Assembly (NCBI GenBank): GCA_016930485.1
Contig: JAFGGP010000030.1
Coordinates: 66,745 to 130,744, forward strand
From: Candidatus Omnitrophota bacterium
GTDB taxonomy: Bacteria > Omnitrophota > Gorgyraeia > JAFGGP01
Length of the DNA stretch: 64,000 bases
Direction: 5' to 3'
The position numbers and the translations under genes were made by a program. The notes under the pieces were generated by a model. That model was not told the origin of the DNA, searched no databases, and saw nothing but the letters and a program-made list of their open reading frames with translations. The number at the start of each line of letters is the position of its first letter. Positions within the stretch are counted from its first letter, which is position 1. Shown here one piece after another: positions 1 through 64,000 of the stretch.

Positions 1-8
1 GGGGGCCA

Positions 9-1589
9 TTACCTGCTATATCGCCCCTGTGCTATCTCAGTAAGTTCGAGGGCATTCGTCCCATCGTCGGGATATCCCGCCCCCCCTACACTGAATGATA
101 ACTTGATGCCTTCGGTTCCTGTCTTTAAGGTATACAGATAGAGTGCGGCTACAAGGCGTTTACGTATTGCCTCGACCGCATCCTTCGGGGCAGAAACGAC
201 GATGCCGAAACAGAAGTTATCCAGCTCAACCAGAATATCCGAAGGCATTCGGATAATCTCGCTTAACATATCCTCCAGTTCACGCCGCGCCCGTTTCCGG
301 GTTTCGTCATCAAGTTTCTGTTGAATGATGTTAAGATCGTCACACCGGATTAAAATACAGAAGACCGGCCTTTCCGGATGGCTATGAATCGCGTCATTAA
401 GCTGATCTTTCAGGTAGAGAAAACCGGTAAAAAGCGGGACGGTAAAATAAAATGTCGTACCCCTGCCGAGTTCGCTCTCGGCCCAAATGTCGCCGCCGTG
501 CAGCTCTACAATTTCCTTGGCGATAGAAAGACCGAGCCCCGTCCCCTGCGCCCCCGGTCCTGCCACCCTCTTAAACTGCTCGAATTTGTTGAAGAGCTTC
601 GGGAGGTGGTCTCTGGCAATGCCCGGCCCATCGTCCTTCACCCACACCTGGAGACATTCATCACTACCCCTGATAACCTGTTCGGCCCCAAGTCGTACCG
701 TACCGCCTTCATCAATATATTTGATGGCATTCCCGACTAAATTGGTAAGAACCTGTATCAACCGCTCTGCATCGCCGTAAATAGCCGGCAGAGATCCCCG
801 GAGTTCATTGCATAGCTCGATACTTCTGGCATCCGCAAGGGTCTTCAACGACGATAAAACCGCTATAACAACGGCGCCGAGACTCTCCTTCTTCTTCTCC
901 AAAACAATCTTCCCCGCTTCTAGCTTGGACATATCCAAAAGATCGTTTATCAATCTGGTCAGGCGCTTGATATCCTGATCTATGATCTTTAAAAACTCCT
1001 CTTGATCGGCATTAATGGCACCCATCCTCTTTTCCAGTAAGAGCTCCACCGCCTGTGTAATGCTCGTCAGTGGCGTCCGAAATTCGTGCGAGACATTGGA
1101 TACAAACTCCGATTTGAGTTCGTCCAGCTTCTTAAGTTCCTTATTGGCTGCCTCGAGTTCCGTGTTTTTTATGGCAAGCTCCCGCTCGAGCCGCTCTTTT
1201 TCTTTTTTGCGCTGAAACTCCTCCAGCACCCGTTGAATGATAAACGGCACCGTCATCGCATACCCTTCCTGTTTCACAATATAATCATAGGCGCCCTCTT
1301 TCATGGCCTTAACGGCTATTTGTTCGTCCCCCTGTCCGGTCACCATAATGACCGGGGTCTCTATGCCTTTTGACTGAATGTGTCCGAGGATCGCTAATCC
1401 GTTCTTGCCGGGGAGGTTATAATCTAAAAGTGCGATGTCAAACCGTTCGGTATCAAGCATCCGGACCGCATCCTCTGCAGAGTGCGCCTTGGTAAGCTGA
1501 TAGGAAAACATATCGGAGTGTTTTTGAAGGATTCTTTCGAGAATCAGACAATCGGTCGGATTGTCATCGACTAACAGTATACGCATCAT
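9..1589 (-). CDS. Hybrid response regulator / histidine kinase with degenerate GGDEF-like C-terminal domain
   Basis: ORF 9..1700. Start set at MMRILLVDD (ATG 1587-1589), just after the TAG of the upstream kinase at 1591-1593. REC domain (ALLDYNLPG), H-box VSHEFRTPLTSI, HATPase boxes GNAIKY, DDGPGI, GTGLGLSI. The last ~130 aa follow the GGDEF-fold pattern (SFSVGGAGYPDDG), but the GG[DE]EF position reads ELDNFCF. Confidence 0.85.
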   Translation of the reverse strand: MMRILLVDDNPTDCLILERILQKHSDMFSYQLTKAHSAEDAVRMLDTERFDIALLDYNLPGKNGLAILGHIQSKGIETPVIMVTGQGDEQIAVKAMKEGAYDYIVKQEGYAMTVPFIIQRVLEEFQRKKEKERLERELAIKNTELEAANKELKKLDELKSEFVSNVSHEFRTPLTSITQAVELLLEKRMGAINADQEEFLKIIDQDIKRLTRLINDLLDMSKLEAGKIVLEKKKESLGAVVIAVLSSLKTLADARSIELCNELRGSLPAIYGDAERLIQVLTNLVGNAIKYIDEGGTVRLGAEQVIRGSDECLQVWVKDDGPGIARDHLPKLFNKFEQFKRVAGPGAQGTGLGLSIAKEIVELHGGDIWAESELGRGTTFYFTVPLFTGFLYLKDQLNDAIHSHPERPVFCILIRCDDLNIIQQKLDDETRKRARRELEDMLSEIIRMPSDILVELDNFCFGIVVSAPKDAVEAIRKRLVAALYLYTLKTGTEGIKLSFSVGGAGYPDDGTNALELTEIAQGRYSR

Positions 1590-1590
1590 A

Positions 1591-4260
1591 CTATGATACC
1601 TCGCCTGATTCCTTGAGCGATTTGGGTAAGGTAAAATAAAATACAGAACCCTCCCCCAACCTCGATTCCACCCAGATGCGCCCGCCGTGCGATTCAACAA
1701 TCTTCTTTACAATCGTCAGTCCTGCGCCCGTTCCTTCGTACTTTTCCCGGCCGTGCAATCGCTGAAAGATCTGGAAGACCTTCTCCTTCGCATCCTCGGG
1801 TATCCCGATGCCGTTATCCTTGACAAAAAATTCGAAAAATCCCTCCTTGTCGGTGCATCCCACCTCCACCGCAGGAGAGGGTTTATCCATAAACTTAACC
1901 GCATTCGATATCAGATTGGTGAAAACCTCGGCAATTCTCACCCGATCACATACCACCTTGGGAAGTCTGCCGACGGTAAGCAAGACCTGCTTTTCGGTAA
2001 TGGCAAACTCCAGTGTTGACTTTACCCCGTCAAGTACCTCGTTGAGATCGGTCGCCTCATACGGATTCTTCCTTCGAGATACGCGCGAGAGGCTCAGAAG
2101 GTCTTCGATGAGGCGCGCCATACTCTTGCCAGAATCGGCTATAGTCTGCAGATATGCCCTGCCCTGTTCATCTATTTTATCGGAATACTCCTCTAAAAGA
2201 AAGCCGCAAAATGCCCGAATGCCCCGAAGCGGTTCCTTCAGGTCGTGCGAAACCACATAGGTAAAATCATCCAATTCCTTGTTGGAGCGCTCAAGGGCCC
2301 TGTTTGCCTCGGCGAGTTCGGCGGTACGCTCGGCAACCTTCTGCTCCAGGCTGCTGTACAGTTCTTTTAGCTCAAAGGCCATGCGGTTAAATTCCTCGGA
2401 CAACTCCTCAATTTCATCCCCTGTTTTGATAGACAGATGATAATCCAGATGGCCCCGCGCAAGCTCCCTCGCCCCCTGCATCAACTTTTGTATGGGGCGG
2501 GTGATATTCCTTGCTGTATATATCCCCACCAGAACGCTGATGGCCGCTATGGCGCCGACAATAAAGAATGTCAGAGTATTGACGATGCGCTGCTGCGCAA
2601 TAATCTCCTGCCGCGCCCTATCAACGCTTTCAAACTCTTCGCTTAGTGCCTGCCCGGCAAGACGACTCCATTGCATGCACAATGTTTCAAAATCCAAAAA
2701 GCGCTCGCTCAACTGACGTGGTGAAGCGCCTCCGGTCTTAAGAATAGCCGCGTTAACCCTGTCAAGATTTTCTTCTATCAGTGCCATATCCTTTGTATGT
2801 GACGGATCGAGCACAATACGACGATGTTCCCCAAGCTTTGCCTTGATCATAAAATATAAATCTGTATAATCACTGTAATAGTTCTTCGCCCCCGTGGCCA
2901 TGAAATGTACGAGTGCAAAACGCATGCGCTGAACCAGACGAGAAATATCCATCAGGCTCTGGATAACCGGGAGGCAGCGCTCATAAAAAATGGCGGTGTC
3001 CAGCTGTTGCGCAGAGGCATTCAAGGCTATGCTGTGCTGCCTTCCAAGAATCGTTTCAACTTCTTTCATAGTGGCGATAATTCCCGAGATCTGCTGATCG
3101 AACGCCTCCTTCTCTGCAAGCACCCCGGCAAATGCCCCATCCAGAGCAAGATGCCGCGCGTAGAGTTCGCCTATGCGCTCTTCCTGAGCCTCGGAAACGA
3201 CGTGCTTCTGATATTCGTCAAAGAGCGATTTAGCCACAACGGCAATATCACGACTGTCGTCGATATACTTCTTATTGTCTGTTAAGAAAAGGGCGCCCAG
3301 TTGAGGCAATAGTTGGTTATGTGTCACGCCGATCGCGATAACCGCATCCCCGGCAGGGATGTGCTCTGATAATACCGCTGTAAGTCCCGCTTTTCTGGAA
3401 AGTTCCAGCCGTTTATATGAAAAAATATCCCTCATCCCCTTTATAAAATCTTCGAGGCTCATCAGGAGCCCATCGATTAAAGCGTTCTGAAGAGACATGT
3501 GCTTGTTCAGTCTTTGGGCAATACCGCTTACTGTGCGAAAGTCGTTCGAAAGAAGTTTGTGCTGTTCTGACATATCATCCTGAAAACCGGACACGCACTG
3601 ATCGATCAATCCCTGCACACTTACGTCGAGATCGACAAGCAGCTGGATATAGTGTTCATCGCCCGTCATCACTAATAGACGCTCGTAAGCGCTATATTTC
3701 ATAAGGAGGCTTTTTATCTCGGTAAGTATCGATATCGCAGGGAGGTAGTCTGACTGGATAAGGAAAATATCCTTGCTGTCTCCAAACGCTTTTTCTTTTG
3801 CCGTGATCAGAAGATCCAGCCGCTTCTGCAGGGTCTCGAATATCTCTTCTGATTTTTTGATATACTGCCGCATCTCGCTGCGTATAACAAAAAGCCTCTC
3901 TATTGTATCGGTAATCTCGTCATAGTCATTGAGATTGACGTTGAGTATCTTGCCTGCGACATCCGGCCCTACATACGTTGTCAGTGCGTTAAGATCTGCT
4001 TCTGTTTTTTCAGAAAGAGAGACGTATTGTTTTTTTGCGTCCGCATCACCAGTAACGGCGTGCGTAAAGGCGGCGTTTATCATATCGGTGAACTCTATCT
4101 GAGCCTCTCCGATCAACCGCAGCGCCGGAACATCCCGCGTTAAAACCTCTTCCAGACTTTTGTAGGTCAATCGCAAAGAGTAGATAGAAAGGGCCCCTAA
4201 AAAAATGGAGAGCAGGAAGGTGGTTACTAAACCAAGTCCGATTTTTCTTGAAATCTTCAT
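1591..4260 (-). CDS. Membrane sensor histidine kinase (large N-terminal sensor region, HAMP, HisKA, HATPase)
   Basis: 889-aa ORF. N-terminal TM helix. A second TM is followed by a HAMP-like segment (RPIQKLMQGARELARGHLDYHL). H-box VSHDLKEPLRGI; G-boxes DNGIGI and GTGAGLTI. Confidence 0.85.
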   Translation of the reverse strand: MKISRKIGLGLVTTFLLSIFLGALSIYSLRLTYKSLEEVLTRDVPALRLIGEAQIEFTDMINAAFTHAVTGDADAKKQYVSLSEKTEADLNALTTYVGPDVAGKILNVNLNDYDEITDTIERLFVIRSEMRQYIKKSEEIFETLQKRLDLLITAKEKAFGDSKDIFLIQSDYLPAISILTEIKSLLMKYSAYERLLVMTGDEHYIQLLVDLDVSVQGLIDQCVSGFQDDMSEQHKLLSNDFRTVSGIAQRLNKHMSLQNALIDGLLMSLEDFIKGMRDIFSYKRLELSRKAGLTAVLSEHIPAGDAVIAIGVTHNQLLPQLGALFLTDNKKYIDDSRDIAVVAKSLFDEYQKHVVSEAQEERIGELYARHLALDGAFAGVLAEKEAFDQQISGIIATMKEVETILGRQHSIALNASAQQLDTAIFYERCLPVIQSLMDISRLVQRMRFALVHFMATGAKNYYSDYTDLYFMIKAKLGEHRRIVLDPSHTKDMALIEENLDRVNAAILKTGGASPRQLSERFLDFETLCMQWSRLAGQALSEEFESVDRARQEIIAQQRIVNTLTFFIVGAIAAISVLVGIYTARNITRPIQKLMQGARELARGHLDYHLSIKTGDEIEELSEEFNRMAFELKELYSSLEQKVAERTAELAEANRALERSNKELDDFTYVVSHDLKEPLRGIRAFCGFLLEEYSDKIDEQGRAYLQTIADSGKSMARLIEDLLSLSRVSRRKNPYEATDLNEVLDGVKSTLEFAITEKQVLLTVGRLPKVVCDRVRIAEVFTNLISNAVKFMDKPSPAVEVGCTDKEGFFEFFVKDNGIGIPEDAKEKVFQIFQRLHGREKYEGTGAGLTIVKKIVESHGGRIWVESRLGEGSVFYFTLPKSLKESGEVS

Positions 4261-4400
4261 GAGCGCGTTAGTTATGGGGCACAGTGATATAAGTCACTGC
4301 GCGAATGAATCCTGTAATGCACTGAGATCCCGCATCAAGTGCGGGATAAATTCAGACTGCAGCTTAGGTTCGCTTCACTCCCTAAGTTGCGTCTTCATTT

Positions 4401-4437
4401 AAAATAAAAAAGGAGGTATGCAACTACCTCCTTTTTG
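4401..4437 (-). terminator. Rho-independent terminator after the outer-membrane protein gene
   Basis: Stem aggaggta / tacctcct with a 6-nt loop. The plus-strand A-run gives a U-run on the minus strand. Confidence 0.75.
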
Positions 4438-4469
4438 CTACATCTTCTTGCTGGCGGCTCTGCGAGGCA

Positions 4470-5354
4470 TTAAAACCTGACAACCCCTCCTGCCGTTATG
4501 GCAAACTCGTCGATAAACCTGGTCTCTAAATTGAATGCGTAGGCAGCCGCATCTTCAGGAAGTACATCGCACCCCGCAACAAAACCTACTTTATTTTTAT
4601 TGCCTGCATGATAGAGATCGTAAACGGCGCTGTTATTCACAAAATGGAGATTGATATCTGTGTCAGACCATGTCAACCCTGCATACGGAATAAACCGATA
4701 GCCCAGCCCCCCCACATACCGATCAAGTTCCTTGCTGACTAAAAGCGACCGCTGCCATTCCCTGACCTTAAACTCGGTCTCGGTTCCGGTTTCGCCGGTG
4801 CCGCTGATTTGGATGCTGTCCAGATCGGGTTCTGTCTCGCGGTACTGGAAATCCGCATATAACTTCATCCCGTAGTCCTTGAACTTCCACAGTTCAAGTT
4901 TGCTGCCCACCCCCCACGCAAACGAAGAATCGCTGTCGACCTCAACCGGGGTGCCGCTATTATTCCATTTATAGTTCAGGTTTGCCACACCAAAGGTCAG
5001 GTAGGGTTCGATTCTTTCGTTCACCGCATAGGAAACCTTGGCCATATACCATTGGCCGTCATCAAGCTTTGCATCGGTCACCTCGGTCGATGTGGAAAAC
5101 TCCTTGTCCAAGACAAACTCGAGATCGAGCGCCCCCTTGAACCGGCCGACATAGCCCCCGGTCTCTTCCAGAGCCAGGGCCAGCGCTATAGAACGGCTCC
5201 GCGATATCAAGCTGTTTCGCGGCGTAGTAATCTCAAGTGAGTTTCCGACAGGAGCTGCATAACTTTCACTTAATTCAGCAGTTATAGCTATTGCTATACA
5301 AAGGGCAATAATCAAACATAATAATTGTCGGCATAGAGATACTTCTTTTTTCAT
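4470..5354 (-). CDS. Outer-membrane beta-barrel protein (porin-like), function unknown
   Basis: Signal peptide (LCLIIALCIAIAITA), alternating beta-strand pattern, C-terminal aromatic residue (GGVVRF). Own sigma-70 promoter and terminator. Confidence 0.6.
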   Translation of the reverse strand: MKKEVSLCRQLLCLIIALCIAIAITAELSESYAAPVGNSLEITTPRNSLISRSRSIALALALEETGGYVGRFKGALDLEFVLDKEFSTSTEVTDAKLDDGQWYMAKVSYAVNERIEPYLTFGVANLNYKWNNSGTPVEVDSDSSFAWGVGSKLELWKFKDYGMKLYADFQYRETEPDLDSIQISGTGETGTETEFKVREWQRSLLVSKELDRYVGGLGYRFIPYAGLTWSDTDINLHFVNNSAVYDLYHAGNKNKVGFVAGCDVLPEDAAAYAFNLETRFIDEFAITAGGVVRF

Positions 5355-5404
5355 ATATCACCTCTTGTTTTCTTTGAATATCATTTGATGCAACTTTTGC
5401 AAAA

Positions 5405-5433
5405 TTTATAACATATCTTATCACCTTTGTCAA
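5405..5433 (-). promoter_or_regulatory. Sigma-70-type promoter of the outer-membrane protein gene
   Basis: Minus strand TTGACA-17 nt-TATAAA, ~50 nt upstream of the ATG. Confidence 0.6.
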
Positions 5434-5521
5434 CGAAAATATAGACATACTGCCATTTTTTAGGCTGTTATAATAAGACAAGTAGGTTTCTCAGGGGCGG
5501 GTATGTTAAAATACACTGGTT

Positions 5522-5887
5522 ATGAAAGAGAGGGGTTTCCTTACCATAAGAGGCCATAATGAGGCAGGGGTTATCGCGGTCTTATCGGCCGATACCCCGT
5601 GGGAGCGAATACGGGGGTTAATCAGAAAAACCCTGAAACCGGACAGGGCCCTTTTCATTCATGGATGCTGGGCCATTCATACCTTTTTTATGCAGGTGCC
5701 TATCGACGTCCTTTTTGTCGACCGGGAGTTTCGTGTCCTTAGGGGCATCATCGGACTGAGGCCGTATCGTCTCGCTGCGTGCAGAGGGGCAGAAGGAGTG
5801 CTTGAGTTTCAGGGCGGACGGCTTGCGGATGCGGGCATTAGTCCTGGTACCGTGTTAGAGTTCAGAGAAAAGACAGAAATGCCTTAG
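5522..5887 (+). CDS. DUF192-family protein
   Basis: 121 aa. The pattern IHGCWAIHTFFMQVPIDVLFVD ... VLEF is typical of the DUF192/COG1430 family. Confidence 0.65.
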   Translation: MKERGFLTIRGHNEAGVIAVLSADTPWERIRGLIRKTLKPDRALFIHGCWAIHTFFMQVPIDVLFVDREFRVLRGIIGLRPYRLAACRGAEGVLEFQGGRLADAGISPGTVLEFREKTEMP

Positions 5888-5976
5888 AAGAATAACGGAG
5901 GATCTTTGAGTGTGCTGCTTTTTGTCCCGCACGAATAATGCCGGTGAATAATGGAGTCAGTACATATGAAAGGAGA

Positions 5977-8064
5977 CTACAGCGAGTTATCTGATGAATA
6001 GTAGACTTCGTCGGATAAAGATCTTGCAGAACGCCTCATGCCTCCCCACTCCTCTTCTGGCTCTTGTTCAAGCTCCTCCACCTCTGCCCGCTCATATAGA
6101 GAGGGGCCGATTTCTTGGATAAAACGGGAAGGCTGCACAATCTTTCCCAGGGTATCGCGATAGTCGTGTTCGATGACCGGATAACTCAGATACAGCTCCC
6201 GTTTGGCGCGCGTAGTCGCTACATAAAAAATCCGGCGTTCCTCCTCCTCGCCGTACTCTTGTCTCAGGGCCATAGGCGCTGGAAATGAACCCTCCCCCAT
6301 TCTTATAAGAAACACCGATTCCCACTCAAGACCCTTTGCCTGGTGGACGGTGCTCAGGATAATCTTCTCCTTATCTGGTTCCGCCCCCATAACTACATCT
6401 TGGCCGTAGAGTTCGCCTAAAAGCACCAGCTCGGAAAGCAGATCCTTGATGCCCGAATACTGTTTGGCAAAAATGGCAAGCTGATTGATGTCTTCGATCC
6501 GGGAGGTATAGTTGTCATACCGGGCCTTCAGGTAATTCATGTATCCTGTCTCCAAGATCGAGGCTATCAACAGTGAGGGATGTTCCCCTTTATGCAATAG
6601 TTCATGAATGAAGCGGAAATCATTTCGGAATCGTTTCCAGAAGCCCATCGCCGAATGTGAAATATCTTTATCGAGCGCCTCGCTCCCAAAAAATGTCTGC
6701 AGGGGATCCGTAGCCCCGGCTATTTTCCGCCACAGTTTATCCGCGGTCATATTTCCTATACGAGGAATCATTAAAAAAAGCCTTCTCCACGCCGCTTCAT
6801 CAAATGGATTTTCCAGAACCTTGAGATGGGCCAAGACATCCTTAATATGGGCCTGTTCAAAAAAGCGCAGCCCGCTCCTGATCTCGTAGGGGATATTGGC
6901 CTTTATCAGTTCTGCCTGTAAGACCATGCTGTGGGCATGCGCCCTGTAGAGAACGGCAATCTCCTCGAGCGGCACCCCTTCTTCCCTGAGTTCCAGAATT
7001 CTCTCACAGGTAAAAGCGGCCTCCTGATAAATATCCTTTACCGGAACCAGACACGGCAATACCCCGTCTTCATTGACCGCCTGAAGATGCTTTTCGTACT
7101 GCCTGGTGTTGTGACTGATGCTTTCGTTGGTAAAATGCAATATCTGCGGTGTGGAGCGGTAATTGATCTCGAGCTTGAATATCTCGGTGCCGGGATTACG
7201 CTCGGGAAACTTCAGGATATTGTCGTAGTTCGCCCCACGAAAGGCATAAATACTCTGGGAATCATCACCGACTACCATAAGATTATGGCCGTTGCGCGAG
7301 GCAAGGAGTTCAACAATATCGGCTTGGATCCTGTTTGTATCCTGATATTCGTCGACGAGGATATACCGAAAAAGAGAGCCATACTTCTCAAGGACATCTT
7401 TATATTCCGAACACAAGACCATGCAGTATCTCAGGAGATCGTCATAGTCCATGCAGTTTGCCTGTTTTTTTCTCCGCTGATATCGCCTTTCTACCTTTTT
7501 AATCTCTTCGGTCCATTGGACAAAGTGAGGATATATATCCTGCATAACACGATCGATCGTCAGCTGGGTATTAAAAGAAAAACTGATGATATTTTTAAGA
7601 ACCGCCGCTGAAGGAAAACGTTCTTTTTCGGTCTTTACGTGGATATCTGTTACGCACAGTTTGATTAAATCCTTCTGATCCTCTTCATCGAGGATCGAGT
7701 AATTTTCCGAATACCCCACTATCCGGGCATTCTGTCTGAGAATCCTGTTCGCTATCGAATGAAATGTCCCGCCCCACACCTTGGAACTGCCCGCGCCGAT
7801 GAGTTGATCGACGCGTCTGAGCATCTCACGGGCCGCCTTATTTGTAAAGGTGGCCAGCATAATATTCTGAGGCAGCAGGCCCTGGAGAATAAGATAGGCG
7901 ACCCGATAGGTTATTGTCCGTGTTTTGCCGCTTCCCGCACCGGCAATCACCAGTTTCGGTCCTTCACCGGCGCAAACAGCCGCTCTCTGTTGTTCATTTA
8001 ATGCATGCTCAAGGTCAAGATGGAATTGCCGTACCGTCTTTGCATGTATTTTAAACTGTCTCAT
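5977..8064 (-). CDS. UvrD/PcrA/Rep-family ATP-dependent DNA helicase
   Basis: Walker A AGAGSGKT, motif II VDEYQDTN, TVHQAKGLEW, YVATTRAK. ATG at 8062-8064. Confidence 0.9.
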   Translation of the reverse strand: MRQFKIHAKTVRQFHLDLEHALNEQQRAAVCAGEGPKLVIAGAGSGKTRTITYRVAYLILQGLLPQNIMLATFTNKAAREMLRRVDQLIGAGSSKVWGGTFHSIANRILRQNARIVGYSENYSILDEEDQKDLIKLCVTDIHVKTEKERFPSAAVLKNIISFSFNTQLTIDRVMQDIYPHFVQWTEEIKKVERRYQRRKKQANCMDYDDLLRYCMVLCSEYKDVLEKYGSLFRYILVDEYQDTNRIQADIVELLASRNGHNLMVVGDDSQSIYAFRGANYDNILKFPERNPGTEIFKLEINYRSTPQILHFTNESISHNTRQYEKHLQAVNEDGVLPCLVPVKDIYQEAAFTCERILELREEGVPLEEIAVLYRAHAHSMVLQAELIKANIPYEIRSGLRFFEQAHIKDVLAHLKVLENPFDEAAWRRLFLMIPRIGNMTADKLWRKIAGATDPLQTFFGSEALDKDISHSAMGFWKRFRNDFRFIHELLHKGEHPSLLIASILETGYMNYLKARYDNYTSRIEDINQLAIFAKQYSGIKDLLSELVLLGELYGQDVVMGAEPDKEKIILSTVHQAKGLEWESVFLIRMGEGSFPAPMALRQEYGEEEERRIFYVATTRAKRELYLSYPVIEHDYRDTLGKIVQPSRFIQEIGPSLYERAEVEELEQEPEEEWGGMRRSARSLSDEVYYSSDNSL

Positions 8065-8494
8065 CCTGATGAGCCTCCCCTTCTATCCCCCGTGCACGCG
8101 CAATCAAGGTGTTTACTAAATGAGCAAGGCGGTCCAGATCATCGCTCTCCCTGAAACGAACGGTGACATTCTGATCGCCATCAACAAACTTTGTTAATTC
8201 ATTCTCGAGGCGGTGCAAAGGACCGCAGAGGCGGTTCGACACAATCAGCGTCCAGGTAATCAGCCCAGCACTGATGATGACATACCCCAGAAAGAGCACC
8301 AGGAGTATTCCTAAAAGCTGGGGACCCAATGTGGTATAGTCAAAGTCGTGCACCAGAATCCCGTTGGTTATTAAAAGACTTAAAAACAGATAAAAACACG
8401 CCATAAGAAGTGCCGTCGGCAGCAGAATCCCCAGCAATACCAGCTTTAAAAACTGAAACTGCGTCCTTGTTTTTGTAAGACGTCTTTTTCTCAT
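8051..8494 (-). CDS. Two-TM membrane protein with HAMP-like cytoplasmic domain only
   Basis: ORF 8051..8521. Start moved to MRKRRLTK (ATG 8492-8494), which has AGGAGG 7 nt upstream. Two hydrophobic helices, then a HAMP-like segment (NRLCGPLHRLENELTKFVDGD...DDLDRLAHLVNTL). The 3' end overlaps the helicase start by 14 nt. Confidence 0.5.
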   Translation of the reverse strand: MRKRRLTKTRTQFQFLKLVLLGILLPTALLMACFYLFLSLLITNGILVHDFDYTTLGPQLLGILLVLFLGYVIISAGLITWTLIVSNRLCGPLHRLENELTKFVDGDQNVTVRFRESDDLDRLAHLVNTLIARARGIEGEAHQDETV

Positions 8495-8521
8495 AACAGT
8501 ACCTCCTGGCAATTGTAGCAT

Positions 8522-8590
8522 ATAGCGACTAGCGGGTAGCGTATAGTAAAAATAAAAAATCTAATCGCTAACCGCTATACGCTGATCGCT
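8522..8590. repeat. Word-array hairpin, TAGCGNN family
   Basis: Left arm tagcgac tagcggg tagcgta tag, A-rich loop, right arm cta atcgcta accgcta tacgctg atcgcta. Five-bp blocks pair and the 2-nt variable positions mostly mismatch. Fills the gap between the folE stop and the next gene start. Confidence 0.8.
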
Positions 8591-8595
8591 AAAAG

Positions 8596-9165
8596 TTATT
8601 TTATGAGTGCCATCGTCTCCATTCTTGTTTTTTCATCCTGCCTGAAGACACCCCGCACAGCACTGGTAACCGTCAGTATGCCCGGTTTTTTTATGCCGCG
8701 CATACTCATGCACAGATGTTCGGCCTCGATAATCACCATAACCCCCTTGGGTCGCAACCGCTCCATCAGGATATCGGCTATCTCGGTAGTAAGCCGTTCC
8801 TGAACCTGGGGCCGTTTTGATAAAATATCAACCACCCTGGCTAACTTACTGAGACCTGTGACCCGATTCTCCTTGGGAATATAGGCAACGTGCGCGGTGC
8901 CGATAAAAGGTACCAGATGATGTTCGCAGACCGAATAAAGCGGGATGCCTTTCAGGAGCACGATCTCATCGTGTTCCTGATCAAAAAAGACCTTAAGGAC
9001 CTTTCGTGGGTCTTTTTTGATCCCGGAAAATATCTCCTCATACATTTCTGCAACCCGTTTCGGCGTATCGGCCAATCCGTCCCTGGTTATATCTTCGCCA
9101 ATTGCTTCTAATATTGTCTTTACCGCTTTTTTGATTTTTGCCTTATTCATGATAACGCCTTTCAT
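8596..9165 (-). CDS. folE: GTP cyclohydrolase I
   Basis: 189 aa. Contains the conserved [12 protein letters not shown] motif. Length is typical of FolE. Confidence 0.9.
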
Positions 9166-9412
9166 GAGCAGATAAGTTATGGAATGTCAGTGAACACACA
9201 TTATAGGTCGTCGACCGTCTGCGAATGAAACTCCGCCCTTTTGGATGGTGCTCCTTCTTACATGCTGTAGAACTGTTGCTGATTCTCCCGTTACCCCATT
9301 GCCGTCTTATAGTAGTTCATACGGCACACCTTCCTGCTTTGGCCTTGTAGCGACTAAAAGGACGGGATACATTCGCTCCCGCAGCTTCGTTTTGCGAAGC
9401 TAAACGGGGGCT

Positions 9413-10870
9413 TCATTTACCTACACAGAACCGCTCGAATATCAAATTGAGTACCTCGTCGGTCGCGCTGGTACCTAATATATCATCGATGTATTCTGCG
9501 GCATTCTTTATATCATCCGCGACGAACTCTATGGAAAACCCTGCTGCCAGATGTTCAAGGGCCTTGAGGAGTCCCTGATAGGTCTGGCGCAACAGTTCCC
9601 GGTGACGTACATTGCTGATGAGAACAGTGCCGCCGTTCGCCGTAACGGCATTATCCGAAAGGGTCCGGACGATCACCTCTTCCAGGATATCAATCTGTGT
9701 CCCCTCACGTGCCGAGACCTCCACAATTTCTGCCTTGCCGGCATAACCCCGAAGGTCGCCCCCGGAAATTTTCCGGGGTAAATCTATCTTGTTCAGTACA
9801 ATAATTCTTTCTTTCTCTGCGTGGTTTTTCAGCAAGGATCTGTCTTCCTCCTCCAGGGATGCCGCACCGTCCACCACAAGAAGCAGGAGATCGGCCTGTC
9901 TGAGCAGGTTGCCCGCCCGGACCATCCCTTCCCGTTCGATGAAATCGCCTGAGGCGCCAAAGCCGGCCGTATCGCATAACGTCAGGGGAATACCGCGAAG
10001 AAAGGTTTCTTCCGTAATAATATCGCGCGTTGTGCCGGCCGCCGGCGCCACAATAGCCCGCTCACTCTTGAGAAGTGCGTTCAGCAGGCTTGACTTCCCC
10101 ACATTACGCCTGCCGTATATAGCCACACAAAGGCCCTGTTTCACTTTTATTGCCGTGTCAAAACCGACGATTAACTCATCAAGGCCTCCGATGATACCGT
10201 GAAGCTCCTCTCCGGTCCGGTCATATTCAAATTCGGCAATCTCCTCATCGGGGAAATCGATCAGCGCCTCGATGTGTGACAGAATCTGCAACAGGTGCGT
10301 ATGAATCGTTTTGATTTTCTCTGAGAGAGCCCCTGTCAGATGGCTCATCGCAAGTGAAAGTGCTGCGTCGGTCCTGGCATCAACGATATCCGCGACTGCC
10401 TCTGCCTGAACAAGATCTATCTTGCCGTTTAAAAAGGCCCGGCGCGTGAATTCTCCCGGTTCGGCAATGCGTGCTCCGTAACGAACCAAGAGATCAAGAA
10501 TTTTCCTTACCACCACGGGGCCGCCATGACAGTTAACTTCAACCATGTCCTCACCGGTGTATGAACGAGGTGCCTTCATGACAATAAGCACCACCTCATC
10601 CACTGTACCGGGGGGCATCTCTGCGTGTTTTTGTCCCGCAGCATCAACGGCCCTGGCAGATTCGAAAGAGGGGGCAACAATAAATCCGGGAATGACGCCG
10701 CGTCTCTCCAGGTCGGGAATGCGGCTCTTTCCTTTGGGGCAGAATACCTTCGCGGCAATATCGCATGCACCCTTCCCGCTCATCCTTACAATGCCGATCG
10801 CCCCTCTGCCGGAAGGAGTCGCAATGGCAACGATGGTATCCTCCAAATAATCAAATACGTCTCTCTTCAT
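9413..10870 (-). CDS. mnmE: tRNA modification GTPase MnmE
   Basis: N-terminal DTIVAIATP, G-domain GRRNVGKSSLLNAL and DTAG, C-terminal CVGK tetrapeptide. Confidence 0.9.
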   Translation of the reverse strand: MKRDVFDYLEDTIVAIATPSGRGAIGIVRMSGKGACDIAAKVFCPKGKSRIPDLERRGVIPGFIVAPSFESARAVDAAGQKHAEMPPGTVDEVVLIVMKAPRSYTGEDMVEVNCHGGPVVVRKILDLLVRYGARIAEPGEFTRRAFLNGKIDLVQAEAVADIVDARTDAALSLAMSHLTGALSEKIKTIHTHLLQILSHIEALIDFPDEEIAEFEYDRTGEELHGIIGGLDELIVGFDTAIKVKQGLCVAIYGRRNVGKSSLLNALLKSERAIVAPAAGTTRDIITEETFLRGIPLTLCDTAGFGASGDFIEREGMVRAGNLLRQADLLLLVVDGAASLEEEDRSLLKNHAEKERIIVLNKIDLPRKISGGDLRGYAGKAEIVEVSAREGTQIDILEEVIVRTLSDNAVTANGGTVLISNVRHRELLRQTYQGLLKALEHLAAGFSIEFVADDIKNAAEYIDDILGTSATDEVLNLIFERFCVGK

Positions 10871-10896
10871 TATCCGTTTTCCCGCATTATGAGATA

Positions 10897-12288
10897 TTAC
10901 GTGACCGTTACCGGCGTCTTGATGAAATATGTTCGTGCCTCAGCCGCTAAAAACAGAGATCCCGTTATCACGATAATCGTCCCGGGCTCTGCCTCGTTCA
11001 GGGCATACCCAATAGCCTCTTCTGGGGCAGGAAAAACAGTTGTGAGAATCCGGCGCTCCTCGAGTAATCCCCTGAGATCTTCGGGGTCCATTGCGCGCGG
11101 GTGGTGTGCCCGCGTTACAATGCAGCTGCATGGATACCGGGACAGCACCTCGGCGATCCGGCGAACGTCTTTTTCCTTTGAGAGCCCGATAATAACGGTC
11201 AGTCTTTTATGCTCTCCGCCAAAATGTCTCTCGATCGTATCAAAAAGTGCCTGCATGCTGGCGGCATTCTGGGCCCCGTCAAGTATGGTATGCGGGGCCC
11301 TTGATACAATCTCGGCCCGTACCGGCCACTTTACAAAACTGAATCCCTCGGCAATCGCCTCCGAATAAATGCTCAGGTTATACAAACGCAGGGCATCTAT
11401 AACGGCCAACACGGTAGCCGCGTTAATTAACTGGTGTCTCCCTATCAAGGGGATCCGAAAACGCTCATAGCCCCCCAGCGCCCCTTTTGCGGAAAATGCC
11501 TGGTATGTCTTTGAAACCTCTTCTTCTTTATAGACAATATCAATCCCTACCTCGACCGGAAAAGCACCCAATGCCCGGCAGCGTTCGATAAGCACCGACC
11601 GTGCCGGTTGAAGCTGAGGCTGGATAACAACATACGTCTTTGGTTTGATGATGCCTGCTTTTTCCGCGGCGATCTCTTCGATCGTTTCCCCCAACAGATG
11701 CATATGATCAAAACTGATGCCGGTAATCACCGACACAAGAGGATAGACCAGGTTGGTCGCATCCAGCCTTCCGCCCACCCCTGTCTCAAGAACGGCATAA
11801 TCAACCTTCTTCTCTTTAAAATACAGCAATGCCGCCGCGGTCAACACCTCAAAAAAGGTAACCTTGCCAAACTTCCTGATGTCCAACAGTGTTATTTTTT
11901 CCTGCACCCGCCCGATGATGCCGGCAAAATCCTCTTCTGATATCATGCCTTCGAAAAGTGTCCTTGAGCCGTCGTGCCCGTATGAAAGCCCCAGCACGTC
12001 GCTATCCAAAATCCTGATCCTCTCCCGAAACGAGTAAAGATGGGGCGACGTAAACAATCCTACCCGTTGAGCGCCCGCGGCGAGGACATAGGCAAGCATT
12101 GCGGCTACCGATCCCTTGCCTTTCGTTCCTGCAATGTGAATGCAGCGCAGGTCATAATGGGGATCGCCCAGCGCCCTAAGCAGGTGTTTCACCCGCTCAA
12201 GCTTTAACCCGCGATAAAATTGCGCCCCGGGGATGGTCTCGTAATCAATAAGGGAGAAGAGAAACTGGGAAGCTTCCTGATACGTCAT
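10897..12288 (-). CDS. folC: Folylpolyglutamate synthase / dihydrofolate synthase
   Basis: Mur-ligase P-loop HIAGTKGKGS. Length and overall pattern match FolC. Sits in a folate-related gene neighbourhood. Confidence 0.85.
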   Translation of the reverse strand: MTYQEASQFLFSLIDYETIPGAQFYRGLKLERVKHLLRALGDPHYDLRCIHIAGTKGKGSVAAMLAYVLAAGAQRVGLFTSPHLYSFRERIRILDSDVLGLSYGHDGSRTLFEGMISEEDFAGIIGRVQEKITLLDIRKFGKVTFFEVLTAAALLYFKEKKVDYAVLETGVGGRLDATNLVYPLVSVITGISFDHMHLLGETIEEIAAEKAGIIKPKTYVVIQPQLQPARSVLIERCRALGAFPVEVGIDIVYKEEEVSKTYQAFSAKGALGGYERFRIPLIGRHQLINAATVLAVIDALRLYNLSIYSEAIAEGFSFVKWPVRAEIVSRAPHTILDGAQNAASMQALFDTIERHFGGEHKRLTVIIGLSKEKDVRRIAEVLSRYPCSCIVTRAHHPRAMDPEDLRGLLEERRILTTVFPAPEEAIGYALNEAEPGTIIVITGSLFLAAEARTYFIKTPVTVT

Positions 12289-12298
12289 GTATATTTTG

Positions 12299-12488
12299 GT
12301 TCTACGGGTTCACGGGTTATTCGAGTTGCTCGGGTTCAAAAATAGTTCTTCGGGTTGCACGGGTTCGGCGGGTTCTTCGGGTTCGTTTTTGTTATCAAAT
12401 TATTTTTCAACCCGTGAACTCGCTAACTCGCTAACTCGTGAACTATTTTCCACTCGCGAACACGCGAACTCGCAGAACACGCGAACCA
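12299..12488. repeat. Word-array inverted repeat, CGGGTT/CGAGTT family (largest copy)
   Basis: Left side has ~9 words containing CG[GA]GTT at an 8-9 bp period. AT loop at 12386-12408. Right side has ~9 words AAC[CTA]CGNN at an 8-bp period. gttcacgggtt (12308-12318) is an exact complement of aacccgtgaac (12409-12419). Confidence 0.85.
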
Positions 12489-12498
12489 GTTTTAAAGG

Positions 12499-14082
12499 TT
12501 AGTGTCTGAAATGCCGTCTGCCGGTAAATACCATGGCAATGCCGGCTTTGTTGCAGGCCTCTATGACCTCCTGATCTTTGATGGACCCGCCTGGCTGAAT
12601 GATGCTTCTGATGCCGGCATCGGCGCATACCTCAATATTGTCAGGCATCGGGAAAAAGGCATCGCTTGCCAGTACCGCACCCTGTGCACGCCCCCCGGCC
12701 TTTTCGGCCGCAATCCGCACGGCATCGACACGGCTCATCTGTCCTGCCCCGATACCGATGGTCTTAAGACCATCGGCGATCACGATAGCATTCGACCGGA
12801 CAAAACGGGCTATCCTCCACGCAAAGGCGAGTGCTTTCATATCGTCTCCGGTCGGTGCCTTTGTTGTCGCCACTGTACACTCTGATAATTCACCGGCAAA
12901 CACCGAGTCTTTTTCTTGAATCAGAAGGCCGCCGGTTATCTTCTTGAGGTGATACGTCTCACTCTTTCCAGCCGCCCCCGGCGCCAGTTCTAGGAGTCTC
13001 AGGTTTTTCTTGGTTGTTAAAAGAGTAAGCGCCTTCTGGGTAAACTGGGGTGCGATAATGCATTCAAGAAAACCGGCATCAAGCATTCTCTCGGCCAGCC
13101 CTATGTCGCAGGTCCTGTTGATACCGACAATCCCCCCGAAGGCCGACAGGCTGTCCCCCTCTAAGGCATCCTGAAATGCCCCTTCTATCTCGGCACCCAG
13201 TGCCGCACCGCAGGGATTGCCGTGTTTAATGACCACGGCGGCCGGCTCATCAAATTCGTACGCAATGGTATAGGCGCTTTCCAAATCAAGGATATTGTTA
13301 TAGGAGAGCTCTTTGCCGTGGAGTTTGCGCGCGGCAAAAATACCGATCGGTCCGGCACCATCGGCCTCCCTGTAAAGTGCCGCCGCCTGGTGGGGATTTT
13401 CGCCATACCGCAACTGCCTCTCGCGCATAAACTGTAACTGCACTGCATCGGGAAAATAACCAGCCATCTGCTGCGTCTGTTTTTCCTTTGAAAGGGCCCT
13501 ATCGAGATATGCCGAGATAAAGCGGTCATAACGCGAGGTTTCTCCGAGGGCCTTTACGGCCAGCTGTCCCAGCGTCTCTTTCGAAAGACACCCGTTGTTC
13601 TCCCTTAATTCATCGAGAACCGGCTCATACTGTGAAATGCCGCTGATAACGGCAACATGTCTGTAATTCTTGGCAGCGGCCCTCAGGAGGCATACGCCAC
13701 CGATATCTATCTCTTCGAGCATATCGCTAAGCGGCAGAGTTCCTCCGGAGCTCTTCTCCTCAAAGGGATACAGATTGACACACACCAGGTCAATGGGCAT
13801 TATATTGAGCCTTGCGAGCTCATCGGTATGACTCTTTTTATCGCGGAGCGCCAGAATGGCACCGTGTATTTTGGGATGAAGCGTTTTTACCCTGCCGTCC
13901 AGAATCTCGGGAAAATCGATCTCTTTTTCGATGAGCGCTGCTGTGACGCCGTGCTCCTTAAGCAGCTGAAAGGTGCCCCCTGTCGAGAGTATCTCGATAT
14001 CCAGCGCGCGCAATCCCCGCGCAAAAGAAACGACATCATCCTTACGGGAAACGCTGACTAACGCCCTCCTGATACGTACCAT
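12499..14082 (-). CDS. purH: Bifunctional AICAR transformylase / IMP cyclohydrolase
   Basis: 527 aa. N-terminal MGS-like ALVSVSRKD...LSTGGT, C-terminal AICARFT (SDAFFPMPDN, GGSIKD). Confidence 0.95.
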   Translation of the reverse strand: MVRIRRALVSVSRKDDVVSFARGLRALDIEILSTGGTFQLLKEHGVTAALIEKEIDFPEILDGRVKTLHPKIHGAILALRDKKSHTDELARLNIMPIDLVCVNLYPFEEKSSGGTLPLSDMLEEIDIGGVCLLRAAAKNYRHVAVISGISQYEPVLDELRENNGCLSKETLGQLAVKALGETSRYDRFISAYLDRALSKEKQTQQMAGYFPDAVQLQFMRERQLRYGENPHQAAALYREADGAGPIGIFAARKLHGKELSYNNILDLESAYTIAYEFDEPAAVVIKHGNPCGAALGAEIEGAFQDALEGDSLSAFGGIVGINRTCDIGLAERMLDAGFLECIIAPQFTQKALTLLTTKKNLRLLELAPGAAGKSETYHLKKITGGLLIQEKDSVFAGELSECTVATTKAPTGDDMKALAFAWRIARFVRSNAIVIADGLKTIGIGAGQMSRVDAVRIAAEKAGGRAQGAVLASDAFFPMPDNIEVCADAGIRSIIQPGGSIKDQEVIEACNKAGIAMVFTGRRHFRH

Positions 14083-14086
14083 AACA

Positions 14087-14647
14087 TCACCTTTCTGATT
14101 CTAAGAGAGATAATTTCATCCTGATGATCTTCATGGAATATTCGAGAGAGGTGATATCGCCCTTAAGCTGGGCGATCTGCTGTTCCACCTCCGAAATCCG
14201 CCGAGTCCAGTCTTCCGACTCTGAGGGGCGCGCGGCGAGCGCATTGAGCTCCTTGAGCATGTTCTTGAGATTCTGCACCTTTGATTTCTTTGCCTTGAGC
14301 TGTGCCTCGATATCTTCTTTTTCAAACTCGACCGCGGTAATATAGGGGGCAAAACCGGCATGCGCTTCTTTTATTTTCTTTTCGACATCATTCTTATACT
14401 GGCTGTATCCTTTCCGAAGACTCTGCATGTCTTTTTCTATTTCTTTTTTCTTAAGTCGCACCTTGCTCTGCAAATCGCCAATCGTGGTATCGAGTGCTTC
14501 CTTTTTCGCCATAACCTCCTTAAAAGCCGGGTCTATCCGCAAAACCTCTTCCAGGGTTTTTTTGTTCTGTCCATAACCGCACCCGCCCAGTATCAGCGTG
14601 CCGGAACATATGAAAACCGCCAGTATGTTATAGTGTATTGTCTTCAT
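14087..14647 (-). CDS. Coiled-coil lipoprotein, function unknown
   Basis: Lipobox LILGGC, then a K/E-rich heptad-like sequence. Stop lies 4 nt before the purH start. Confidence 0.55.
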   Translation of the reverse strand: MKTIHYNILAVFICSGTLILGGCGYGQNKKTLEEVLRIDPAFKEVMAKKEALDTTIGDLQSKVRLKKKEIEKDMQSLRKGYSQYKNDVEKKIKEAHAGFAPYITAVEFEKEDIEAQLKAKKSKVQNLKNMLKELNALAARPSESEDWTRRISEVEQQIAQLKGDITSLEYSMKIIRMKLSLLESER

Positions 14648-14751
14648 AACGGTCTCCCGCTGTTATGGTTAAAATCTCTTTCCCGTCCCTGCGGAGAATC
14701 CTTTAAAGGCCCCCGGCATTTTTGGATAGGGCCCATTATAGCATATATATA

Positions 14752-14793
14752 TAAAAAAAGAAGGGCTTCTTTTTGACCTGAAGAAGCCCTTCT
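14752..14793 (-). terminator. Rho-independent terminator after the TM-helix gene
   Basis: Stem gaagggcttctt / aagaagcccttc, followed on the minus strand by TTTTTTT. Confidence 0.8.
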
Positions 14794-14818
14794 CAGGGGA
14801 GTGCCGAAAAACGTATCT

Positions 14819-15505
14819 TTAGACAGGCATGCCTCTCTTAAATTTATGCACTATATCCTCGATGATGCGTCCGGCCGTCTCCCTGCCGCCCAGCCCAAAT
14901 GCCAGGGCCAGGGCGAGTCCGATGGCACCGAGGATAATGTTAAAACCGAATCCGATAATCCGTGTTCCGATATTGAGCTGTTCTAAGGCGATCGCGGCAG
15001 AAAAAACGATGAGAATGACCTGGGCAATCTGTCCCAAGGTCTTAGCCTCGCTAATACCGGCGTTTGAGGCAGCGGTTCTTACAATCGTCCCCATAAGCGT
15101 TGCAAAAAAAAGCCCCAGCACCAGGATGAAAACGCTCGCAATGACATTCGGAATATAGGTCACGATCTTATCCAGGAGTGTCGCCGCCACCGTCAACCCC
15201 ATAGCATTGACCGCGGTAGTAAATACGATGAGCATTGTCAGCCAGTACACCAGTACCCCGACCAGTTCTGACAGTGTATACCTAATATCCCCTTTTGCCA
15301 AAAAGCTTCTGATTCCCGTGCGCTCGGCAACGACGTCCAGCTTCACCAGCCGTAATACATTAGTAATCAGTTTTTGGATTGCCTTGGCGATAAACCATCC
15401 CACGACCAGGATAATGATTACTCCTATCAGCGTCGGGATAAAACTCATAATCCGTACCAGCATCGCCCGTACGGGCTCTACCACCCCCTGATCCCAATCC
15501 ATCAT
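14819..15505 (-). CDS. Conserved-TM-helix repeat membrane protein (mechanosensitive-channel-related N-terminal type)
   Basis: Repeated helix units of the type IPTLIGVIIILVVGWFIAKAIQKLITNVL, resembling the Pfam TM_helix repeat. Followed by a terminator. Confidence 0.6.
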   Translation of the reverse strand: MMDWDQGVVEPVRAMLVRIMSFIPTLIGVIIILVVGWFIAKAIQKLITNVLRLVKLDVVAERTGIRSFLAKGDIRYTLSELVGVLVYWLTMLIVFTTAVNAMGLTVAATLLDKIVTYIPNVIASVFILVLGLFFATLMGTIVRTAASNAGISEAKTLGQIAQVILIVFSAAIALEQLNIGTRIIGFGFNIILGAIGLALALAFGLGGRETAGRIIEDIVHKFKRGMPV

Positions 15506-15523
15506 ACCCCACCTCCTCTCTTA

Positions 15524-15560
15524 AGCTTTCAGCAGCTGATGGCTGAGAGCCGATGGCTTT
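15524..15560. repeat. Word array, TCAGC/GCTGA family (short copy)
   Basis: agctttcagc agctgat ggctgag agccgat ggcttt, directly upstream of the TM-helix gene start. Confidence 0.6.
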
Positions 15561-15574
15561 AAAAATCTATCCAT

Positions 15575-15606
15575 ATAAATAAAAATGCCCCCTTTTGGGG
15601 GAGCAT
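15575..15606 (-). terminator. Rho-independent terminator (second of two after hppA)
   Basis: Stem atgccccc / gggggcat with loop tttt, then a T-rich run on the minus strand. Confidence 0.65.
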
Positions 15607-15697
15607 TGTTTTGTTATTCAGGAACGTCGTGCCCGTACATATGTTTTGTACTTTTTTTATTATTTAACACCCGCTCGGAATAAAAGTCAAATAAATA

Positions 15698-15726
15698 AAC
15701 CCTACACCCTTTTTGGTGTAGGGTTT
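15698..15726 (-). terminator. Rho-independent terminator after hppA
   Basis: Stem aaaccctacacc / ggtgtagggttt, then atttatttg on the minus strand. Confidence 0.65.
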
Positions 15727-15751
15727 ATTACTCTATCTCCTTATATATCAT

Positions 15752-17725
15752 TTACTTAAAGAAAAGCGGGGCAAACACCAATGATACAATCGCCATCAGC
15801 TTAATCAGAATATTCATCGACGGACCCGAGGTATCTTTGAACGGGTCACCGACGGTATCGCCTACAACAGCCGCGGCATGGGTCGGGGTCCCCTTACCGC
15901 CGAGATTGCCTTCTTCGATCCATTTTTTCGCGTTGTCCCATGCCGCCCCGGTATTTGCCATCATAATACCCATCAGGACGCCACAGGTCGTGGCGCCGGC
16001 CAGAAACCCGCCGAGCGCCTCTTTTCCAATACCAAATCCTATCGCAAGCGGGGCAATAACCGCAAGAAGTCCCGGAAGAATCATCTCAACAAGAGCCCCT
16101 TTGGTTACGATATCAATGCACCGGGCCGTGTCCGGCTTTGCCTTCCCTTCGAGGAGCCCGGCAATCTCCCGAAACTGTCTTCGTATCTCATGAACCATCT
16201 TATGTGCCGCGCGTCCGACCGCCTTCATGGTCAAGGCCACGATAACAAATGGCATCAGCCCCCCCAGTAAAAGCCCGATAATAGTTGCCGGATCGGTCAG
16301 GCTGATTGTCTCAAGCCGTGCGGTCCGCTGATATGCGGAAAAAAGCGCCAGTGCCGTAAGCGCGGCGGATCCGATGGCAAACCCCTTGCCGATTGCAGCG
16401 GTTGTATTACCCAGCGCATCCAGTTTATCGGTAATCTTCCTGATCTGCGGTGGCTGATGTGACATCTCGGCAATGCCGCCGGCATTGTCCGCAATCGGGC
16501 CGTATGAATCGGTAGACATAACCAGACCGATAGTCGAAAGCATCCCGACCGCCGATATGGCGATCCCGTAGAGCCCTGCAAAGTAATAGGAAACATAGAT
16601 GGAAAGGCAGATCGTCAGGAGCGGCATAATCGAACTCTCAAAACCGACCGCAAGCCCGGTAATAATAGTCGTCGCAGGACCTGATTCTGCGCTGGCGGCA
16701 ATAGTCTTTACCGGCGGGCCTGAGGTAAAAAATTCGCTCTCAACCCCGATCAAGATCCCTGCGATGAGACCGCTTAATACCGCCCAGAATACACCGACGC
16801 CGCCCAGCATCTGTGTTACCGCAACATAGGCGCCGATGATGAAAAGGACTCCGCTGATATACGTGGCATACCGCAGGGCCGACTGCGGATTGATTCGTTT
16901 TAAGATACCCATCGAGGAGACGCCGATGACCGAGGCGATCAATCCGATGGTAATCAAAACCAGCGGAAGCGCCATCAATGTAAGCGGGGTAAGCATCGTT
17001 GCGCCGATCGCCATTGTCGCAACAACCGACCCGACATAGGATTCAAAAAGATCGGCACCCATACCTGCCGTATCACCGACGTTGTCGCCTACATTGTCGG
17101 CGATCACCCCGGGATTGCGGGGATCGTCCTCGGGGATACCGGCCTCAACCTTGCCAACCAGGTCTGCCCCCACATCGGCGCTCTTAGTATAGATGCCGCC
17201 GCCGACACGGGCAAAGAGCGCAATGGAGCTGGCACCCATTGCGAATCCGTTAATAATAAATGGTTCCTTGGTAAAGAGGCAGGCAACGGCGATACCCAAC
17301 AGTCCGAGCGCGGCAACAGAAATACCCATAACAGAACCGCCGCGAAACGCCACATCGAGCGCCTCCGGGGCGCCGCCGGTCACGGCCGCCTGACAGGCGC
17401 GATTACTGGAACGCGTCGCTGCCTGCATCCCGATAAATCCGGCAAGCATCGAACATCCGGCACCGGCAAGATAGGCCACTGCGGTCCACATTCCCAAAAA
17501 CATAAACAGGACAACAAAAACCAGGACGACAAAAATACCGATAATCCGGTATTCGCGCGCTAAAAATACCATAGCGCCCTTATGCACCTCCTCGGCAATC
17601 TCCTGCATCACCTCGGATCCGGCGTGCCGGCGCTTTACCGTCACAAAGGTCCAGAGGGCAAAAAGCATTCCCAGCACACCAACCCCTACAGGCACCAACT
17701 CCATCATGTTCATACAATCCTCCAC
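15752..17725 (-). CDS. hppA: Membrane-bound ion-translocating pyrophosphatase
   Basis: Motifs [28 protein letters not shown] and [21 protein letters not shown] has Ala rather than Lys at the position known to separate K+-dependent from K+-independent enzymes, so I predict the K+-dependent type. Several in-frame ATGs at the N-terminus. Confidence 0.95.
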
Positions 17726-17733
17726 TTTTTAAA

Positions 17734-17958
17734 GTCACAAGACACATGACACAAGTCACATGTGAAAACTCAAAATAAAAAAAGTGAATAACAGCATATC
17801 ATTCTTCAAAAAAAGTCGGGAAGTCTTCGCCCCCTCATCCAGCGAGCCGCTCGAATCATAACAATCGTTCTCAATTATGTTTCTATGCGCTAACTGACAA
17901 TTCGCCATACAGAGTTTTTTGGGATTTTGTTTTTTGTTCTTACTTGTGACATGTGTCT
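17734..17958. repeat. Nested element: GWCACAN arms outside, A-rich AAATCAA-type arms inside, ~125-bp unique core
   Basis: Left arm gtcacaa gacacat gacacaa gtcacat gtg (17734-17764). Right arm cttgtgacatgtgtc (17943-17957) complements it at 14 of 15 positions. Inner arms are aaaactcaaaataaaaaaag and gagttttttgggattttgttttttg. Lies in the hppA upstream region. Confidence 0.8.
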
Positions 17959-18034
17959 ATACTAAGGTGTAATTGCTGCCTATTGTAGCAAAAAAAAATA
18001 ATTTAACAAGTTATTTTCAAGTTCCTGAATATAT

Positions 18035-18066
18035 AAAAAACCCGGCTAGAAAACCGGGTTTTTTAT
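18035..18066 (-). terminator. Rho-independent terminator after the repeat-protein gene (bidirectional in appearance)
   Basis: Stem aacccgg / ccgggtt, flanked by A-runs and T-runs on both sides. Confidence 0.8.
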
Positions 18067-18115
18067 CAAACGGCACCTGCATATTACTATAGTGCCCTTC
18101 CTCGTTGCCGCTGCC

Positions 18116-19759
18116 TTATCGAATAACGATGACTGGATCGTCAAACGGCGGATTTTCCTCAATAACCGTCCATTGCCCCTCGGGGTGCACAACAATCTGA
18201 CATTCGATATAATGGATTTTGTCTTGATATTGTAATATCACCAGTCTCGTCATAACACCAACTAAGCCATCAGGCGTTATATCTTCAGAACCAACGATCG
18301 AGATGTCTTCTTTATCCACGCCAAGGGCGCAAGCAAGGTAGGTACGGGCGGTGAGTTCTGCCATGATTGGATCATGGTTTGGTATTTTTCTTACCGCTGT
18401 CCATTGTGCACCAAAATGGCTGCCAAGGTGGCACTCGATATAATGGACGGTGTCTTGATATTGCAGCACGACTACCCGCATGCTGAGTCCAGCCATACCG
18501 TAAGGGGTTATATCTTCAGAATCTCTGACTGTGATATCGCCTCTATCCACCCCTAGCACATTAGCCAGGTAGCGGCGGGCCGTAAGCTCTGCTATGAAGG
18601 GGTTGTAGGCTGAAATCTCCCGCGTAACAGTCCACTGCGCACCTGGATAAACGCCGATCTTGCATTCGATATAATGAACGGCACCTTGATATTCCAGTGT
18701 AATTACCCTTGTCATAGCACCAAGCAGGCCGCGAGGTGTCACGTCTTCGGAGTCGGTGACCCTGATATCACCTTTGTCAACCCCTAGCGCATCCGCAAGA
18801 TAGGCGCGGGCAGTCAGCCCTGCTATAAGCGGGTCGGATGGTGAGATTTCCCGGATAGCCTTCCATGGCGCATTACGCCTGTCGGTGGCACGCTGACACT
18901 CAATATAGTAGGTTTTACCTTGATATTCCAACAGTACAAGCCTTGTCATGACACCGGTTACTGTCATAACAAGACCGTTCATGGATAGAAACGTTAGATT
19001 TTCGGAACCGATAATCGTAATATCTTTCTTCTTCACACCGAGTTTATCAGCAAGGTAATCACGGGCCGCGAGCTCTGCAGGATGTCTCTCTATCTTTGGT
19101 TCTGGTTTTGGGTTGCGCTCGGGGCCCTGTCTTTGCTGTTTGACAAAACAGCTGCCGTCCCGCTCTATCCAGCCACCGGAACCGTTCGACGTGCCGTAGT
19201 ACAGATCCTTGCCAACCTTGAATGTCACAGTATAGGATTGCAACACAACATTGAGCACTGCATAATTTCCTATAGGCCAATGCGTAAGAGTGCCCGTGCT
19301 GAGATTGGTAAGTGCGATCTCATCGACCGAAATTCCTAATTGTTCGGCCAGTTTTTCTTTCCCGTCCTGGATAACCGCCATGGCAATCTCTCGAAACGCT
19401 TCATAGGTAGGTTTGGGAATATAGGTCCAGACGCCCTTGTTGTATGCCTCCTTGAGTATTTCTTCAATATCTTCTTCGCCCTCTGTTTTGCGCCTGCTAA
19501 ACGGTGATGGTTGTTCTCTATGCTTGTTCCTCATTGCCTCTATATGTTTACGTTTCTCTACCGCGCGGTTTAGTATCGCGTCCTGGCCCAATACATCCCC
19601 TACACTTTGCAGATTATCCCCCGGCTTTCCTTCGCCTGTTTGGGGCTTCGGCGCAGGCGGCGCTGCCCAGGCAAGCTGACTGCATATAAAAAGAATGATA
19701 AGGTTAAGCGTGATTGCCCGAATGGAGAATGCCCTATTGAATGTGTGATACGGTACCAT
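18116..19759 (-). CDS. Secreted protein with four tandem ~77-85 aa PepSY-like repeats
   Basis: ORF 18116..19828. Start set at MVPYHTF (ATG 19757-19759), which has AAGGAGG upstream. Signal peptide ...ICSQLAWA. Four repeats of the form AELTAR.YLA..LGVD+.DI.V..SEDITP.G....MTRV..L.YQ...HYIEC. Confidence 0.7.
   Translation of the reverse strand: MVPYHTFNRAFSIRAITLNLIILFICSQLAWAAPPAPKPQTGEGKPGDNLQSVGDVLGQDAILNRAVEKRKHIEAMRNKHREQPSPFSRRKTEGEEDIEEILKEAYNKGVWTYIPKPTYEAFREIAMAVIQDGKEKLAEQLGISVDEIALTNLSTGTLTHWPIGNYAVLNVVLQSYTVTFKVGKDLYYGTSNGSGGWIERDGSCFVKQQRQGPERNPKPEPKIERHPAELAARDYLADKLGVKKKDITIIGSENLTFLSMNGLVMTVTGVMTRLVLLEYQGKTYYIECQRATDRRNAPWKAIREISPSDPLIAGLTARAYLADALGVDKGDIRVTDSEDVTPRGLLGAMTRVITLEYQGAVHYIECKIGVYPGAQWTVTREISAYNPFIAELTARRYLANVLGVDRGDITVRDSEDITPYGMAGLSMRVVVLQYQDTVHYIECHLGSHFGAQWTAVRKIPNHDPIMAELTARTYLACALGVDKEDISIVGSEDITPDGLVGVMTRLVILQYQDKIHYIECQIVVHPEGQWTVIEENPPFDDPVIVIR
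18119..19078 (-). repeat. Four tandem coding repeats (231-255 bp each) inside the secreted-protein gene
   Basis: Unit boundaries from the protein alignment: 18824-19078, 18593-18823, 18362-18592, 18119-18361. Conserved blocks LTAR.YLA, LGVD, SEDITP, HYIEC, QWT. Confidence 0.8.
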
Positions 19760-20046
19760 GTGAAACCTCCTTGTTGTTATATGCTGCAGCGCCTTTTCAT
19801 CTTTTGTTCTCCTGCTAATGCAAACCAAGCTACCGGTTCATCTTCGGTAGCCTGGCCATCCTTTTTTCTGCGCTATCTAAGGATCCGTAACTTTGCGTCC
19901 CACATTCTCATGTGGTTTGCCTTTTCGTGATGTCCCTATATATACAACCCCGGCCGTTAGAAAACATTACATTATTTTTTTGGTCTTTTACAGGATCGGC
20001 TGGTAACTGCATAAATTTAAAGGAGTTATAGAATCATCGGCGGGAT

Positions 20047-21489
20047 TCACTTTTTGAGGCGTCGTAGGCCTGCCGTGGCTTCTCCGACTTCAAGCGTGGA
20101 AGGATAGTGCGATAAAATCTTCTGATAGGCAGCAATTGCCTCTTGTGGATTGCCCAGTTTTTCTTCCTGGATAATGCCGATGGCACACTGCGCCAGTGAG
20201 GCCCACTTGGAGGTAGGGTACATCTGAATAAGCCTGTCTAATGATTCGATGGCCTCCTTATGCATGGCAAGCTTTTCAAAATACGCGGCGATGAAAAGTA
20301 GTATCTGGGGATCGTTTCTTTCATCGGGGAATTGTTCGACAATGTTATTCAACAAGGAAATACTCTTAAGATGTTTTTTTCTGCTGTTCTCTCTTTTTGC
20401 CCTGCTTGAAAGAGCGAGTGCCTGTGTTGCCAGCTTCTGAACCGGTTCGGGGTATCTGCCATGTACATAAAAATGGACGGGTCCGAAAAGTTCCCGCACT
20501 CTATCTCCTTTGTTGCTTAGAATAAGAGACACCAGTATGCGGCCGATGTCATGAATTTCCTGAAGACGTTCCCATTCACCGTCGGTCATTACTAATGGGT
20601 CTTGGGGTTTTTGATCCGGTTTCACGATTGTTTTCTGCGGCGCCTTTACTAATACGATCTTTTCGTAGGCATGATTCTTTATTTCTACTTCACCGTTGGA
20701 AACACCTAACCACGTTTCTCCTGTAATCGGCTGCACATCCACACAAAAACCCGTACCCCGTACGACAGCGGTTGCGCTCGGTGTTTCGATTGTTATCTGG
20801 GATCCTTTAAATTTTTTATCGGTCTTCACCAAGAGCTTTCCCTGTTCGATTTGTATACATGTCTCACCTTTTCTTCGATGCCTAATCAGCTGTTTGGCAA
20901 CAATGATCGTATTCTCTTTTGCCCGCATTCGATAGAGATTGTCCTGGTCTATATCAACGAAGCTGTACGGGCCTGTTTTTATTTTAGTTCCAGAGGATAG
21001 CTGTATGCCCGCTATTGCAGGTTCCCATCTGTTTTCCTCGGCCCCATATACCTCCGCAACACCTTGAAATGAAATAAGAAGAGGCAAATCTCCCCCGGGT
21101 AAATAACTCAATGCAAATAAAAGTATGATTATACCGGTACTAACAGCCACTTTTACAGGGCGCGGCACCGCAATAATTCCCCAGCGCATCTGATCTAACG
21201 AAATTTTTATAGTACTATAAACCTCGGCGAAGCCTCTCTCTAGTACGCCGAATATCCCCTGCTTTGACATTGTGTTCTTCAGCCTCTCCTGAAAGGCGCG
21301 ATCGTAGCCTTCGGATGGCATCACCTCACTTAATTGCTCAACAGAAGCCCGAAGCATTTCCAGTTCTTTAAGCTGCTCCCGACACGCACTACATTCTCTT
21401 ACATGGCCTCGTATTGCAATCGCTTCCTCGGGAGAACATTCTCCGTCAACATAGAATGACAATCTTGTTTTTTGTATATGCGTTTTCAC
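20047..21489 (-). CDS. Anti-sigma factor (zf-HC2, TM, FecR-like domain, C-terminal TPR)
   Basis: N-terminal HVRECSACREQL zinc-finger anti-sigma motif, one TM helix, a FecR-like central region and TPR-like C-terminus. Start overlaps the sigma-factor stop. Confidence 0.75.
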   Translation of the reverse strand: MKTHIQKTRLSFYVDGECSPEEAIAIRGHVRECSACREQLKELEMLRASVEQLSEVMPSEGYDRAFQERLKNTMSKQGIFGVLERGFAEVYSTIKISLDQMRWGIIAVPRPVKVAVSTGIIILLFALSYLPGGDLPLLISFQGVAEVYGAEENRWEPAIAGIQLSSGTKIKTGPYSFVDIDQDNLYRMRAKENTIIVAKQLIRHRRKGETCIQIEQGKLLVKTDKKFKGSQITIETPSATAVVRGTGFCVDVQPITGETWLGVSNGEVEIKNHAYEKIVLVKAPQKTIVKPDQKPQDPLVMTDGEWERLQEIHDIGRILVSLILSNKGDRVRELFGPVHFYVHGRYPEPVQKLATQALALSSRAKRENSRKKHLKSISLLNNIVEQFPDERNDPQILLFIAAYFEKLAMHKEAIESLDRLIQMYPTSKWASLAQCAIGIIQEEKLGNPQEAIAAYQKILSHYPSTLEVGEATAGLRRLKK

Positions 21490-22106
21490 TACTTGCAGCC
21501 TCCTGATTGCACATAATCGTTCGGATTAATATAGTTCTTCAGCATCTTCCGGGCCCTGTTAAGACGAACGCCTACTGTCTGTTCTGAACAATGTAATATT
21601 CGCCCTGCCTCTTTATATGAGAGTCGCTGCTGTCCACAAAGCAGTAAAACCTCTCTATATTTGACCGGCAATGTATGTATGGCTTCATGCAGTTGTTTTT
21701 GAAGCTCTCTTCTTTCAAGATCTCCACCCAAGTTCCTGCCATCGCCAACCATTTCTCCTAACTTTCTTGTATCCTCTTCGTTAACAGATGTATCTAAGGA
21801 AATCTGCGGACTACTCTTCAAACTTCTCAAGGCGTTCTTGGCAAGATTTGTTGCTATAGTATACATCCAGGATTTTGCCTTCCCCATATTCCGGTACGTC
21901 GCAAGATGTGTATATACCTTAATAAATACCTCCTGGGTCAACTCCTCTGCCGTATGATAACTTCCCGTAAATCTGTATAGGTAATTTAAAATCTGCGTTC
22001 TATAACGCCTGTGCAACATCTCAAAGGCGGTCATGTCACCTGCCTGTGCCGCCAGCAATAACTCCTCGTCCGGTGTCTGCTGTGGGTCTTGATTGCGCTC
22101 TTCCAT
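21489..22106 (-). CDS. ECF-type RNA polymerase sigma-70 factor
   Basis: Region 2 (ELTQEVFIKVY) and region 4 HTH (LSYKEAGRILHCSEQTVGVRLNRARKML). Confidence 0.85.
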   Translation of the reverse strand: MEERNQDPQQTPDEELLLAAQAGDMTAFEMLHRRYRTQILNYLYRFTGSYHTAEELTQEVFIKVYTHLATYRNMGKAKSWMYTIATNLAKNALRSLKSSPQISLDTSVNEEDTRKLGEMVGDGRNLGGDLERRELQKQLHEAIHTLPVKYREVLLLCGQQRLSYKEAGRILHCSEQTVGVRLNRARKMLKNYINPNDYVQSGGCK

Positions 22107-22189
22107 CTGCCCTCATTATATATAACACAAAACTGCGCACTTTATTACATTGTCATAAAAATTATAATGGGAACGGTGCCAATATACAA

Positions 22190-22223
22190 TGAAAAAGGTG
22201 TTGTTCGTATCAACAACACCTTT
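22190..22223 (-). terminator. Rho-independent terminator after the acidic secreted-protein gene
   Basis: Stem aaggtgttgtt / aacaacacctt with a 6-nt loop, then tttttc on the minus strand. Confidence 0.7.
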
Positions 22224-22258
22224 TGTTGCGGGCTGTTACTATCTATTGTCGGAGGGCA

Positions 22259-23296
22259 CTACTCTTTACCTTCATCAAGCACAAATATCGCCGTCATCGC
22301 TTCATGTATTTTTATAATCATATTTCCCTGTACATCTTTTATCAGTTCATTCATTTCGACGAGAAATTGCGCTTCGGCCTCTTGCATCTTTTTGATATAC
22401 ATCCTGCGTGCATTAATAAGAACGTCCTGTCGCAACCGCAGTTCTCTCTCAAGGAGTTCCCGGGCCTGTGAAATATACAGATCTTCCTTGCTGATTTGCC
22501 TGGGTTCCTGCTCGGGAGAAACAACATCTCCCGCTTCATCATCGCAAGCAACAGCTATCTCCTGGAGTTGCTCAACGGCATAACGCAACATAATCCTTTT
22601 TTCTTTGTCACTTAACATGCCGTCCTCCCCCGCAAAATAGGTAACAGGATCACTTTCATCACTCCACCATGCGGGCTTTTCCGAAAGTATAATAGCCGAG
22701 AGCTGATCATAATATGCCTTGGAAGATTCACTGTATTCCTTCAGGCATTCCTCCCGTCCTGCCTCAAGCTGTTCGTGTAATATGCGAATCTCCTGCATTA
22801 ACGGTTCATTGCGAGGGACGTCGGTGCCTTCCAAGGTGATTTCTGAAATTATAAAACCGGGGATTGTCTCCTTTTCAAAATCTACCTCAATCGCAATCTC
22901 TTCTGTTTCCTCCTCAGACCCAAAATTACCTATGTGCGTAGCACCCCCTTCTTTTTCTGCGACCCCGGGTTCTTCCACATCTGTATCAATGTCCACTATT
23001 TTTCCATCTGTTACGACAATCGTCACATCCCGTTCACCTATACCTATTTCTATTGGCTCATTCTTTGAAGGCGCATTCCCCCCTCCCCTTATATCTTCCA
23101 GTTCCTTGAGTTTTTTAATATATGCCTCCTGGCTTTCAAACTCCGCGGCATTCTCGCCTGGTTTAACCATAGGGGCCCCGGAAGAAACCTCTGTTTGCGG
23201 CGCTTCTACTCCATCAGCACTCCCTGCCCCGAGACATATCAAAGATGTCAGGAGGGTTAGACATGCGACTATATGTCTGAACTCGGCATCTCTCAT
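22259..23296 (-). CDS. Secreted acidic protein, function unknown
   Basis: Signal peptide (ACLTLLTSLICLGAGSA). Very E/D-rich. I recognise no domain. Terminator downstream. Confidence 0.5.
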   Translation of the reverse strand: MRDAEFRHIVACLTLLTSLICLGAGSADGVEAPQTEVSSGAPMVKPGENAAEFESQEAYIKKLKELEDIRGGGNAPSKNEPIEIGIGERDVTIVVTDGKIVDIDTDVEEPGVAEKEGGATHIGNFGSEEETEEIAIEVDFEKETIPGFIISEITLEGTDVPRNEPLMQEIRILHEQLEAGREECLKEYSESSKAYYDQLSAIILSEKPAWWSDESDPVTYFAGEDGMLSDKEKRIMLRYAVEQLQEIAVACDDEAGDVVSPEQEPRQISKEDLYISQARELLERELRLRQDVLINARRMYIKKMQEAEAQFLVEMNELIKDVQGNMIIKIHEAMTAIFVLDEGKE

Positions 23297-23389
23297 AACG
23301 TTACCACCTCATTGTAGGGTTATCTCAAGTATATCACATGAAAGGCACGCCATATAAAGAATTATCGGTAACCCTTTGAAAAATAATAT

Positions 23390-23418
23390 ATAACAAAACC
23401 CGGCCGAAAAGCCGGGTC
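23390..23418 (-). terminator. Terminator-like hairpin ~130 nt after the dcd stop
   Basis: Stem acccggc / gccgggt, followed by tttgttatat on the minus strand. Confidence 0.55.
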
Positions 23419-23550
23419 TTGTTGATCCAACACCTTAATGAAACCACAATTTGCAGAATATGAGTGAATGCAATTTGTATGGTTGAGTTAATCCCGAGGC
23501 TTGCCCGGAACAGTATCGAAGAGATTGTCCGGGCGTTTAAGCGAAGGATA

Positions 23551-24102
23551 TCACATCTTCGCGAGTGTTACCCCCCTCTGGGCATCGTACTTGCCCCTTT
23601 TATCTTTGTAGGTAGTCCTGCATATCTCGTCGCCCTGAAAGAATAAAATCTGCGCTATCCCTTCCTCTGCGTATAGCTTTACCCCCGACGATGCCCCGTT
23701 GATAATCGAGATAGTCAGGTGTCCTTCCCATCCGGGTTCAAGCGGCGTGACATTAACGACAATCCCGCAGCGCGCCAGGGTGCTTTTGCCGACGCAGGTG
23801 CCCATGATATTGTCGGGCATCCTGAAATATTCGAGCGAGCGGCCCAGCACATAGGAGCCGGCGGGTATGACGCAGACGTCGGCGATTAACTCATCAAAGG
23901 AACCGGCCGACATATTCTTCGGATCGATAAAACTGTCACGGTTGCCTCTCCATATCATAAACTCGTTGGAAAGGCGCATGTCATAGCCATAGCTGGAAAG
24001 GCCGTAGCTGATACAGCCGTCCCTGACCTGCTCGGGGGCAAAGGGTTCGATCATGTTGTGTTCTCTGACCATCTTTTCAATCCACAGGTCGCTTTTAATC
24101 AT
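23551..24102 (-). CDS. dcd: dCTP deaminase
   Basis: ORF 23551..24129 begins with a GTG that lies inside a repeat element. I prefer the ATG at 24100-24102 (MIKSDLWI), which matches typical Dcd N-termini. Conserved VGKSTLARCGI and GWEGHLTISI. Confidence 0.9.
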   Translation of the reverse strand: MIKSDLWIEKMVREHNMIEPFAPEQVRDGCISYGLSSYGYDMRLSNEFMIWRGNRDSFIDPKNMSAGSFDELIADVCVIPAGSYVLGRSLEYFRMPDNIMGTCVGKSTLARCGIVVNVTPLEPGWEGHLTISIINGASSGVKLYAEEGIAQILFFQGDEICRTTYKDKRGKYDAQRGVTLAKM

Positions 24103-24121
24103 AACTTTCTCTTTGTTCGCT

Positions 24122-24212
24122 GAGTTCACGAGTTCTGCGAGTTCTTTTTTAGCGTGTAGCGATTATAATTCTTTGTGTCACTACACGCTAGTCGCTAAAC
24201 GCTAACCGCTAG
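24122..24212. repeat. CGAGTT-family fragment followed by a TAGCGNN-family hairpin
   Basis: gagttcacgagttctgcgagttc (24122-24144), then ttagcgtgtagcgatta ... tacacgctagtcgctaaacgctaaccgctag. ttagcgtgtagc is identical to 55245-55256. Confidence 0.8.
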
Positions 24213-24312
24213 AAACCTCCAGTTATCGGCCCCTGTCCGTGTAACGGCGACGGAGGCCGATAAGCCGGAAGCATATTAACAAGTACTCGATTTACAGTTT
24301 GGTTATTTTATA

Positions 24313-24360
24313 GTGACGCATTTTGTGATACTGCATGTGACATGTGTCTTGTGTCATGTG
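24313..24360. repeat. Word array, GTGAC/GTCAC family, abutting the nrdJ stop codon
   Basis: gtgacgc attttgtgata ctgcatgtgacatgtgtcttgtgtcatgtg. gtgacatgtgtct (24337-24349) is identical to 17946-17958. Confidence 0.8.
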
Positions 24361-26679
24361 TTAAGAGCACTTGGAATAACCGCAGGCATGACATACGGCA
24401 CAGCCCTCTTCATGCCACAGGGCAGCGCCGCAATCAGGGCAGACGCCGATTACATTCGCTCCTCCTCTTGGCCCCTTAACCGGCATCAGTTCTTCTTCGT
24501 GCATGGTATGGGGAGAATGCCTTTCTTCTATCTTGGGGACCTCGGCACCTTCCGCATTCAGCCGTTTTTCGATAACACGCGCTATGGCATCGGCGCATGA
24601 AAAGATCCGCAGCCCCCTGAGCCACGTCGGTTCAGGACATCTGATTCCCCTGAGCTGCTCCATGATGGCCTCCAGCGGAATGCCGCTGCGCAGGGCCAGT
24701 GATACGAGCCGGCCGATCGCCTCAAGCTGGCTTGCCGCGCATCCGCCGGCCTTGCCCATCTGCGAAAACATCTCAAACGGATTGCGCTGTTCGTCTTCAT
24801 TAATGGTCACATACAGACTGCCGCAGCCGGTGCCTATTTTGGTGGTGGTGCCGTGTATGACTTCTGGTCTCGGCCTTCTGCGGAATACATGGGTCTCTTT
24901 GTCGTGGTCTTCCTGGAGGCCCTGCATCTCTCCCGAGGCGCCTCCGGTCTTCTTAATCCCGACTGTCAGCACCTGTTCCTCGCGGCTTCCGTCTCGATAA
25001 ATGGTGATGCCCTTACACCCCATATCGTACGCCGCCAGGTATGCCTCTCTCACTTCTTCTTTTGTGGCACTATTGGGAAAATTGATCGTCTTTGAGACCG
25101 CATCGTCGGTATACTCCTGAAAGGTAGCCTGCATCTTGACATGCCAGTACGGCGTAATGTCCCGCGCAACCACAAACACCTTTTTAATCTCTTCGGGAAT
25201 TTCAGCAATGCCCTGAATGCTTCCGTCCTGGGCAATCCGCCGCATCAGCTCCTCGGAATAAAAACCCCGGTCGCGCGCGCATTTTTCAAAAGCCGTGTTC
25301 ACATAATAAAGATCCGTCCCATCCATAACCGTCTTGGTAAAGACAAGAGAAAAAAGCGGTTCTATACCGCTGGAACAGTCGGCGATCATGCTGATGGTCC
25401 CGGTCGGCGCAATGGTGATAACGGTAGCGTTCCTGAGTTTCGGGCCACCCGGTATGTTGTACACGCTGTGTTCGAAGTTCGGGAATACCCCGCGCTCTTC
25501 GGCGAGTTCTGCCGAGGCTCGCATAGCCTCCTCATAAATAAATCCCATGACCTCTTTGGCAATCTTATTGCCCTCTTCCGAGTCATACGGTATCCGCAGC
25601 TGATAGAGCATGTCCGCAAACCCCATAACACCCAGGCCGATCTTGCGATTGCCGTGGACCATCTCCTCGATCTGCGGCAGAGGGTACTTATTCACTTCGA
25701 TAACATTGTCGAGAAAACGCACTGCCTCTTTTACTACCCTGGCAAGTCTGCCGTAATCAATTCTTTCGCTGGTCACCATGTGAGCCAGATTAATCGAACC
25801 GAGATTACATGATTCGTAGGGCAGGAGCGGTTGTTCACCGCACGGATTGGTCGCCTCGATCTCACCGAGCCTGGGCGTCGGGTTATCCTGGTTTACCCGA
25901 TCGATAAAAATGATGCCGGGATCGCCGTTTTTCCACGCGTTCTCTACCATTCTGTCAAAGACCTCCTGCGCCCTGCGTCTCCCCTCCACCTTTTTAGTCT
26001 GGGGATTCATGAGGCAATACTCATCATCGGTCTTTACCCGTTCCATAAAGTCGTTGGTCACCGCGACGGAGATATTAAAATTCGTGATGTCCTTTTCGTT
26101 TTGCTTACAGGTAATAAACTCCTCGATATCAGGGTGATCGACGCGCAGGATGCCCATATTCGCCCCTCTGCGCGTACCCCCCTGTTTCACCGCTTCGGTG
26201 GCCGAGTTAAATACTTTCAAAAACGATACCGGGCCGCTTGCAACACCACTGGTCGATCTGACGATACTGTTTTTCGGTCTCAGTCTGGAAAAAGAAAACC
26301 CCGTTCCCCCGCCTGACTTATGTATGAGTGCAGTATTCTTGATTGCCTCAAAAATACTCTCCATAGAATCGTCAACCGGTAACACAAAACAGGCGCTCAA
26401 CTGTCCCAGCTCTCTACCGGCATTCATCAACGTCGGTGAATTCGGAAGAAAATCCAACCGAGTCATTGCGTCGAAAAACTTCTCTTCCCACTCGGCCTGC
26501 TGTGCATCGGTAGCATTGAATTTTTTTTCTGCGCTGGCGATGTGACGCGCAACACGACGAAACATCTCTTCAGGGGTCTCGGCCGGACAACCCTCCTTAT
26601 TCTTAATAAGATAACGTCGTTCTAACACCCTTTTGGCATTTTCGGACAAAACAAGTCGGCAAGAACGGGTTGGTGACAT
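24361..26679 (-). CDS. nrdJ: Class II (adenosylcobalamin-dependent) ribonucleotide reductase
   Basis: Active-site block NPCGEQPLLPYESCNLGSINL and IAPTGTIS. No beta-subunit gene nearby. C-terminal CPDCG...CAVCHACG zinc ribbon. ATG at 26677-26679 with AGGAGG 5 nt upstream; the ORF track starts at a GTG at 26685. Confidence 0.9.
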   Translation of the reverse strand: MSPTRSCRLVLSENAKRVLERRYLIKNKEGCPAETPEEMFRRVARHIASAEKKFNATDAQQAEWEEKFFDAMTRLDFLPNSPTLMNAGRELGQLSACFVLPVDDSMESIFEAIKNTALIHKSGGGTGFSFSRLRPKNSIVRSTSGVASGPVSFLKVFNSATEAVKQGGTRRGANMGILRVDHPDIEEFITCKQNEKDITNFNISVAVTNDFMERVKTDDEYCLMNPQTKKVEGRRRAQEVFDRMVENAWKNGDPGIIFIDRVNQDNPTPRLGEIEATNPCGEQPLLPYESCNLGSINLAHMVTSERIDYGRLARVVKEAVRFLDNVIEVNKYPLPQIEEMVHGNRKIGLGVMGFADMLYQLRIPYDSEEGNKIAKEVMGFIYEEAMRASAELAEERGVFPNFEHSVYNIPGGPKLRNATVITIAPTGTISMIADCSSGIEPLFSLVFTKTVMDGTDLYYVNTAFEKCARDRGFYSEELMRRIAQDGSIQGIAEIPEEIKKVFVVARDITPYWHVKMQATFQEYTDDAVSKTINFPNSATKEEVREAYLAAYDMGCKGITIYRDGSREEQVLTVGIKKTGGASGEMQGLQEDHDKETHVFRRRPRPEVIHGTTTKIGTGCGSLYVTINEDEQRNPFEMFSQMGKAGGCAASQLEAIGRLVSLALRSGIPLEAIMEQLRGIRCPEPTWLRGLRIFSCADAIARVIEKRLNAEGAEVPKIEERHSPHTMHEEELMPVKGPRGGANVIGVCPDCGAALWHEEGCAVCHACGYSKCS

Positions 26680-26746
26680 CAACACCTCCTCTCATCGTGG
26701 GTAATTATCTCGTGGGTTGTGCTAATTGTGCAGGAGAAGGAAAGTA

Positions 26747-26762
26747 CCACAATATAAAGTAT
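26747..26762 (-). promoter_or_regulatory. Candidate NrdR box 2 upstream of nrdJ
   Basis: Minus strand ATACTTTATATTGTGG matches at 13 of 16 positions. Overlaps the -10 region of a TTGACA-N17-TACTTT promoter-like sequence. Confidence 0.4.
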
Positions 26763-26803
26763 ATCTTGAGATGGGTATTGTCAAGAGGAAAAAATGCAAA
26801 ATT

Positions 26804-26819
26804 ATACAAGATATTGTAG
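26804..26819 (-). promoter_or_regulatory. Candidate NrdR box 1 upstream of nrdJ
   Basis: Minus strand CTACAATATCTTGTAT matches the 16-bp NrdR palindrome consensus acaCwAtATaTwGtgt at 12 of 16 positions. Overlaps a TATAAT hexamer. Confidence 0.4.
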
Positions 26820-26904
26820 TCGTTAAAATATCTTTCTACTACAGATTGGATAGTGGGGGCTGCTGTGGTATCGGTATAGGCATAACAGATAATAAAAAAA
26901 CGAG

Positions 26905-27696
26905 TTACATCACAGGCCACACCATCTCAACCGCCTCTTGCTTGACCCAGCCACGCAGGTCTCCAGAGATATACATCTCGAGCCAGCCATGTAATGACTT
27001 TACTGCCCGAAAGGTCGTTCCTTCGTGTACTGCAAACTGTACCGAGTATTGCTCTCCCGGTCCGGAATGAACCGTGACTTTCGGCACTATAACAACCGCT
27101 TCCTGCGCGTTTTCCCGGTTGTATATTTTTATGCCGCATGATATCGAAACAGCCACGGCAATTGCCGCAACAAAGGCAATAACCGGGATAAGTGCGCGCC
27201 GTGCATATATCATGTAGAACGCCAAGGCAATTAAAACTGTCAGAATAACTACGAGGATCGAGAGAAAACGCAGTGTTTCGTCTAATGTGAATGCATGGTG
27301 GATATCAGTAAGCAGTCTCTGTAAGAGTATTGTACTCGGAAGTTTAACTTTGTCTACTATTTTATTTTGTGCTATCTCCAGATTTTTTTTGGTGTCCTTA
27401 TCTCGGGGCGCAAGAAGCAGCGCCCTTTCATAATTCACAATTGCCTTCCCCAGTTGTCCGTTTTTAAAATAAGCGTTTCCCGCATTGTAATATACATCAG
27501 CTGAGAGGATGCCGCGCCTAATAATTTCCTCATATCGACCGATCGCCTCTTGATAGTTTCCCTGCTCATAGAGGTAATTACCACGGGCAAATAAAGACTG
27601 CGGCGTATCCTCGGCAGCGGCTATAGACAAAAAATACGCCATGCCACATGTCAGCAATAACGCGCATAGATCCCTTCGGTTGAATACCTTCATCAT
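26905..27696 (-). CDS. batE: BatE-like protein (TPR repeats, TM helices, C-terminal SH3-like domain)
   Basis: Start set at MMKVFNRR, 1 nt after the batD stop. TPR pairs (YNAGNAYFKNGQ), two TM helices, SH3-like tail (VTVHSGPGEQYSV...GWV). Last gene of the Bat operon. Confidence 0.7.
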   Translation of the reverse strand: MMKVFNRRDLCALLLTCGMAYFLSIAAAEDTPQSLFARGNYLYEQGNYQEAIGRYEEIIRRGILSADVYYNAGNAYFKNGQLGKAIVNYERALLLAPRDKDTKKNLEIAQNKIVDKVKLPSTILLQRLLTDIHHAFTLDETLRFLSILVVILTVLIALAFYMIYARRALIPVIAFVAAIAVAVSISCGIKIYNRENAQEAVVIVPKVTVHSGPGEQYSVQFAVHEGTTFRAVKSLHGWLEMYISGDLRGWVKQEAVEMVWPVM

Positions 27697-27697
27697 T

Positions 27698-29563
27698 CTA
27701 TATCCTGATCCTCTCCAGCGAAACAATGATATCCTCCGCCTCGTTGACACTCTGGGTAAACCGGCCCCTGTCCTGCTTCACATCGGTAAACCGCATAAGG
27801 TCGCACTCCTCTAACAGTTTCTTTGTCTTGTGAATTAGCTCTTCAGAAACTCCCCGTCCCCGTAGCGTGTCGCAGAGTTCTATCGTGGTCATACCGGAGG
27901 CGGAGAGATTAAGTCTGTCAGCGATATACTCGGTTATCGCCCGGTACACCTCGCGGTATACGGCCTCTCCCGAATCCTGCTCTTTGAGTCTCTGCAGGGC
28001 CTTCTTTAGTCGTTTACGCGCAACCTTATGCGCCCGATGCAGCCGCGCATACCGCACATCCTGCGTCAATTTCCTGCGGTGCCGGGCATCGACAAAACAG
28101 ATAAACAGTATAAGCGGGCTCAAAAGATGGGCATATATAAAAAGCCTGTTTCTGTAAAGCGGTGTCTGTAACCCAGTCATCTGTCTTAATTCGGTCTTGA
28201 TATAACGAATATCCGTGGCAATAAGTGCAATCTCTTTTTTCTCAGTGTATGTTAGACTGGGCACAACCGGGCCTGTCGCCTGAAGGGCCTCCTGCGGTTT
28301 CACGGTTACGTTAATCGCGATCGGCTGTGTCGTAATTGTGCCATACTCTTTCGTCCTAGGGTTAAAAAAATGATAGGTGAGCGGCTCGAGTGTTGCCGTT
28401 CCGGCGCTCTTTGGAATTAATACCTTTTGAAAGGTTTTTTTGCCCCCTACTACATAATTATTTTTTGTGACCTCCTCGGAGCTCCCTGAATCGTAGACTT
28501 TACACATGTCCGGAACCGATACAACCGGATCCGAGAGGGTCCTTATATTGCCCCGACCTTCGATGCTTATAGTAAGTGTTACGGGATCGCCTTCCTGGAC
28601 TTCGAGTCTGTCGGCCTTGACCGACATGTCATACTGACCTACCGCCCCTGCAAAATCCCGGGGCCTGCCTTGTTCGGGAAGCGCCTTTACCTCAAGGGTG
28701 ATCGGGTCGGTGGTAAGAATAACCGGTTGACCCCGGCGAAAAATACTCATAGGATCCCGGTCGAATATATCAAAGGCGCTTCTTCTAAAAAAATCCTCTA
28801 TACGGTCAACACTTGCCTCAAGACGTGCAGGACCAATAACGTACTGGCCGGGCGCCGTCGGAAAGAGGGCGGTCTTTATCTCGGTAACCAGGTACCGTCT
28901 CCCGTTAATAACCTTATAGTACTTATTTTGAGGAGGCATATCCTCTGCCCAGAAACCAGTCGTGGAAGGCGGCGTATAAACTGGATTGTCAAACAGTTGA
29001 ACCGCCTGATAGAAAGCAAAGGTCAACGTCACCTGTTCATTGACATACGGCGTCAGATTGTCGACGTAGGTCTCTATAAACATCTCCTGTGCCCTGCCCT
29101 GTTCCTGGTCGCCGGTCTGTGGCAGGGACGGCTGCGATGACGGTCCTCTGGAAGACGGTGCCTGCGCATACCCTTGAGGGCCGCTGTCTGTCACCTCGAT
29201 CTCTAACGGCTCTGTTGAATACGTCTGCCCGTCATACGTAACACGGATGGGGCCTATCGTTTTCTTGCCGGTGGCGTTCGGCACGAGTATATAGGTAAAC
29301 GTCACCTGAGCAAATACCTGGGTATTGTGCACTGAGATATTCTGCGCGCGTCCCGAAGAGTAGGCGGTAAAATCGGCAAGGGGAGGAAACTGCGGCTCCG
29401 GAATCCTGCCCGTAGCCCCGGAGATAACTACGGTAAGCGTCACCGTCTCATTAATGGTCATCCTGTCTCTATCGAGAGAGGCCGCTATGGAGATATCGGC
29501 GGCAGAGGCCACTCCTGTGAACAGCCATAGACCGTAGACCGTAGACCATAGACCATAGACCAT
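27698..29563 (-). CDS. batD: BatD-like oxygen-tolerance protein
   Basis: ORF 27698..29632. The likely start, MVYGLWSTVYGLWLFTGVASA (ATG 29561-29563), gives a signal peptide. Large extracytoplasmic region, TM helix and C-terminal ECDLMRF block, as in BatD. Confidence 0.75.
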   Translation of the reverse strand: MVYGLWSTVYGLWLFTGVASAADISIAASLDRDRMTINETVTLTVVISGATGRIPEPQFPPLADFTAYSSGRAQNISVHNTQVFAQVTFTYILVPNATGKKTIGPIRVTYDGQTYSTEPLEIEVTDSGPQGYAQAPSSRGPSSQPSLPQTGDQEQGRAQEMFIETYVDNLTPYVNEQVTLTFAFYQAVQLFDNPVYTPPSTTGFWAEDMPPQNKYYKVINGRRYLVTEIKTALFPTAPGQYVIGPARLEASVDRIEDFFRRSAFDIFDRDPMSIFRRGQPVILTTDPITLEVKALPEQGRPRDFAGAVGQYDMSVKADRLEVQEGDPVTLTISIEGRGNIRTLSDPVVSVPDMCKVYDSGSSEEVTKNNYVVGGKKTFQKVLIPKSAGTATLEPLTYHFFNPRTKEYGTITTQPIAINVTVKPQEALQATGPVVPSLTYTEKKEIALIATDIRYIKTELRQMTGLQTPLYRNRLFIYAHLLSPLILFICFVDARHRRKLTQDVRYARLHRAHKVARKRLKKALQRLKEQDSGEAVYREVYRAITEYIADRLNLSASGMTTIELCDTLRGRGVSEELIHKTKKLLEECDLMRFTDVKQDRGRFTQSVNEAEDIIVSLERIRI

Positions 29564-29788
29564 CCGCCTCCGGCTGATGAAAAAAGTCTTCGGTTGATTG
29601 CCTGTGGTTTGTGGTTTGAAAAAATATACCATGGTTTATGTTTGAATCTGTTAAGGAGTAAAGTTTTTTATTTCACGACTCGCTCTGCGCTCGCTTGAAA
29701 AGTATGACCTTTGAGTTCTTCGATAGTCGGGCGCCTGCCCTCCGTAGCCTTGGCGAAGGAGGGATCTTCGGTCTATGGTCTATGGTCT
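29526..29788. repeat. AGACCRT heptamer array and its perfect 19-bp inverted partner, flanking the batC-batD junction
   Basis: Five tandem AGACCRT heptamers (with flanking partial words) at 29526-29563. agaccatagaccatagacc (29543-29561) is the exact reverse complement of ggtctatggtctatggtct (29770-29788). Confidence 0.9.
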
Positions 29789-29794
29789 TGTATA

Positions 29795-30658
29795 TTACCA
29801 GTCTTTTTCAACCCTGATGGCGTCCCTGGAAATAGTGGTTTTCTGTAACTCCTTTAACTGGTCTTTCTCCGCCTGACCCATGGCATTCAGTATTCGCTCG
29901 GCATCCTCTTTTGTCATCTCACTGCCTTGACCCTGTTTTTGTTGTGAAGAGGCTTGAGCCGCTTCTTTTTCTTCTCCGCTACCCTCTTCATTTTTATTGC
30001 CTTCTTCTTCCTCGCCAACTTCCCCGGAAGATTCTTCGGATCCATTCTCCTTTTCTTCCTCATGAACGGCCTGCGTCTTTTCTTTTTCCCCTTTTTCTCC
30101 CTGCTTTTCTTCCGACTGATTCGCTCCCTCTTCCTTATGTTGTGTCCCGCTCTGTGCACCTTGAGCCTGCTGCTGTTGTTGCGACATCCCTGTGCCTTCT
30201 TTTTTCTCGGCAGACTCCTTTAACTTTTTCTGTATCATCTCTATATTATACTTCGCGTCTTCGTCATCATCCCGCACCTCGAGACACTTTTTATAGTTTT
30301 CCAGGGCCTCCAGTAATTTTCCGGACCGGTAATTCGTATTTCCCAAATTATAATAGGTATCAGCCTGAAGCGCTATATCTTCGGTTCCGAGGGCCTGGGT
30401 ATATTCCTTTTCGGCCTCGTCAAACTTACCCTGCCGGTACAGTGCGTTTCCTATATTGTAGTGAATCTCGCTGGATGCCGGTGAGTCTATCTGTGCATCC
30501 CTGTAGAGCCTGAGCGCTTCATCGCTCTCTCCCCGTTCCAGGAGCCCGTTGGCCTCTTTGACCTTCGAGCCTACAGAGGCGGCCTCTGCAGTAACACAGC
30601 ACAGTATCGCTATAACCGTTATACCACAAAGGGTAAAAAGACGCCCTGTAGCCTTCAT
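29795..30658 (-). CDS. batC: BatC-like TPR protein with acidic low-complexity tail
   Basis: Start MKATGRLF overlaps the batB stop (ATGA). Signal peptide, TPR repeats (YNIGNALYRQGKF, YNLGNTNYRSGK), then an E/K/G/Q-rich low-complexity region. Confidence 0.7.
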   Translation of the reverse strand: MKATGRLFTLCGITVIAILCCVTAEAASVGSKVKEANGLLERGESDEALRLYRDAQIDSPASSEIHYNIGNALYRQGKFDEAEKEYTQALGTEDIALQADTYYNLGNTNYRSGKLLEALENYKKCLEVRDDDEDAKYNIEMIQKKLKESAEKKEGTGMSQQQQQAQGAQSGTQHKEEGANQSEEKQGEKGEKEKTQAVHEEEKENGSEESSGEVGEEEEGNKNEEGSGEEKEAAQASSQQKQGQGSEMTKEDAERILNAMGQAEKDQLKELQKTTISRDAIRVEKDW

Positions 30659-31677
30659 GATACCGCCCCCTTTTTGCGCAAGCTTACCTTCGGAACTCCG
30701 CACATCTCGATCGCCAACAGTAACCATGAGAGGATCAGGGGGATCTTAAACCGCTCCTCATAGCGTGTATAGACCCGGTCGCTCAGCTCCTTTTTTTCCA
30801 TGCTGGATATGTCGTCGTAAATGCTGTCAAGCTCGAGCTGCCCCGCAGTAGACCGGTAGTATTTCCCGTTGGTTGTTAACGCGATTTTCTGCAGGGTATA
30901 TTCGTCGAGCTTGCTCACAACAGGCGTCCCGTCGGCATCCTTCTTGTGTCCGATCACATTCCCAGCCTCATCTCTTATAGGAATAGGCTCTCCGGAAGGC
31001 GTCCCAATACCGATGGTGTATATCTTAATACCCTCTCTCTTCGCCTCCTCCGCCTCATTGATCGCGTCCCCCGTATGACTCTCGCCGTCGGTCATAAGAA
31101 TAAACACCTTATGTTTTCTCTCTTTCTTGATAAAGGCATCCCGTGCCGCCTGCACCGCCTTTGCCACCGAGGTACCGCCCACCGGGATGTACCCCGCGTC
31201 TATCTGCTGGACAAACATGCTGCATGCCTCATAATCCAGCGTCAGGGGACACTGCACAAAGCTCTCGCCGGCAAACAGTACAATGCCGATCCTGTCCCCT
31301 TTCAGTTTTTTTATCAGGCCTGAGACCTCCCGCTTGGCAGCAGCCAGGCGCGTCGGCTTTACATCCTCGGTAAGCATACTATCGGATACATCGATGGCGA
31401 CAATAATGTCGATCCCGCGTCTCTTCTCTATGCCTAATGTGGCGCCGAACTGCGGTCTGGCTATCGCCACAACCAGAAAAGCGCACGCGCAGACAATTAG
31501 GCCCGATCGCACCTTCTGTCGTGTGCGCAACGGGCGGGGAAACAGTCTCTCAGCGCCCGCCGAATCGGCAAAACGCAGCCTGAGCCGTTTCTTTACCTGA
31601 AAGACATAGACATAAAAAATAACGAGCGCCGGAACCAGTGCTAGTAGATTTAAAAAATGAATCGCTCCCCACTTCAT
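30655..31677 (-). CDS. batB: BatB-like von Willebrand factor A protein
   Basis: N-terminal TM helices, a vWA MIDAS-like DVSDSM and a C-terminal TM helix. Confidence 0.8.
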   Translation of the reverse strand: MKWGAIHFLNLLALVPALVIFYVYVFQVKKRLRLRFADSAGAERLFPRPLRTRQKVRSGLIVCACAFLVVAIARPQFGATLGIEKRRGIDIIVAIDVSDSMLTEDVKPTRLAAAKREVSGLIKKLKGDRIGIVLFAGESFVQCPLTLDYEACSMFVQQIDAGYIPVGGTSVAKAVQAARDAFIKKERKHKVFILMTDGESHTGDAINEAEEAKREGIKIYTIGIGTPSGEPIPIRDEAGNVIGHKKDADGTPVVSKLDEYTLQKIALTTNGKYYRSTAGQLELDSIYDDISSMEKKELSDRVYTRYEERFKIPLILSWLLLAIEMCGVPKVSLRKKGAVS

Positions 31678-31695
31678 AGTTAACCTTTCGTATTA

Positions 31696-32043
31696 GTCAC
31701 ATGTCGCCTGTCACAGGTCACCAGTTTTTAAATCAAAAATCAAGGTGCAAAAATCAAAATGGCATATCAAAATGTAAAAATTAATAAAGTCACCTGGTCG
31801 CCGGTCACATGTCACAAGTAAAAACCGCAAACCTAATTTTGAACCTTTTGTGTCATTCCGGGCTTGGCCCGGAATCCATTATTTCGCTTTTTCCCTTTCG
31901 GTGGCTTCCCGCTTCCGCGGGAATGACACAGGATTTGTTCATTTTGAATTTTACATTTGCCTGCCCTGAGTTGCATCGAAGGGTCATTTTGATATTTGAT
32001 GTTTGATATTTAATTTTACTTACCCGTGATTTTGTGACTTTGT
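31696..32043. repeat. 348-bp composite element between batA and batB (GTCAC arrays, AAATCAA/TTTGATA arrays, central ATTCCGGG-type hairpins)
   Basis: GTCAC arrays at 31696-31722 and 31789-31818 flank an AAATCAA array. atatcaaaatg (31764-31774) is an exact complement of cattttgatat (31985-31995). tgtgtcattcc (31849-31859) is an exact complement of ggaatgacaca (31920-31930). Local hairpins are attccggg-cttgg-cccggaat and ttcccgc-ttcc-gcgggaa. gtgattttgtgacttt sits at the right end. Confidence 0.85.
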
Positions 32044-33036
32044 CTAGGGTAATACCCGCAACGCGGTCCCGGATAGAACAATCTCGCTCAGTAATAGCAG
32101 CAGCGCCGGGATCAGAACCGTATTTGCCCGTTCGTCATACTCGACGTACTCCCGGGTCTGAATCTCCGTCTTTTCCAGTCTGTTAATATGTTCGTATATC
32201 TCGCCGAGTCCCTTTTCATCCTTTGCCCTGAAGTACAACCCGCCTGTGATCCGGGCGATTTCGTCCAGCGTCTTTTCATCGATCTCTGTTGCCATGCGCA
32301 CATACTGCCTGCCAAAAATCGGATGGTCAACCGGATAGAGTGCGCCGCCCGGCGTACCTGCGCCGATCGTATATATCTTGATGCCGAACGTCTTGGCAAC
32401 CCGCGCCGCGGTAATCGGGTCGATCTCGCCCTGATTGTTCACGCCGTCGGTAAGCAAAATAATGACCTTGCTCTTTGCGGTCGAGTCCTTCAGGCGATTC
32501 ACCGCGGTGGCGATCGCCGTACCGATGGCCGTGCCGTCGGCGATCATGCCGATGGTCACCTCGTCGGTAAGACGCTTGAGAATGCCGTAATCCAGGGTTA
32601 ACGGGCACTGTGTTATGGCGTACCGCGCAAAGACAACCATGCCGACGCGGTCGTGCTGCCGTTCATCGATAAATTTCTTGATCACCTCTTTTGCCGCACC
32701 GAGCCGGTTCTGCGGCTTAAAGTCTTCGGCCTTCATGCTGCCCGATATGTCAAGGGTCAGGATAATATCAACACCCTCGGTTATCAGCTCTTCCTCGGTT
32801 GTGCCGTACTGTGGCCGTGAAAGCCCGACAACCATAAGGGTTACAACGGCGACGCGCAACACAAAAGGAACGATACTTAAGCGCCTGCGCAGCGAGGGTG
32901 GGATCCGCCCAAAAGGGGCGGTCTGCGAATAGGTCACGCCGGCACGGTTCTGTGAAAACTGCCGGCGAAATATTACTATCAGCACCAGCCCTGCGAGCAG
33001 CAACAGATAGAGAGGATCGGCCAAACGCATATTCAT
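32044..33036 (-). CDS. batA: BatA-like von Willebrand factor A protein
   Basis: N-terminal TM helices, MIDAS DISGSM and a C-terminal TM helix. Start overlaps the upstream gene by 4 nt. Confidence 0.8.
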   Translation of the reverse strand: MNMRLADPLYLLLLAGLVLIVIFRRQFSQNRAGVTYSQTAPFGRIPPSLRRRLSIVPFVLRVAVVTLMVVGLSRPQYGTTEEELITEGVDIILTLDISGSMKAEDFKPQNRLGAAKEVIKKFIDERQHDRVGMVVFARYAITQCPLTLDYGILKRLTDEVTIGMIADGTAIGTAIATAVNRLKDSTAKSKVIILLTDGVNNQGEIDPITAARVAKTFGIKIYTIGAGTPGGALYPVDHPIFGRQYVRMATEIDEKTLDEIARITGGLYFRAKDEKGLGEIYEHINRLEKTEIQTREYVEYDERANTVLIPALLLLLSEIVLSGTALRVLP

Positions 33037-34235
33037 GAGATTGCCCCGCCTACCGAGGCGACATCCCCCGGTTGTACTGTTTCTGCCGGTGTCGTTATCT
33101 CAACAATGTGATACGCCTGTTTGGTATCTTCTTCAATGGTATGTCGCGGTGGTGCATACTTCGCAAATTTAACCAAGTCACACTCTTTTAAAAATGAATA
33201 CACCAGATCGACATGGTCTCTGTCGACCCTGTTGCGCCTGAGTTGGTGGTAAAACTCCCATGTTGTCCTGTCGAGTGCCACAATACTCCAGCGACCTTCG
33301 CTGTAGCGCCTGATGATATCGCTTAACCGGTCATAATACTCTTTGAGCTTCCCTTCTGCCAAAAGGGACGAACGGCATAGACTGTCCAGTTCTTCCCGCG
33401 CCGTGTCCTCGGGTGGGCGGCGTAACGTCTCCTCTTCCTTGTTTCTCCTGCGTAACCGAAGAATATACAAGGCCGCGGCAATGCCTCCCCCGATAAGCAC
33501 AATACCACCCATTACCCACCATACGCGCCGCAGATCCCGCGGCATCGCCCGTGTGCCCTTAATATCACGGACATCATCTCCGTCACCGGTCCGCCGTATG
33601 ACCGGTTTGACGGTAATAGTCCGCGCAGGGGCGGTTATCTCCCGGACAACACCGACGGCATCGGTATAGCTAAGGGTAACCGGCGGGATAGTATACTCCC
33701 CCAGGGTAAACGTAGTAATCAGGTACTCCTGGATATAGGTAATGCGCCCTTTCTTAACGGTAGGGCCGGTCACCTTGTAGTCTCTAATCTGAAATTCGTC
33801 GAGATTGGCCGCAAGCTCTGGGTACTCGAGTCGGATTCCCTCATCATGCTCCAGACGTAACACATACCGAACCGTATCACCTATGGTTACCTCTGTCCGG
33901 TCAACCTCGGCGGTGACCTCCGCCTCTTTTATTCCGTTCGCATCCTGCGCAAGAGAAAGTGGCACAGCAAAAAACCCCCACACAACCATACAGCACACCA
34001 GACCCATTGTAATAATTTTATCCCTCGCGGTAGGGCCTTTTATAATCCGGAGCGAGCCCTTGGGGACCGAAAAATACCTTGAGAGCAGGCGTATGACGTG
34101 TTTGTTTGCTTGGCCCTTATCCGGCGCGGCCGTCACCCACACCTTATAGGCATCCTCTCCAATCTGCTCCACTTTTTCGGCGCTGGCACGGGGGATGACC
34201 CGTATATGTATTCTTTTTTCCGACATTGAATTCAT
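33033..34235 (-). CDS. DUF167 (YggU-like) domain fused in frame to a short BatD-like / DUF4381-like membrane protein
   Basis: Residues 1-77 look like a complete DUF167 domain (IRVIPRASAEKV...KGQANKHVIRLLSRYFSVPKGSLRIIKGPTARDKII). An internal M begins a signal-peptide-like MGLVCCMVVWGFFAVPLSLA. This is followed by a BatD-N-like domain, a TM helix and an ECDLVKF block. No stop separates the two parts. Confidence 0.6.
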   Translation of the reverse strand: MNSMSEKRIHIRVIPRASAEKVEQIGEDAYKVWVTAAPDKGQANKHVIRLLSRYFSVPKGSLRIIKGPTARDKIITMGLVCCMVVWGFFAVPLSLAQDANGIKEAEVTAEVDRTEVTIGDTVRYVLRLEHDEGIRLEYPELAANLDEFQIRDYKVTGPTVKKGRITYIQEYLITTFTLGEYTIPPVTLSYTDAVGVVREITAPARTITVKPVIRRTGDGDDVRDIKGTRAMPRDLRRVWWVMGGIVLIGGGIAAALYILRLRRRNKEEETLRRPPEDTAREELDSLCRSSLLAEGKLKEYYDRLSDIIRRYSEGRWSIVALDRTTWEFYHQLRRNRVDRDHVDLVYSFLKECDLVKFAKYAPPRHTIEEDTKQAYHIVEITTPAETVQPGDVASVGGAIS

Positions 34236-34254
34236 ACTTTTCTACCCATTTTAA

Positions 34255-34414
34255 TAAACTCTAAACTCAAAATCCTAACCCCCGTTAGAAAATACATGTT
34301 GCAAGCTGCTCCCCTTTTGACAACCTTCTTTCTAACGGAGTAAACAAATCCAAAATCCAAATGCTCAAAAAGTAGCTACCCACGGGCAAGCCCGTAGAAC
34401 TCTGCCCTACGGGT
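34255..34414. repeat. Composite intergenic element (A-rich words, CCGTTAGAAA inverted pair, ACGGGC hairpin)
   Basis: ccgttagaaa (34282-34291) faces tttctaacgg (34329-34338). Words aaactctaaactcaaaatcc and aaatccaaaatccaaatgctcaaaaag. acgggc-aa-gcccgt hairpin near 34384-34397. Confidence 0.6.
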
Positions 34415-34422
34415 TATTAGAA

Positions 34423-35715
34423 TTAAGGCTGCTTTTTCCCTTTTCCCGAATTCTGCAATTCCTCAAGGACCTTATCATAGATCTCTACCCCCTGTGCCTC
34501 ACCCAGGGTGCCGGTCAGTTCCTCGAATTTCGCCCGTTCTTTTTCTCTTTGTATCTCCATAACAACCTGTTCTCTAACCTCATCCAGAGAGCGGACCCTC
34601 TCGGGGGTTTTGTCGATCACCTTGATAATATGCCATCCCTTCCGCGTCTCCAAAGGAATGCTGAACGCGTTTACGTCCATCTCAAAGGCCGCCTGGGCAA
34701 AATCGGCATCATCGCCCAATCCCGGAATATATCCGTCCCTCCGAATGGCCCCGACCCTCCCGCCTTTTCCCTTCGTCTCCTCGTCGAGCGAGAGTTCCTG
34801 AACCAGTGCGGTAAAGTCCTCGCCGTTATTGAGCCGGTCCAGCGCCGCCTGGGCCTCTTTCTGGGTCGCGACCACAATCTGGGCTATGGTCACTGTCGCG
34901 GGAATCGTAAACTTATCCTTATGCGCCCGGTAATAGAGATCGATGTCAGCCTCGGAGATCTCGATCTTGCTGAGCACCTCATCCTGATAGAGCTTTTCCA
35001 CCATGAGCTGTTTTTTGGTCATATTCGTCAGATCGACTACCTGGGCGTCTTTGTCAAAACCGCGTCGCCTGGCGGCCTCATAGAGTAATTCGCTGGTGAC
35101 ATATTTACCGAGAAAATCCTGCATCTTCGCCGGTGACCCAAACTGTCCGCGTAGCTCGTCGGGTAACTTCTCTATCTGCCCCTGTAGTTCACTCAAGGTG
35201 ATCTTGCGTTCACCGAGCCGGGCCACGACAATGTCATTGTCCGAAAGAGTGCTTTTTTCTTCTGTCTCCTCCCGATCGCCGCCCAGGGCGGTCGCCTGCT
35301 GCAAAAGCCGCTGGGCCTCGCGGGTTCTGCCCAGTCGCTCCAGACACTCGATAATCCGTCTGTCGATCTCGGAAAGCAGCTGCGTCTCCGGTACAATCAG
35401 CTTTGCCTTGAGATACTGTCCGACTGCGCTCTCATAGTCGCTCAGGTGATCCATATAGATATTGCCGATTAAGAAGTTGAGGTGGGCCCTCTTCTCCCTG
35501 TCCAGCGAGGGATCGGCAAGATACGTCTGGTACTGTTCGATGGCCTGGTCGTAAAGCCGGTAATCAATCAGTTCGTCGGCGTATTCCTTGATAAAGGCAA
35601 AGTCGATATTTGAGGCCAGCTTCTTTTCACACGGACCCCCGGTCATAAGCCAGATAGCGCCGATCACAAACAGGGTCGTCAAAACTGTGGTAATGATGAT
35701 AAACGTCTTACCCAT
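34423..35715 (-). CDS. Membrane-anchored TPR / SurA-N / parvulin-type peptidyl-prolyl isomerase
   Basis: N-terminal TM anchor and a TPR-like region. Parvulin domain pattern (ATVTIAQIVV...GGRVGAIRRDGYIPGLG...GWHIIKV). Confidence 0.75.
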   Translation of the reverse strand: MGKTFIIITTVLTTLFVIGAIWLMTGGPCEKKLASNIDFAFIKEYADELIDYRLYDQAIEQYQTYLADPSLDREKRAHLNFLIGNIYMDHLSDYESAVGQYLKAKLIVPETQLLSEIDRRIIECLERLGRTREAQRLLQQATALGGDREETEEKSTLSDNDIVVARLGERKITLSELQGQIEKLPDELRGQFGSPAKMQDFLGKYVTSELLYEAARRRGFDKDAQVVDLTNMTKKQLMVEKLYQDEVLSKIEISEADIDLYYRAHKDKFTIPATVTIAQIVVATQKEAQAALDRLNNGEDFTALVQELSLDEETKGKGGRVGAIRRDGYIPGLGDDADFAQAAFEMDVNAFSIPLETRKGWHIIKVIDKTPERVRSLDEVREQVVMEIQREKERAKFEELTGTLGEAQGVEIYDKVLEELQNSGKGKKQP

Positions 35716-35733
35716 TGTTTTCCTCCACTTTTT

Positions 35734-35796
35734 GAGCTTTCAGCCGTCAGCCCTCAGCTTTTCGCGAGCTGAAAGCTGGTGGCCAATAGCTGAAGG
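35734..35796. repeat. Word-array hairpin, NTCAGCN family
   Basis: gagc tttcagc cgtcagc cctcagc tt, loop ttcgc, then gagctgaa agctggt ggccaat agctgaa gg. Lies between the DUF58 and PPIase genes. Confidence 0.75.
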
Positions 35797-35807
35797 TGCT
35801 GTGTGCC

Positions 35808-36686
35808 TTACCGGAATTTTTTCGCGCGTCTCTTAAAAAATGCGATAAGCGGTTTAATATACGACTGATCCGTAAAAAATTCTATGAAATCAATATCATT
35901 GGCCCTGAAAAAGTCCTTGAGCCCCATACGCTCCTGCGAGCGCCGTTCGGAAAACTCCTGCCGTAATGTCCTATCCGAGGTATCGATAAGCTCCAGCTCG
36001 CCGGTCTCGGCGTCCTTGAGCTTGATGAGGCCTACATTCGGCAAAGACATCTCGCGGGGATCGGTAATAATAATGGGGACGATATCATGTTTTTTGCCGA
36101 TAATCTTGAAGGACCGGGAAAAATCGGGACTAAAAAAATCGGATATCAAAAAGACGACCGCCCGTTTTCTGATAACGCGGCCCAGATAGTCGAGCGCAAC
36201 ACGGATATTGGTCTGCCGGCTCCTCGGTTGAAAGTACAACAGGTCGCGAATAACGCGTAACACGTGCCGGCGCCCTTTCTTGGGGGGTATGAAGTTCTCG
36301 ACGGTATCGGAGAAAAGAATGAGGCCAATCTTGTCGTTATTGGTTACGGCGCTGAACGCGAGTACCGCGGCAAGCTCGGCGAGCATCTCCGATTTGGTGC
36401 GCTGCGCGGTGCCGAATACACAGGAAGAACTGACATCGGCCAGAATAATGCTGGTCAGCTCGCGTTCTTCGGTAAAGAGCTTGACATACGGCCGGTTCAT
36501 CCGCGCGGTGACGTTCCAGTCGATCGATCGGATATCGTCACCGGGAAAATACTCCCGCACCTCGGCAAACTCCATGCCCCGGCCCTTAAAGACACTTTCG
36601 TACTGGCCGGCAAAAGTCTCTGTCACGAGTTTCCCGGTCGCGATTTCAATTTGACGAACTTTCTTGAGGATCTCTTTTGGAATCAT
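35808..36686 (-). CDS. DUF58-family (vWA-like) protein, MoxR partner
   Basis: FEFAEVREYFPGDDIRSIDWNVTAR is the hallmark DUF58 block. Sits downstream of MoxR, the usual position. Confidence 0.85.
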   Translation of the reverse strand: MIPKEILKKVRQIEIATGKLVTETFAGQYESVFKGRGMEFAEVREYFPGDDIRSIDWNVTARMNRPYVKLFTEERELTSIILADVSSSCVFGTAQRTKSEMLAELAAVLAFSAVTNNDKIGLILFSDTVENFIPPKKGRRHVLRVIRDLLYFQPRSRQTNIRVALDYLGRVIRKRAVVFLISDFFSPDFSRSFKIIGKKHDIVPIIITDPREMSLPNVGLIKLKDAETGELELIDTSDRTLRQEFSERRSQERMGLKDFFRANDIDFIEFFTDQSYIKPLIAFFKRRAKKFR

Positions 36687-36690
36687 TTGT

Positions 36691-36792
36691 GAGTGCTCAA
36701 GTTCTTCGGGTTCTACGAGTTCACGAGTTAAAAAAATGATTCGATAACAAAATCGAACCCGAGTAACCCGCGAACTGGCGAACCCGTGAACT
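36691..36792. repeat. Word-array hairpin, CGGGTT/CGAGTT family
   Basis: gagtgctcaagttcttcgggttctacgagttcacgagtt, A-rich loop, then cgaacccgagtaacccgcgaactggcgaacccgtgaact. Lies between moxR and DUF58. Confidence 0.8.
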
Positions 36793-36794
36793 AT

Positions 36795-37775
36795 TTACGG
36801 TACCTCCACCCCGTCAAAGACGCGGCGGGCAATGTCCTCGCCGGTCAGCTCCTCCGCCTCTGCCTCATAGGTCGGGATAATCCTGTGCCTGAGCACATCC
36901 AGTCCGACCGCCTTCACGTCCTCGGGAGTCACATAGCCCCGTCCGCGCAAAAAGGCGTGGGCGCGCGAGGCGATGTTCAAATAAATGCAGGCGCGGGGCG
37001 AGGCCCCGTATGAAATCAATGATTTAATATCAAGGTTGTGCTTCTCCGGCTCCCGTGTCGCGAAGACAATATCGACGATATACTCCTTCACCTTATCGTC
37101 GATATAGACCTGTCGCACCACCTCCCTGGCGTGGAGAATATCCGCCGGGGTTACAACCGGACTGGGCCGGGGTTCATCCTTTCCGGCCATCCGCTCCATG
37201 ATCTCTTTTTCCTCATCACGGGTAGGATAATCGATCTTGAGTTTTAATAAAAACCGATCTACCTGTGCCTCGGGCAGCGGATACGTACCCTCCTGTTCTA
37301 TCGGGTTCTGGGTAGCAAGCACCAGAAAGGGCGCCTCGAGCCGGAAGGTCTCCTGGCCGATCGTCACCTGCCGCTCCTGCATCGCCTCAAGGAGTGCGCT
37401 CTGCACCTTTGCCGGGGCACGGTTAATTTCGTCCGCCAGAATAATATTGGCAAAGATCGGGCCTTTCTTGGTAGAAAATGACCCCTGCTGGGGATTGTAG
37501 ACAAGGGTCCCCACGAGGTCCGCCGGCAATAGATCCGGTGTAAACTGTATGCGCTGAAACTTTGCCTGGATGCATCCCGCCAGTGTCCTGACAGAAAGCG
37601 TCTTGGCGAGTCCGGGTACGCCCTCCAGCAAAATATGCCCGTCCGCCAGAAGACCGATCAGGAGCCGCTCGACCATATACTTCTGACCGACGATGATCTT
37701 CGACATCTCATTCAGGATATTGCGGACAAACAGACTTTCTTTTTCAACAAGCTCGGTAATCTGCTTCAGTTCCAT
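36795..37775 (-). CDS. moxR: MoxR-family AAA+ ATPase
   Basis: Walker A GVPGLAKT, Walker B ILADEINRA, length ~326 aa. Confidence 0.9.
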   Translation of the reverse strand: MELKQITELVEKESLFVRNILNEMSKIIVGQKYMVERLLIGLLADGHILLEGVPGLAKTLSVRTLAGCIQAKFQRIQFTPDLLPADLVGTLVYNPQQGSFSTKKGPIFANIILADEINRAPAKVQSALLEAMQERQVTIGQETFRLEAPFLVLATQNPIEQEGTYPLPEAQVDRFLLKLKIDYPTRDEEKEIMERMAGKDEPRPSPVVTPADILHAREVVRQVYIDDKVKEYIVDIVFATREPEKHNLDIKSLISYGASPRACIYLNIASRAHAFLRGRGYVTPEDVKAVGLDVLRHRIIPTYEAEAEELTGEDIARRVFDGVEVP

Positions 37776-37799
37776 AATGCCCCTCCTTCTGGAAATTGT

Positions 37800-38345
37800 T
37801 TATGTCAAAAATCTTTTTACAGAACTAATACTTTTGCCAAAAGTATCGGTTGCGCTTCCTATAATAAAGCCTGTCAGCAAACACTTTTCTGCCGCTTGAG
37901 ATAAAATCGTGGCGTCGGAGGTTTTGTCTAAATCGTGTTCAAACTGCTCAATTCTTTCTTGAGAGCGGCGCCGGCGCTGTTCTGTCCGAGCAAATAACAA
38001 CCCCATAACACCTAACTCTTTAGCATCAAGCCATAATACCTTACAGTTACGGCAACTATCAATTTTAACAAAGTCCGTACCCATATAACCGTAATTTTCC
38101 ATCTCTGCATTACATGAAGGGCAAAAAAGACTTTTTCCTATATCAGAAAGAGGTTCTATTGGATAATCAGGATCGATTATCTGCATAAGATCCTTGCTAA
38201 AAATCTGCAACATTCGTAATAAATTCCTTTGTTTAATCAGCATACCCTTGCAACCTGAACAAAGATATATTTCTATCGTATGATACACACCTGACTGTAA
38301 CGTTTTTGCGCAACGGGGGCACTTCAAAGTATTAATGCGCTCCAT
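37800..38345 (-). CDS. Double zinc-ribbon protein (two zf-TFIIB-type CxxC...CxxC modules) with hydrophobic tail
   Basis: CPRCAKTL...CSGCKGMLI and CPSCNAEM...CRNCKVLWLDAKELG match the zf-TFIIB-like pattern (CP.C ... C..C.G.WLD..EL). Ends 24 nt before the moxR start. Confidence 0.55.
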   Translation of the reverse strand: MERINTLKCPRCAKTLQSGVYHTIEIYLCSGCKGMLIKQRNLLRMLQIFSKDLMQIIDPDYPIEPLSDIGKSLFCPSCNAEMENYGYMGTDFVKIDSCRNCKVLWLDAKELGVMGLLFARTEQRRRRSQERIEQFEHDLDKTSDATILSQAAEKCLLTGFIIGSATDTFGKSISSVKRFLT

Positions 38346-38463
38346 GGAAAACCTCGATTGAATTTCTAACAGCCGTTTCGCCCGCTCTTTTTGAAACTTT
38401 ACACTCTAAATAAAGTGAAATTCCAAATGGCAAACCGTAACCAGTAAATAGACCCTCTCTCAT
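38332..38463 (-). CDS. Possible 43-aa small ORF, translationally coupled to the zinc-ribbon gene
   Basis: My hand translation gives MREGLFTGYGLPFGISLYLECKVSKRAGETAVRNSIEVFHGAH. Its stop overlaps the zinc-ribbon ATG by 14 nt. No similarity recognised. Confidence 0.2.
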   Translation of the reverse strand: MREGLFTGYGLPFGISLYLECKVSKRAGETAVRNSIEVFHGAH

Positions 38464-38501
38464 AATATTTTCTATTACGGCTAGCTGCAAAAGCCGCTTT
38501 C

Positions 38502-38557
38502 TTCGTTCTCGGGTTTGTTTGAACTTGAATCCTTCGTAGAACTCGCTAACTCGCGAA
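38502..38557. repeat. Short CGGGTT-family hairpin overlapping the clpB stop codon
   Basis: ttcgttctcgggtttg ... gaactcgctaactcgcgaa. The clpB TAG stop lies inside the word gagttagcg on the minus strand. Confidence 0.6.
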
Positions 38558-41149
38558 TTGCTTATTAAAGATTAAGGCATTCCCGGATATATCCACATCT
38601 ACGGCAATCATATCGCCATCGAGAAAGTGCCCCTGGAGAAACTCTTGAGAGAGCGGATTTAAAAGAAATGTCTGGAGCGCCCGTTTCAGGGGACGCGCCC
38701 CGTATACCGGGTCATATCCCTTCCTGGCAAGAAACTCCTTTGCCCCGTCGCTCAGCAGCATGCGTAGTTTGCGGTCGCTTAATCGTTTTTGAATCCGCCC
38801 GACCTGGATATCGACTATCCGCGCAAGGCATCCGGTATCCAATGTGTTAAAAAGGATAACCTCGTCAATCCGGTTGAGAAATTCGGGCCGAAAATGCGCC
38901 CGCAGGGCCTCGTTCATTTTTTTCTGCAATCCCTCCGGATTTAATTCGTATTCTTCGATAAACCGGCTTCCTATGTTTGAGGTCATAATAATAACGGTGT
39001 TCTTAAAATTTATCACGCGTCCCTGACTGTCTGTTAGACGGCCGTCGTCGAGTATCTGTAACAGTATGTTAAATACATCCGCGTGCGCCTTTTCAATCTC
39101 GTCAAAGAGGATAACCGCGTAAGGCCGGCGTCTTATCTGCTCGGTCAGCTGGCCCCCTTCTTCATACCCGACATAGCCGGGTGGTGCGCCGATCAACCGC
39201 GAGACGGCGTGTTTTTCCATATACTCGGACATATCGATTCTGACCAGCGCGTGCTCGTCGTCAAACAGGAACTCGGCCAGTGTGCGTGCCAGTTCGGTCT
39301 TGCCTACGCCGGTCGGCCCCAGAAAGATAAAACTCCCCAGCGGCCGGTCCGGATCGGCCAAGCCCGAGCGGGCCCGCCTCACCGCATTGGCAACGCTCTC
39401 GCAGGCAGCATCCTGCCCTACCACACGTTCCTTCAGGCGGTCCTCCATATGAATCAGTTTTTCCGTCTCGCCTTCCATCAGTTTCGCGGTGGGAATGCCT
39501 GTCCACTGGGCAACAATACCAGCAATATCCTCCTCATCAACCTCTTCCTTTAAAAGGCCCCGATTCTGCTGAAGTTCGGCAAACCGGGCGTTTTCCTCAT
39601 TAAGCTTCTTATCGAGCGCGTTCAATATCCCGTATTTCAGCTCTGCGGCCCGCGACAGGTCCTGTTTTCGTTCGGCAAGCTCTATCTCTGTCCTCGTCTT
39701 CTCAATCTGTTCCTTGACAGCCCTGATCGCCTCAATAACCGCTTTTTCTTTTCGCCACTCCCCCTCCATCTCATCCGATTGTTTGCCAAGCTCCTTCAGC
39801 TGCTCTTCTATTTTATCAAGTCTTTCCCGGGAGCCCCTGTCTTTTTCCTTCTTGAGGGCCTGCCGCTCTATTTCAAGCTGCATAATCTGACGCTTGACCT
39901 GATCGAGTTCTGTAGGCAAACTGTCTATCTCGATCCGCAGCTTAGAGGCCGCTTCATCAATAAGATCGATGGCCTTGTCAGGCAAAAACCTGCCGGTGAT
40001 ATAGCGGTGGGACAACGTCGCTGCCGCCACCAGTGCCGTGTCTTTAATGCGTACGCCGTGGTGCACCTCATATTTTTCCTTGAGGCCGCGCAGGATGGCA
40101 ATGGTATCCTCAACAGAGGGCTCGCCGATCAGGACCTGCTGAAATCTTCTCTCAAGCGCGGGGTCCTTCTCAATATTCTTGCGGTATTCATCCAGGGTGG
40201 TGGCGCCGATACACCTGAGCTCTCCCCGTGCCAGGGCGGGTTTAAGCATATTGGACGCGTCAACCGCGCCCTCGGCCGACCCTGCCCCCACCACGGTGTG
40301 CAGTTCATCGATAAAGAGGATGATCTCTCCCTGCCGCGCCTCGATCTCCTTCAGAACGGCCTTCAGACGGTCCTCAAACTCACCCCTGTATTTAGAGCCG
40401 GCGACAAGGCTGCCGATATCGAGCGCGATGACCTTTTTATCCCTGAGCGTCTCCGGGACATCACCTTGGATAATTCTTCCGGCAAGGCCCTCCGCAATAG
40501 CGGTCTTACCGACCCCCGGTTCTCCGATTAAGACAGGATTGTTCTTGGTGCGCCGTGAAAGCACCTGGATAACACGCCGGATCTCTTCATCCCTGCCGAT
40601 AACCGGGTCGAGCCTTCCCTGCGAGGCAAGCTCGGTAAGGTCCCTGCCGAATTTTTTCAGGGGCTGATATTTATCCTCAGGGGCCTGGTCGGTAACGCGC
40701 TGGGCACCCCTGATATCCTTCAGTGCCGCAAGTATCTTCTCCTTTGTGATTCCGTAGCGGGTAAGCAGGTTGGGGCGGGAACCGTCCGTAAGCTGTGTGT
40801 AGCCGATAAGGAGGTGTTCAGTCGATATGTACTCGTCCTGAAGAAGTGTCGCAGCCTGCATTGCCTGATGCAGGACCTCTTTCAGCTCGTTGGAAAAATA
40901 GACATCACCGGCTACCCCCTTGCCCTCAACCCGCGGGAAATCCTTAATGGCCCGGTCGACTTCTCCGGTCAGCCGATTCATCTCTACCCCCAGCCGCTTA
41001 AGCAGCGGTTGGGTAATATCGGCATCACCGGCAAGGAGCGCGTCAAGCAGGTGCTCAGGCTCGAGGACCTGATGCCTGTATGCCTGTGCCCTCTGCACCG
41101 CGCTCTGCACGATTTCCTGTGTCTTATAGGTATATTTGTTTGGGTCCAT
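38546..41149 (-). CDS. clpB: ClpB disaggregase chaperone
   Basis: 867 aa. Two AAA modules ([16 protein letters not shown]) and a long coiled-coil middle domain. Confidence 0.95.
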
Positions 41150-41155
41150 GGGGTT

Positions 41156-41237
41156 GGGCTCTCAGCCATCAGCCTTCAGCCGCTGTCCGCCACACTGCGT
41201 GGCGAGATCTCGCCTTCAGCCGCTGAGAGCTGAAGGC
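41156..41237. repeat. NTCAGCN-family element with internal GC hairpins, between htpX and clpB
   Basis: gggctctcagccatcagccttcagccgctg ... cgccacactgcgtggcg, ggcgagatctcgcc ... ttcagccgctgagagctgaaggct. ctcagccatcagcc is identical to 62557-62570. Confidence 0.8.
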
Positions 41238-42079
41238 TATCTAATCGCTAGCAGTCTTCTGATCCGCTCCTCTATCGGCGGATGCGTCCTGAAAAGTGCG
41301 CTTAAAAAATTACCGTGCAGCGGGTTTACGATAAAAAGATGCGCAGTCGTAGGCGATGCCGCGATCGGATACCGGGTATTGTGCTGTTCCAGTTTTCCCA
41401 GCGCCGAGGCAAGCCCCTTGGGGGTGCCGGCGATTTGTGCGCCGCTCCGGTCAGCGCCGTACTCTCTCGTGCGCGAGATGGCAAGCTGCACGATCAGCGC
41501 TGCGATCGGGGCAACAATGGACATAATGAGGAGGGCAAAGGCATTGCTGTCGCTGCTGCGCCCCTTGCCTCCAAAGCCGCCGAAAATAGCGGCCCAGCGT
41601 ATAAAGTTTGCAATCATAGTAATAGCACCAGCAATAGTGGCGGTGACGCTCATGATAAGCATATCCCTGTTCTTCACATGGGACAGCTCATGTGCCAGAA
41701 CGCCGCGCAGCTCCTCATCATCCAGAAGACGCACAATCCCTTCGGTAACGGCAACACAGGCATGTTGTGGATTCCGCCCCGTTGCAAACGCGTTCGGCGT
41801 CTCCTGAGGGATGAGAAAAAGCCGCGGCATCGGGAGCCCGGCGCGCCCTGCCAGGTCGCGTACCATATCGAATAACGCCGGGGCGTCCGACTCGCTTAAC
41901 TCCCGCGCTCCGTACATAGCCAGTACGATCTTGTCGCTGTACCAGTAGGAAATAAAATTCAGCATGAGCGCAAAGATAAAGGCAAACGAGGCCCCCTGCG
42001 CCCCCCCGACCGCGCCGCCTATCCACACCAGAAGCATCGTCAATATAACAAGCAGCATGCCTGTTTTTAGATAATTCAT
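41237..42079 (-). CDS. htpX: HtpX-family membrane zinc metalloprotease
   Basis: HELSH zinc motif ([12 protein letters not shown]) and four TM segments. Strong sigma-70 promoter upstream. Confidence 0.9.
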
Positions 42080-42116
42080 GGCCGACTCCTTTCCGTACCC
42101 CTTTTATATTCCATTG

Positions 42117-42145
42117 ATTGTATCAATAAGGCTCCTTAGTGTCAA
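42117..42145 (-). promoter_or_regulatory. Sigma-70-type promoter of htpX (and probably clpB)
   Basis: Minus strand TTGACA-17 nt-TACAAT, ~35 nt upstream of the htpX ATG. Confidence 0.65.
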
Positions 42146-42234
42146 TGGGGCGCGCCCATCCCCAGGCTAGGCTCTTTTTCTACGTATTGCGATGCCTATA
42201 CACAAAAAACAGGGTGCTTCCTGTATTCTTTCCT

Positions 42235-42597
42235 TTATGTAATCACTATTTTTTTAGGCTGGGTCTTCTCTGACTTAGTCAGCGTGACGGTGAGGATCCC
42301 GTTTTCATAATCGGCGTTTATTTTCCCCTTATCTACCTCGTCGCCTAAGATAAATGCCCTTCTATATTCAAGGAGGCAGCGCTCTCTCATAATAGGTGTA
42401 TACCCCTTGGGCACCTCACATTCCTTCTGACTCCCCTTTATAGTCAGTTCATCCCCTATTAATTCAACCTGTATATCTTCTTTCTGTAAGCCGGCCATCT
42501 CGGCCTTCAGGACAACCTCTTTTTCCGTCTCTTGTATCGTTACGTAGGGTGTAACACTTTTCTTTATTTCTTCTCTGTTCTGGTTAACAAAAGTCAT
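42235..42597 (-). CDS. Hsp20 / alpha-crystallin small heat-shock protein
   Basis: 120 aa. Alpha-crystallin pattern (AEMAGLQKEDIQVEL...GILTVTLTK). Confidence 0.85.
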   Translation of the reverse strand: MTFVNQNREEIKKSVTPYVTIQETEKEVVLKAEMAGLQKEDIQVELIGDELTIKGSQKECEVPKGYTPIMRERCLLEYRRAFILGDEVDKGKINADYENGILTVTLTKSEKTQPKKIVIT

Positions 42598-42656
42598 AGC
42601 TACGTCTCCTCGGATAATGAGTTAGTGGGCGGACCTTTCGAAGGTCCGCCCTATTG

Positions 42657-43124
42657 TTACCTGACATCTATCTTAATCTGTTTTGGTTTTGCCGTTTCCT
42701 TTTTGGTAAGGGTGATCTCAAGGACCCCTCCTTTATAGGTAGCTGCGACTTTATTGGGGTCTACCTCGACCGGGAGCGCAATGGCCCTGTTAAAGCTTCC
42801 GTAAAACCTCTCGGAGCGGATATAGTCTTTTTCTTTGGTTTCACCCTCGCGCTTTTTTTCTCCCTTAATAACCAGAATATCTCCCTGAACCGATATGTCT
42901 AGCTCTTCCTTTTTCATGCCCGGAATATCGGCCCTTACCAGAACCGTGTCTTTGGAATCATACACATCTACCGCAGGACTCCACATGCCTTCGAGTAGTC
43001 CCGTATCCCGTTCAGGCCACCGCGTAAGCGAAAAGTTAAACAATCTGTTCATTTCATTCTGGAGTTTTTCAAGCTCATAAAAAGGATCCCATCTCTCTCT
43101 TTTTCTATACGGTACAAGCGCCAT
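42657..43124 (-). CDS. Hsp20 / alpha-crystallin small heat-shock protein
   Basis: 155 aa. PAVDVYDSKD...ADIPGMKKEELDISV...GVLEITLTK. CIRCE element in its upstream region. Confidence 0.9.
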   Translation of the reverse strand: MALVPYRKRERWDPFYELEKLQNEMNRLFNFSLTRWPERDTGLLEGMWSPAVDVYDSKDTVLVRADIPGMKKEELDISVQGDILVIKGEKKREGETKEKDYIRSERFYGSFNRAIALPVEVDPNKVAATYKGGVLEITLTKKETAKPKQIKIDVR

Positions 43125-43229
43125 GGTGGTTACCTCCTTTTTGTTGGTTCGGTTATGTTCTCTTTTCCGTCTACAAAAATAGCAAAATACTCTTTTTATT
43201 TCTTAACCACCCCCCTCTTATTCTACTTC

Positions 43230-43255
43230 TAGCACTCATTTAGCAAGAGTGCTAA
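43230..43255. promoter_or_regulatory. CIRCE operator (HrcA-binding inverted repeat) upstream of hsp20
   Basis: tagcactc-atttagcaa-gagtgctaa. On the minus strand it reads TTAGCACTC-N9-GAGTGCTAg. The established consensus is TTAGCACTC-N9-GAGTGCTAA, so 17 of 18 arm positions match with exact 9-nt spacing. Confidence 0.85.
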
Positions 43256-43299
43256 TGAATGCTTAAAAATTTTTTACCTCGTGAGATAACTTCCATATC

Positions 43300-43587
43300 T
43301 CATGGGGTGAACCCCTCTTTCTCCAACGGTGTTTTTTCAAGTCTCAGAATATATTTAATCCCGCGCGTATTGACTCCGTATTCTTTAATGAGTCCACGGA
43401 TATGAAGCAGCGTCATAACGTCCTTCTTGCAATAAAGACGGGTTTTTCCCTGAGAACGTTTAGGACATACCAGACCATCCTTATCCAGCTGACGTAAGGT
43501 CCATTCCGGCAGATTTACCAGCTTGCTTACTACACTGATGATATATACCGGCTCACACGGATCGATCTCAAAGGTTAAATACTCCAT
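43300..43587 (-). CDS. MerR-family heat-shock regulator, HspR-like
   Basis: The ORF track starts at a TTG at 43608. I prefer the ATG at 43585-43587 (MEYLTFEID), which has GGGGGAGAAAGG upstream and lies downstream of the predicted promoter. HTH pattern YIISVVSKLVNLPEWTLRQLDKDGLVCPKRSQGKTRLY resembles HspR. Confidence 0.7.
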   Translation of the reverse strand: MEYLTFEIDPCEPVYIISVVSKLVNLPEWTLRQLDKDGLVCPKRSQGKTRLYCKKDVMTLLHIRGLIKEYGVNTRGIKYILRLEKTPLEKEGFTP

Positions 43588-43612
43588 GCCTTTCTCCCCC
43601 TTCTTCAATGTA

Positions 43613-43641
43613 AGTCTACATCAAAAAAATATATCTGTCAA
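43613..43641 (-). promoter_or_regulatory. Sigma-70-type promoter of the HspR-like gene
   Basis: Minus strand TTGACA-17 nt-TAGACT. The -10 box ends ~25 nt upstream of ATG 43587. Confidence 0.6.
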
Positions 43642-43820
43642 GATTTTTTATTGAAAAATTTATACTATATAAACTTTTTAGTTAATTTATTTAATTTCTT
43701 AACTACAATTAAATCAACAAATTATGTATAAAAATTAAAATTTTCTAATTTAGAAATATTAAAAAAATCTTATTTTTATTTATATTATTTTAGATTATCT
43801 AATAGATATCGTGTCTCCTG

Positions 43821-43849
43821 TTGACTGTGTGTATCTATTATGTTACTAT
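43821..43849 (+). promoter_or_regulatory. Sigma-70-type promoter of the suhB-like gene
   Basis: TTGACT-17 nt-TACTAT, ~30 nt upstream of ATG 43878. Confidence 0.55.
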
Positions 43850-43877
43850 ACTTCAACCTTAATGTAAGGAGGAGACA

Positions 43878-44693
43878 ATGAATGAGGAGATTCAAAAACG
43901 ATTCGATGTTGCCTGTGAAGCAGCACGGCAGACAGGAAAGCTTCTTTTGGAGTATCTGCAAAAACCCCGCCAAATCAGTTATAAGGGGGAGATCGATCTG
44001 GTAACAGACGCGGATAAGGCGGCAGAGACAAACATATTGCGTATGGTAAAGGAACACTTCCCTGAAGATGGGATGCTGGCCGAGGAATCTGCCGCGGTTC
44101 TCAGCAAAACAGATTACCGGTGGATTATCGACCCTCTGGACGGGACGACAAACTTCGCGCATACGTTTCCGATGTTCTGCACCTCAATCGCCGTTGAATA
44201 CCGGCAGGAAATTGTCGCGGGGGCCGTGTTTGACCCGATCCACAATGAACTCTTCTGTGCCAGAAAGGGAGCAGGCGCAAACCTCAACGGTGTGCGTATC
44301 CGGGTATCAGGGGCGGACGACCTCCAGAAATCCCTCCTGGCAACAGGCTTTCCGTATGACAGGCGCGTTTCTCCTGATTACTATATCGAATTTTTCAAGC
44401 AGTTCATGTTTAACTGTCAGGCGATCCGGCGCTGCGGTTCGGCGGCCCTTGATCTGTGTTATCTTGCCTCAGGAAGGCTCGACGGGTTCTGGGAGTTAAA
44501 ACTTCATCCGTGGGATACCGCAGCAGGATATCTGATTCTGGCCGAGGCGGGTGGACGCGCAACTAACTTTGCGGGCGAACCGTTCTCCATATTCATGGAG
44601 GAAGTCGTCGGTTCAAATAGCATTATTCATGATCAGATGCTGGCAATTATCGCGGGGGTAACTTCGCGTTACAAACCGCAAGAACATCAATGA
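43878..44693 (+). CDS. suhB: Inositol monophosphatase family protein (SuhB-like)
   Basis: Motifs WIIDPLDGTTNF and WDTAAG. GGAGG RBS upstream. Confidence 0.85.
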   Translation: MNEEIQKRFDVACEAARQTGKLLLEYLQKPRQISYKGEIDLVTDADKAAETNILRMVKEHFPEDGMLAEESAAVLSKTDYRWIIDPLDGTTNFAHTFPMFCTSIAVEYRQEIVAGAVFDPIHNELFCARKGAGANLNGVRIRVSGADDLQKSLLATGFPYDRRVSPDYYIEFFKQFMFNCQAIRRCGSAALDLCYLASGRLDGFWELKLHPWDTAAGYLILAEAGGRATNFAGEPFSIFMEEVVGSNSIIHDQMLAIIAGVTSRYKPQEHQ

Positions 44694-44733
44694 CCAAGAT
44701 ACAAATTCCCTGCCTGATGCGGACTCTATTTTT

Positions 44734-44929
44734 TTTCACATTGTCCGCCAAATAGCGAGACCTCGCCCGCCTCGTCATCTTTGATGACGGGCGAGACGGG
44801 AAATGTGGGCTGCCCTTCCCCACATTGAAATGTGGGCTACTTGGACACAGAACGGCATAGTGTGTGTTCATTTTGAACTTCACATTGTCCTTTTGCATTT
44901 TACTTTTTGATATTTGATTTTATTAATTG
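44734..44929. repeat. Composite element downstream of the exonuclease gene, sharing a terminus with the batA-batB element
   Basis: ttcacattgtcc occurs twice (44734, 44879). AAATGTGGGC/CCCACATT hairpins are present. tgttcattttgaacttcacattgtcc (44865-44890) matches 31936-31961 at 22 of 26 positions. ttttgatatttgat (44905-44918) is identical to 31987-32000. Confidence 0.8.
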
Positions 44930-44937
44930 ATTATACG

Positions 44938-45735
44938 CTAAATAAAGCTCTGGGTGAGGTATTCAGGAGGGATTTCGTAACGACTCCAGAGGGGGTTGAC
45001 GCGTTTGATATTCTCCATCTTAAAGGTGCGCACGTGGCCTTCCAGCGGCACGAGCCCTTTCAGGAGCATGCCCTCAATAGAGTAAATGTGCACCTGAAGT
45101 TTTTCATTGCCTGCCTCGGCAGAGTGCCCCCGATACTCCATTTCCACTACCAGTTTTCTCTCAAAACTCTCCCGGATTGTCTTCTCGAGAAGTGTATCGA
45201 GACGGCGCCAGTTCACCGAAACACTTATCTTGTCTGCGGTGTCCTTGGCGGTAAAATAGATCATCCCGTTCTGTCTCCCAAATTCATATACATCCCGTGT
45301 CAGACGGACATCATCGATGCAGTATGACTTGAGTTTTTCGATGTCACCGGACCGGAAGTACTGGATCGCATCAAGACCGTCTCCGCTCTTCAGCTTTCCC
45401 AGGGTGGCCTCAGCGACACTGTTGAGGCTGACGCGATGCCCGACGACCTTCTGAATCTCCTCCATAATATCAAGCACCGGCAATGAATCAACAGAGGTGG
45501 TGAAATACGGGCTGAGTGCCGGCAGATCAAAACGGCGTATGTTAAATCCTATGATACGGTCGCACAAAAGCAGCCGACTCTCAAGTTCGTGTAGCTGCGT
45601 CTCATCAAAGGTTTGAAAAGACGTCTCTGCGTAATCATAGATACCGACGACCGAGACCTTAAGCTGTCCGGGATCCCGCGTTCCGATATCACGGAAGGTA
45701 TTCTGTGTCTCAAGGTCAAGGACTATCTCGTTCAC
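44938..45735 (-). CDS. RNase H-fold 3'-5' exonuclease (PolB-exo-like) fused to a WYL-like C-terminal domain
   Basis: Exo I LDLET, Exo II IGFNIRRFD, Exo III YCIDDVRLT. The C-terminal ~95 aa (VVEMEYRG...VHIYSIEG...GHVRTFKMENIKRV) follows the WYL-domain pattern ending R.F+ld+I. Confidence 0.65.
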   Translation of the reverse strand: MNEIVLDLETQNTFRDIGTRDPGQLKVSVVGIYDYAETSFQTFDETQLHELESRLLLCDRIIGFNIRRFDLPALSPYFTTSVDSLPVLDIMEEIQKVVGHRVSLNSVAEATLGKLKSGDGLDAIQYFRSGDIEKLKSYCIDDVRLTRDVYEFGRQNGMIYFTAKDTADKISVSVNWRRLDTLLEKTIRESFERKLVVEMEYRGHSAEAGNEKLQVHIYSIEGMLLKGLVPLEGHVRTFKMENIKRVNPLWSRYEIPPEYLTQSFI

Positions 45736-45749
45736 AATGCACTCCTCCT

Positions 45750-46520
45750 TTAAATGATCAGTTTGAATAATGCCAGGCTCATAAGCAGCAGACCGGTCGC
45801 ACTTTTTGAAATCTCGAAGAGAGGCGGCTTCTCCGTTCCTTCTTTTCTGATAACGCCGACGGTCAACAGCGGCACGACACAGGCCGCCGGTATAAAAGAA
45901 CTGAGAAGAGACGGCCTTTTTAATTCAATAAAAAGGATCGCATACCCTATAACAGCCGAGATAAGGGTTCCATAGGCGATCTTGGATGCCGTCATCGCAA
46001 AGCGCCTGATTTTTTTCTGTGTTTTTTTTGCCGTCTTCGTAAGCCGCTCTGCCTGTTTTTCCAATCGCAAAAAAGCAGACCATGCTACGGTTGCAATAAA
46101 CAGACTTGTGAATGTCAGGTATAATGACGTGATGTACACAAAGATGAAGCGCGAGTCCTTCAGTGTCGCTATAGACGGCTCCATAGAGCGACATACAAGG
46201 CCCGATCCAATAATGAAGGCCGCGGCAATCACGTGAGGTAACACAAGGTTTTGCATCTTCAGCCGGTACTCCATAAACATATATTCACCGACCAGAATCC
46301 ACGCCAAAGATACGCCGATACCCGATATGGTATAAAACAGTGCCTGCGTCGACTCGTAATGCCCCACAATCAGAGTGAGTGTATGGACCAGAAAACCGCT
46401 GACCAGGGCTAATACCCCAAGAACGCTGACCTTATCTTTGGTGCGGACCAGCGGCCTTATAAAAAAAAGGGCACTAGTGCAGTAGAGAATGAGAGTCGCT
46501 AACAGCAGGCCTTTGAACAT
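45750..46520 (-). CDS. Polytopic membrane protein, function unknown
   Basis: 256 aa with about 7 hydrophobic segments and a basic loop (KTAKKTQKKIRR). No motif recognised. Confidence 0.5.
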   Translation of the reverse strand: MFKGLLLATLILYCTSALFFIRPLVRTKDKVSVLGVLALVSGFLVHTLTLIVGHYESTQALFYTISGIGVSLAWILVGEYMFMEYRLKMQNLVLPHVIAAAFIIGSGLVCRSMEPSIATLKDSRFIFVYITSLYLTFTSLFIATVAWSAFLRLEKQAERLTKTAKKTQKKIRRFAMTASKIAYGTLISAVIGYAILFIELKRPSLLSSFIPAACVVPLLTVGVIRKEGTEKPPLFEISKSATGLLLMSLALFKLII

Positions 46521-46625
46521 TATAACAACAATATTCCTTTTGGCTCTTCAGACAAAATCTCTTCCTTGCTGTGCCTGTCAGAACGAGCGGCCCGGAAAAT
46601 CAGAATATACCCCCCTCCCGCTCAA

Positions 46626-46997
46626 TTACTTAACGGAGAGAACCGCATTCTGGGTGCCGAACTCATTGGTTATGAAGTGCTGTGCGGCAGGGTCGTCGCA
46701 CCACGTATCGTCCACAATAAAGCGATACTGGTAAGTGCCCGGATTGAGTTTCAGCTCTTTTGTCCAGAGGCCGGTTTTGCTTTTGGTAAGCGGCGTGGCC
46801 TTCCAACCGTTGAAATCCCCTGCAACACCCACGCTGTATGCCGAGGGTGCGTCAAAAGAAACCGTTATTGTCTTCTCGGATGCCTTTTTTGCCTGCGTGG
46901 CAGCCGTCTTTGCGCAGCAATCTTTCTTGCTTGATGCGCACTCGGTCTTTGCGGTTGCCTTTTTCGTCATGTTCGCCTTTTTTGTTGCCATAACCAC
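46626..46997 (-). CDS. Glycogen-binding (CBM48 / AMPK-beta-like) domain protein with K/A-rich basic N-terminus
   Basis: VSFDAPSAYSVGVAGDFNGWK...GTYQYRFIVDDTW is the CBM48 / E-set pattern. The first ~45 aa are lysine/alanine rich. Confidence 0.65.
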   Translation of the reverse strand: MVMATKKANMTKKATAKTECASSKKDCCAKTAATQAKKASEKTITVSFDAPSAYSVGVAGDFNGWKATPLTKSKTGLWTKELKLNPGTYQYRFIVDDTWCDDPAAQHFITNEFGTQNAVLSVK

Positions 46998-47043
46998 TCC
47001 TTTCGTTTTACCCCGTTAGAGAATTGCTTTTCTTTCTACGTGA

Positions 47044-47946
47044 TTAAAAACTCATAGCATCCCGTAATGCCCTGAGACGCCCTTCCACATCCTGCGGTCC
47101 AAGTTCCATAAGTCGTTCGATGCCGAATCTCTCAACACAAAAAGAGCCCATAACCACGCCGTAGGCTACCGCCTCTTTCATTTCCTTCAGGCCAAAGCTT
47201 TTGTTCTGTGCCAGATATCCGAGACAGCCACCCGCAAAGGTATCTCCTGCCCCCGTCGGGTCTACTACCGACTTAACCGGGTAGGTCGGCAATGTAAAAA
47301 TAGTCTCCTTATGGACCAGCAGCGCCCCGTGTTCTCCTTTCTTAATAATGACTGCCTTAAGACCTCCCGCAAGCAATTTCTCGCCGGCAAGTAAGACGTT
47401 TTGCTCCTCGGCAAGCATCTTTGCCTCTTCATCATTCAATATCAGAATATCTATTTTGCCCAGCAGTTTGAGCAAGGCCTCCCGCTTAGACACAATCCAG
47501 TGGTCCATGGTATCTGCGGCAATCAACGAATAAGAATCGATCTGGTTAATCAAATCTGCCTGCAATTCAGGATCGATATTGGCAAGGAATACGATATCCG
47601 GATTTTTCAGGTTATCCGGGATATTCGGTGTAAATGCGGAAAAGACATTGAGCTGCAGATCAAGGGTTTCGCGTTTATTAAGGTCTTCAAAATACTTGCC
47701 TTTCCACCGGAAGGTCTTCCCTTCCCGCACCTCAAGTCCGCTCAGATTAACGTTCCGTTTGCGAAACGGCTCTATATGCTGCTGCGGAAAATCCTTGCCG
47801 ATCACCCCTACCAGATTAACCTCTGCAAATAAAGATGCCGCAAGACTGAAGTAGGTAGCCGAACCCCCCAGTTGCTCCTCATTGGCGCCGAAAGGGGTTT
47901 CGACGCAGTCTATCGCGATTGACCCGATAACTAAAATTTCACCCAT
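47044..47946 (-). CDS. PfkB-family carbohydrate kinase
   Basis: C-terminal DPTGAGDTFAGG signature and an N-terminal GG-type motif. Confidence 0.8.
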   Translation of the reverse strand: MGEILVIGSIAIDCVETPFGANEEQLGGSATYFSLAASLFAEVNLVGVIGKDFPQQHIEPFRKRNVNLSGLEVREGKTFRWKGKYFEDLNKRETLDLQLNVFSAFTPNIPDNLKNPDIVFLANIDPELQADLINQIDSYSLIAADTMDHWIVSKREALLKLLGKIDILILNDEEAKMLAEEQNVLLAGEKLLAGGLKAVIIKKGEHGALLVHKETIFTLPTYPVKSVVDPTGAGDTFAGGCLGYLAQNKSFGLKEMKEAVAYGVVMGSFCVERFGIERLMELGPQDVEGRLRALRDAMSF

Positions 47947-48258
47947 TTCTTATTATGCCCCTTAATAATTGGGGGAATCGCCTCCGGCAGGTTTTTGGGT
48001 TGAGTGCAATTATAACAAATAGGCCGAAAAACACAAGAAGAAACTCATTGCCGCCAAAAAAGGTGCAGGAACGGTTTTCATAAGGATGTTGTTGTGCCGT
48101 TTAGTCACTGTTCACCCAAATAAACAGCACCCCTTATATTTTATTTCTTTAAAAAGCAGCAGGCTCTTTCCTAAGAAATTTAATTATGAACGATAAGAGA
48201 CGCTTTTCTTTTTTGTTAAATCCCCTTAAAAAGTTAAGAGGTGCGTTGGTCCGCACAA

Positions 48259-48275
48259 TGGCATAATTATTGCAT
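48259..48275 (+). promoter_or_regulatory. Sigma-54 (-24/-12) promoter upstream of the LTD protein gene
   Basis: TGGCATaattaTTGCAT has GG-N10-GC spacing and matches the consensus TGGCAC-N5-TTGCW at all but one position. Lies ~90 nt upstream of ATG 48364. The palindrome gtgcg-ttggtc-cgcac sits immediately upstream (48241-48256). Confidence 0.7.
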
Positions 48276-48363
48276 ATTTATCAATAGAAATTTGTTAAAT
48301 CATCAAACTATACACAGTGGTTGCGGCCGCCCGCGTGTGTGTAGAAACAACAAGGAGGTAGGT

Positions 48364-49038
48364 ATGTATAAAATGGTGTTGTGTGCGTTGCTCGGTATTT
48401 GTCTGTCCGCTTTCTGGTGTCCCCAGGCAGAGGCCATGGTAGTCATCAGTGAGATCTACTATGACCACCCGGGAGACGATGAAGGGCATGAATTTGTCGA
48501 GCTGTACAATAACTCTGACGAGGTCGTGGATCTGACGCACTGGGAAATCCAGTGGGCCGGCAACGAGTTTGCCCAGCGGGGCGTTGAGATCTCGGGAACA
48601 ATCGCCCCACACGGGTACTTCCTGATCGGAGGGGATTTTACGCTGGCCGATTTCGGTGTTGAGCCGGATATGATCTATAACTTTGACTTCCAGAATGGCG
48701 GGTCGGCAACGGACGGGATACGCCTGTATGATGGTATCGAATACTATGATACTATCCTGTATGACAGCCCGAATGCCAACACACTCCCCGGAGATCTGGG
48801 CTGGGGCGGTGCCACTTTTGCCCCGGACGTCACACAGGGACATAGCCTGGCTCGCGAAAAGGTCTTTCGTGATACAGACGAAATGAACGACTTTATTGAA
48901 CTGACGACGCCGCAGCCTGATAACTCTTCAGTTCAAAAGCCGAAGGGGAGTGCACAGATCCCCGAGAATGCTACGGTCATTTCACTTGCGGGAGGAATGG
49001 CGGGCATGAATCTCGTACATAAACTGTGGAGATTCTAA
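48364..49038 (+). CDS. Secreted lamin-tail-domain (LTD) protein with PEP-CTERM-like C-terminal anchor
   Basis: ORF 48241..49038. Start set at MYKMVLCALLG (ATG 48364-48366), which has AAGGAGG upstream. LTD pattern ISEIYYDHPGDDEGHEFVELYN...VDLTHW. C-terminus IPENATVISLAGGMAGMNLVHKLWRF resembles PEP-CTERM (motif, hydrophobic stretch, basic end). Confidence 0.7.
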   Translation: MYKMVLCALLGICLSAFWCPQAEAMVVISEIYYDHPGDDEGHEFVELYNNSDEVVDLTHWEIQWAGNEFAQRGVEISGTIAPHGYFLIGGDFTLADFGVEPDMIYNFDFQNGGSATDGIRLYDGIEYYDTILYDSPNANTLPGDLGWGGATFAPDVTQGHSLAREKVFRDTDEMNDFIELTTPQPDNSSVQKPKGSAQIPENATVISLAGGMAGMNLVHKLWRF

Positions 49039-49047
49039 CGGAAGACT

Positions 49048-49116
49048 AAAAAGGGCGCAGATTCTCCTGAAGCTAAAAAAAGGATGGGGCTTCTTTAGGC
49101 AGGGTCTGCGCCTTTT
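49048..49116. terminator. Bidirectional terminator between the convergent LTD and RND genes
   Basis: Outer stem ggcgcaga / tctgcgcc with T-runs on both strands. Inner stem gaagc / gcttc. Confidence 0.6.
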
Positions 49117-52100
49117 CTACACAACTGTGGTGGGGTCCTGTTCCGTGACTGTTGCGTCCACCCGGCAGACAGGCTTTAACAGCTTGCTATTCGGAAAAAT
49201 TTTCTTACAGAAAAACGACTTGATATCGCTGAGCACTAAATAGATGCACGGTATCATGAAAATAACAAGTGTCGTAGCAAAAGCAAGACCCCAGCTTAGG
49301 GCAAGCGCCATCGGTTTGAGGAATGGATCGTTACCCCCGATCCCATAGGCAACCGGTAGAAGCCCGCCGACAGTGGTAATAGTGGTAAGGATAACGGGTC
49401 TTAACCTGATCTGTCCTGCCTGAATAACCGCCTCCCTGAGCGGCAGTCCTTCCTTGCGTTTTTTATTAATAAATTCCACCAGGACGATCGAATCGTTTAC
49501 CACCACACCGATCAGTCCGATAATGCCCATACCGGCCAGAAAGCTTACCGGTTCATGGTGGAGTTTAAAGGCCACTATCACCCCGATCAGGCCAAACGGT
49601 ATGGCAAGCATAATAATCAACGGCTGTATCAGGGATTGAAAGGTAGCGGCGAGAATCACGTAAATAAGAAAGAGGGCGACCAGAAGCGCCTTAACCAAAC
49701 TCAGCATTGACGTTCTGTTTTCCTCAAATTCACCGCCAAGTTCGGAAGAGTATCCGCGTTTATCGTTAAAATAGCCTTCGAAGTGTTTCATGACAAGCCG
49801 GTTTGCCTTCTCCGAGGTAATTTGTTTCCTGTTTACTTCAGCGCCCACCGTGACAACCCGTTTACCGTCAAGGTGATATATCCTGGCAAGGGACTGATCT
49901 CTTTCAAAGCTCGCCACCTTATTAAGAGGTATCAGATTACCCAGCTTGTTCTGTATCAGAATCTTATCAAAGGCCTCCATGGATCCCCGGTATTGTTCAG
50001 GCAGACGGACCTTTACGTCGATCTCCTCTTCTGCCTTGAGGGGTTTAATCGTGGTTGCGACGCCACCCTCGAACGCATACCGTACGGTCCTGGCAATATC
50101 GCCGACCTGCAGATATGCCTGGGCCGCCTTATCTCTGTCAACTACTATCCTGATCTCATCCTTGCCCAGGCTGTAGTCGTCGGATATGTCCTTCACCCCC
50201 TTTAAGGTCTGCAGATACCGCTTAACATCATCGCTTATAGAGGTAAGCATACTGAATGCCTCGCCTTTAATGCGCACGGATACAGGTTTGCCTACCGGCG
50301 GACCGGGTTTTACCATCTGAAACGTCAGTTTTTCAAACTGTTCGAATTCCTTCATGCCGGCGGCCTTCTCGCGCAATGCATCCACGATATCTTCGGCCAG
50401 TCGCCTCCTGTGCTGGATCGGCGTCAGATAGACAACAAGCTGTCCCAGGTGTGAACCGAAGGTATCGACCGGGCCGACAATACTCCATTCGCCTATAGAA
50501 CCAACCTGCGTGATATAGGTATCAAGGTCTTTCTTCGGGAGGCTGTTGACCAATTTCTCAACCGGCTCCAGCGCCTTCCTTGTCTCCTCAAGCGAGGTAC
50601 CTACCGGCATCTCTCCCATTATGTAAAATGTCTCAACGCCCCTCGGCGGGAAAAGCTCTCTGTCCATAAAATATCCCTCTATCCCAGCAAAAATAAAGAT
50701 TAAAAGAAGTCCCCCCATCGCGATATAGCGGTGCGCAAGCAGGGTTTCTATGGTCTTTGTGTAAAAACCGAGCAGCGCCTTAAACCACTCACTCTCTTTC
50801 TTCGACAGTATTTTTCCCTGCGGGTCCCGTTTCGGTGGCTTTACAAAATCAGCGAGGTGTGACGGCAGTATAATAAATGCCTCAATGATCGAGGCGGTAA
50901 GGGCAATGATAACTACCTGCGGTATGACCCGCGTAAACTTTCCCATAATACCACTCATGACAATCAGCGAACAGAAAGCCACAAGTGTGGTAGTAACAGT
51001 AGCGGTAACCGGCTTTACGACTTCGTTCGTCCCAATAATTGCTGCCTGTTTTCGCGGGACCCCCTGTTCGATATACCGGTAGACGTTTTCAGAGATAATG
51101 ATGCCGTCGTCCACGATCATGCCCAGCACGATAATCAGCCCAAACATCGTAAGCAGATTAATGCTCATACCCATGTAGCTCATAATAATAAAGGTAATAA
51201 AGAAGGCTATGGGGATGCCAAAGGCGGTCCAGAGGGCAATCCATCTGTTTAAAAAGATCAGGAGGCAGCTCACCACCAGAACGATACCCACCATCCCGTT
51301 ATTCTTGAGCACGTTAAGGCGTCTCCTGATGTAATAGGACATATCATCGATAAGCCGTATCTTGAGATTTGCCGGGGCCTCTTTTTTGTACGCCGCAACG
51401 ATTTTTTTAACCTCATCGACAATCCGTATGGCATCTCCTTTTTCCTTTTTGATGACGCTCGAGAAGATGGCCCGCTCGCCGTCGGTCATATACATTACCT
51501 TGTCGTCCTCCAGGGTATAGCGTACCGTTGCCACATCCCTGATCCTGAGCCAGTTACCAAGGTCGTTGGCGCGGATAATCACCTCTTCTATCTCCTCCGG
51601 TGTCCGGAATTCACCGGTTGTCCGTATACTGAACTCCTCCTTTGGCGCACGCAGGTCGCCGGCAGGAACCGAGATATTCCGGCTTGCCAGGGCCGACATA
51701 AGCTCATCAAACGAGATATGATACTCCTTTAACCTGTCCGGGTTTACCTCAACCCACATCTCCTTATCACGCCAGCCAAAACGGCCCGCCCTTGCGACCC
51801 CGCTGACATCCTCAAACATGTCCTCCAACACCTCGGCGTGTTGCTGGAGTTCAAGCTCCGGTAAACCGCTCAGCGAAATATACACCACCGGAATTTCCTT
51901 GCTCGACGGCTTGGTGACGATAGGGTCTTCGACGTCCTCGGGCAGGTCGCTCACACGGTCCACGGCCTGTTCAATATCCTTGAGCACCCTGTCCTGTTCG
52001 ATCTCGTTCAGGTCCGGGTCGAGTTTGATTTTTATAAAAGAGGTGCCCTCCGCAGAGGTAGACTCAAGTTCATCTATGCCGTTAATGCCTTTGATTTCCT

Positions 52101-52305
52101 TCTCCAGCGGGATAGTTAACAGTTTTTCCACTTCTACCGCCTGGGCCCCGGGCCAGATGGTGCTTACGGTGATAAAATCAAAGGCGACGTTGGGAAAAGC
52201 CTCTTTGCGTATGCCAAGCATAACCGTAAGGCCAACGATCAGGATAAAGACCGAGGCCATATTAACCAGCAGTGAATTTCTGACGGAAAAATCGGCTATC
52301 TTCAT
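49117..52305 (-). CDS. RND-family efflux transporter (AcrB/CzcA-like)
   Basis: 1062 aa with 12-TM architecture and two large periplasmic loops. Start overlaps the OEP stop. Confidence 0.9.
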   Translation of the reverse strand: MKIADFSVRNSLLVNMASVFILIVGLTVMLGIRKEAFPNVAFDFITVSTIWPGAQAVEVEKLLTIPLEKEIKGINGIDELESTSAEGTSFIKIKLDPDLNEIEQDRVLKDIEQAVDRVSDLPEDVEDPIVTKPSSKEIPVVYISLSGLPELELQQHAEVLEDMFEDVSGVARAGRFGWRDKEMWVEVNPDRLKEYHISFDELMSALASRNISVPAGDLRAPKEEFSIRTTGEFRTPEEIEEVIIRANDLGNWLRIRDVATVRYTLEDDKVMYMTDGERAIFSSVIKKEKGDAIRIVDEVKKIVAAYKKEAPANLKIRLIDDMSYYIRRRLNVLKNNGMVGIVLVVSCLLIFLNRWIALWTAFGIPIAFFITFIIMSYMGMSINLLTMFGLIIVLGMIVDDGIIISENVYRYIEQGVPRKQAAIIGTNEVVKPVTATVTTTLVAFCSLIVMSGIMGKFTRVIPQVVIIALTASIIEAFIILPSHLADFVKPPKRDPQGKILSKKESEWFKALLGFYTKTIETLLAHRYIAMGGLLLIFIFAGIEGYFMDRELFPPRGVETFYIMGEMPVGTSLEETRKALEPVEKLVNSLPKKDLDTYITQVGSIGEWSIVGPVDTFGSHLGQLVVYLTPIQHRRRLAEDIVDALREKAAGMKEFEQFEKLTFQMVKPGPPVGKPVSVRIKGEAFSMLTSISDDVKRYLQTLKGVKDISDDYSLGKDEIRIVVDRDKAAQAYLQVGDIARTVRYAFEGGVATTIKPLKAEEEIDVKVRLPEQYRGSMEAFDKILIQNKLGNLIPLNKVASFERDQSLARIYHLDGKRVVTVGAEVNRKQITSEKANRLVMKHFEGYFNDKRGYSSELGGEFEENRTSMLSLVKALLVALFLIYVILAATFQSLIQPLIIMLAIPFGLIGVIVAFKLHHEPVSFLAGMGIIGLIGVVVNDSIVLVEFINKKRKEGLPLREAVIQAGQIRLRPVILTTITTVGGLLPVAYGIGGNDPFLKPMALALSWGLAFATTLVIFMIPCIYLVLSDIKSFFCKKIFPNSKLLKPVCRVDATVTEQDPTTVV

Positions 52306-53867
52306 TATTCCTCAAAGCCCCACTTGTTGAGAATCGCGTTCTGTGCCAGCTCCAGATCTACCAGGGCCTTTTTGTAGGAGGCACGCGCGGAAATATGTTC
52401 TTTTTCTGCCTGGATTAAATCTTCCTGAAAATCGATTACCGTAAAGCTGTTCGACCGGCCCCTTCCCAGCTTTTTTTCTTCGGATTCCAGCTTTTTCGTC
52501 TGCAGCTCTTCTACCTGCCCCGCCTCTTTCACGGTGAAAAGGGCCAGCTTGAGGTTGCGGAGTTTTTCGTCAAGTTCGACCAGGATTGCCTTCTCGATCT
52601 GCTCGAGTTCGATAAGCGACTTCTGTTTTTCAAACCGGGCCTTTTCATGCTCGCTCCCGGCCTTTCTGTTTTCCAGATTAAAGGAGAACTCCGCCCCGAT
52701 ATAATACGTGGTATGGTCGGCTGAGGTCATAACATCGTAAGCCCCGCCCGAACCGCTGTCAAGACCGTTTAAGGCAAAAGAACCGATCAGGTCCAGCTCC
52801 GGCCACCGGCTGTTGGATGTCAGTTTGATGTTGATGTCCTTCGCCTCTACGTCCTCCTTCTGCCGCAGATAGTCACGCCGCTGGGCAAAGGCCTGTCTGA
52901 ATACGGCTTCCTCCTCCGGCAGCCTCTCATCGACATCAAGAGATTCTACCGGCACTATCTTTTCATCGCTAAAATCATACAATGCCAGCTTCAGGCTGTT
53001 GAGTGTGTCTTCGTAGGCATTCTCGGCTATCAAGACCTCTATCTGCCTCAGATGAAGATTGGCTTCGCTTGCGTAGACATCGGTATCCTCCGAGAGCCCG
53101 GTTTCGAGTTTCTTGCGATTGATATCCAAAAGTGCCTGTGCCTTCTCCAGCGCGTGGTACTTTGCCTGTACGATTTTCCGTGCCTCAACCAAACCCCAAT
53201 ACAGTTTTTCCACACCCGCCAGTGTCTCTTCGATGCGCTGTTTTGTAGTATGGTCGAACTTGCTGATGTCGATTTTGGTAAGCCTGACCGTACCCCGGTC
53301 GATCATGCCCCCGATATTTTTAAGAACCGACTGCGTTACCTCCAGCTCCGTCGAGGAATCAAAACTCGGGTTAATATCCACAAAGGGAGAATCGCTTTTC
53401 AGGCGTTTATTGGTATTGCTTAACTCAAGCGTGGTGCCCGTAGGAAGCTTCTTCTTCAGTGAGGCCTCATACGTCGTGGTAAGAGATGCGGTTCCGGAAA
53501 CGGTGCTGGCGCTCTGCCGGTCGGCATCGGTATAGCCGAATTCCAGGTCCAGATACGTATCGTATATGGAATACGCGCTTTTAAGTGAAGTCCCCTTGAT
53601 CGCCTTTTCTATCCGGGCAAGCTTTATATCCAGATTGTTCTCAAAGGCCTCCCGCATTACCTCATCCAGTGTCATGGGTCTTCCCTCTTCGATAACGTCA
53701 GCGTTTTTCTGTTCGATAAGGACCGTGTCCATCTCGGTCGTCTCCAGGCCTAACAAAGATTCATCACACATCATGTCAAGGTACGAACATACAAAAAGAA
53801 ACATCCCGAAACTATATATAAGGCCTTTATACCAAAACCGGATGTCGTAGTAACCTAGTTGCTTCAT
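52305..53867 (-). CDS. TolC-like outer-membrane efflux protein (OEP family)
   Basis: 520 aa. Duplicated OEP repeat pattern with coiled-coil segments. Confidence 0.8.
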   Translation of the reverse strand: MKQLGYYDIRFWYKGLIYSFGMFLFVCSYLDMMCDESLLGLETTEMDTVLIEQKNADVIEEGRPMTLDEVMREAFENNLDIKLARIEKAIKGTSLKSAYSIYDTYLDLEFGYTDADRQSASTVSGTASLTTTYEASLKKKLPTGTTLELSNTNKRLKSDSPFVDINPSFDSSTELEVTQSVLKNIGGMIDRGTVRLTKIDISKFDHTTKQRIEETLAGVEKLYWGLVEARKIVQAKYHALEKAQALLDINRKKLETGLSEDTDVYASEANLHLRQIEVLIAENAYEDTLNSLKLALYDFSDEKIVPVESLDVDERLPEEEAVFRQAFAQRRDYLRQKEDVEAKDINIKLTSNSRWPELDLIGSFALNGLDSGSGGAYDVMTSADHTTYYIGAEFSFNLENRKAGSEHEKARFEKQKSLIELEQIEKAILVELDEKLRNLKLALFTVKEAGQVEELQTKKLESEEKKLGRGRSNSFTVIDFQEDLIQAEKEHISARASYKKALVDLELAQNAILNKWGFEE

Positions 53868-53874
53868 GGTAGCA

Positions 53875-54315
53875 TCATCCCCCTGTTAAAATGCCTGTAA
53901 CCTTCTCTAAAATAGATACGTATGTCTCTCTCTCATCGGGAGAAAGGGCGCTGAATCCCACCTTGATAACCTCGGCGCGCTGTGAACGCACCTTCTGAAT
54001 GAGCGCCTGTCCTCTTTTTGTCAGCTGGATAAAAATGACCCGTCTGTCGGCCTCTGAAGGAAGCCTTGTCAGGAGATCAAGTTTTGCGAGCCTGTCCACA
54101 ATCCCGGTGACCGCCGGCCTGGAGATACGCATCTCCGCGGCCACCTCACACATCTTTATCCTGCCGGCATTCCCGATTAATTCCAGAACAAGGAACTGCG
54201 GGATACTCAGATCTCCTTTTATAAAAATAGCCGACTGCCGCACGTGAACCTTCCGGATAAATCGAGGGATAATCTGGTTCATGCGTTCTATAAACTGTTC
54301 GATGGTCAGAGACAT
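53875..54315 (-). CDS. MarR-family transcriptional regulator
   Basis: Winged-helix pattern LSIPQFLVLELI...MCEVAAEMRISRPAVTGIVDRLAKLDLLTR. Confidence 0.85.
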   Translation of the reverse strand: MSLTIEQFIERMNQIIPRFIRKVHVRQSAIFIKGDLSIPQFLVLELIGNAGRIKMCEVAAEMRISRPAVTGIVDRLAKLDLLTRLPSEADRRVIFIQLTKRGQALIQKVRSQRAEVIKVGFSALSPDERETYVSILEKVTGILTGG

Positions 54316-54405
54316 CGTCGGCCCAAATAGTTCATCTTGTTATTAATTAATTTCGTTAACTATTCACACTTTTAATTATATACCAGAGAATGGGCGGTGT
54401 CAACT

Positions 54406-54594
54406 CATTTGAACCTTCAGCTGTCAGCTATCAGCTGTCAGCTTTTTAAAAGACGGTTAGTTTTTATACATGTGTAACTTTAATATATATAATATGTTAT
54501 ATTATATCGATTACTGCGTATGCTGACATGTTCCCTGCCCCATCAACAACTTTGAATCCGAAAGACTGAATGCTGATAACTGAAGGCCGAAAGC
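54406..54594. repeat. NTCAGCN-family inverted arms flanking a ~120-bp AT-rich core upstream of the marR operon
   Basis: Left arm ccttcagctgtcagctatcagctgtcagc (54414-54442). Right arm gactgaatgctgataactgaaggccgaaagc (54564-54594). Each arm is preceded by a tttgaa word. Confidence 0.8.
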
Positions 54595-54595
54595 T

Positions 54596-55231
54596 TTAAA
54601 AAAGTGGCTTTATTTCATCCGGTTCCGGCAGGTGAAATACGTCGTTAATGGTAAGGATCGTACGTTGGTGGTCGGTAATTTCCAGTGTTGTAATGCCACA
54701 ATTATCAAGCCTCATCGTAAAGAGCATACGATCAAAATCTGCCCCCAAGAGAAGGGACAGGTAGGCGGTAATCACCCCGCCGTGGGCCACTATACACAGT
54801 GCGGTATCATTTTTGTGGGCCTCGATAATCTCGGTCAATACGGAACGGACCCGCGCGAAGAACTCGGGGCGGGTCTCCGCCTCTTCAATACAAAGTGACG
54901 CGGGATCCTCAAGCCAGCGCGTGTAGGCGCCTGAAAATATCTTGTCAATCTCTGCCTTCGTCTTCCCTTCCCACGCCCCCAGCCTGATCTCACGCAGGCG
55001 CTCGTCCAGTATCAGCTCTGCGCCGCAGACAGCGGCGATCTCCTGCGCCGTCTCGCTGGCCCTTTTTAGATCACTGGAGTAGATCCGGCTAAGAGATCTT
55101 CCGGTAAACCGCTCGGCGACCAACCGTGCCTGCCGGCGGCCGGCATCAGAAAGGGGTATATCCGTATGACCCTGCACCTTATCTTCCTGATTCCAGGCGC
55201 TCTCGCCGTGTCTCACTAAATACAATCTCAT
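54596..55231 (-). CDS. Histidine phosphatase superfamily protein (phosphoglycerate mutase / CobC-like)
   Basis: N-terminal LVRHGESAWN catalytic motif and a downstream VAHGG. Confidence 0.8.
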   Translation of the reverse strand: MRLYLVRHGESAWNQEDKVQGHTDIPLSDAGRRQARLVAERFTGRSLSRIYSSDLKRASETAQEIAAVCGAELILDERLREIRLGAWEGKTKAEIDKIFSGAYTRWLEDPASLCIEEAETRPEFFARVRSVLTEIIEAHKNDTALCIVAHGGVITAYLSLLLGADFDRMLFTMRLDNCGITTLEITDHQRTILTINDVFHLPEPDEIKPLF

Positions 55232-55244
55232 TTATATTCCTTTT

Positions 55245-55433
55245 CTTAGCGTGTAGCCGATTAGCGGCTAGCGTATGGTGAATAAATCCTAAACTCTACC
55301 TCATTCTCGTAATTAGTAACTCGCTTCGCTTTCTCAAACGGCTTTTAAAGTGTTAGTTACTAGTTACTGATTACTAGTTACGTTTTTCTTTGTGGGTTTG
55401 TCTAATCGCTAAACGCTATCCGCTAGACGCTAA
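55245..55433. repeat. Nested element: TAGCGNN arms outside, TAGTTAC-type arms inside
   Basis: Outer arms ttagcgtgtagccgattagcggctagcgtatgg (55245-55277) and ctaatcgctaaacgctatccgctagacgctaac (55401-55433). Inner arms cgtaattagtaact and gttagttactagttactgattactagttacg. Confidence 0.85.
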
Positions 55434-55435
55434 CA

Positions 55436-56701
55436 TTATCCCCAGATAAACCAGACAAAGAGAGAGGCCAGCGTAACGGCCACAAGGGTAAAGGGAAGAC
55501 CGATCTTTACAAAATCACAAAAGCGCACCTCGTAGCCTTTCTGTCTTAACTGGCCGTAGGCAACGATGTTTGCCGACGCCCCCACCGGCGTGATATTCCC
55601 ACCCAGGCAGGCGCCGATAAGAAGAGCAAACATAAAAAGCATCTCCGAACTCCCCAGGTCCGTCGCAAGATTCCTTGCAACCGGCAGCATGGCCGCCAGA
55701 TACGGGACATTATCGACAAATGCGGATATTAACACAGAAAATATAACCAGCATACTAAATGTTAAAAATATATTGCCACCCAACATACGCTCCAGCACAT
55801 TGCTCAGCTCATCCATCCAGCCGGCCTCAACGAGTGACCCGACAAGGATAAAAACGCCCATCAAAAAAAGCGTGCTCTGCCAGTCAAATCCCCGTACCGT
55901 CCCGGAAAGAGAGGTCTGTCTCCCAAAAAAACTCCACGCAATGCTTACCGCGGCACAAAAGAGACACACCGTGCCTGCCAGAAATCTGAAATCGGGATCT
56001 ATAACCGATGCCCCGATTAAACCGGCAATCAGCGCACACAGAAAAAATGTCGGCATCCAACTCGTCACTTTTGTCTGAAAGCCCACCTCCACTGCCCGGC
56101 TGTACCTCCTGAAGACGAAATAGAGCACGATGAGCGACCCGGCCGCCGCCAGCTGGATGGCAAAAAAGATAGACGGCCTCCCGGCCAGAAAGAAAAAGTC
56201 ATTAAAATTAAGGCGGGCGTACGCCGCCAGGAGCATGCTGGGTGGATCGCCGATCAGGGTCGCCGTCCCCTGCAGATTCGAAGAGACCGCAATCGCGATC
56301 AAGAGGGTAACCGGTCTGATGTCGAGTTTCTCGGCAAGGGCAAAGGCGACCGGCGCAACAATCAGGACAACAGCCACGTTCTCCAGGGCAATCGAAAGCA
56401 CCCCTGATATAAAACAGAGGGCCAGAATTGAAAAGGTCGCATTCCGTATCTTTGCCACCAGCATACCCGCCAGAAACCCCGGGGCACCAGACCGCATAAA
56501 GAGATCGGCGACAATCAGGGTGCCGACAAAAACCCCGATAATATTCCAGTTAATGTAGCCGGTCATCCGGCCGACCGTGGTGAGCCGGAAAAGGGCAAGA
56601 AGGATACACCCGGCGCACGCGACAAGATGTTTAAACCGGTGAAGGACGACAAAAAGAAAATAGGAAACGAGGAAAATAATCAGTACGAGCAGCTGTTCCA
56701 T
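55436..56701 (-). CDS. ArsB/NhaD-superfamily (CitMHS-like) permease
   Basis: ORF 55436..56752 starts at a TTG inside a repeat hairpin. I prefer the ATG at 56699-56701 (MEQLLVLIIF), which has GGGAG upstream. Polytopic with about 11 TM helices. My hand count of the C-run at 55439-55443 disagrees by 1 nt with the track stop, so I use the track coordinate. Confidence 0.7.
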   Translation of the reverse strand: MEQLLVLIIFLVSYFLFVVLHRFKHLVACAGCILLALFRLTTVGRMTGYINWNIIGVFVGTLIVADLFMRSGAPGFLAGMLVAKIRNATFSILALCFISGVLSIALENVAVVLIVAPVAFALAEKLDIRPVTLLIAIAVSSNLQGTATLIGDPPSMLLAAYARLNFNDFFFLAGRPSIFFAIQLAAAGSLIVLYFVFRRYSRAVEVGFQTKVTSWMPTFFLCALIAGLIGASVIDPDFRFLAGTVCLFCAAVSIAWSFFGRQTSLSGTVRGFDWQSTLFLMGVFILVGSLVEAGWMDELSNVLERMLGGNIFLTFSMLVIFSVLISAFVDNVPYLAAMLPVARNLATDLGSSEMLFMFALLIGACLGGNITPVGASANIVAYGQLRQKGYEVRFCDFVKIGLPFTLVAVTLASLFVWFIWG

Positions 56702-56748
56702 AACTCCCGCCAGGCCCGACCTTCGGCCATCCTCCGTAACGTCAAATT

Positions 56749-56902
56749 CCAAATGTCAAATGAATCACTTAATCTCAAATAACAAATAAAAAAATTTTTT
56801 AGGTAATTTGGGATTGAAGATTCATTTTGATTTTGCCTGCCAACTCTTTAGCAGGGACATTGGTCATTTGTCATTAAGTTACCTGTGTCATGTGTCATTG
56901 GT
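56749..56902. repeat. AT-rich AAATCAA-type hairpin (~40-bp arms) plus a GTCAT/GTCAC word array overlapping the cca 3' end
   Basis: Arms at 56749-56794 and 56795-56834 are about 80% complementary (tcaaatgaatc pairs with gattcattttga). Then cctgc...gcagg, then gtcattt gtcatta agttacct gtgtcat gtgtcat tgg. The last codons of cca (LTNDT) lie in this array. Confidence 0.75.
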
Positions 56903-58237
56903 AAGTGGGGGAAAATGTTCTTTTACCCACCGAAGGGCCTCTTCCTTTGTCTGAACGATTCCCTCCAGATACGCCTCCTCGGCCTGTCTGAGCACCTCCC
57001 CCATATACGGCCCCTGTGTATAGCCGGCACCGAGCAGGTCTCGCCCCGAGAGAACTGGAGGGGCGGCCGGAGGACGTGCCTGCAGCTCTTTGTATTTTTC
57101 TGTTAGAAATTCAAAGACCGAGAGATCTCCGTGAGACGCCAGGCAATCGATCCTGTGCATAACCAGTTCGTCCGGAAACGTGGGGCGAAGCATAAAATGC
57201 TCGAGCCTCGTCGGCTTCATCTGTTTCACATGCATGAACCGCATGTGATTAGCGATCATGATGCTTACGGTCTCTATGTCTCTGTTTGAGAACCGCAGTC
57301 TGCGCAGGATGTGTTCGGCCATCTCCGCGCCCCGTTTATCGTGCTCGTTAAAGCGGATCCTGTCCGATTGCTGAAACGTGGCCGGTTTGGCAATATCATG
57401 AAGAAGCGTCGCAAAGGCAAGAACCGGATTCGGGTTCTCCAGAAGATCCATCATGCGCCTGGTATGTTCAAAGACATCGCCCTCGGGATGAAACTCCCGC
57501 GGCTGTTCAACACCCTTCAGGGCGCATACCTCGGGTAACAGTTCCTTAAGAAGGCCCGTCTCCAGAAGAAGTTCAAGGGCCCGGCCGGCCCCGTGCGAGG
57601 TACATATCTTGATGAGCTCATCCCTGATCCGTTCTATACTCACCTGGTGAATCGCCGCACAGGTATCCTGTATTGCCTGATACGTCTCCGGTTCGATCTG
57701 AAAATCCAACTTACAGGAAAAGCGCACGGCCCGTAACATCCGCAATTTATCCTCCTCGAAGCGCTTATAGGGGCTGCCGACCGACCGGATGAGTTTTTGT
57801 TCTATGTCCTTTTGCCCGTCGACATAATCGATGACCTCTCTCTGCCTGAGATCATAAAACAGGGCGTTGACGGTAAAGTCTCTGCGCAGGGCGTCTTCTC
57901 TGGCATCGGTAAAACGCACGTTCGTCGGATGCCTGCCGTCAAGATACGGGCCTTCCCTGCGGAATGTTGCTACCTCAAACTCAAACGGCCCTTCGAGTAT
58001 GAGGATGACACCGAACTGCTGGCCGATGGCGAGCGTCTTTGCGAATAACCTCCTCGTCTCATCGGGGCGGGCACTGGTGGCAATATCATAGTCGTCCGGC
58101 TTTCTCTTCATAATCATATCGCGCACGCACCCGCCGGCAAAGTACGCAATGAAACCACGGCTGTTCAGGCGTTTAATAATCGCCTCGGCAACCATCCGTT
58201 TTCTCTCTTTTTTGAAAAATCTGCCGAAGATCTTCAT
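56888..58237 (-). CDS. cca: CCA-adding tRNA nucleotidyltransferase with HD domain
   Basis: YFAGGCVRD...DYDIAT head domain and an HD domain (LLHDIAKP). The start shares 1 nt with the upstream stop (TGATG). Confidence 0.8.
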   Translation of the reverse strand: MKIFGRFFKKERKRMVAEAIIKRLNSRGFIAYFAGGCVRDMIMKRKPDDYDIATSARPDETRRLFAKTLAIGQQFGVILILEGPFEFEVATFRREGPYLDGRHPTNVRFTDAREDALRRDFTVNALFYDLRQREVIDYVDGQKDIEQKLIRSVGSPYKRFEEDKLRMLRAVRFSCKLDFQIEPETYQAIQDTCAAIHQVSIERIRDELIKICTSHGAGRALELLLETGLLKELLPEVCALKGVEQPREFHPEGDVFEHTRRMMDLLENPNPVLAFATLLHDIAKPATFQQSDRIRFNEHDKRGAEMAEHILRRLRFSNRDIETVSIMIANHMRFMHVKQMKPTRLEHFMLRPTFPDELVMHRIDCLASHGDLSVFEFLTEKYKELQARPPAAPPVLSGRDLLGAGYTQGPYMGEVLRQAEEAYLEGIVQTKEEALRWVKEHFPPLTNDT

Positions 58238-59475
58238 CAGGAAGAATCCCGTACCTGTTTTTCCAGAATAACCAGCGTTTCAAAATGCGGGGTATGCGGA
58301 AACATATCATACACACCTATGTGCCTTATTTCATAATCGCGGCTCCGCGCAAAAATCTGTTGTAGATCAAAGCTTAGGCTCTTTATATTGCATGAAAGAT
58401 AGAATATATAGCGGGCCCCGCTTTCGACGAGCGGTCCGTATACCTTCTTGTGCAGCCCCGGACGCGGCGGGTCAAGCACGATCAGACCCGGGGAAAAGCG
58501 CCGCAAGAACATCATGTCTTCCTTCAGTCTGTTTTCTATATTGGTGGCGACAAACCGGGCTTCTGTTATGCCATTGGCCTCCTTGTTTGCCTGCGCACTG
58601 GCGATATTGCCTTCATCCTGTTCAACCCCGATCACGTCGCTGACGCCCGGTGCATGGAACGCCAGATATAAACCGATGGCACCGGTACCGCAGTAGAGAT
58701 CCACTATCCGCAGGGACTCCGTACGGGGCAGGAGCGATGCCATATCCCTGTAAATGCGCCTTGTCTGCGATAGATTGGGCTGAAAAAAATTCAGCGGGTA
58801 GACACGGAGCTTCACGCCGTCAATCTCTTCTATGAGGAACTCCTCCCCGCCGATATGAATCAGCTCATCGGGGATGGCCACGTCGCTGATCTTGCTGTTA
58901 ATGCCCCAGTAGAGGCTCCGCACGCAGGGTATATCACGTAACAGCCCCTCAAAAAGAGGGTCTACCACACCCCGTTCACCTGGTGTAGTAATAAGCAGTG
59001 CCATAACCCCTGCCTGTGTTTCGCTCCAGCGCAGGGTAAGATGGCGCCAGAAGCCGCTCTTTTTCTTCGAGCTGTAGGCATCGATACCGGACCGCGCGGC
59101 AAAGTCCCGCACCGCGCTCATGACCTCTCCGAAAGGCTCCGGCGAGATCAGGCAGTCCTCCACATCTATGACGTTCCAGTAAGAACCGCTTTTATGCATC
59201 CCCAGCGCAAGCTCTCCCGTGGCCGGGGAGAATGAAAACTCCATCTTATTCCGGTAGCGCCACTCGGCCTTGCTGGGACAGAAGATCGCCTCTTCAAGGA
59301 GCTCTGCCGGCACCACGTCGGAAAGCTGCTCTGTAAAACGCCGGTGCTTGCGCGCCACCTGCTCGGCATACGCAATATCCTGAAACCGGCAGCCCCCGCA
59401 CGACCCGAAATAGGGGCATCGCGGCTCAACCCTTTCTGCTTCAGGGGCGTTGTGATGTGGGGTTACTTCAGGCAT
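58237..59475 (-). CDS. RNA (uracil-5-)-methyltransferase, RlmD/TrmA family, with 4Fe-4S cysteines
   Basis: CPYFGSCGGCRFQ cluster, SAM motif VDLYCGTGAIG, C-terminal catalytic region YLSCN. Confidence 0.8.
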   Translation of the reverse strand: MPEVTPHHNAPEAERVEPRCPYFGSCGGCRFQDIAYAEQVARKHRRFTEQLSDVVPAELLEEAIFCPSKAEWRYRNKMEFSFSPATGELALGMHKSGSYWNVIDVEDCLISPEPFGEVMSAVRDFAARSGIDAYSSKKKSGFWRHLTLRWSETQAGVMALLITTPGERGVVDPLFEGLLRDIPCVRSLYWGINSKISDVAIPDELIHIGGEEFLIEEIDGVKLRVYPLNFFQPNLSQTRRIYRDMASLLPRTESLRIVDLYCGTGAIGLYLAFHAPGVSDVIGVEQDEGNIASAQANKEANGITEARFVATNIENRLKEDMMFLRRFSPGLIVLDPPRPGLHKKVYGPLVESGARYIFYLSCNIKSLSFDLQQIFARSRDYEIRHIGVYDMFPHTPHFETLVILEKQVRDSS

Positions 59476-59508
59476 AACTTTTTAACCGGTCCTCCGGCCC
59501 TTTGTTAA

Positions 59509-59588
59509 GGTCATCAGGTCACCACGATACCATGTCACCAGAAAAAACTAAAAATAAAAAGCGGCTCACTGGCGACTTCGCGACTTGT
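59509..59588. repeat. Word-array hairpin, GTCAC/GTGAG-GCGAC family
   Basis: ggtcatc aggtcacc acgatacc atgtcacc, A-rich loop, then ctcactg gcgactt cgcgactt gt. Confidence 0.65.
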
Positions 59589-59768
59589 ATATTGTCATGT
59601 AATTGTATCAGAAGTTAACGACCGACTCAACACCTATTGAGAAGCCGGGAGACGCTGCCTGCCGGGGCATAACTCCATAATTTGAAAGCGGATCCGCGAA
59701 GACGGGTCCCGCGCCCCGCCAGACGGCCGATTGACATAACCCGGAAAATCTGTATAATTTATCATACT

Positions 59769-61340
59769 ATGGCAAAGGTCAGGTCCCGATGGGCCTCGAA
59801 GTTCGGGGTCATTATGGCAGTGGCCGGAAGCGCGGTGGGGCTAGGCAATTTCCTGCGGTTCCCGGTTCAGGCGGCCGCAAACGGCGGCGGCGCCTTCATG
59901 ATCCCTTACTTCCTCTCGCTCTTCCTCCTGGGGCTTCCCTTGATGTGGATCGAATGGACTGCCGGCAGGTACGGCGGCGGTTTCGGACACGGTACTGCCC
60001 CGGGCATATTCCACACCCTGTGGCAGAAGAACCGGTTCATAAAGTACTTCGGCGTCATCGGCATCTTTGGCCCCCTGGTAATCTTTATCTACTATACCTA
60101 CATCGAAAGCTGGCTCCTCGCCTACTCATATTACACCCTGAGCGGGAAATATTTCGGACTGACCTCTCAGGAAGGAATGCAGACATTTCTACGGGGATAT
60201 CAGGGACTTGAACACAATCAGTTCTTCAGCGGCATCGGACCCGCGTATCTCTTCTTTGTGATTACCTTTATATTGAATATCACGGTTATCTATTACGGTA
60301 TCTCGAGCGGCATCGAGCGCCTTTCCAAGATCGCTATGCCGGTCCTGCTGTGTCTCGCGGTGGTCATCGCAGTCCGCGTCCTGACACTGGGAGCACCCAA
60401 CCCGGCACACAGGTCATGGAGCGCACTGAACGGCCTGGGGTTCCTGTGGAATCCCAACTTCACCGCACTCAGGGATGCCCGCGTGTGGCTTGCCGCCGCC
60501 GGACAGATATTTTTCACCCTCAGCGTCGGTATCGGCGTTATCCTGACCTACGCCAGTTATCTCTCGCACGGTGATGACGTGGCCCTCTCGGGCCTGAGCG
60601 CGGTCAGTACCAACGAATTCGCGGAGGTCATCCTGGGCGGCAGCATTATTATCCCGGCGGCATATATCTTTTTCGGGCCTGAGGGTGTCCGGGAGGTAGC
60701 AACGAGCGGCGCGTTTAATCTTGGCTTTGTCACCATGCCGATCATATTCCAGAAAATGGCCCTCGGCGGCGTCTTCGCCTTTTTATGGTTTCTGCTTCTT
60801 TTCCTTGCCGGCATCACCTCATCGGTCTCACTGGCACAGCCCGCCATCGCCTTTATGGAAGATGAGTTCGACATCTCGCGCGCAAAGGCGGTCAGGATAG
60901 CCGCCCTCTTCTGTTTTATCTGCTGTCAACCCGCTATCTTTTTTCTGGGAAACGGCGTTGTCGACGAACTGGATTTCTGGGGAGGGACATTCTGCCTTGT
61001 CCTCTTTGCCACCATCGAGACGATTCTCTTCGGCTGGGTCCTCGGTATCGAGAAGGCGTGGGAAGAGATCCACCGCGGGGCCGACATCAGAATACCCCGT
61101 GTCTATAAATTCATCATCAAATACATCACCCCCCTCTTTTTATTCTTTGTCCTGGGTTTCTGGTTCATCCAGCAGGGGGTGCCTACTATCCTCATGAAAA
61201 ACGTCCCCCCTGAAACTAGGGCCTTTGTCCTCGGGACTCGCATCATGCTTGCCGTTATCTTCCTCACCCTGGCCTTTCTGGTGAACAGGGCGTGGCGGCG
61301 CAAAACCCGTCTTGAACGGCTAAGGAGCGAGGCACCATGA
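59769..61340 (+). CDS. Sodium-dependent NSS (SNF) family transporter
   Basis: ORF 59682..61340. Start set at MAKVRSRWASKFG. Hallmark AGSAVGLGNFLRFP and 11-12 TM helices. Confidence 0.85.
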   Translation: MAKVRSRWASKFGVIMAVAGSAVGLGNFLRFPVQAAANGGGAFMIPYFLSLFLLGLPLMWIEWTAGRYGGGFGHGTAPGIFHTLWQKNRFIKYFGVIGIFGPLVIFIYYTYIESWLLAYSYYTLSGKYFGLTSQEGMQTFLRGYQGLEHNQFFSGIGPAYLFFVITFILNITVIYYGISSGIERLSKIAMPVLLCLAVVIAVRVLTLGAPNPAHRSWSALNGLGFLWNPNFTALRDARVWLAAAGQIFFTLSVGIGVILTYASYLSHGDDVALSGLSAVSTNEFAEVILGGSIIIPAAYIFFGPEGVREVATSGAFNLGFVTMPIIFQKMALGGVFAFLWFLLLFLAGITSSVSLAQPAIAFMEDEFDISRAKAVRIAALFCFICCQPAIFFLGNGVVDELDFWGGTFCLVLFATIETILFGWVLGIEKAWEEIHRGADIRIPRVYKFIIKYITPLFLFFVLGFWFIQQGVPTILMKNVPPETRAFVLGTRIMLAVIFLTLAFLVNRAWRRKTRLERLRSEAP

Positions 61341-61429
61341 ACCTCTACGGCTGGATCATGCTCACCGTCTCATGGGCTACCATACTGCTGCTTCTGGTAT
61401 TCTGTTTCCGGCGCATCCTCAAGCCTTAA
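61337..61429 (+). CDS. Possible 30-aa single-TM peptide coupled to the NSS transporter
   Basis: My hand translation gives MNLYGWIMLTVSWATILLLLVFCFRRILKP. Its ATG overlaps the transporter TGA (ATGA). Not in the ORF track because it is below 60 aa. Confidence 0.4.
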   Translation: MNLYGWIMLTVSWATILLLLVFCFRRILKP

Positions 61430-61436
61430 AAACAGG

Positions 61437-61640
61437 ATGAGTGGACCGATGAAGATTCAACTGCACAACAGGGTAAAAGAGCTGGAGATCGACTCTATCA
61501 AGGCGCGCGTGCTTCTCAAAGAACTGGGCATCTCTCCCGGGGCGGCGCTCGTTATCAAAAATGATGTCCTCGTCTGTGAAGACGAAATTCTCACGGCCGA
61601 AGACTCCATCAGAATCATCAAAACTATCTCGGGTGGCTGA
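61437..61640 (+). CDS. ThiS/MoaD-family ubiquitin-like sulfur carrier (TtuB-like), C-terminal GG
   Basis: 67 aa ending in ISGG. Lies 2 nt upstream of a PP-loop thiolase gene. Confidence 0.7.
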   Translation: MSGPMKIQLHNRVKELEIDSIKARVLLKELGISPGAALVIKNDVLVCEDEILTAEDSIRIIKTISGG

Positions 61641-61642
61641 GT

Positions 61643-62599
61643 ATGAGATGCCGTAACTGCCGTGAAAAAGCCGTTATCCACATGCCGGCGCATAAACTGG
61701 CCCTCTGTGGGTCCTGTTATATAAGCTGGTTTGAGGGCTATACCGAGCGGACTATTCAGAAGTTCAATATGCTGAAACCGGGCGAGCAGATCCTCGTTGC
61801 TGTCTCGGGCGGGAAAGACAGCCTTGCCCTGTGGCAGGTACTCACGCGGCTAGGGGTTAACACGACCGCGCTCTATATACACCTCGGGATAGCGCAGAAA
61901 GAGTACTCTGATACCTCGCTTGCGAAGGCACGGGCCTTTGAAGAGCGCCTCAATTCCTCCCTCATCGTGATAGACGTCGCGAAAGAACTCGGCATGTCAG
62001 TCCCTGAAACAAAGCGGCTTATGAGCCGGAAAGTCTGTGCGACCTGCGGCCTTATCAAGCGCTATTATATGAATAAGACCGCTGCGGACGGTGAGTTCGA
62101 TGCCATCGCTACCGGACACAATCTCGATGACGAAACGGCATCGCTTTTGGGGAACACTATGGAGTGGCGGCTTTCGTATCTGAAAAGGCAGCACCCGGTC
62201 CTTGCCGAAAGACCACCGGGCCTCAAAAAGAAGGTCAAGCCGTTCTGTTACTTTACCGAAAAGGAGACCGCAACCTATGCCTTCCTCACCGGCATAGATT
62301 ATATTATGACCGAGTGCCCCTATGCGCTCCACGCCTCGTCTATCGAATATAAAAATGTCCTGAATGCGCTGGAGGAAAACGGGGCGGGGAGAAAACGGCG
62401 TTTTTACGACCACCTCCTGAAGGCGCAGGGACACCTCGCCTTCCCTGAGGAGGCCGAACTAAACAGGTGCCGGATATGTAACCAGCCCACCACCTTATCC
62501 GTCTGCTCCTTCTGCAATATCTCAAAGAAAATACGGGAGATCAAAGATAAAAAGCCCTCAGCCATCAGCCGTCAGCATTCAGCTGTGGCCGAGGTTTAA
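61643..62599 (+). CDS. ttuA: PP-loop ATPase, TtuA/NcsA-like tRNA 2-thiolation enzyme
   Basis: N-terminal CRNC...CGSC zinc finger, PP-loop SGGKDS, central CATCG, C-terminal CRIC...CSFC zinc finger. The last ~15 aa (PSAISRQHSAVAEV) are encoded by a repeat element. Confidence 0.7.
   Translation: MRCRNCREKAVIHMPAHKLALCGSCYISWFEGYTERTIQKFNMLKPGEQILVAVSGGKDSLALWQVLTRLGVNTTALYIHLGIAQKEYSDTSLAKARAFEERLNSSLIVIDVAKELGMSVPETKRLMSRKVCATCGLIKRYYMNKTAADGEFDAIATGHNLDDETASLLGNTMEWRLSYLKRQHPVLAERPPGLKKKVKPFCYFTEKETATYAFLTGIDYIMTECPYALHASSIEYKNVLNALEENGAGRKRRFYDHLLKAQGHLAFPEEAELNRCRICNQPTTLSVCSFCNISKKIREIKDKKPSAISRQHSAVAEV
62554..62590. repeat. NTCAGCN word array forming the 3' end of the ttuA-like ORF
   Basis: ccctcagcc atcagcc gtcagca ttcagct gtggcc. 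Translated in frame as PSAISRQHSAVA. Confidence 0.75.
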
Positions 62600-62747
62600 A
62601 AACCCCAGCCCCCGCATTAAACCAGAGTCCTCTGTAGAACATACTGAAACGCGGCGCACTTCTTTAAAGACTTCCGTAACCTATTTAGCAGTTATCCACA
62701 GGGTAGGTCACATTTAAGTGTGCCCTACGGTCGTGCGGTTGCTTGTA

Positions 62748-62775
62748 CTTTGTGATTTGGAATTTGAAATTTCCC
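62748..62775. repeat. TTTGRRA heptamer array next to the CDF gene stop
   Basis: ctttgtga tttggaa tttgaaa tttcccc, a clear 7-bp period. Confidence 0.6.
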
Positions 62776-62783
62776 CGCAGGGT

Positions 62784-63671
62784 TTAGTGATCCCCGGGGT
62801 AGTAGGGTTCGATATGGACGAGCACGTAGCTTACCTCTGGAAAAGACTGCCGGATGGCATTCTTTACCTCGGTGGCAATGTGGTGGGATTTTTCCACGCT
62901 CATATCCTTGTCTACCTCAACGTGTATATTGGCAAGATAATGGAGCCCTGCTTTTCTGACGAGTATCTTTTCGATATCTTTGACTCCCGGGATCGATAGC
63001 GCGATACTCCTGATCCGGTCCCTCACCTCCTGATCAACGACCCCGTCCATCAGTTCCGATGTTGACTGACGCAGCATCATTACCCCGACCCAGCATATCA
63101 TAAGCGCAATGATGACCGCCGCGACTCTGTCGGCGTAGGCAAATCGGCCTCCCCCGTACTCTGCCAGCGCTATGCCTCCAAAGGCAACCACCGAGGAGAG
63201 CGCGTCCGAGCGGTGGTGCCAGGCATCAACGGTGATGGATGTCGAATGAATCTTCTTCCCGAGCCGTACCTTGTACTGGTACATCCCCTCCTTGCATAAC
63301 ACCGAAAAGAGCGCCACCCATAACGTGGCCTGCGCAGGGGCAGAAAGCGCTTCCCGGGAAGCAACATCCCGGAAGGCGCTGAATCCGAGATACGCCCCCA
63401 GACATATCAGAAACGATGAGATTGCCCACGCCGCAATCGACTCCGCTTTTCCGTGTCCGTAGGGATGGTCCGGGTCTTCCGGCTTTGATGCTATCTCGAT
63501 ACCCAAAAGCACTATCACCGAAGAAACGGTGTCGGAAAACGAGTGAAAGCTGTCCACGATCAGCGCGGTGCTCTTGCCGAACACGCCCACGACCAGCTTG
63601 AGCACACCAAGAAGGATATTGCCGAAGATGCCGACCATCGCCCCGAATTTTGCCCTGTCGTAACGGTCCAT
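62784..63671 (-). CDS. Cation diffusion facilitator (CDF) metal efflux transporter
   Basis: ORF 62784..63923. Start set at MDRYDRAKF (ATG 63669-63671) because the upstream 84 codons overlap the neighbouring gene. Metal-site motifs DSFHSFSD and DAWHHRSD. Confidence 0.85.
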   Translation of the reverse strand: MDRYDRAKFGAMVGIFGNILLGVLKLVVGVFGKSTALIVDSFHSFSDTVSSVIVLLGIEIASKPEDPDHPYGHGKAESIAAWAISSFLICLGAYLGFSAFRDVASREALSAPAQATLWVALFSVLCKEGMYQYKVRLGKKIHSTSITVDAWHHRSDALSSVVAFGGIALAEYGGGRFAYADRVAAVIIALMICWVGVMMLRQSTSELMDGVVDQEVRDRIRSIALSIPGVKDIEKILVRKAGLHYLANIHVEVDKDMSVEKSHHIATEVKNAIRQSFPEVSYVLVHIEPYYPGDH

Positions 63672-63673
63672 TA

Positions 63674-64000
63674 TTACCTCTGTTTTTGTGCGAGGATAAA
63701 AAGGCGCGCGCTCAAAAAACCATAGTCGCCCTTTTGAATACGCAAACCCCCGTGCCGTTTGATCGTTACGCGCGAAAAACCGCAGCGTTTGAGAAGACCC
63801 CTGATTTCGTCCTTCCCGTAGAGCCGGGTACAGTATGTCTTGTCCTTCAAGAGCCCTTTTTTCTTCGAGATAGCTACCTCCCGGGCCTTCACACAATCCG
63901 GACCGATGTCCCTCACCCGGCACACAATAACATCCTCATCGGCCTCATGCCAGCTCCGGGGTGCGAGGTTCCTCCGTATATACTGCGCGTCGGCAATATC
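63674..64000 (-). CDS. C-terminal fragment of a probable SAM-dependent methyltransferase (runs off the window edge)
   Basis: The frame stays open to position 64000. The tail ...YCTRLYGKDEIRGLLKRCGFSRV... resembles class I methyltransferase C-termini. Confidence 0.35.
   Translation of the reverse strand, partial: DIADAQYIRRNLAPRSWHEADEDVIVCRVRDIGPDCVKAREVAISKKKGLLKDKTYCTRLYGKDEIRGLLKRCGFSRVTIKRHGGLRIQKGDYGFLSARLFILAQKQR

Follow-up and report, generated by a model that had tools for sequence, protein, structure and literature searches.

What fills the gap between batA and batB in this Omnitrophota genome, and does it act on the operon in which it lies? The original prediction regarded the element between the two genes as special within the window (by which is meant the whole 64,000-nucleotide stretch that was analysed) and implied that it yields a stable processed RNA. 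The reading preferred here, with a probability of about 65%, is that two kinds of non-coding repeats, piled up at an operon junction, make up the spacer, and that it is not a dedicated regulatory element.

The spacer and its place in a Bat operon

Pfam annotation of the neighbourhood revealed a complete Bat-type operon on the minus strand, in the order MoxR AAA+ (36795-37775), DUF58, a PPIase-domain protein, a DUF167/BatD-like protein, BatA (vWA), the spacer, BatB (vWA), BatC (TPR), BatD and BatE (TPR). The true intergenic interval, from the batA stop codon to the batB start, is 31678-32043, or 366 nt. An unusual gap had been suspected here, and it was borne out by comparison. One BatB protein identical to that of the window is recorded under a MAG of Candidatus Omnitrophica. 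The nearest non-identical BatB proteins share 50-56% identity, and those with a name are mostly from Omnitrophota; in four Omnitrophota relatives with a syntenic operon, the batA-batB junction measures 17, 67, 78 and 64 nt, which makes the present spacer 290-350 nt longer. The genes, repeats and signals of the interval are listed below, with the strand where one applies.

30655..31677, minus strand: batB, 340 aa, vWA, downstream of the spacer (ORF list; Pfam PF00092)
31684..31688, minus strand: probable batB Shine-Dalgarno sequence AAAGG, unpaired in the predicted fold (inferred from the sequence and the minimum-free-energy structure)
31696..31723, unstranded: heptad array A1, GTCACAT GTCGCCT GTCACAG GTCACCA (repeat listing)
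31730..31783, unstranded: A-rich heptad array of AAATCAA type, two 27-nt half-blocks (repeat family D2; TRF period 7, 4.3 copies)
31789..31817, unstranded: heptad array A2, GTCACCTG GTCGCCG GTCACAT GTCACAA, direct duplicate of A1 (repeat family D3, 87% over 23 nt)
31809..32006, plus strand: 65-aa ORF, antisense to the operon, made of repeats and most likely spurious (ORF list)
31849..31930, unstranded: 82-bp inverted doublet of NTS/SRM-like hairpins with ends TGTGTCATTCC / GGAATGACACA, near the apex of the outer palindrome (inverted repeat I14)
31851..31878, plus strand: hairpin H1, the left arm, TGTCATTCCGGGCTTGGCCCGGAATCCA, 9-bp stem and loop TTG (inverted repeat I19)
31901..31928, minus strand: hairpin H2, the right arm, TGTCATTCCCGCGGAAGCGGGAAGCCAC, with one stem mismatch and 24 of 28 bases matching the Neisseria NTS consensus (sequence comparison)
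31933..31959, unstranded: T-rich heptad-like block of TTTGAAT type, complementary to part of the A-rich array (inverted repeats I4-I6)
31984..32016, unstranded: TTTGATA heptad array, inverse complement of the AAATCAA array (inverted repeats I1, I10 and I12; TRF period 7, 3.4 copies)
32026..32041, unstranded: GTGAT / GTGAC (GTGAY) remnants complementary to A1, the outermost stem, closed beside the batA stop codon (inverted repeats I9 and I21; outer helix in folds)
32044..33036, minus strand: batA, 330 aa, BatA N-terminal domain and vWA, upstream of the spacer (ORF list; Pfam PF07584 and PF00092)

The view of the spacer as a composite, strongly self-complementary insert inside a Bat operon is well founded: Pfam identifies both flanking genes as vWA genes, and every repeat that had been listed (GTCAC, AAATCAA, TTTGATA, GTGAC and the 11-bp pairs) is present where it was placed. 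Arrays A1 and A2 are direct copies, identical at 20 of 23 positions, which flank the AAATCAA-type array on both sides. No inverted counterpart of A2 exists on the right, and A2 has the appearance of a copy of A1 made locally. The AAATCAA and TTTGATA arrays form an arm pair (I1) of 32 nt with 78% complementarity, including the exact 11-nt complement 31764-31774 / 31985-31995 (I10). At the centre, the exact 11-nt inverted repeat (I14) occupies 31849-59 and 31920-30, and the doublet that it bounds is centred at about 31890, some 10-40 nt from the symmetry centres of the outer inverted arrays. Two tight hairpins had been described within it and both exist; the second stem has 7 bp as reported (31906-12 / 31917-23, perfect), but the first is a perfect stem of 9 bp and not 8 (31855-63 / 31867-75, inner part GGGC-TTG-GCCC). 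In a short-read assembly of SRR13394437, identity is 100% on either side and the assembly breaks exactly at 31879-31970, which fits repeated or palindromic k-mers. The position of the break hints at k-mers shared within that metagenome.

Could the spacer hold a gene of its own, either a small RNA or the 65-aa ORF? The ORF has an ATG start, and the plus (antisense) strand carries a terminator-like hairpin with a T-rich tail at 31855-31875. This hairpin is H1 itself, located inside the ORF, and the ORF has no Pfam match and is built of repeats, so that, as originally proposed, it is most likely a mere reading of repeat sequence. In Rfam, nothing in the spacer reached the gathering threshold, and the sole match under relaxed settings was to STnc340, which scored 16.7 bits (E = 9.9) where 80 are required. 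No sigma-70-like promoter was seen on either strand of 31500-32200, which is weak evidence as the Omnitrophota promoter consensus may differ. An independent gene is therefore hardly credible.

Heptad arrays in the window and in relatives

The first of the two layers consists of heptameric arrays in inverted order, which occupy nearly all gaps between genes, both in this genome and in its relatives. By using TRF, 20 period-7 arrays were found in the window, whereas no other period gave more than 6 and dinucleotide shuffles gave 0.8; the non-coding fraction, 12% of the window, holds 14 of the 20. Most intergenic regions of the window consist of 7-nt units in tandem, and often an array faces its inverse complement across an AT-rich centre. 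Such inverted pairs lie, besides the spacer, at the places so marked below.

12289-12498: CGGGTTN / AACTCGN heptads, inverted pair
24130-24211: TAGCGTG / CGCTAAN heptads, inverted pair
29525-29788: GGTCTAT / ACCATAG heptads, inverted pair
54417-43: CAGCTGT heptads
55232-55433: TAGCGNN and TAGTTAC heptads, inverted pair

The heptad sequence differs from place to place, and dozens of heptads occur in equivalent positions. One heptad array forms part of a coding N-terminus. The 9-kb loci of the four relatives contain 3-5 period-7 arrays each, one of them with a GWCACAW unit. At the batA-batB junction itself, the comparison gave a divided answer: heptad arrays are present in three of the four relatives, but their units are unrelated (ACTTTAA; CGTGATT facing the near-complement ATTACG; ACGTTAC), and the fourth relative has a 17-nt junction with neither array nor structure. 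The recurrence of arrays at this junction in diverged relatives could reflect selection for structure instead of neutrality.

Heptameric simple-sequence repeats are reportedly the subject of work by Mazel in 1990 and by Mrazek in 2007. They are over-represented in many bacterial genomes and variable between relatives, they form inverted pairs in intergenic and intra-operon gaps of Xanthomonas and Nostoc, and polymerase slippage has been put forward as their cause (PMC4692102). The arrays described here share the marks of heptameric SSR and STRR-like repeats, namely head-to-tail 7-nt units in excess, intergenic bias and inverted pairing. Like the cyanobacterial STRR and the GGGAATC-type arrays of Xanthomonas and Nostoc, they are mostly intergenic and also intra-operon, their inverted pairs are able to form stem-loops, and their length and sequence vary between relatives. 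They differ from those arrays in the presence of many heptads in one genome and in the phylum of the host; in addition, the units of the spacer and the window are not G-rich, so that no G-quadruplex is expected, unlike in the GGGAATC-type arrays. No paper linking Omnitrophota with heptad repeats was found in the literature.

The GTCAC-type heptads raise the question of whether the spacer is an internal regulatory region, in which these heptads serve as operators and a promoter for batB-batE is present. Words of the type GTCACNNGTCAC, with up to one mismatch, occur 11 times in the window against 1.7 expected, a count that none of 100 shuffles attained. GTCAC-type arrays lie just upstream of the start codons of batB and of the gene ending at 17725, and the GWCACAW heptads of the spacer recur at 17734-61, 17944-57, 24335-55 and 56883-96 as well as in one relative (L084, at 5818-68). 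Against such a role, the same heptads are found at gene 3' ends (24335-55 and 56883-96), and the dozens of other heptads in equivalent positions do not suit one sequence-specific regulator. A contiguous 7-nt period would also put successive sites on different faces of the helix, and to this is added the promoter search described above, with its stated weakness. An operator and promoter region is thus very unlikely.

The fold of the spacer bears on a further explanation, according to which a selected intercistronic RNA structure stops 3'-5' exonucleases or is processed by RNase III/E, leading to different levels for moxR-batA and batB-batE, as with REP/BIME in E. coli operons. Structure prediction, which had been suggested as a check, gave a strong fold: the sense RNA of the whole spacer reaches -97.5 kcal/mol (z = -3.45; none of 100 shuffles was equally stable) in the form of one extended, imperfect hairpin. 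In the minimum-free-energy structure of this RNA, the final 17 nt, with the batB ribosome-binding site among them, do not pair. This free ribosome-binding site speaks for a selected structure, as do the structured arrays at the junction in three of four relatives, retained despite complete sequence turnover, and the structured intergenic regions all through the window.

The fold is, however, ordinary for the window and shows no advantage of the sense strand. The antisense RNA reaches -92.2 kcal/mol, and the spacer folded as DNA has z = -2.3. Over 24 intergenic regions, the mean folding z is -3.1 for sense and -3.2 for antisense, with the sense strand more stable in 13 of the 24 (Wilcoxon p = 0.52); such strand-symmetric palindromy is as expected of a DNA-level feature. 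The regions 12289-12498 (z -6 to -7.6) and 36687-36794 fold more extremely than the bat spacer, which is not exceptional, given strong folding in all intergenic regions on both strands. No G:U signature of RNA-level selection was seen, no Rfam family matches, and one relative does with 17 unstructured nucleotides. A selected RNA structure is consequently judged unlikely. The spacer does not stand out as a unique element either, as nearly every intergenic region here is made of inverted heptad arrays.

The central doublet and the NTS/SRM hairpin family

The second layer is the 82-bp inverted GTCATTCC doublet near the palindrome apex, a member of the NTS/SRM family. As a whole, the doublet is an inverted pair of GTCATTCC hairpins. 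The NTS consensus is CGTCATTCCCGCGMAVGCGGGAATCYRG (PMC11893778). In both arms TGTCAT is followed directly by the stem, which corresponds to the conserved oriented 5' flank GTCAT (HGTCWY) of NTS/SRM. The GC-rich semi-palindrome of that family (ATTCC(C)...(G)GGAAT with a short loop; dRS3 core ATTCCC-N8-GGGAAT) is likewise present in H1, with a 3-nt loop, and in H2, whose core ATTCCCGC-GGAA-GCGGGAAG is the dRS3 core with its last base altered. The strict published SRM pattern, HGTCWYN(0-2)YYVSBRHN(0-5)WNVSBRGN(0-2)RNCYNB, has 0 matches in the window. By hand comparison, H2 departs from it in one position of the loop, with G in place of H, and H1 at the R position of the stem. This pattern was built manually as a search aid, so the departures lower strict membership and not family resemblance. 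A looser search of the 64-kb window for GTCWY followed by a hairpin gave 6 matches against 2.7 expected, and only the two known arms stood above background. The GTCAC heptads were considered as copies of the SRM 5' flank (TGTGTCA), to which those at 24334-61 and 56884-98 are similar; the idea was dropped, as the metagenome sites differ from one another upstream of GTCATT.

Within the window alone the 11-nt inverted repeat is not significant, 21 of 100 shuffles giving two or more matches; it was taken as real because 79 external loci carry the same pair. These loci came from a scan of one genome per species with the pattern TGTGTCATTCC-N45-75-GGAATGACACA, for which about 2 matches were expected by chance. 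They are spread over many phyla, with hosts that include Legionella, Coxiellaceae, Rickettsia, Chitinophagales, Saprospiraceae, Abditibacteriaceae, Patescibacteria, Chloroflexota and Acidobacteriota, and a single MAG contributes up to about 20 of them. All 79 are palindromic doublets of 67-97 bp with the arm layout TGTGTC-ATTCC-stem-loop-stem-GGAAT-CC. An own hairpin is kept in 107 of 160 arms despite 19 different inner stems; the commonest arm core, ATTCCCGC...GCGGGAAT, is by sequence the Neisseria dRS3/NTS repeat. The same doublet pattern had 0 matches in viral contigs. In metagenomes, the identical 24-nt H1 core was found in more than 120 contigs, a lower bound, and the same loop occurs in 65 of the 130 matches listed. 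Inverted doublets make up 43 of the 116 distinct H1-type sites listed, with a median length of 78 nt and usually heterotypic arms, and among the H1-type doublets listed 6 have an NTS-type (ATTCCCGC-type) second arm, as in the spacer. The search for the central hairpin pair was thus productive in other genomes, but the 64-kb window has one copy only: no second GTCATTCC doublet or hairpin was found elsewhere in it, nor in 36 kb from the four relatives. The hairpins are therefore not obviously high-copy in this lineage.

SsnA, a single-domain GIY-YIG nuclease, binds and cuts NTS as single-stranded DNA only and does not interact with the RNA version, and NTS has been generalised to "Ssn-related motifs" (SRM) that flank ssn genes in several phyla; Omnitrophota are not mentioned there (PMC11893778). 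Small PF01541 GIY-YIG ORFs lie 0-41 nt from H1-core hairpins in four contigs (L091, L102, L157 and L186), where the 655 kb of listed contigs contain only six ORFs of this kind, and in three genome loci (L008, L020 and L063) PF01541 single-domain GIY-YIG genes are 0.4-1.3 kb from the doublets. In the 64-kb window no GIY-YIG or Ssn gene was detected by regex and phmmer. When a GIY-YIG protein beside an H1-type hairpin was used as query, none of the best 120 matches of this huge family was labelled Omnitrophota, though few of them carry a source name; the named sources are Patescibacteria, Flavobacteriaceae and sphingomonads. By their sequence, the spacer hairpins are members of the NTS/SRM family, which is widespread and which Ssn nucleases recognise as ssDNA, and at the DNA level H1 and H2 would each offer one forward Ssn-type site per strand. 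That the central hairpin family acts as ssDNA is a further point against a selected RNA structure, and the same recognition, next to the Rfam result and the equal folding of both strands over the 24 regions, argues against the stable processed RNA implied by the original prediction.

In common with Neisseria NTS/dRS3 and SRM, the element is intergenic and has GTCAT directly 5' of a GC-rich hairpin (ATTCC...GGAAT), followed by an ATCC-type tail; the match of H2 to NTS and the small GIY-YIG genes beside identical H1 hairpins in other contigs are further likenesses. It is unlike that system in copy number, with a single doublet in 64 kb here and hundreds of copies there, and in having no ssn gene in the window, arms that each miss the strict SRM pattern at one position, and an Omnitrophota host. 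Here, moreover, a heterotypic inverted doublet is nested in heptad arrays.

Small dispersed repeats nested in tandem heptamer arrays were reportedly described in Nostoc/Anabaena by Elhai and others in Genome Research in 2008. The likeness lies in a tiny, palindromic, mobile-looking unit within heptamer arrays, with the overall hairpin preserved, and the difference in the inserted unit, which here is of the GTCATTCC hairpin sequence family. A Terriglobia locus has the same architecture as the spacer, with a stop codon, TCAGTTC heptads, a doublet, inverse heptads and the next gene. Across the 79 loci, 6 heptad arrays were counted at 100 nt or less from a doublet, where the genome-wide expectation is about 2; this is no more than two intergenic features would show.

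No target-site duplication flanks the doublet, either here or in the 79 external loci. An 8-nt direct repeat, ATTTTGAA (family D12), near both doublet ends was rejected as such a duplication, as it does not abut the termini. A DDE-derived MITE was also rejected: the 11-bp inverted termini are present, but the direct flanking duplication is absent here and in the 79 loci. The flanks of the doublets in these loci often prolong the palindrome, and this, with the lack of a duplication, argues against a DDE-type MITE and fits a REP-like or ssDNA-hairpin-based spread. The REP/BIME/REPIN elements of proteobacteria are RAYT-associated, can stabilise upstream mRNA and act in E. coli operons. Like them, the doublets are inverted pairs of short imperfect palindromes, of about 70-100 nt, intergenic and intra-operon, without target duplication. 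Unlike them, the arms have no GTAG-type head, the protein family associated in other contigs is GIY-YIG, and no RAYT (IS200/IS605 TnpA-like) gene was noticed, no profile having been used.

Proposed origin of the spacer and its meaning

Two known kinds of repeat make up the element, and neither had been described from this phylum before. Filled with two ordinary bacterial repeat kinds, the gap is probably not a special regulatory RNA. In the proposed course of events, the heptad arrays most likely arise by replication slippage together with palindrome-generating template switching. The doublet would have been inserted or copied into the spacer by the DNA-level process that disperses such hairpins elsewhere and that appears to leave no target-site duplication. 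Transcription probably reads through the spacer, since the sense strand has no intrinsic terminator there. In the mRNA, judging from the predicted fold, the whole insert may extrude as one long imperfect stem-loop, the closing helix of which would draw the stop codon of batA towards the ribosome-binding site of batB, predicted to be unpaired. As the two would thus come close together, some 300 extra nucleotides could be tolerated, and the operon probably puts up with the insert because it extrudes as a hairpin. If the stability of the batA/batB mRNA is affected at all, this would be a by-product; a stabilising or processing effect of the spacer is possible but unsupported.

A broader and rather doubtful proposal is that inverted heptad arrays systematically occupy the gaps between genes of Omnitrophota (and, it appears, of some Bacteroidota, Acidobacteriota and Patescibacteria) as a general "operon punctuation" that works through cruciforms in DNA or stem-loops in mRNA, with GTCATTCC/Ssn doublets homing preferentially to the palindrome apices. 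If it were true, Ssn nucleases would be linked to the creation or maintenance of these structures, and arrays and doublets together would correspond, across bacteria, to the heptamer arrays combined with small dispersed repeats in cyanobacteria.

Under the reading of the spacer as two accumulated repeat kinds, an odd 366-nt gap in a conserved operon is explained without a new regulator, and the NTS/SRM-Ssn hairpin family is extended to an Omnitrophota genome. Inverted, often heterotypic doublets of about 80 bp emerge as a common form of NTS/SRM repeats in genomes and metagenomes. The palindromic heptad arrays that dominate the intergenic regions in this uncultured phylum break short-read assemblies and create spurious ORFs, which calls for caution among annotators and MAG assemblers. 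Should the arrays be functional, they would represent a phylum-wide layer of operon organisation.

Heptad arrays in the intergenic regions

Nearly all intergenic regions of the window are made up of inverted arrays of 7-nt units, in which a tandem run faces a complementary one, and their sequence is specific to each locus. On either strand, the lowest folding z-scores of these array-built regions are about -7, and nearly all intergenic regions of four other Omnitrophota Bat loci (L082-L085) are likewise composed of inverted 7-nt arrays. Examples from the window are:

12289-12498: intergenic inverted array
17726-17960: intergenic inverted array
24130-24360: intergenic inverted array
36700-36791: intergenic inverted array
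54417-54443: intergenic inverted array
55232-55435: intergenic inverted array

A T-rich block at 44863-44937, cattttgaacttcacattg...ctttttgatatttgattttatt, is very similar to the right arm of the spacer between batA and batB, with its TTTGAAT and TTTGATA heptads, and this heptad type thus recurs elsewhere in the window.

The gap between batC and batD is bracketed by a further pair, in which GGTCTAT, repeated five times on the sense strand, stands opposite ACCATAG:

29525-29563 and 29770-29788: inverted heptad pair

Since the distal array of this pair sits within the BatD ORF, where it provides in-frame ATG codons and the signal-peptide-like N-terminus MVYGLWSTVYGLWLFTGVASA, the heptad array appears, from its sequence, to be translated. 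The true BatD start is probably located downstream of the called start at 29632.

Other features of the window and its relatives

A riboswitch was found in the leader of a 570-aa ORF (18116-19828):

19843-19931, minus strand: c-di-GMP-I riboswitch (RF01051), full length, 57.6 bits

A 176-nt intergenic stretch (43609-43784) has a G+C content of only 12%. It is flanked on one side by a MerR-family gene (43300-43608) and on the other by an ORF of 125 aa that carries no annotation, with an HSP20 gene (42235-42597) nearby. Downstream of the Bat operon, two of the relatives carry a ribonucleotide reductase gene with intein and LAGLIDADG domains:

L083 8553-9002: 1201 aa
L084 8737-9002: 1603 aa

At the matching position, the window holds an unannotated ORF of 774 aa (24361-26685), far shorter than either.

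Doublet composites and nested half-sites

The composite seen in the bat spacer, heptad arrays flanking an inverted pair of GTCATTCC hairpins (the doublet), is also present in unrelated phyla:

L040 1100-1300 (Terriglobia MAG): heptad arrays with doublet
L061 1154-1310: heptad arrays with doublet
L079: heptad arrays with doublet

Inverted heptad arrays are also numerous in loci of Chitinophagales, Saprospiraceae and Terriglobia.

Additional partial copies of the GTCATTCC half-site often enclose a doublet or stand in front of it, as in the flanks of L005, L022, L037, L045, L064, L071 and L091. The L005 doublet has an outer shell, TGTGTCATTGCAGGGTGA...TCACCCTGCAATGACACA, and in L091 a GIY-YIG gene is preceded by three successive CGTCATTC(C/T)GG starts. 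Such nested and preceding half-site copies suggest that insertion may have occurred repeatedly at the same hairpins.
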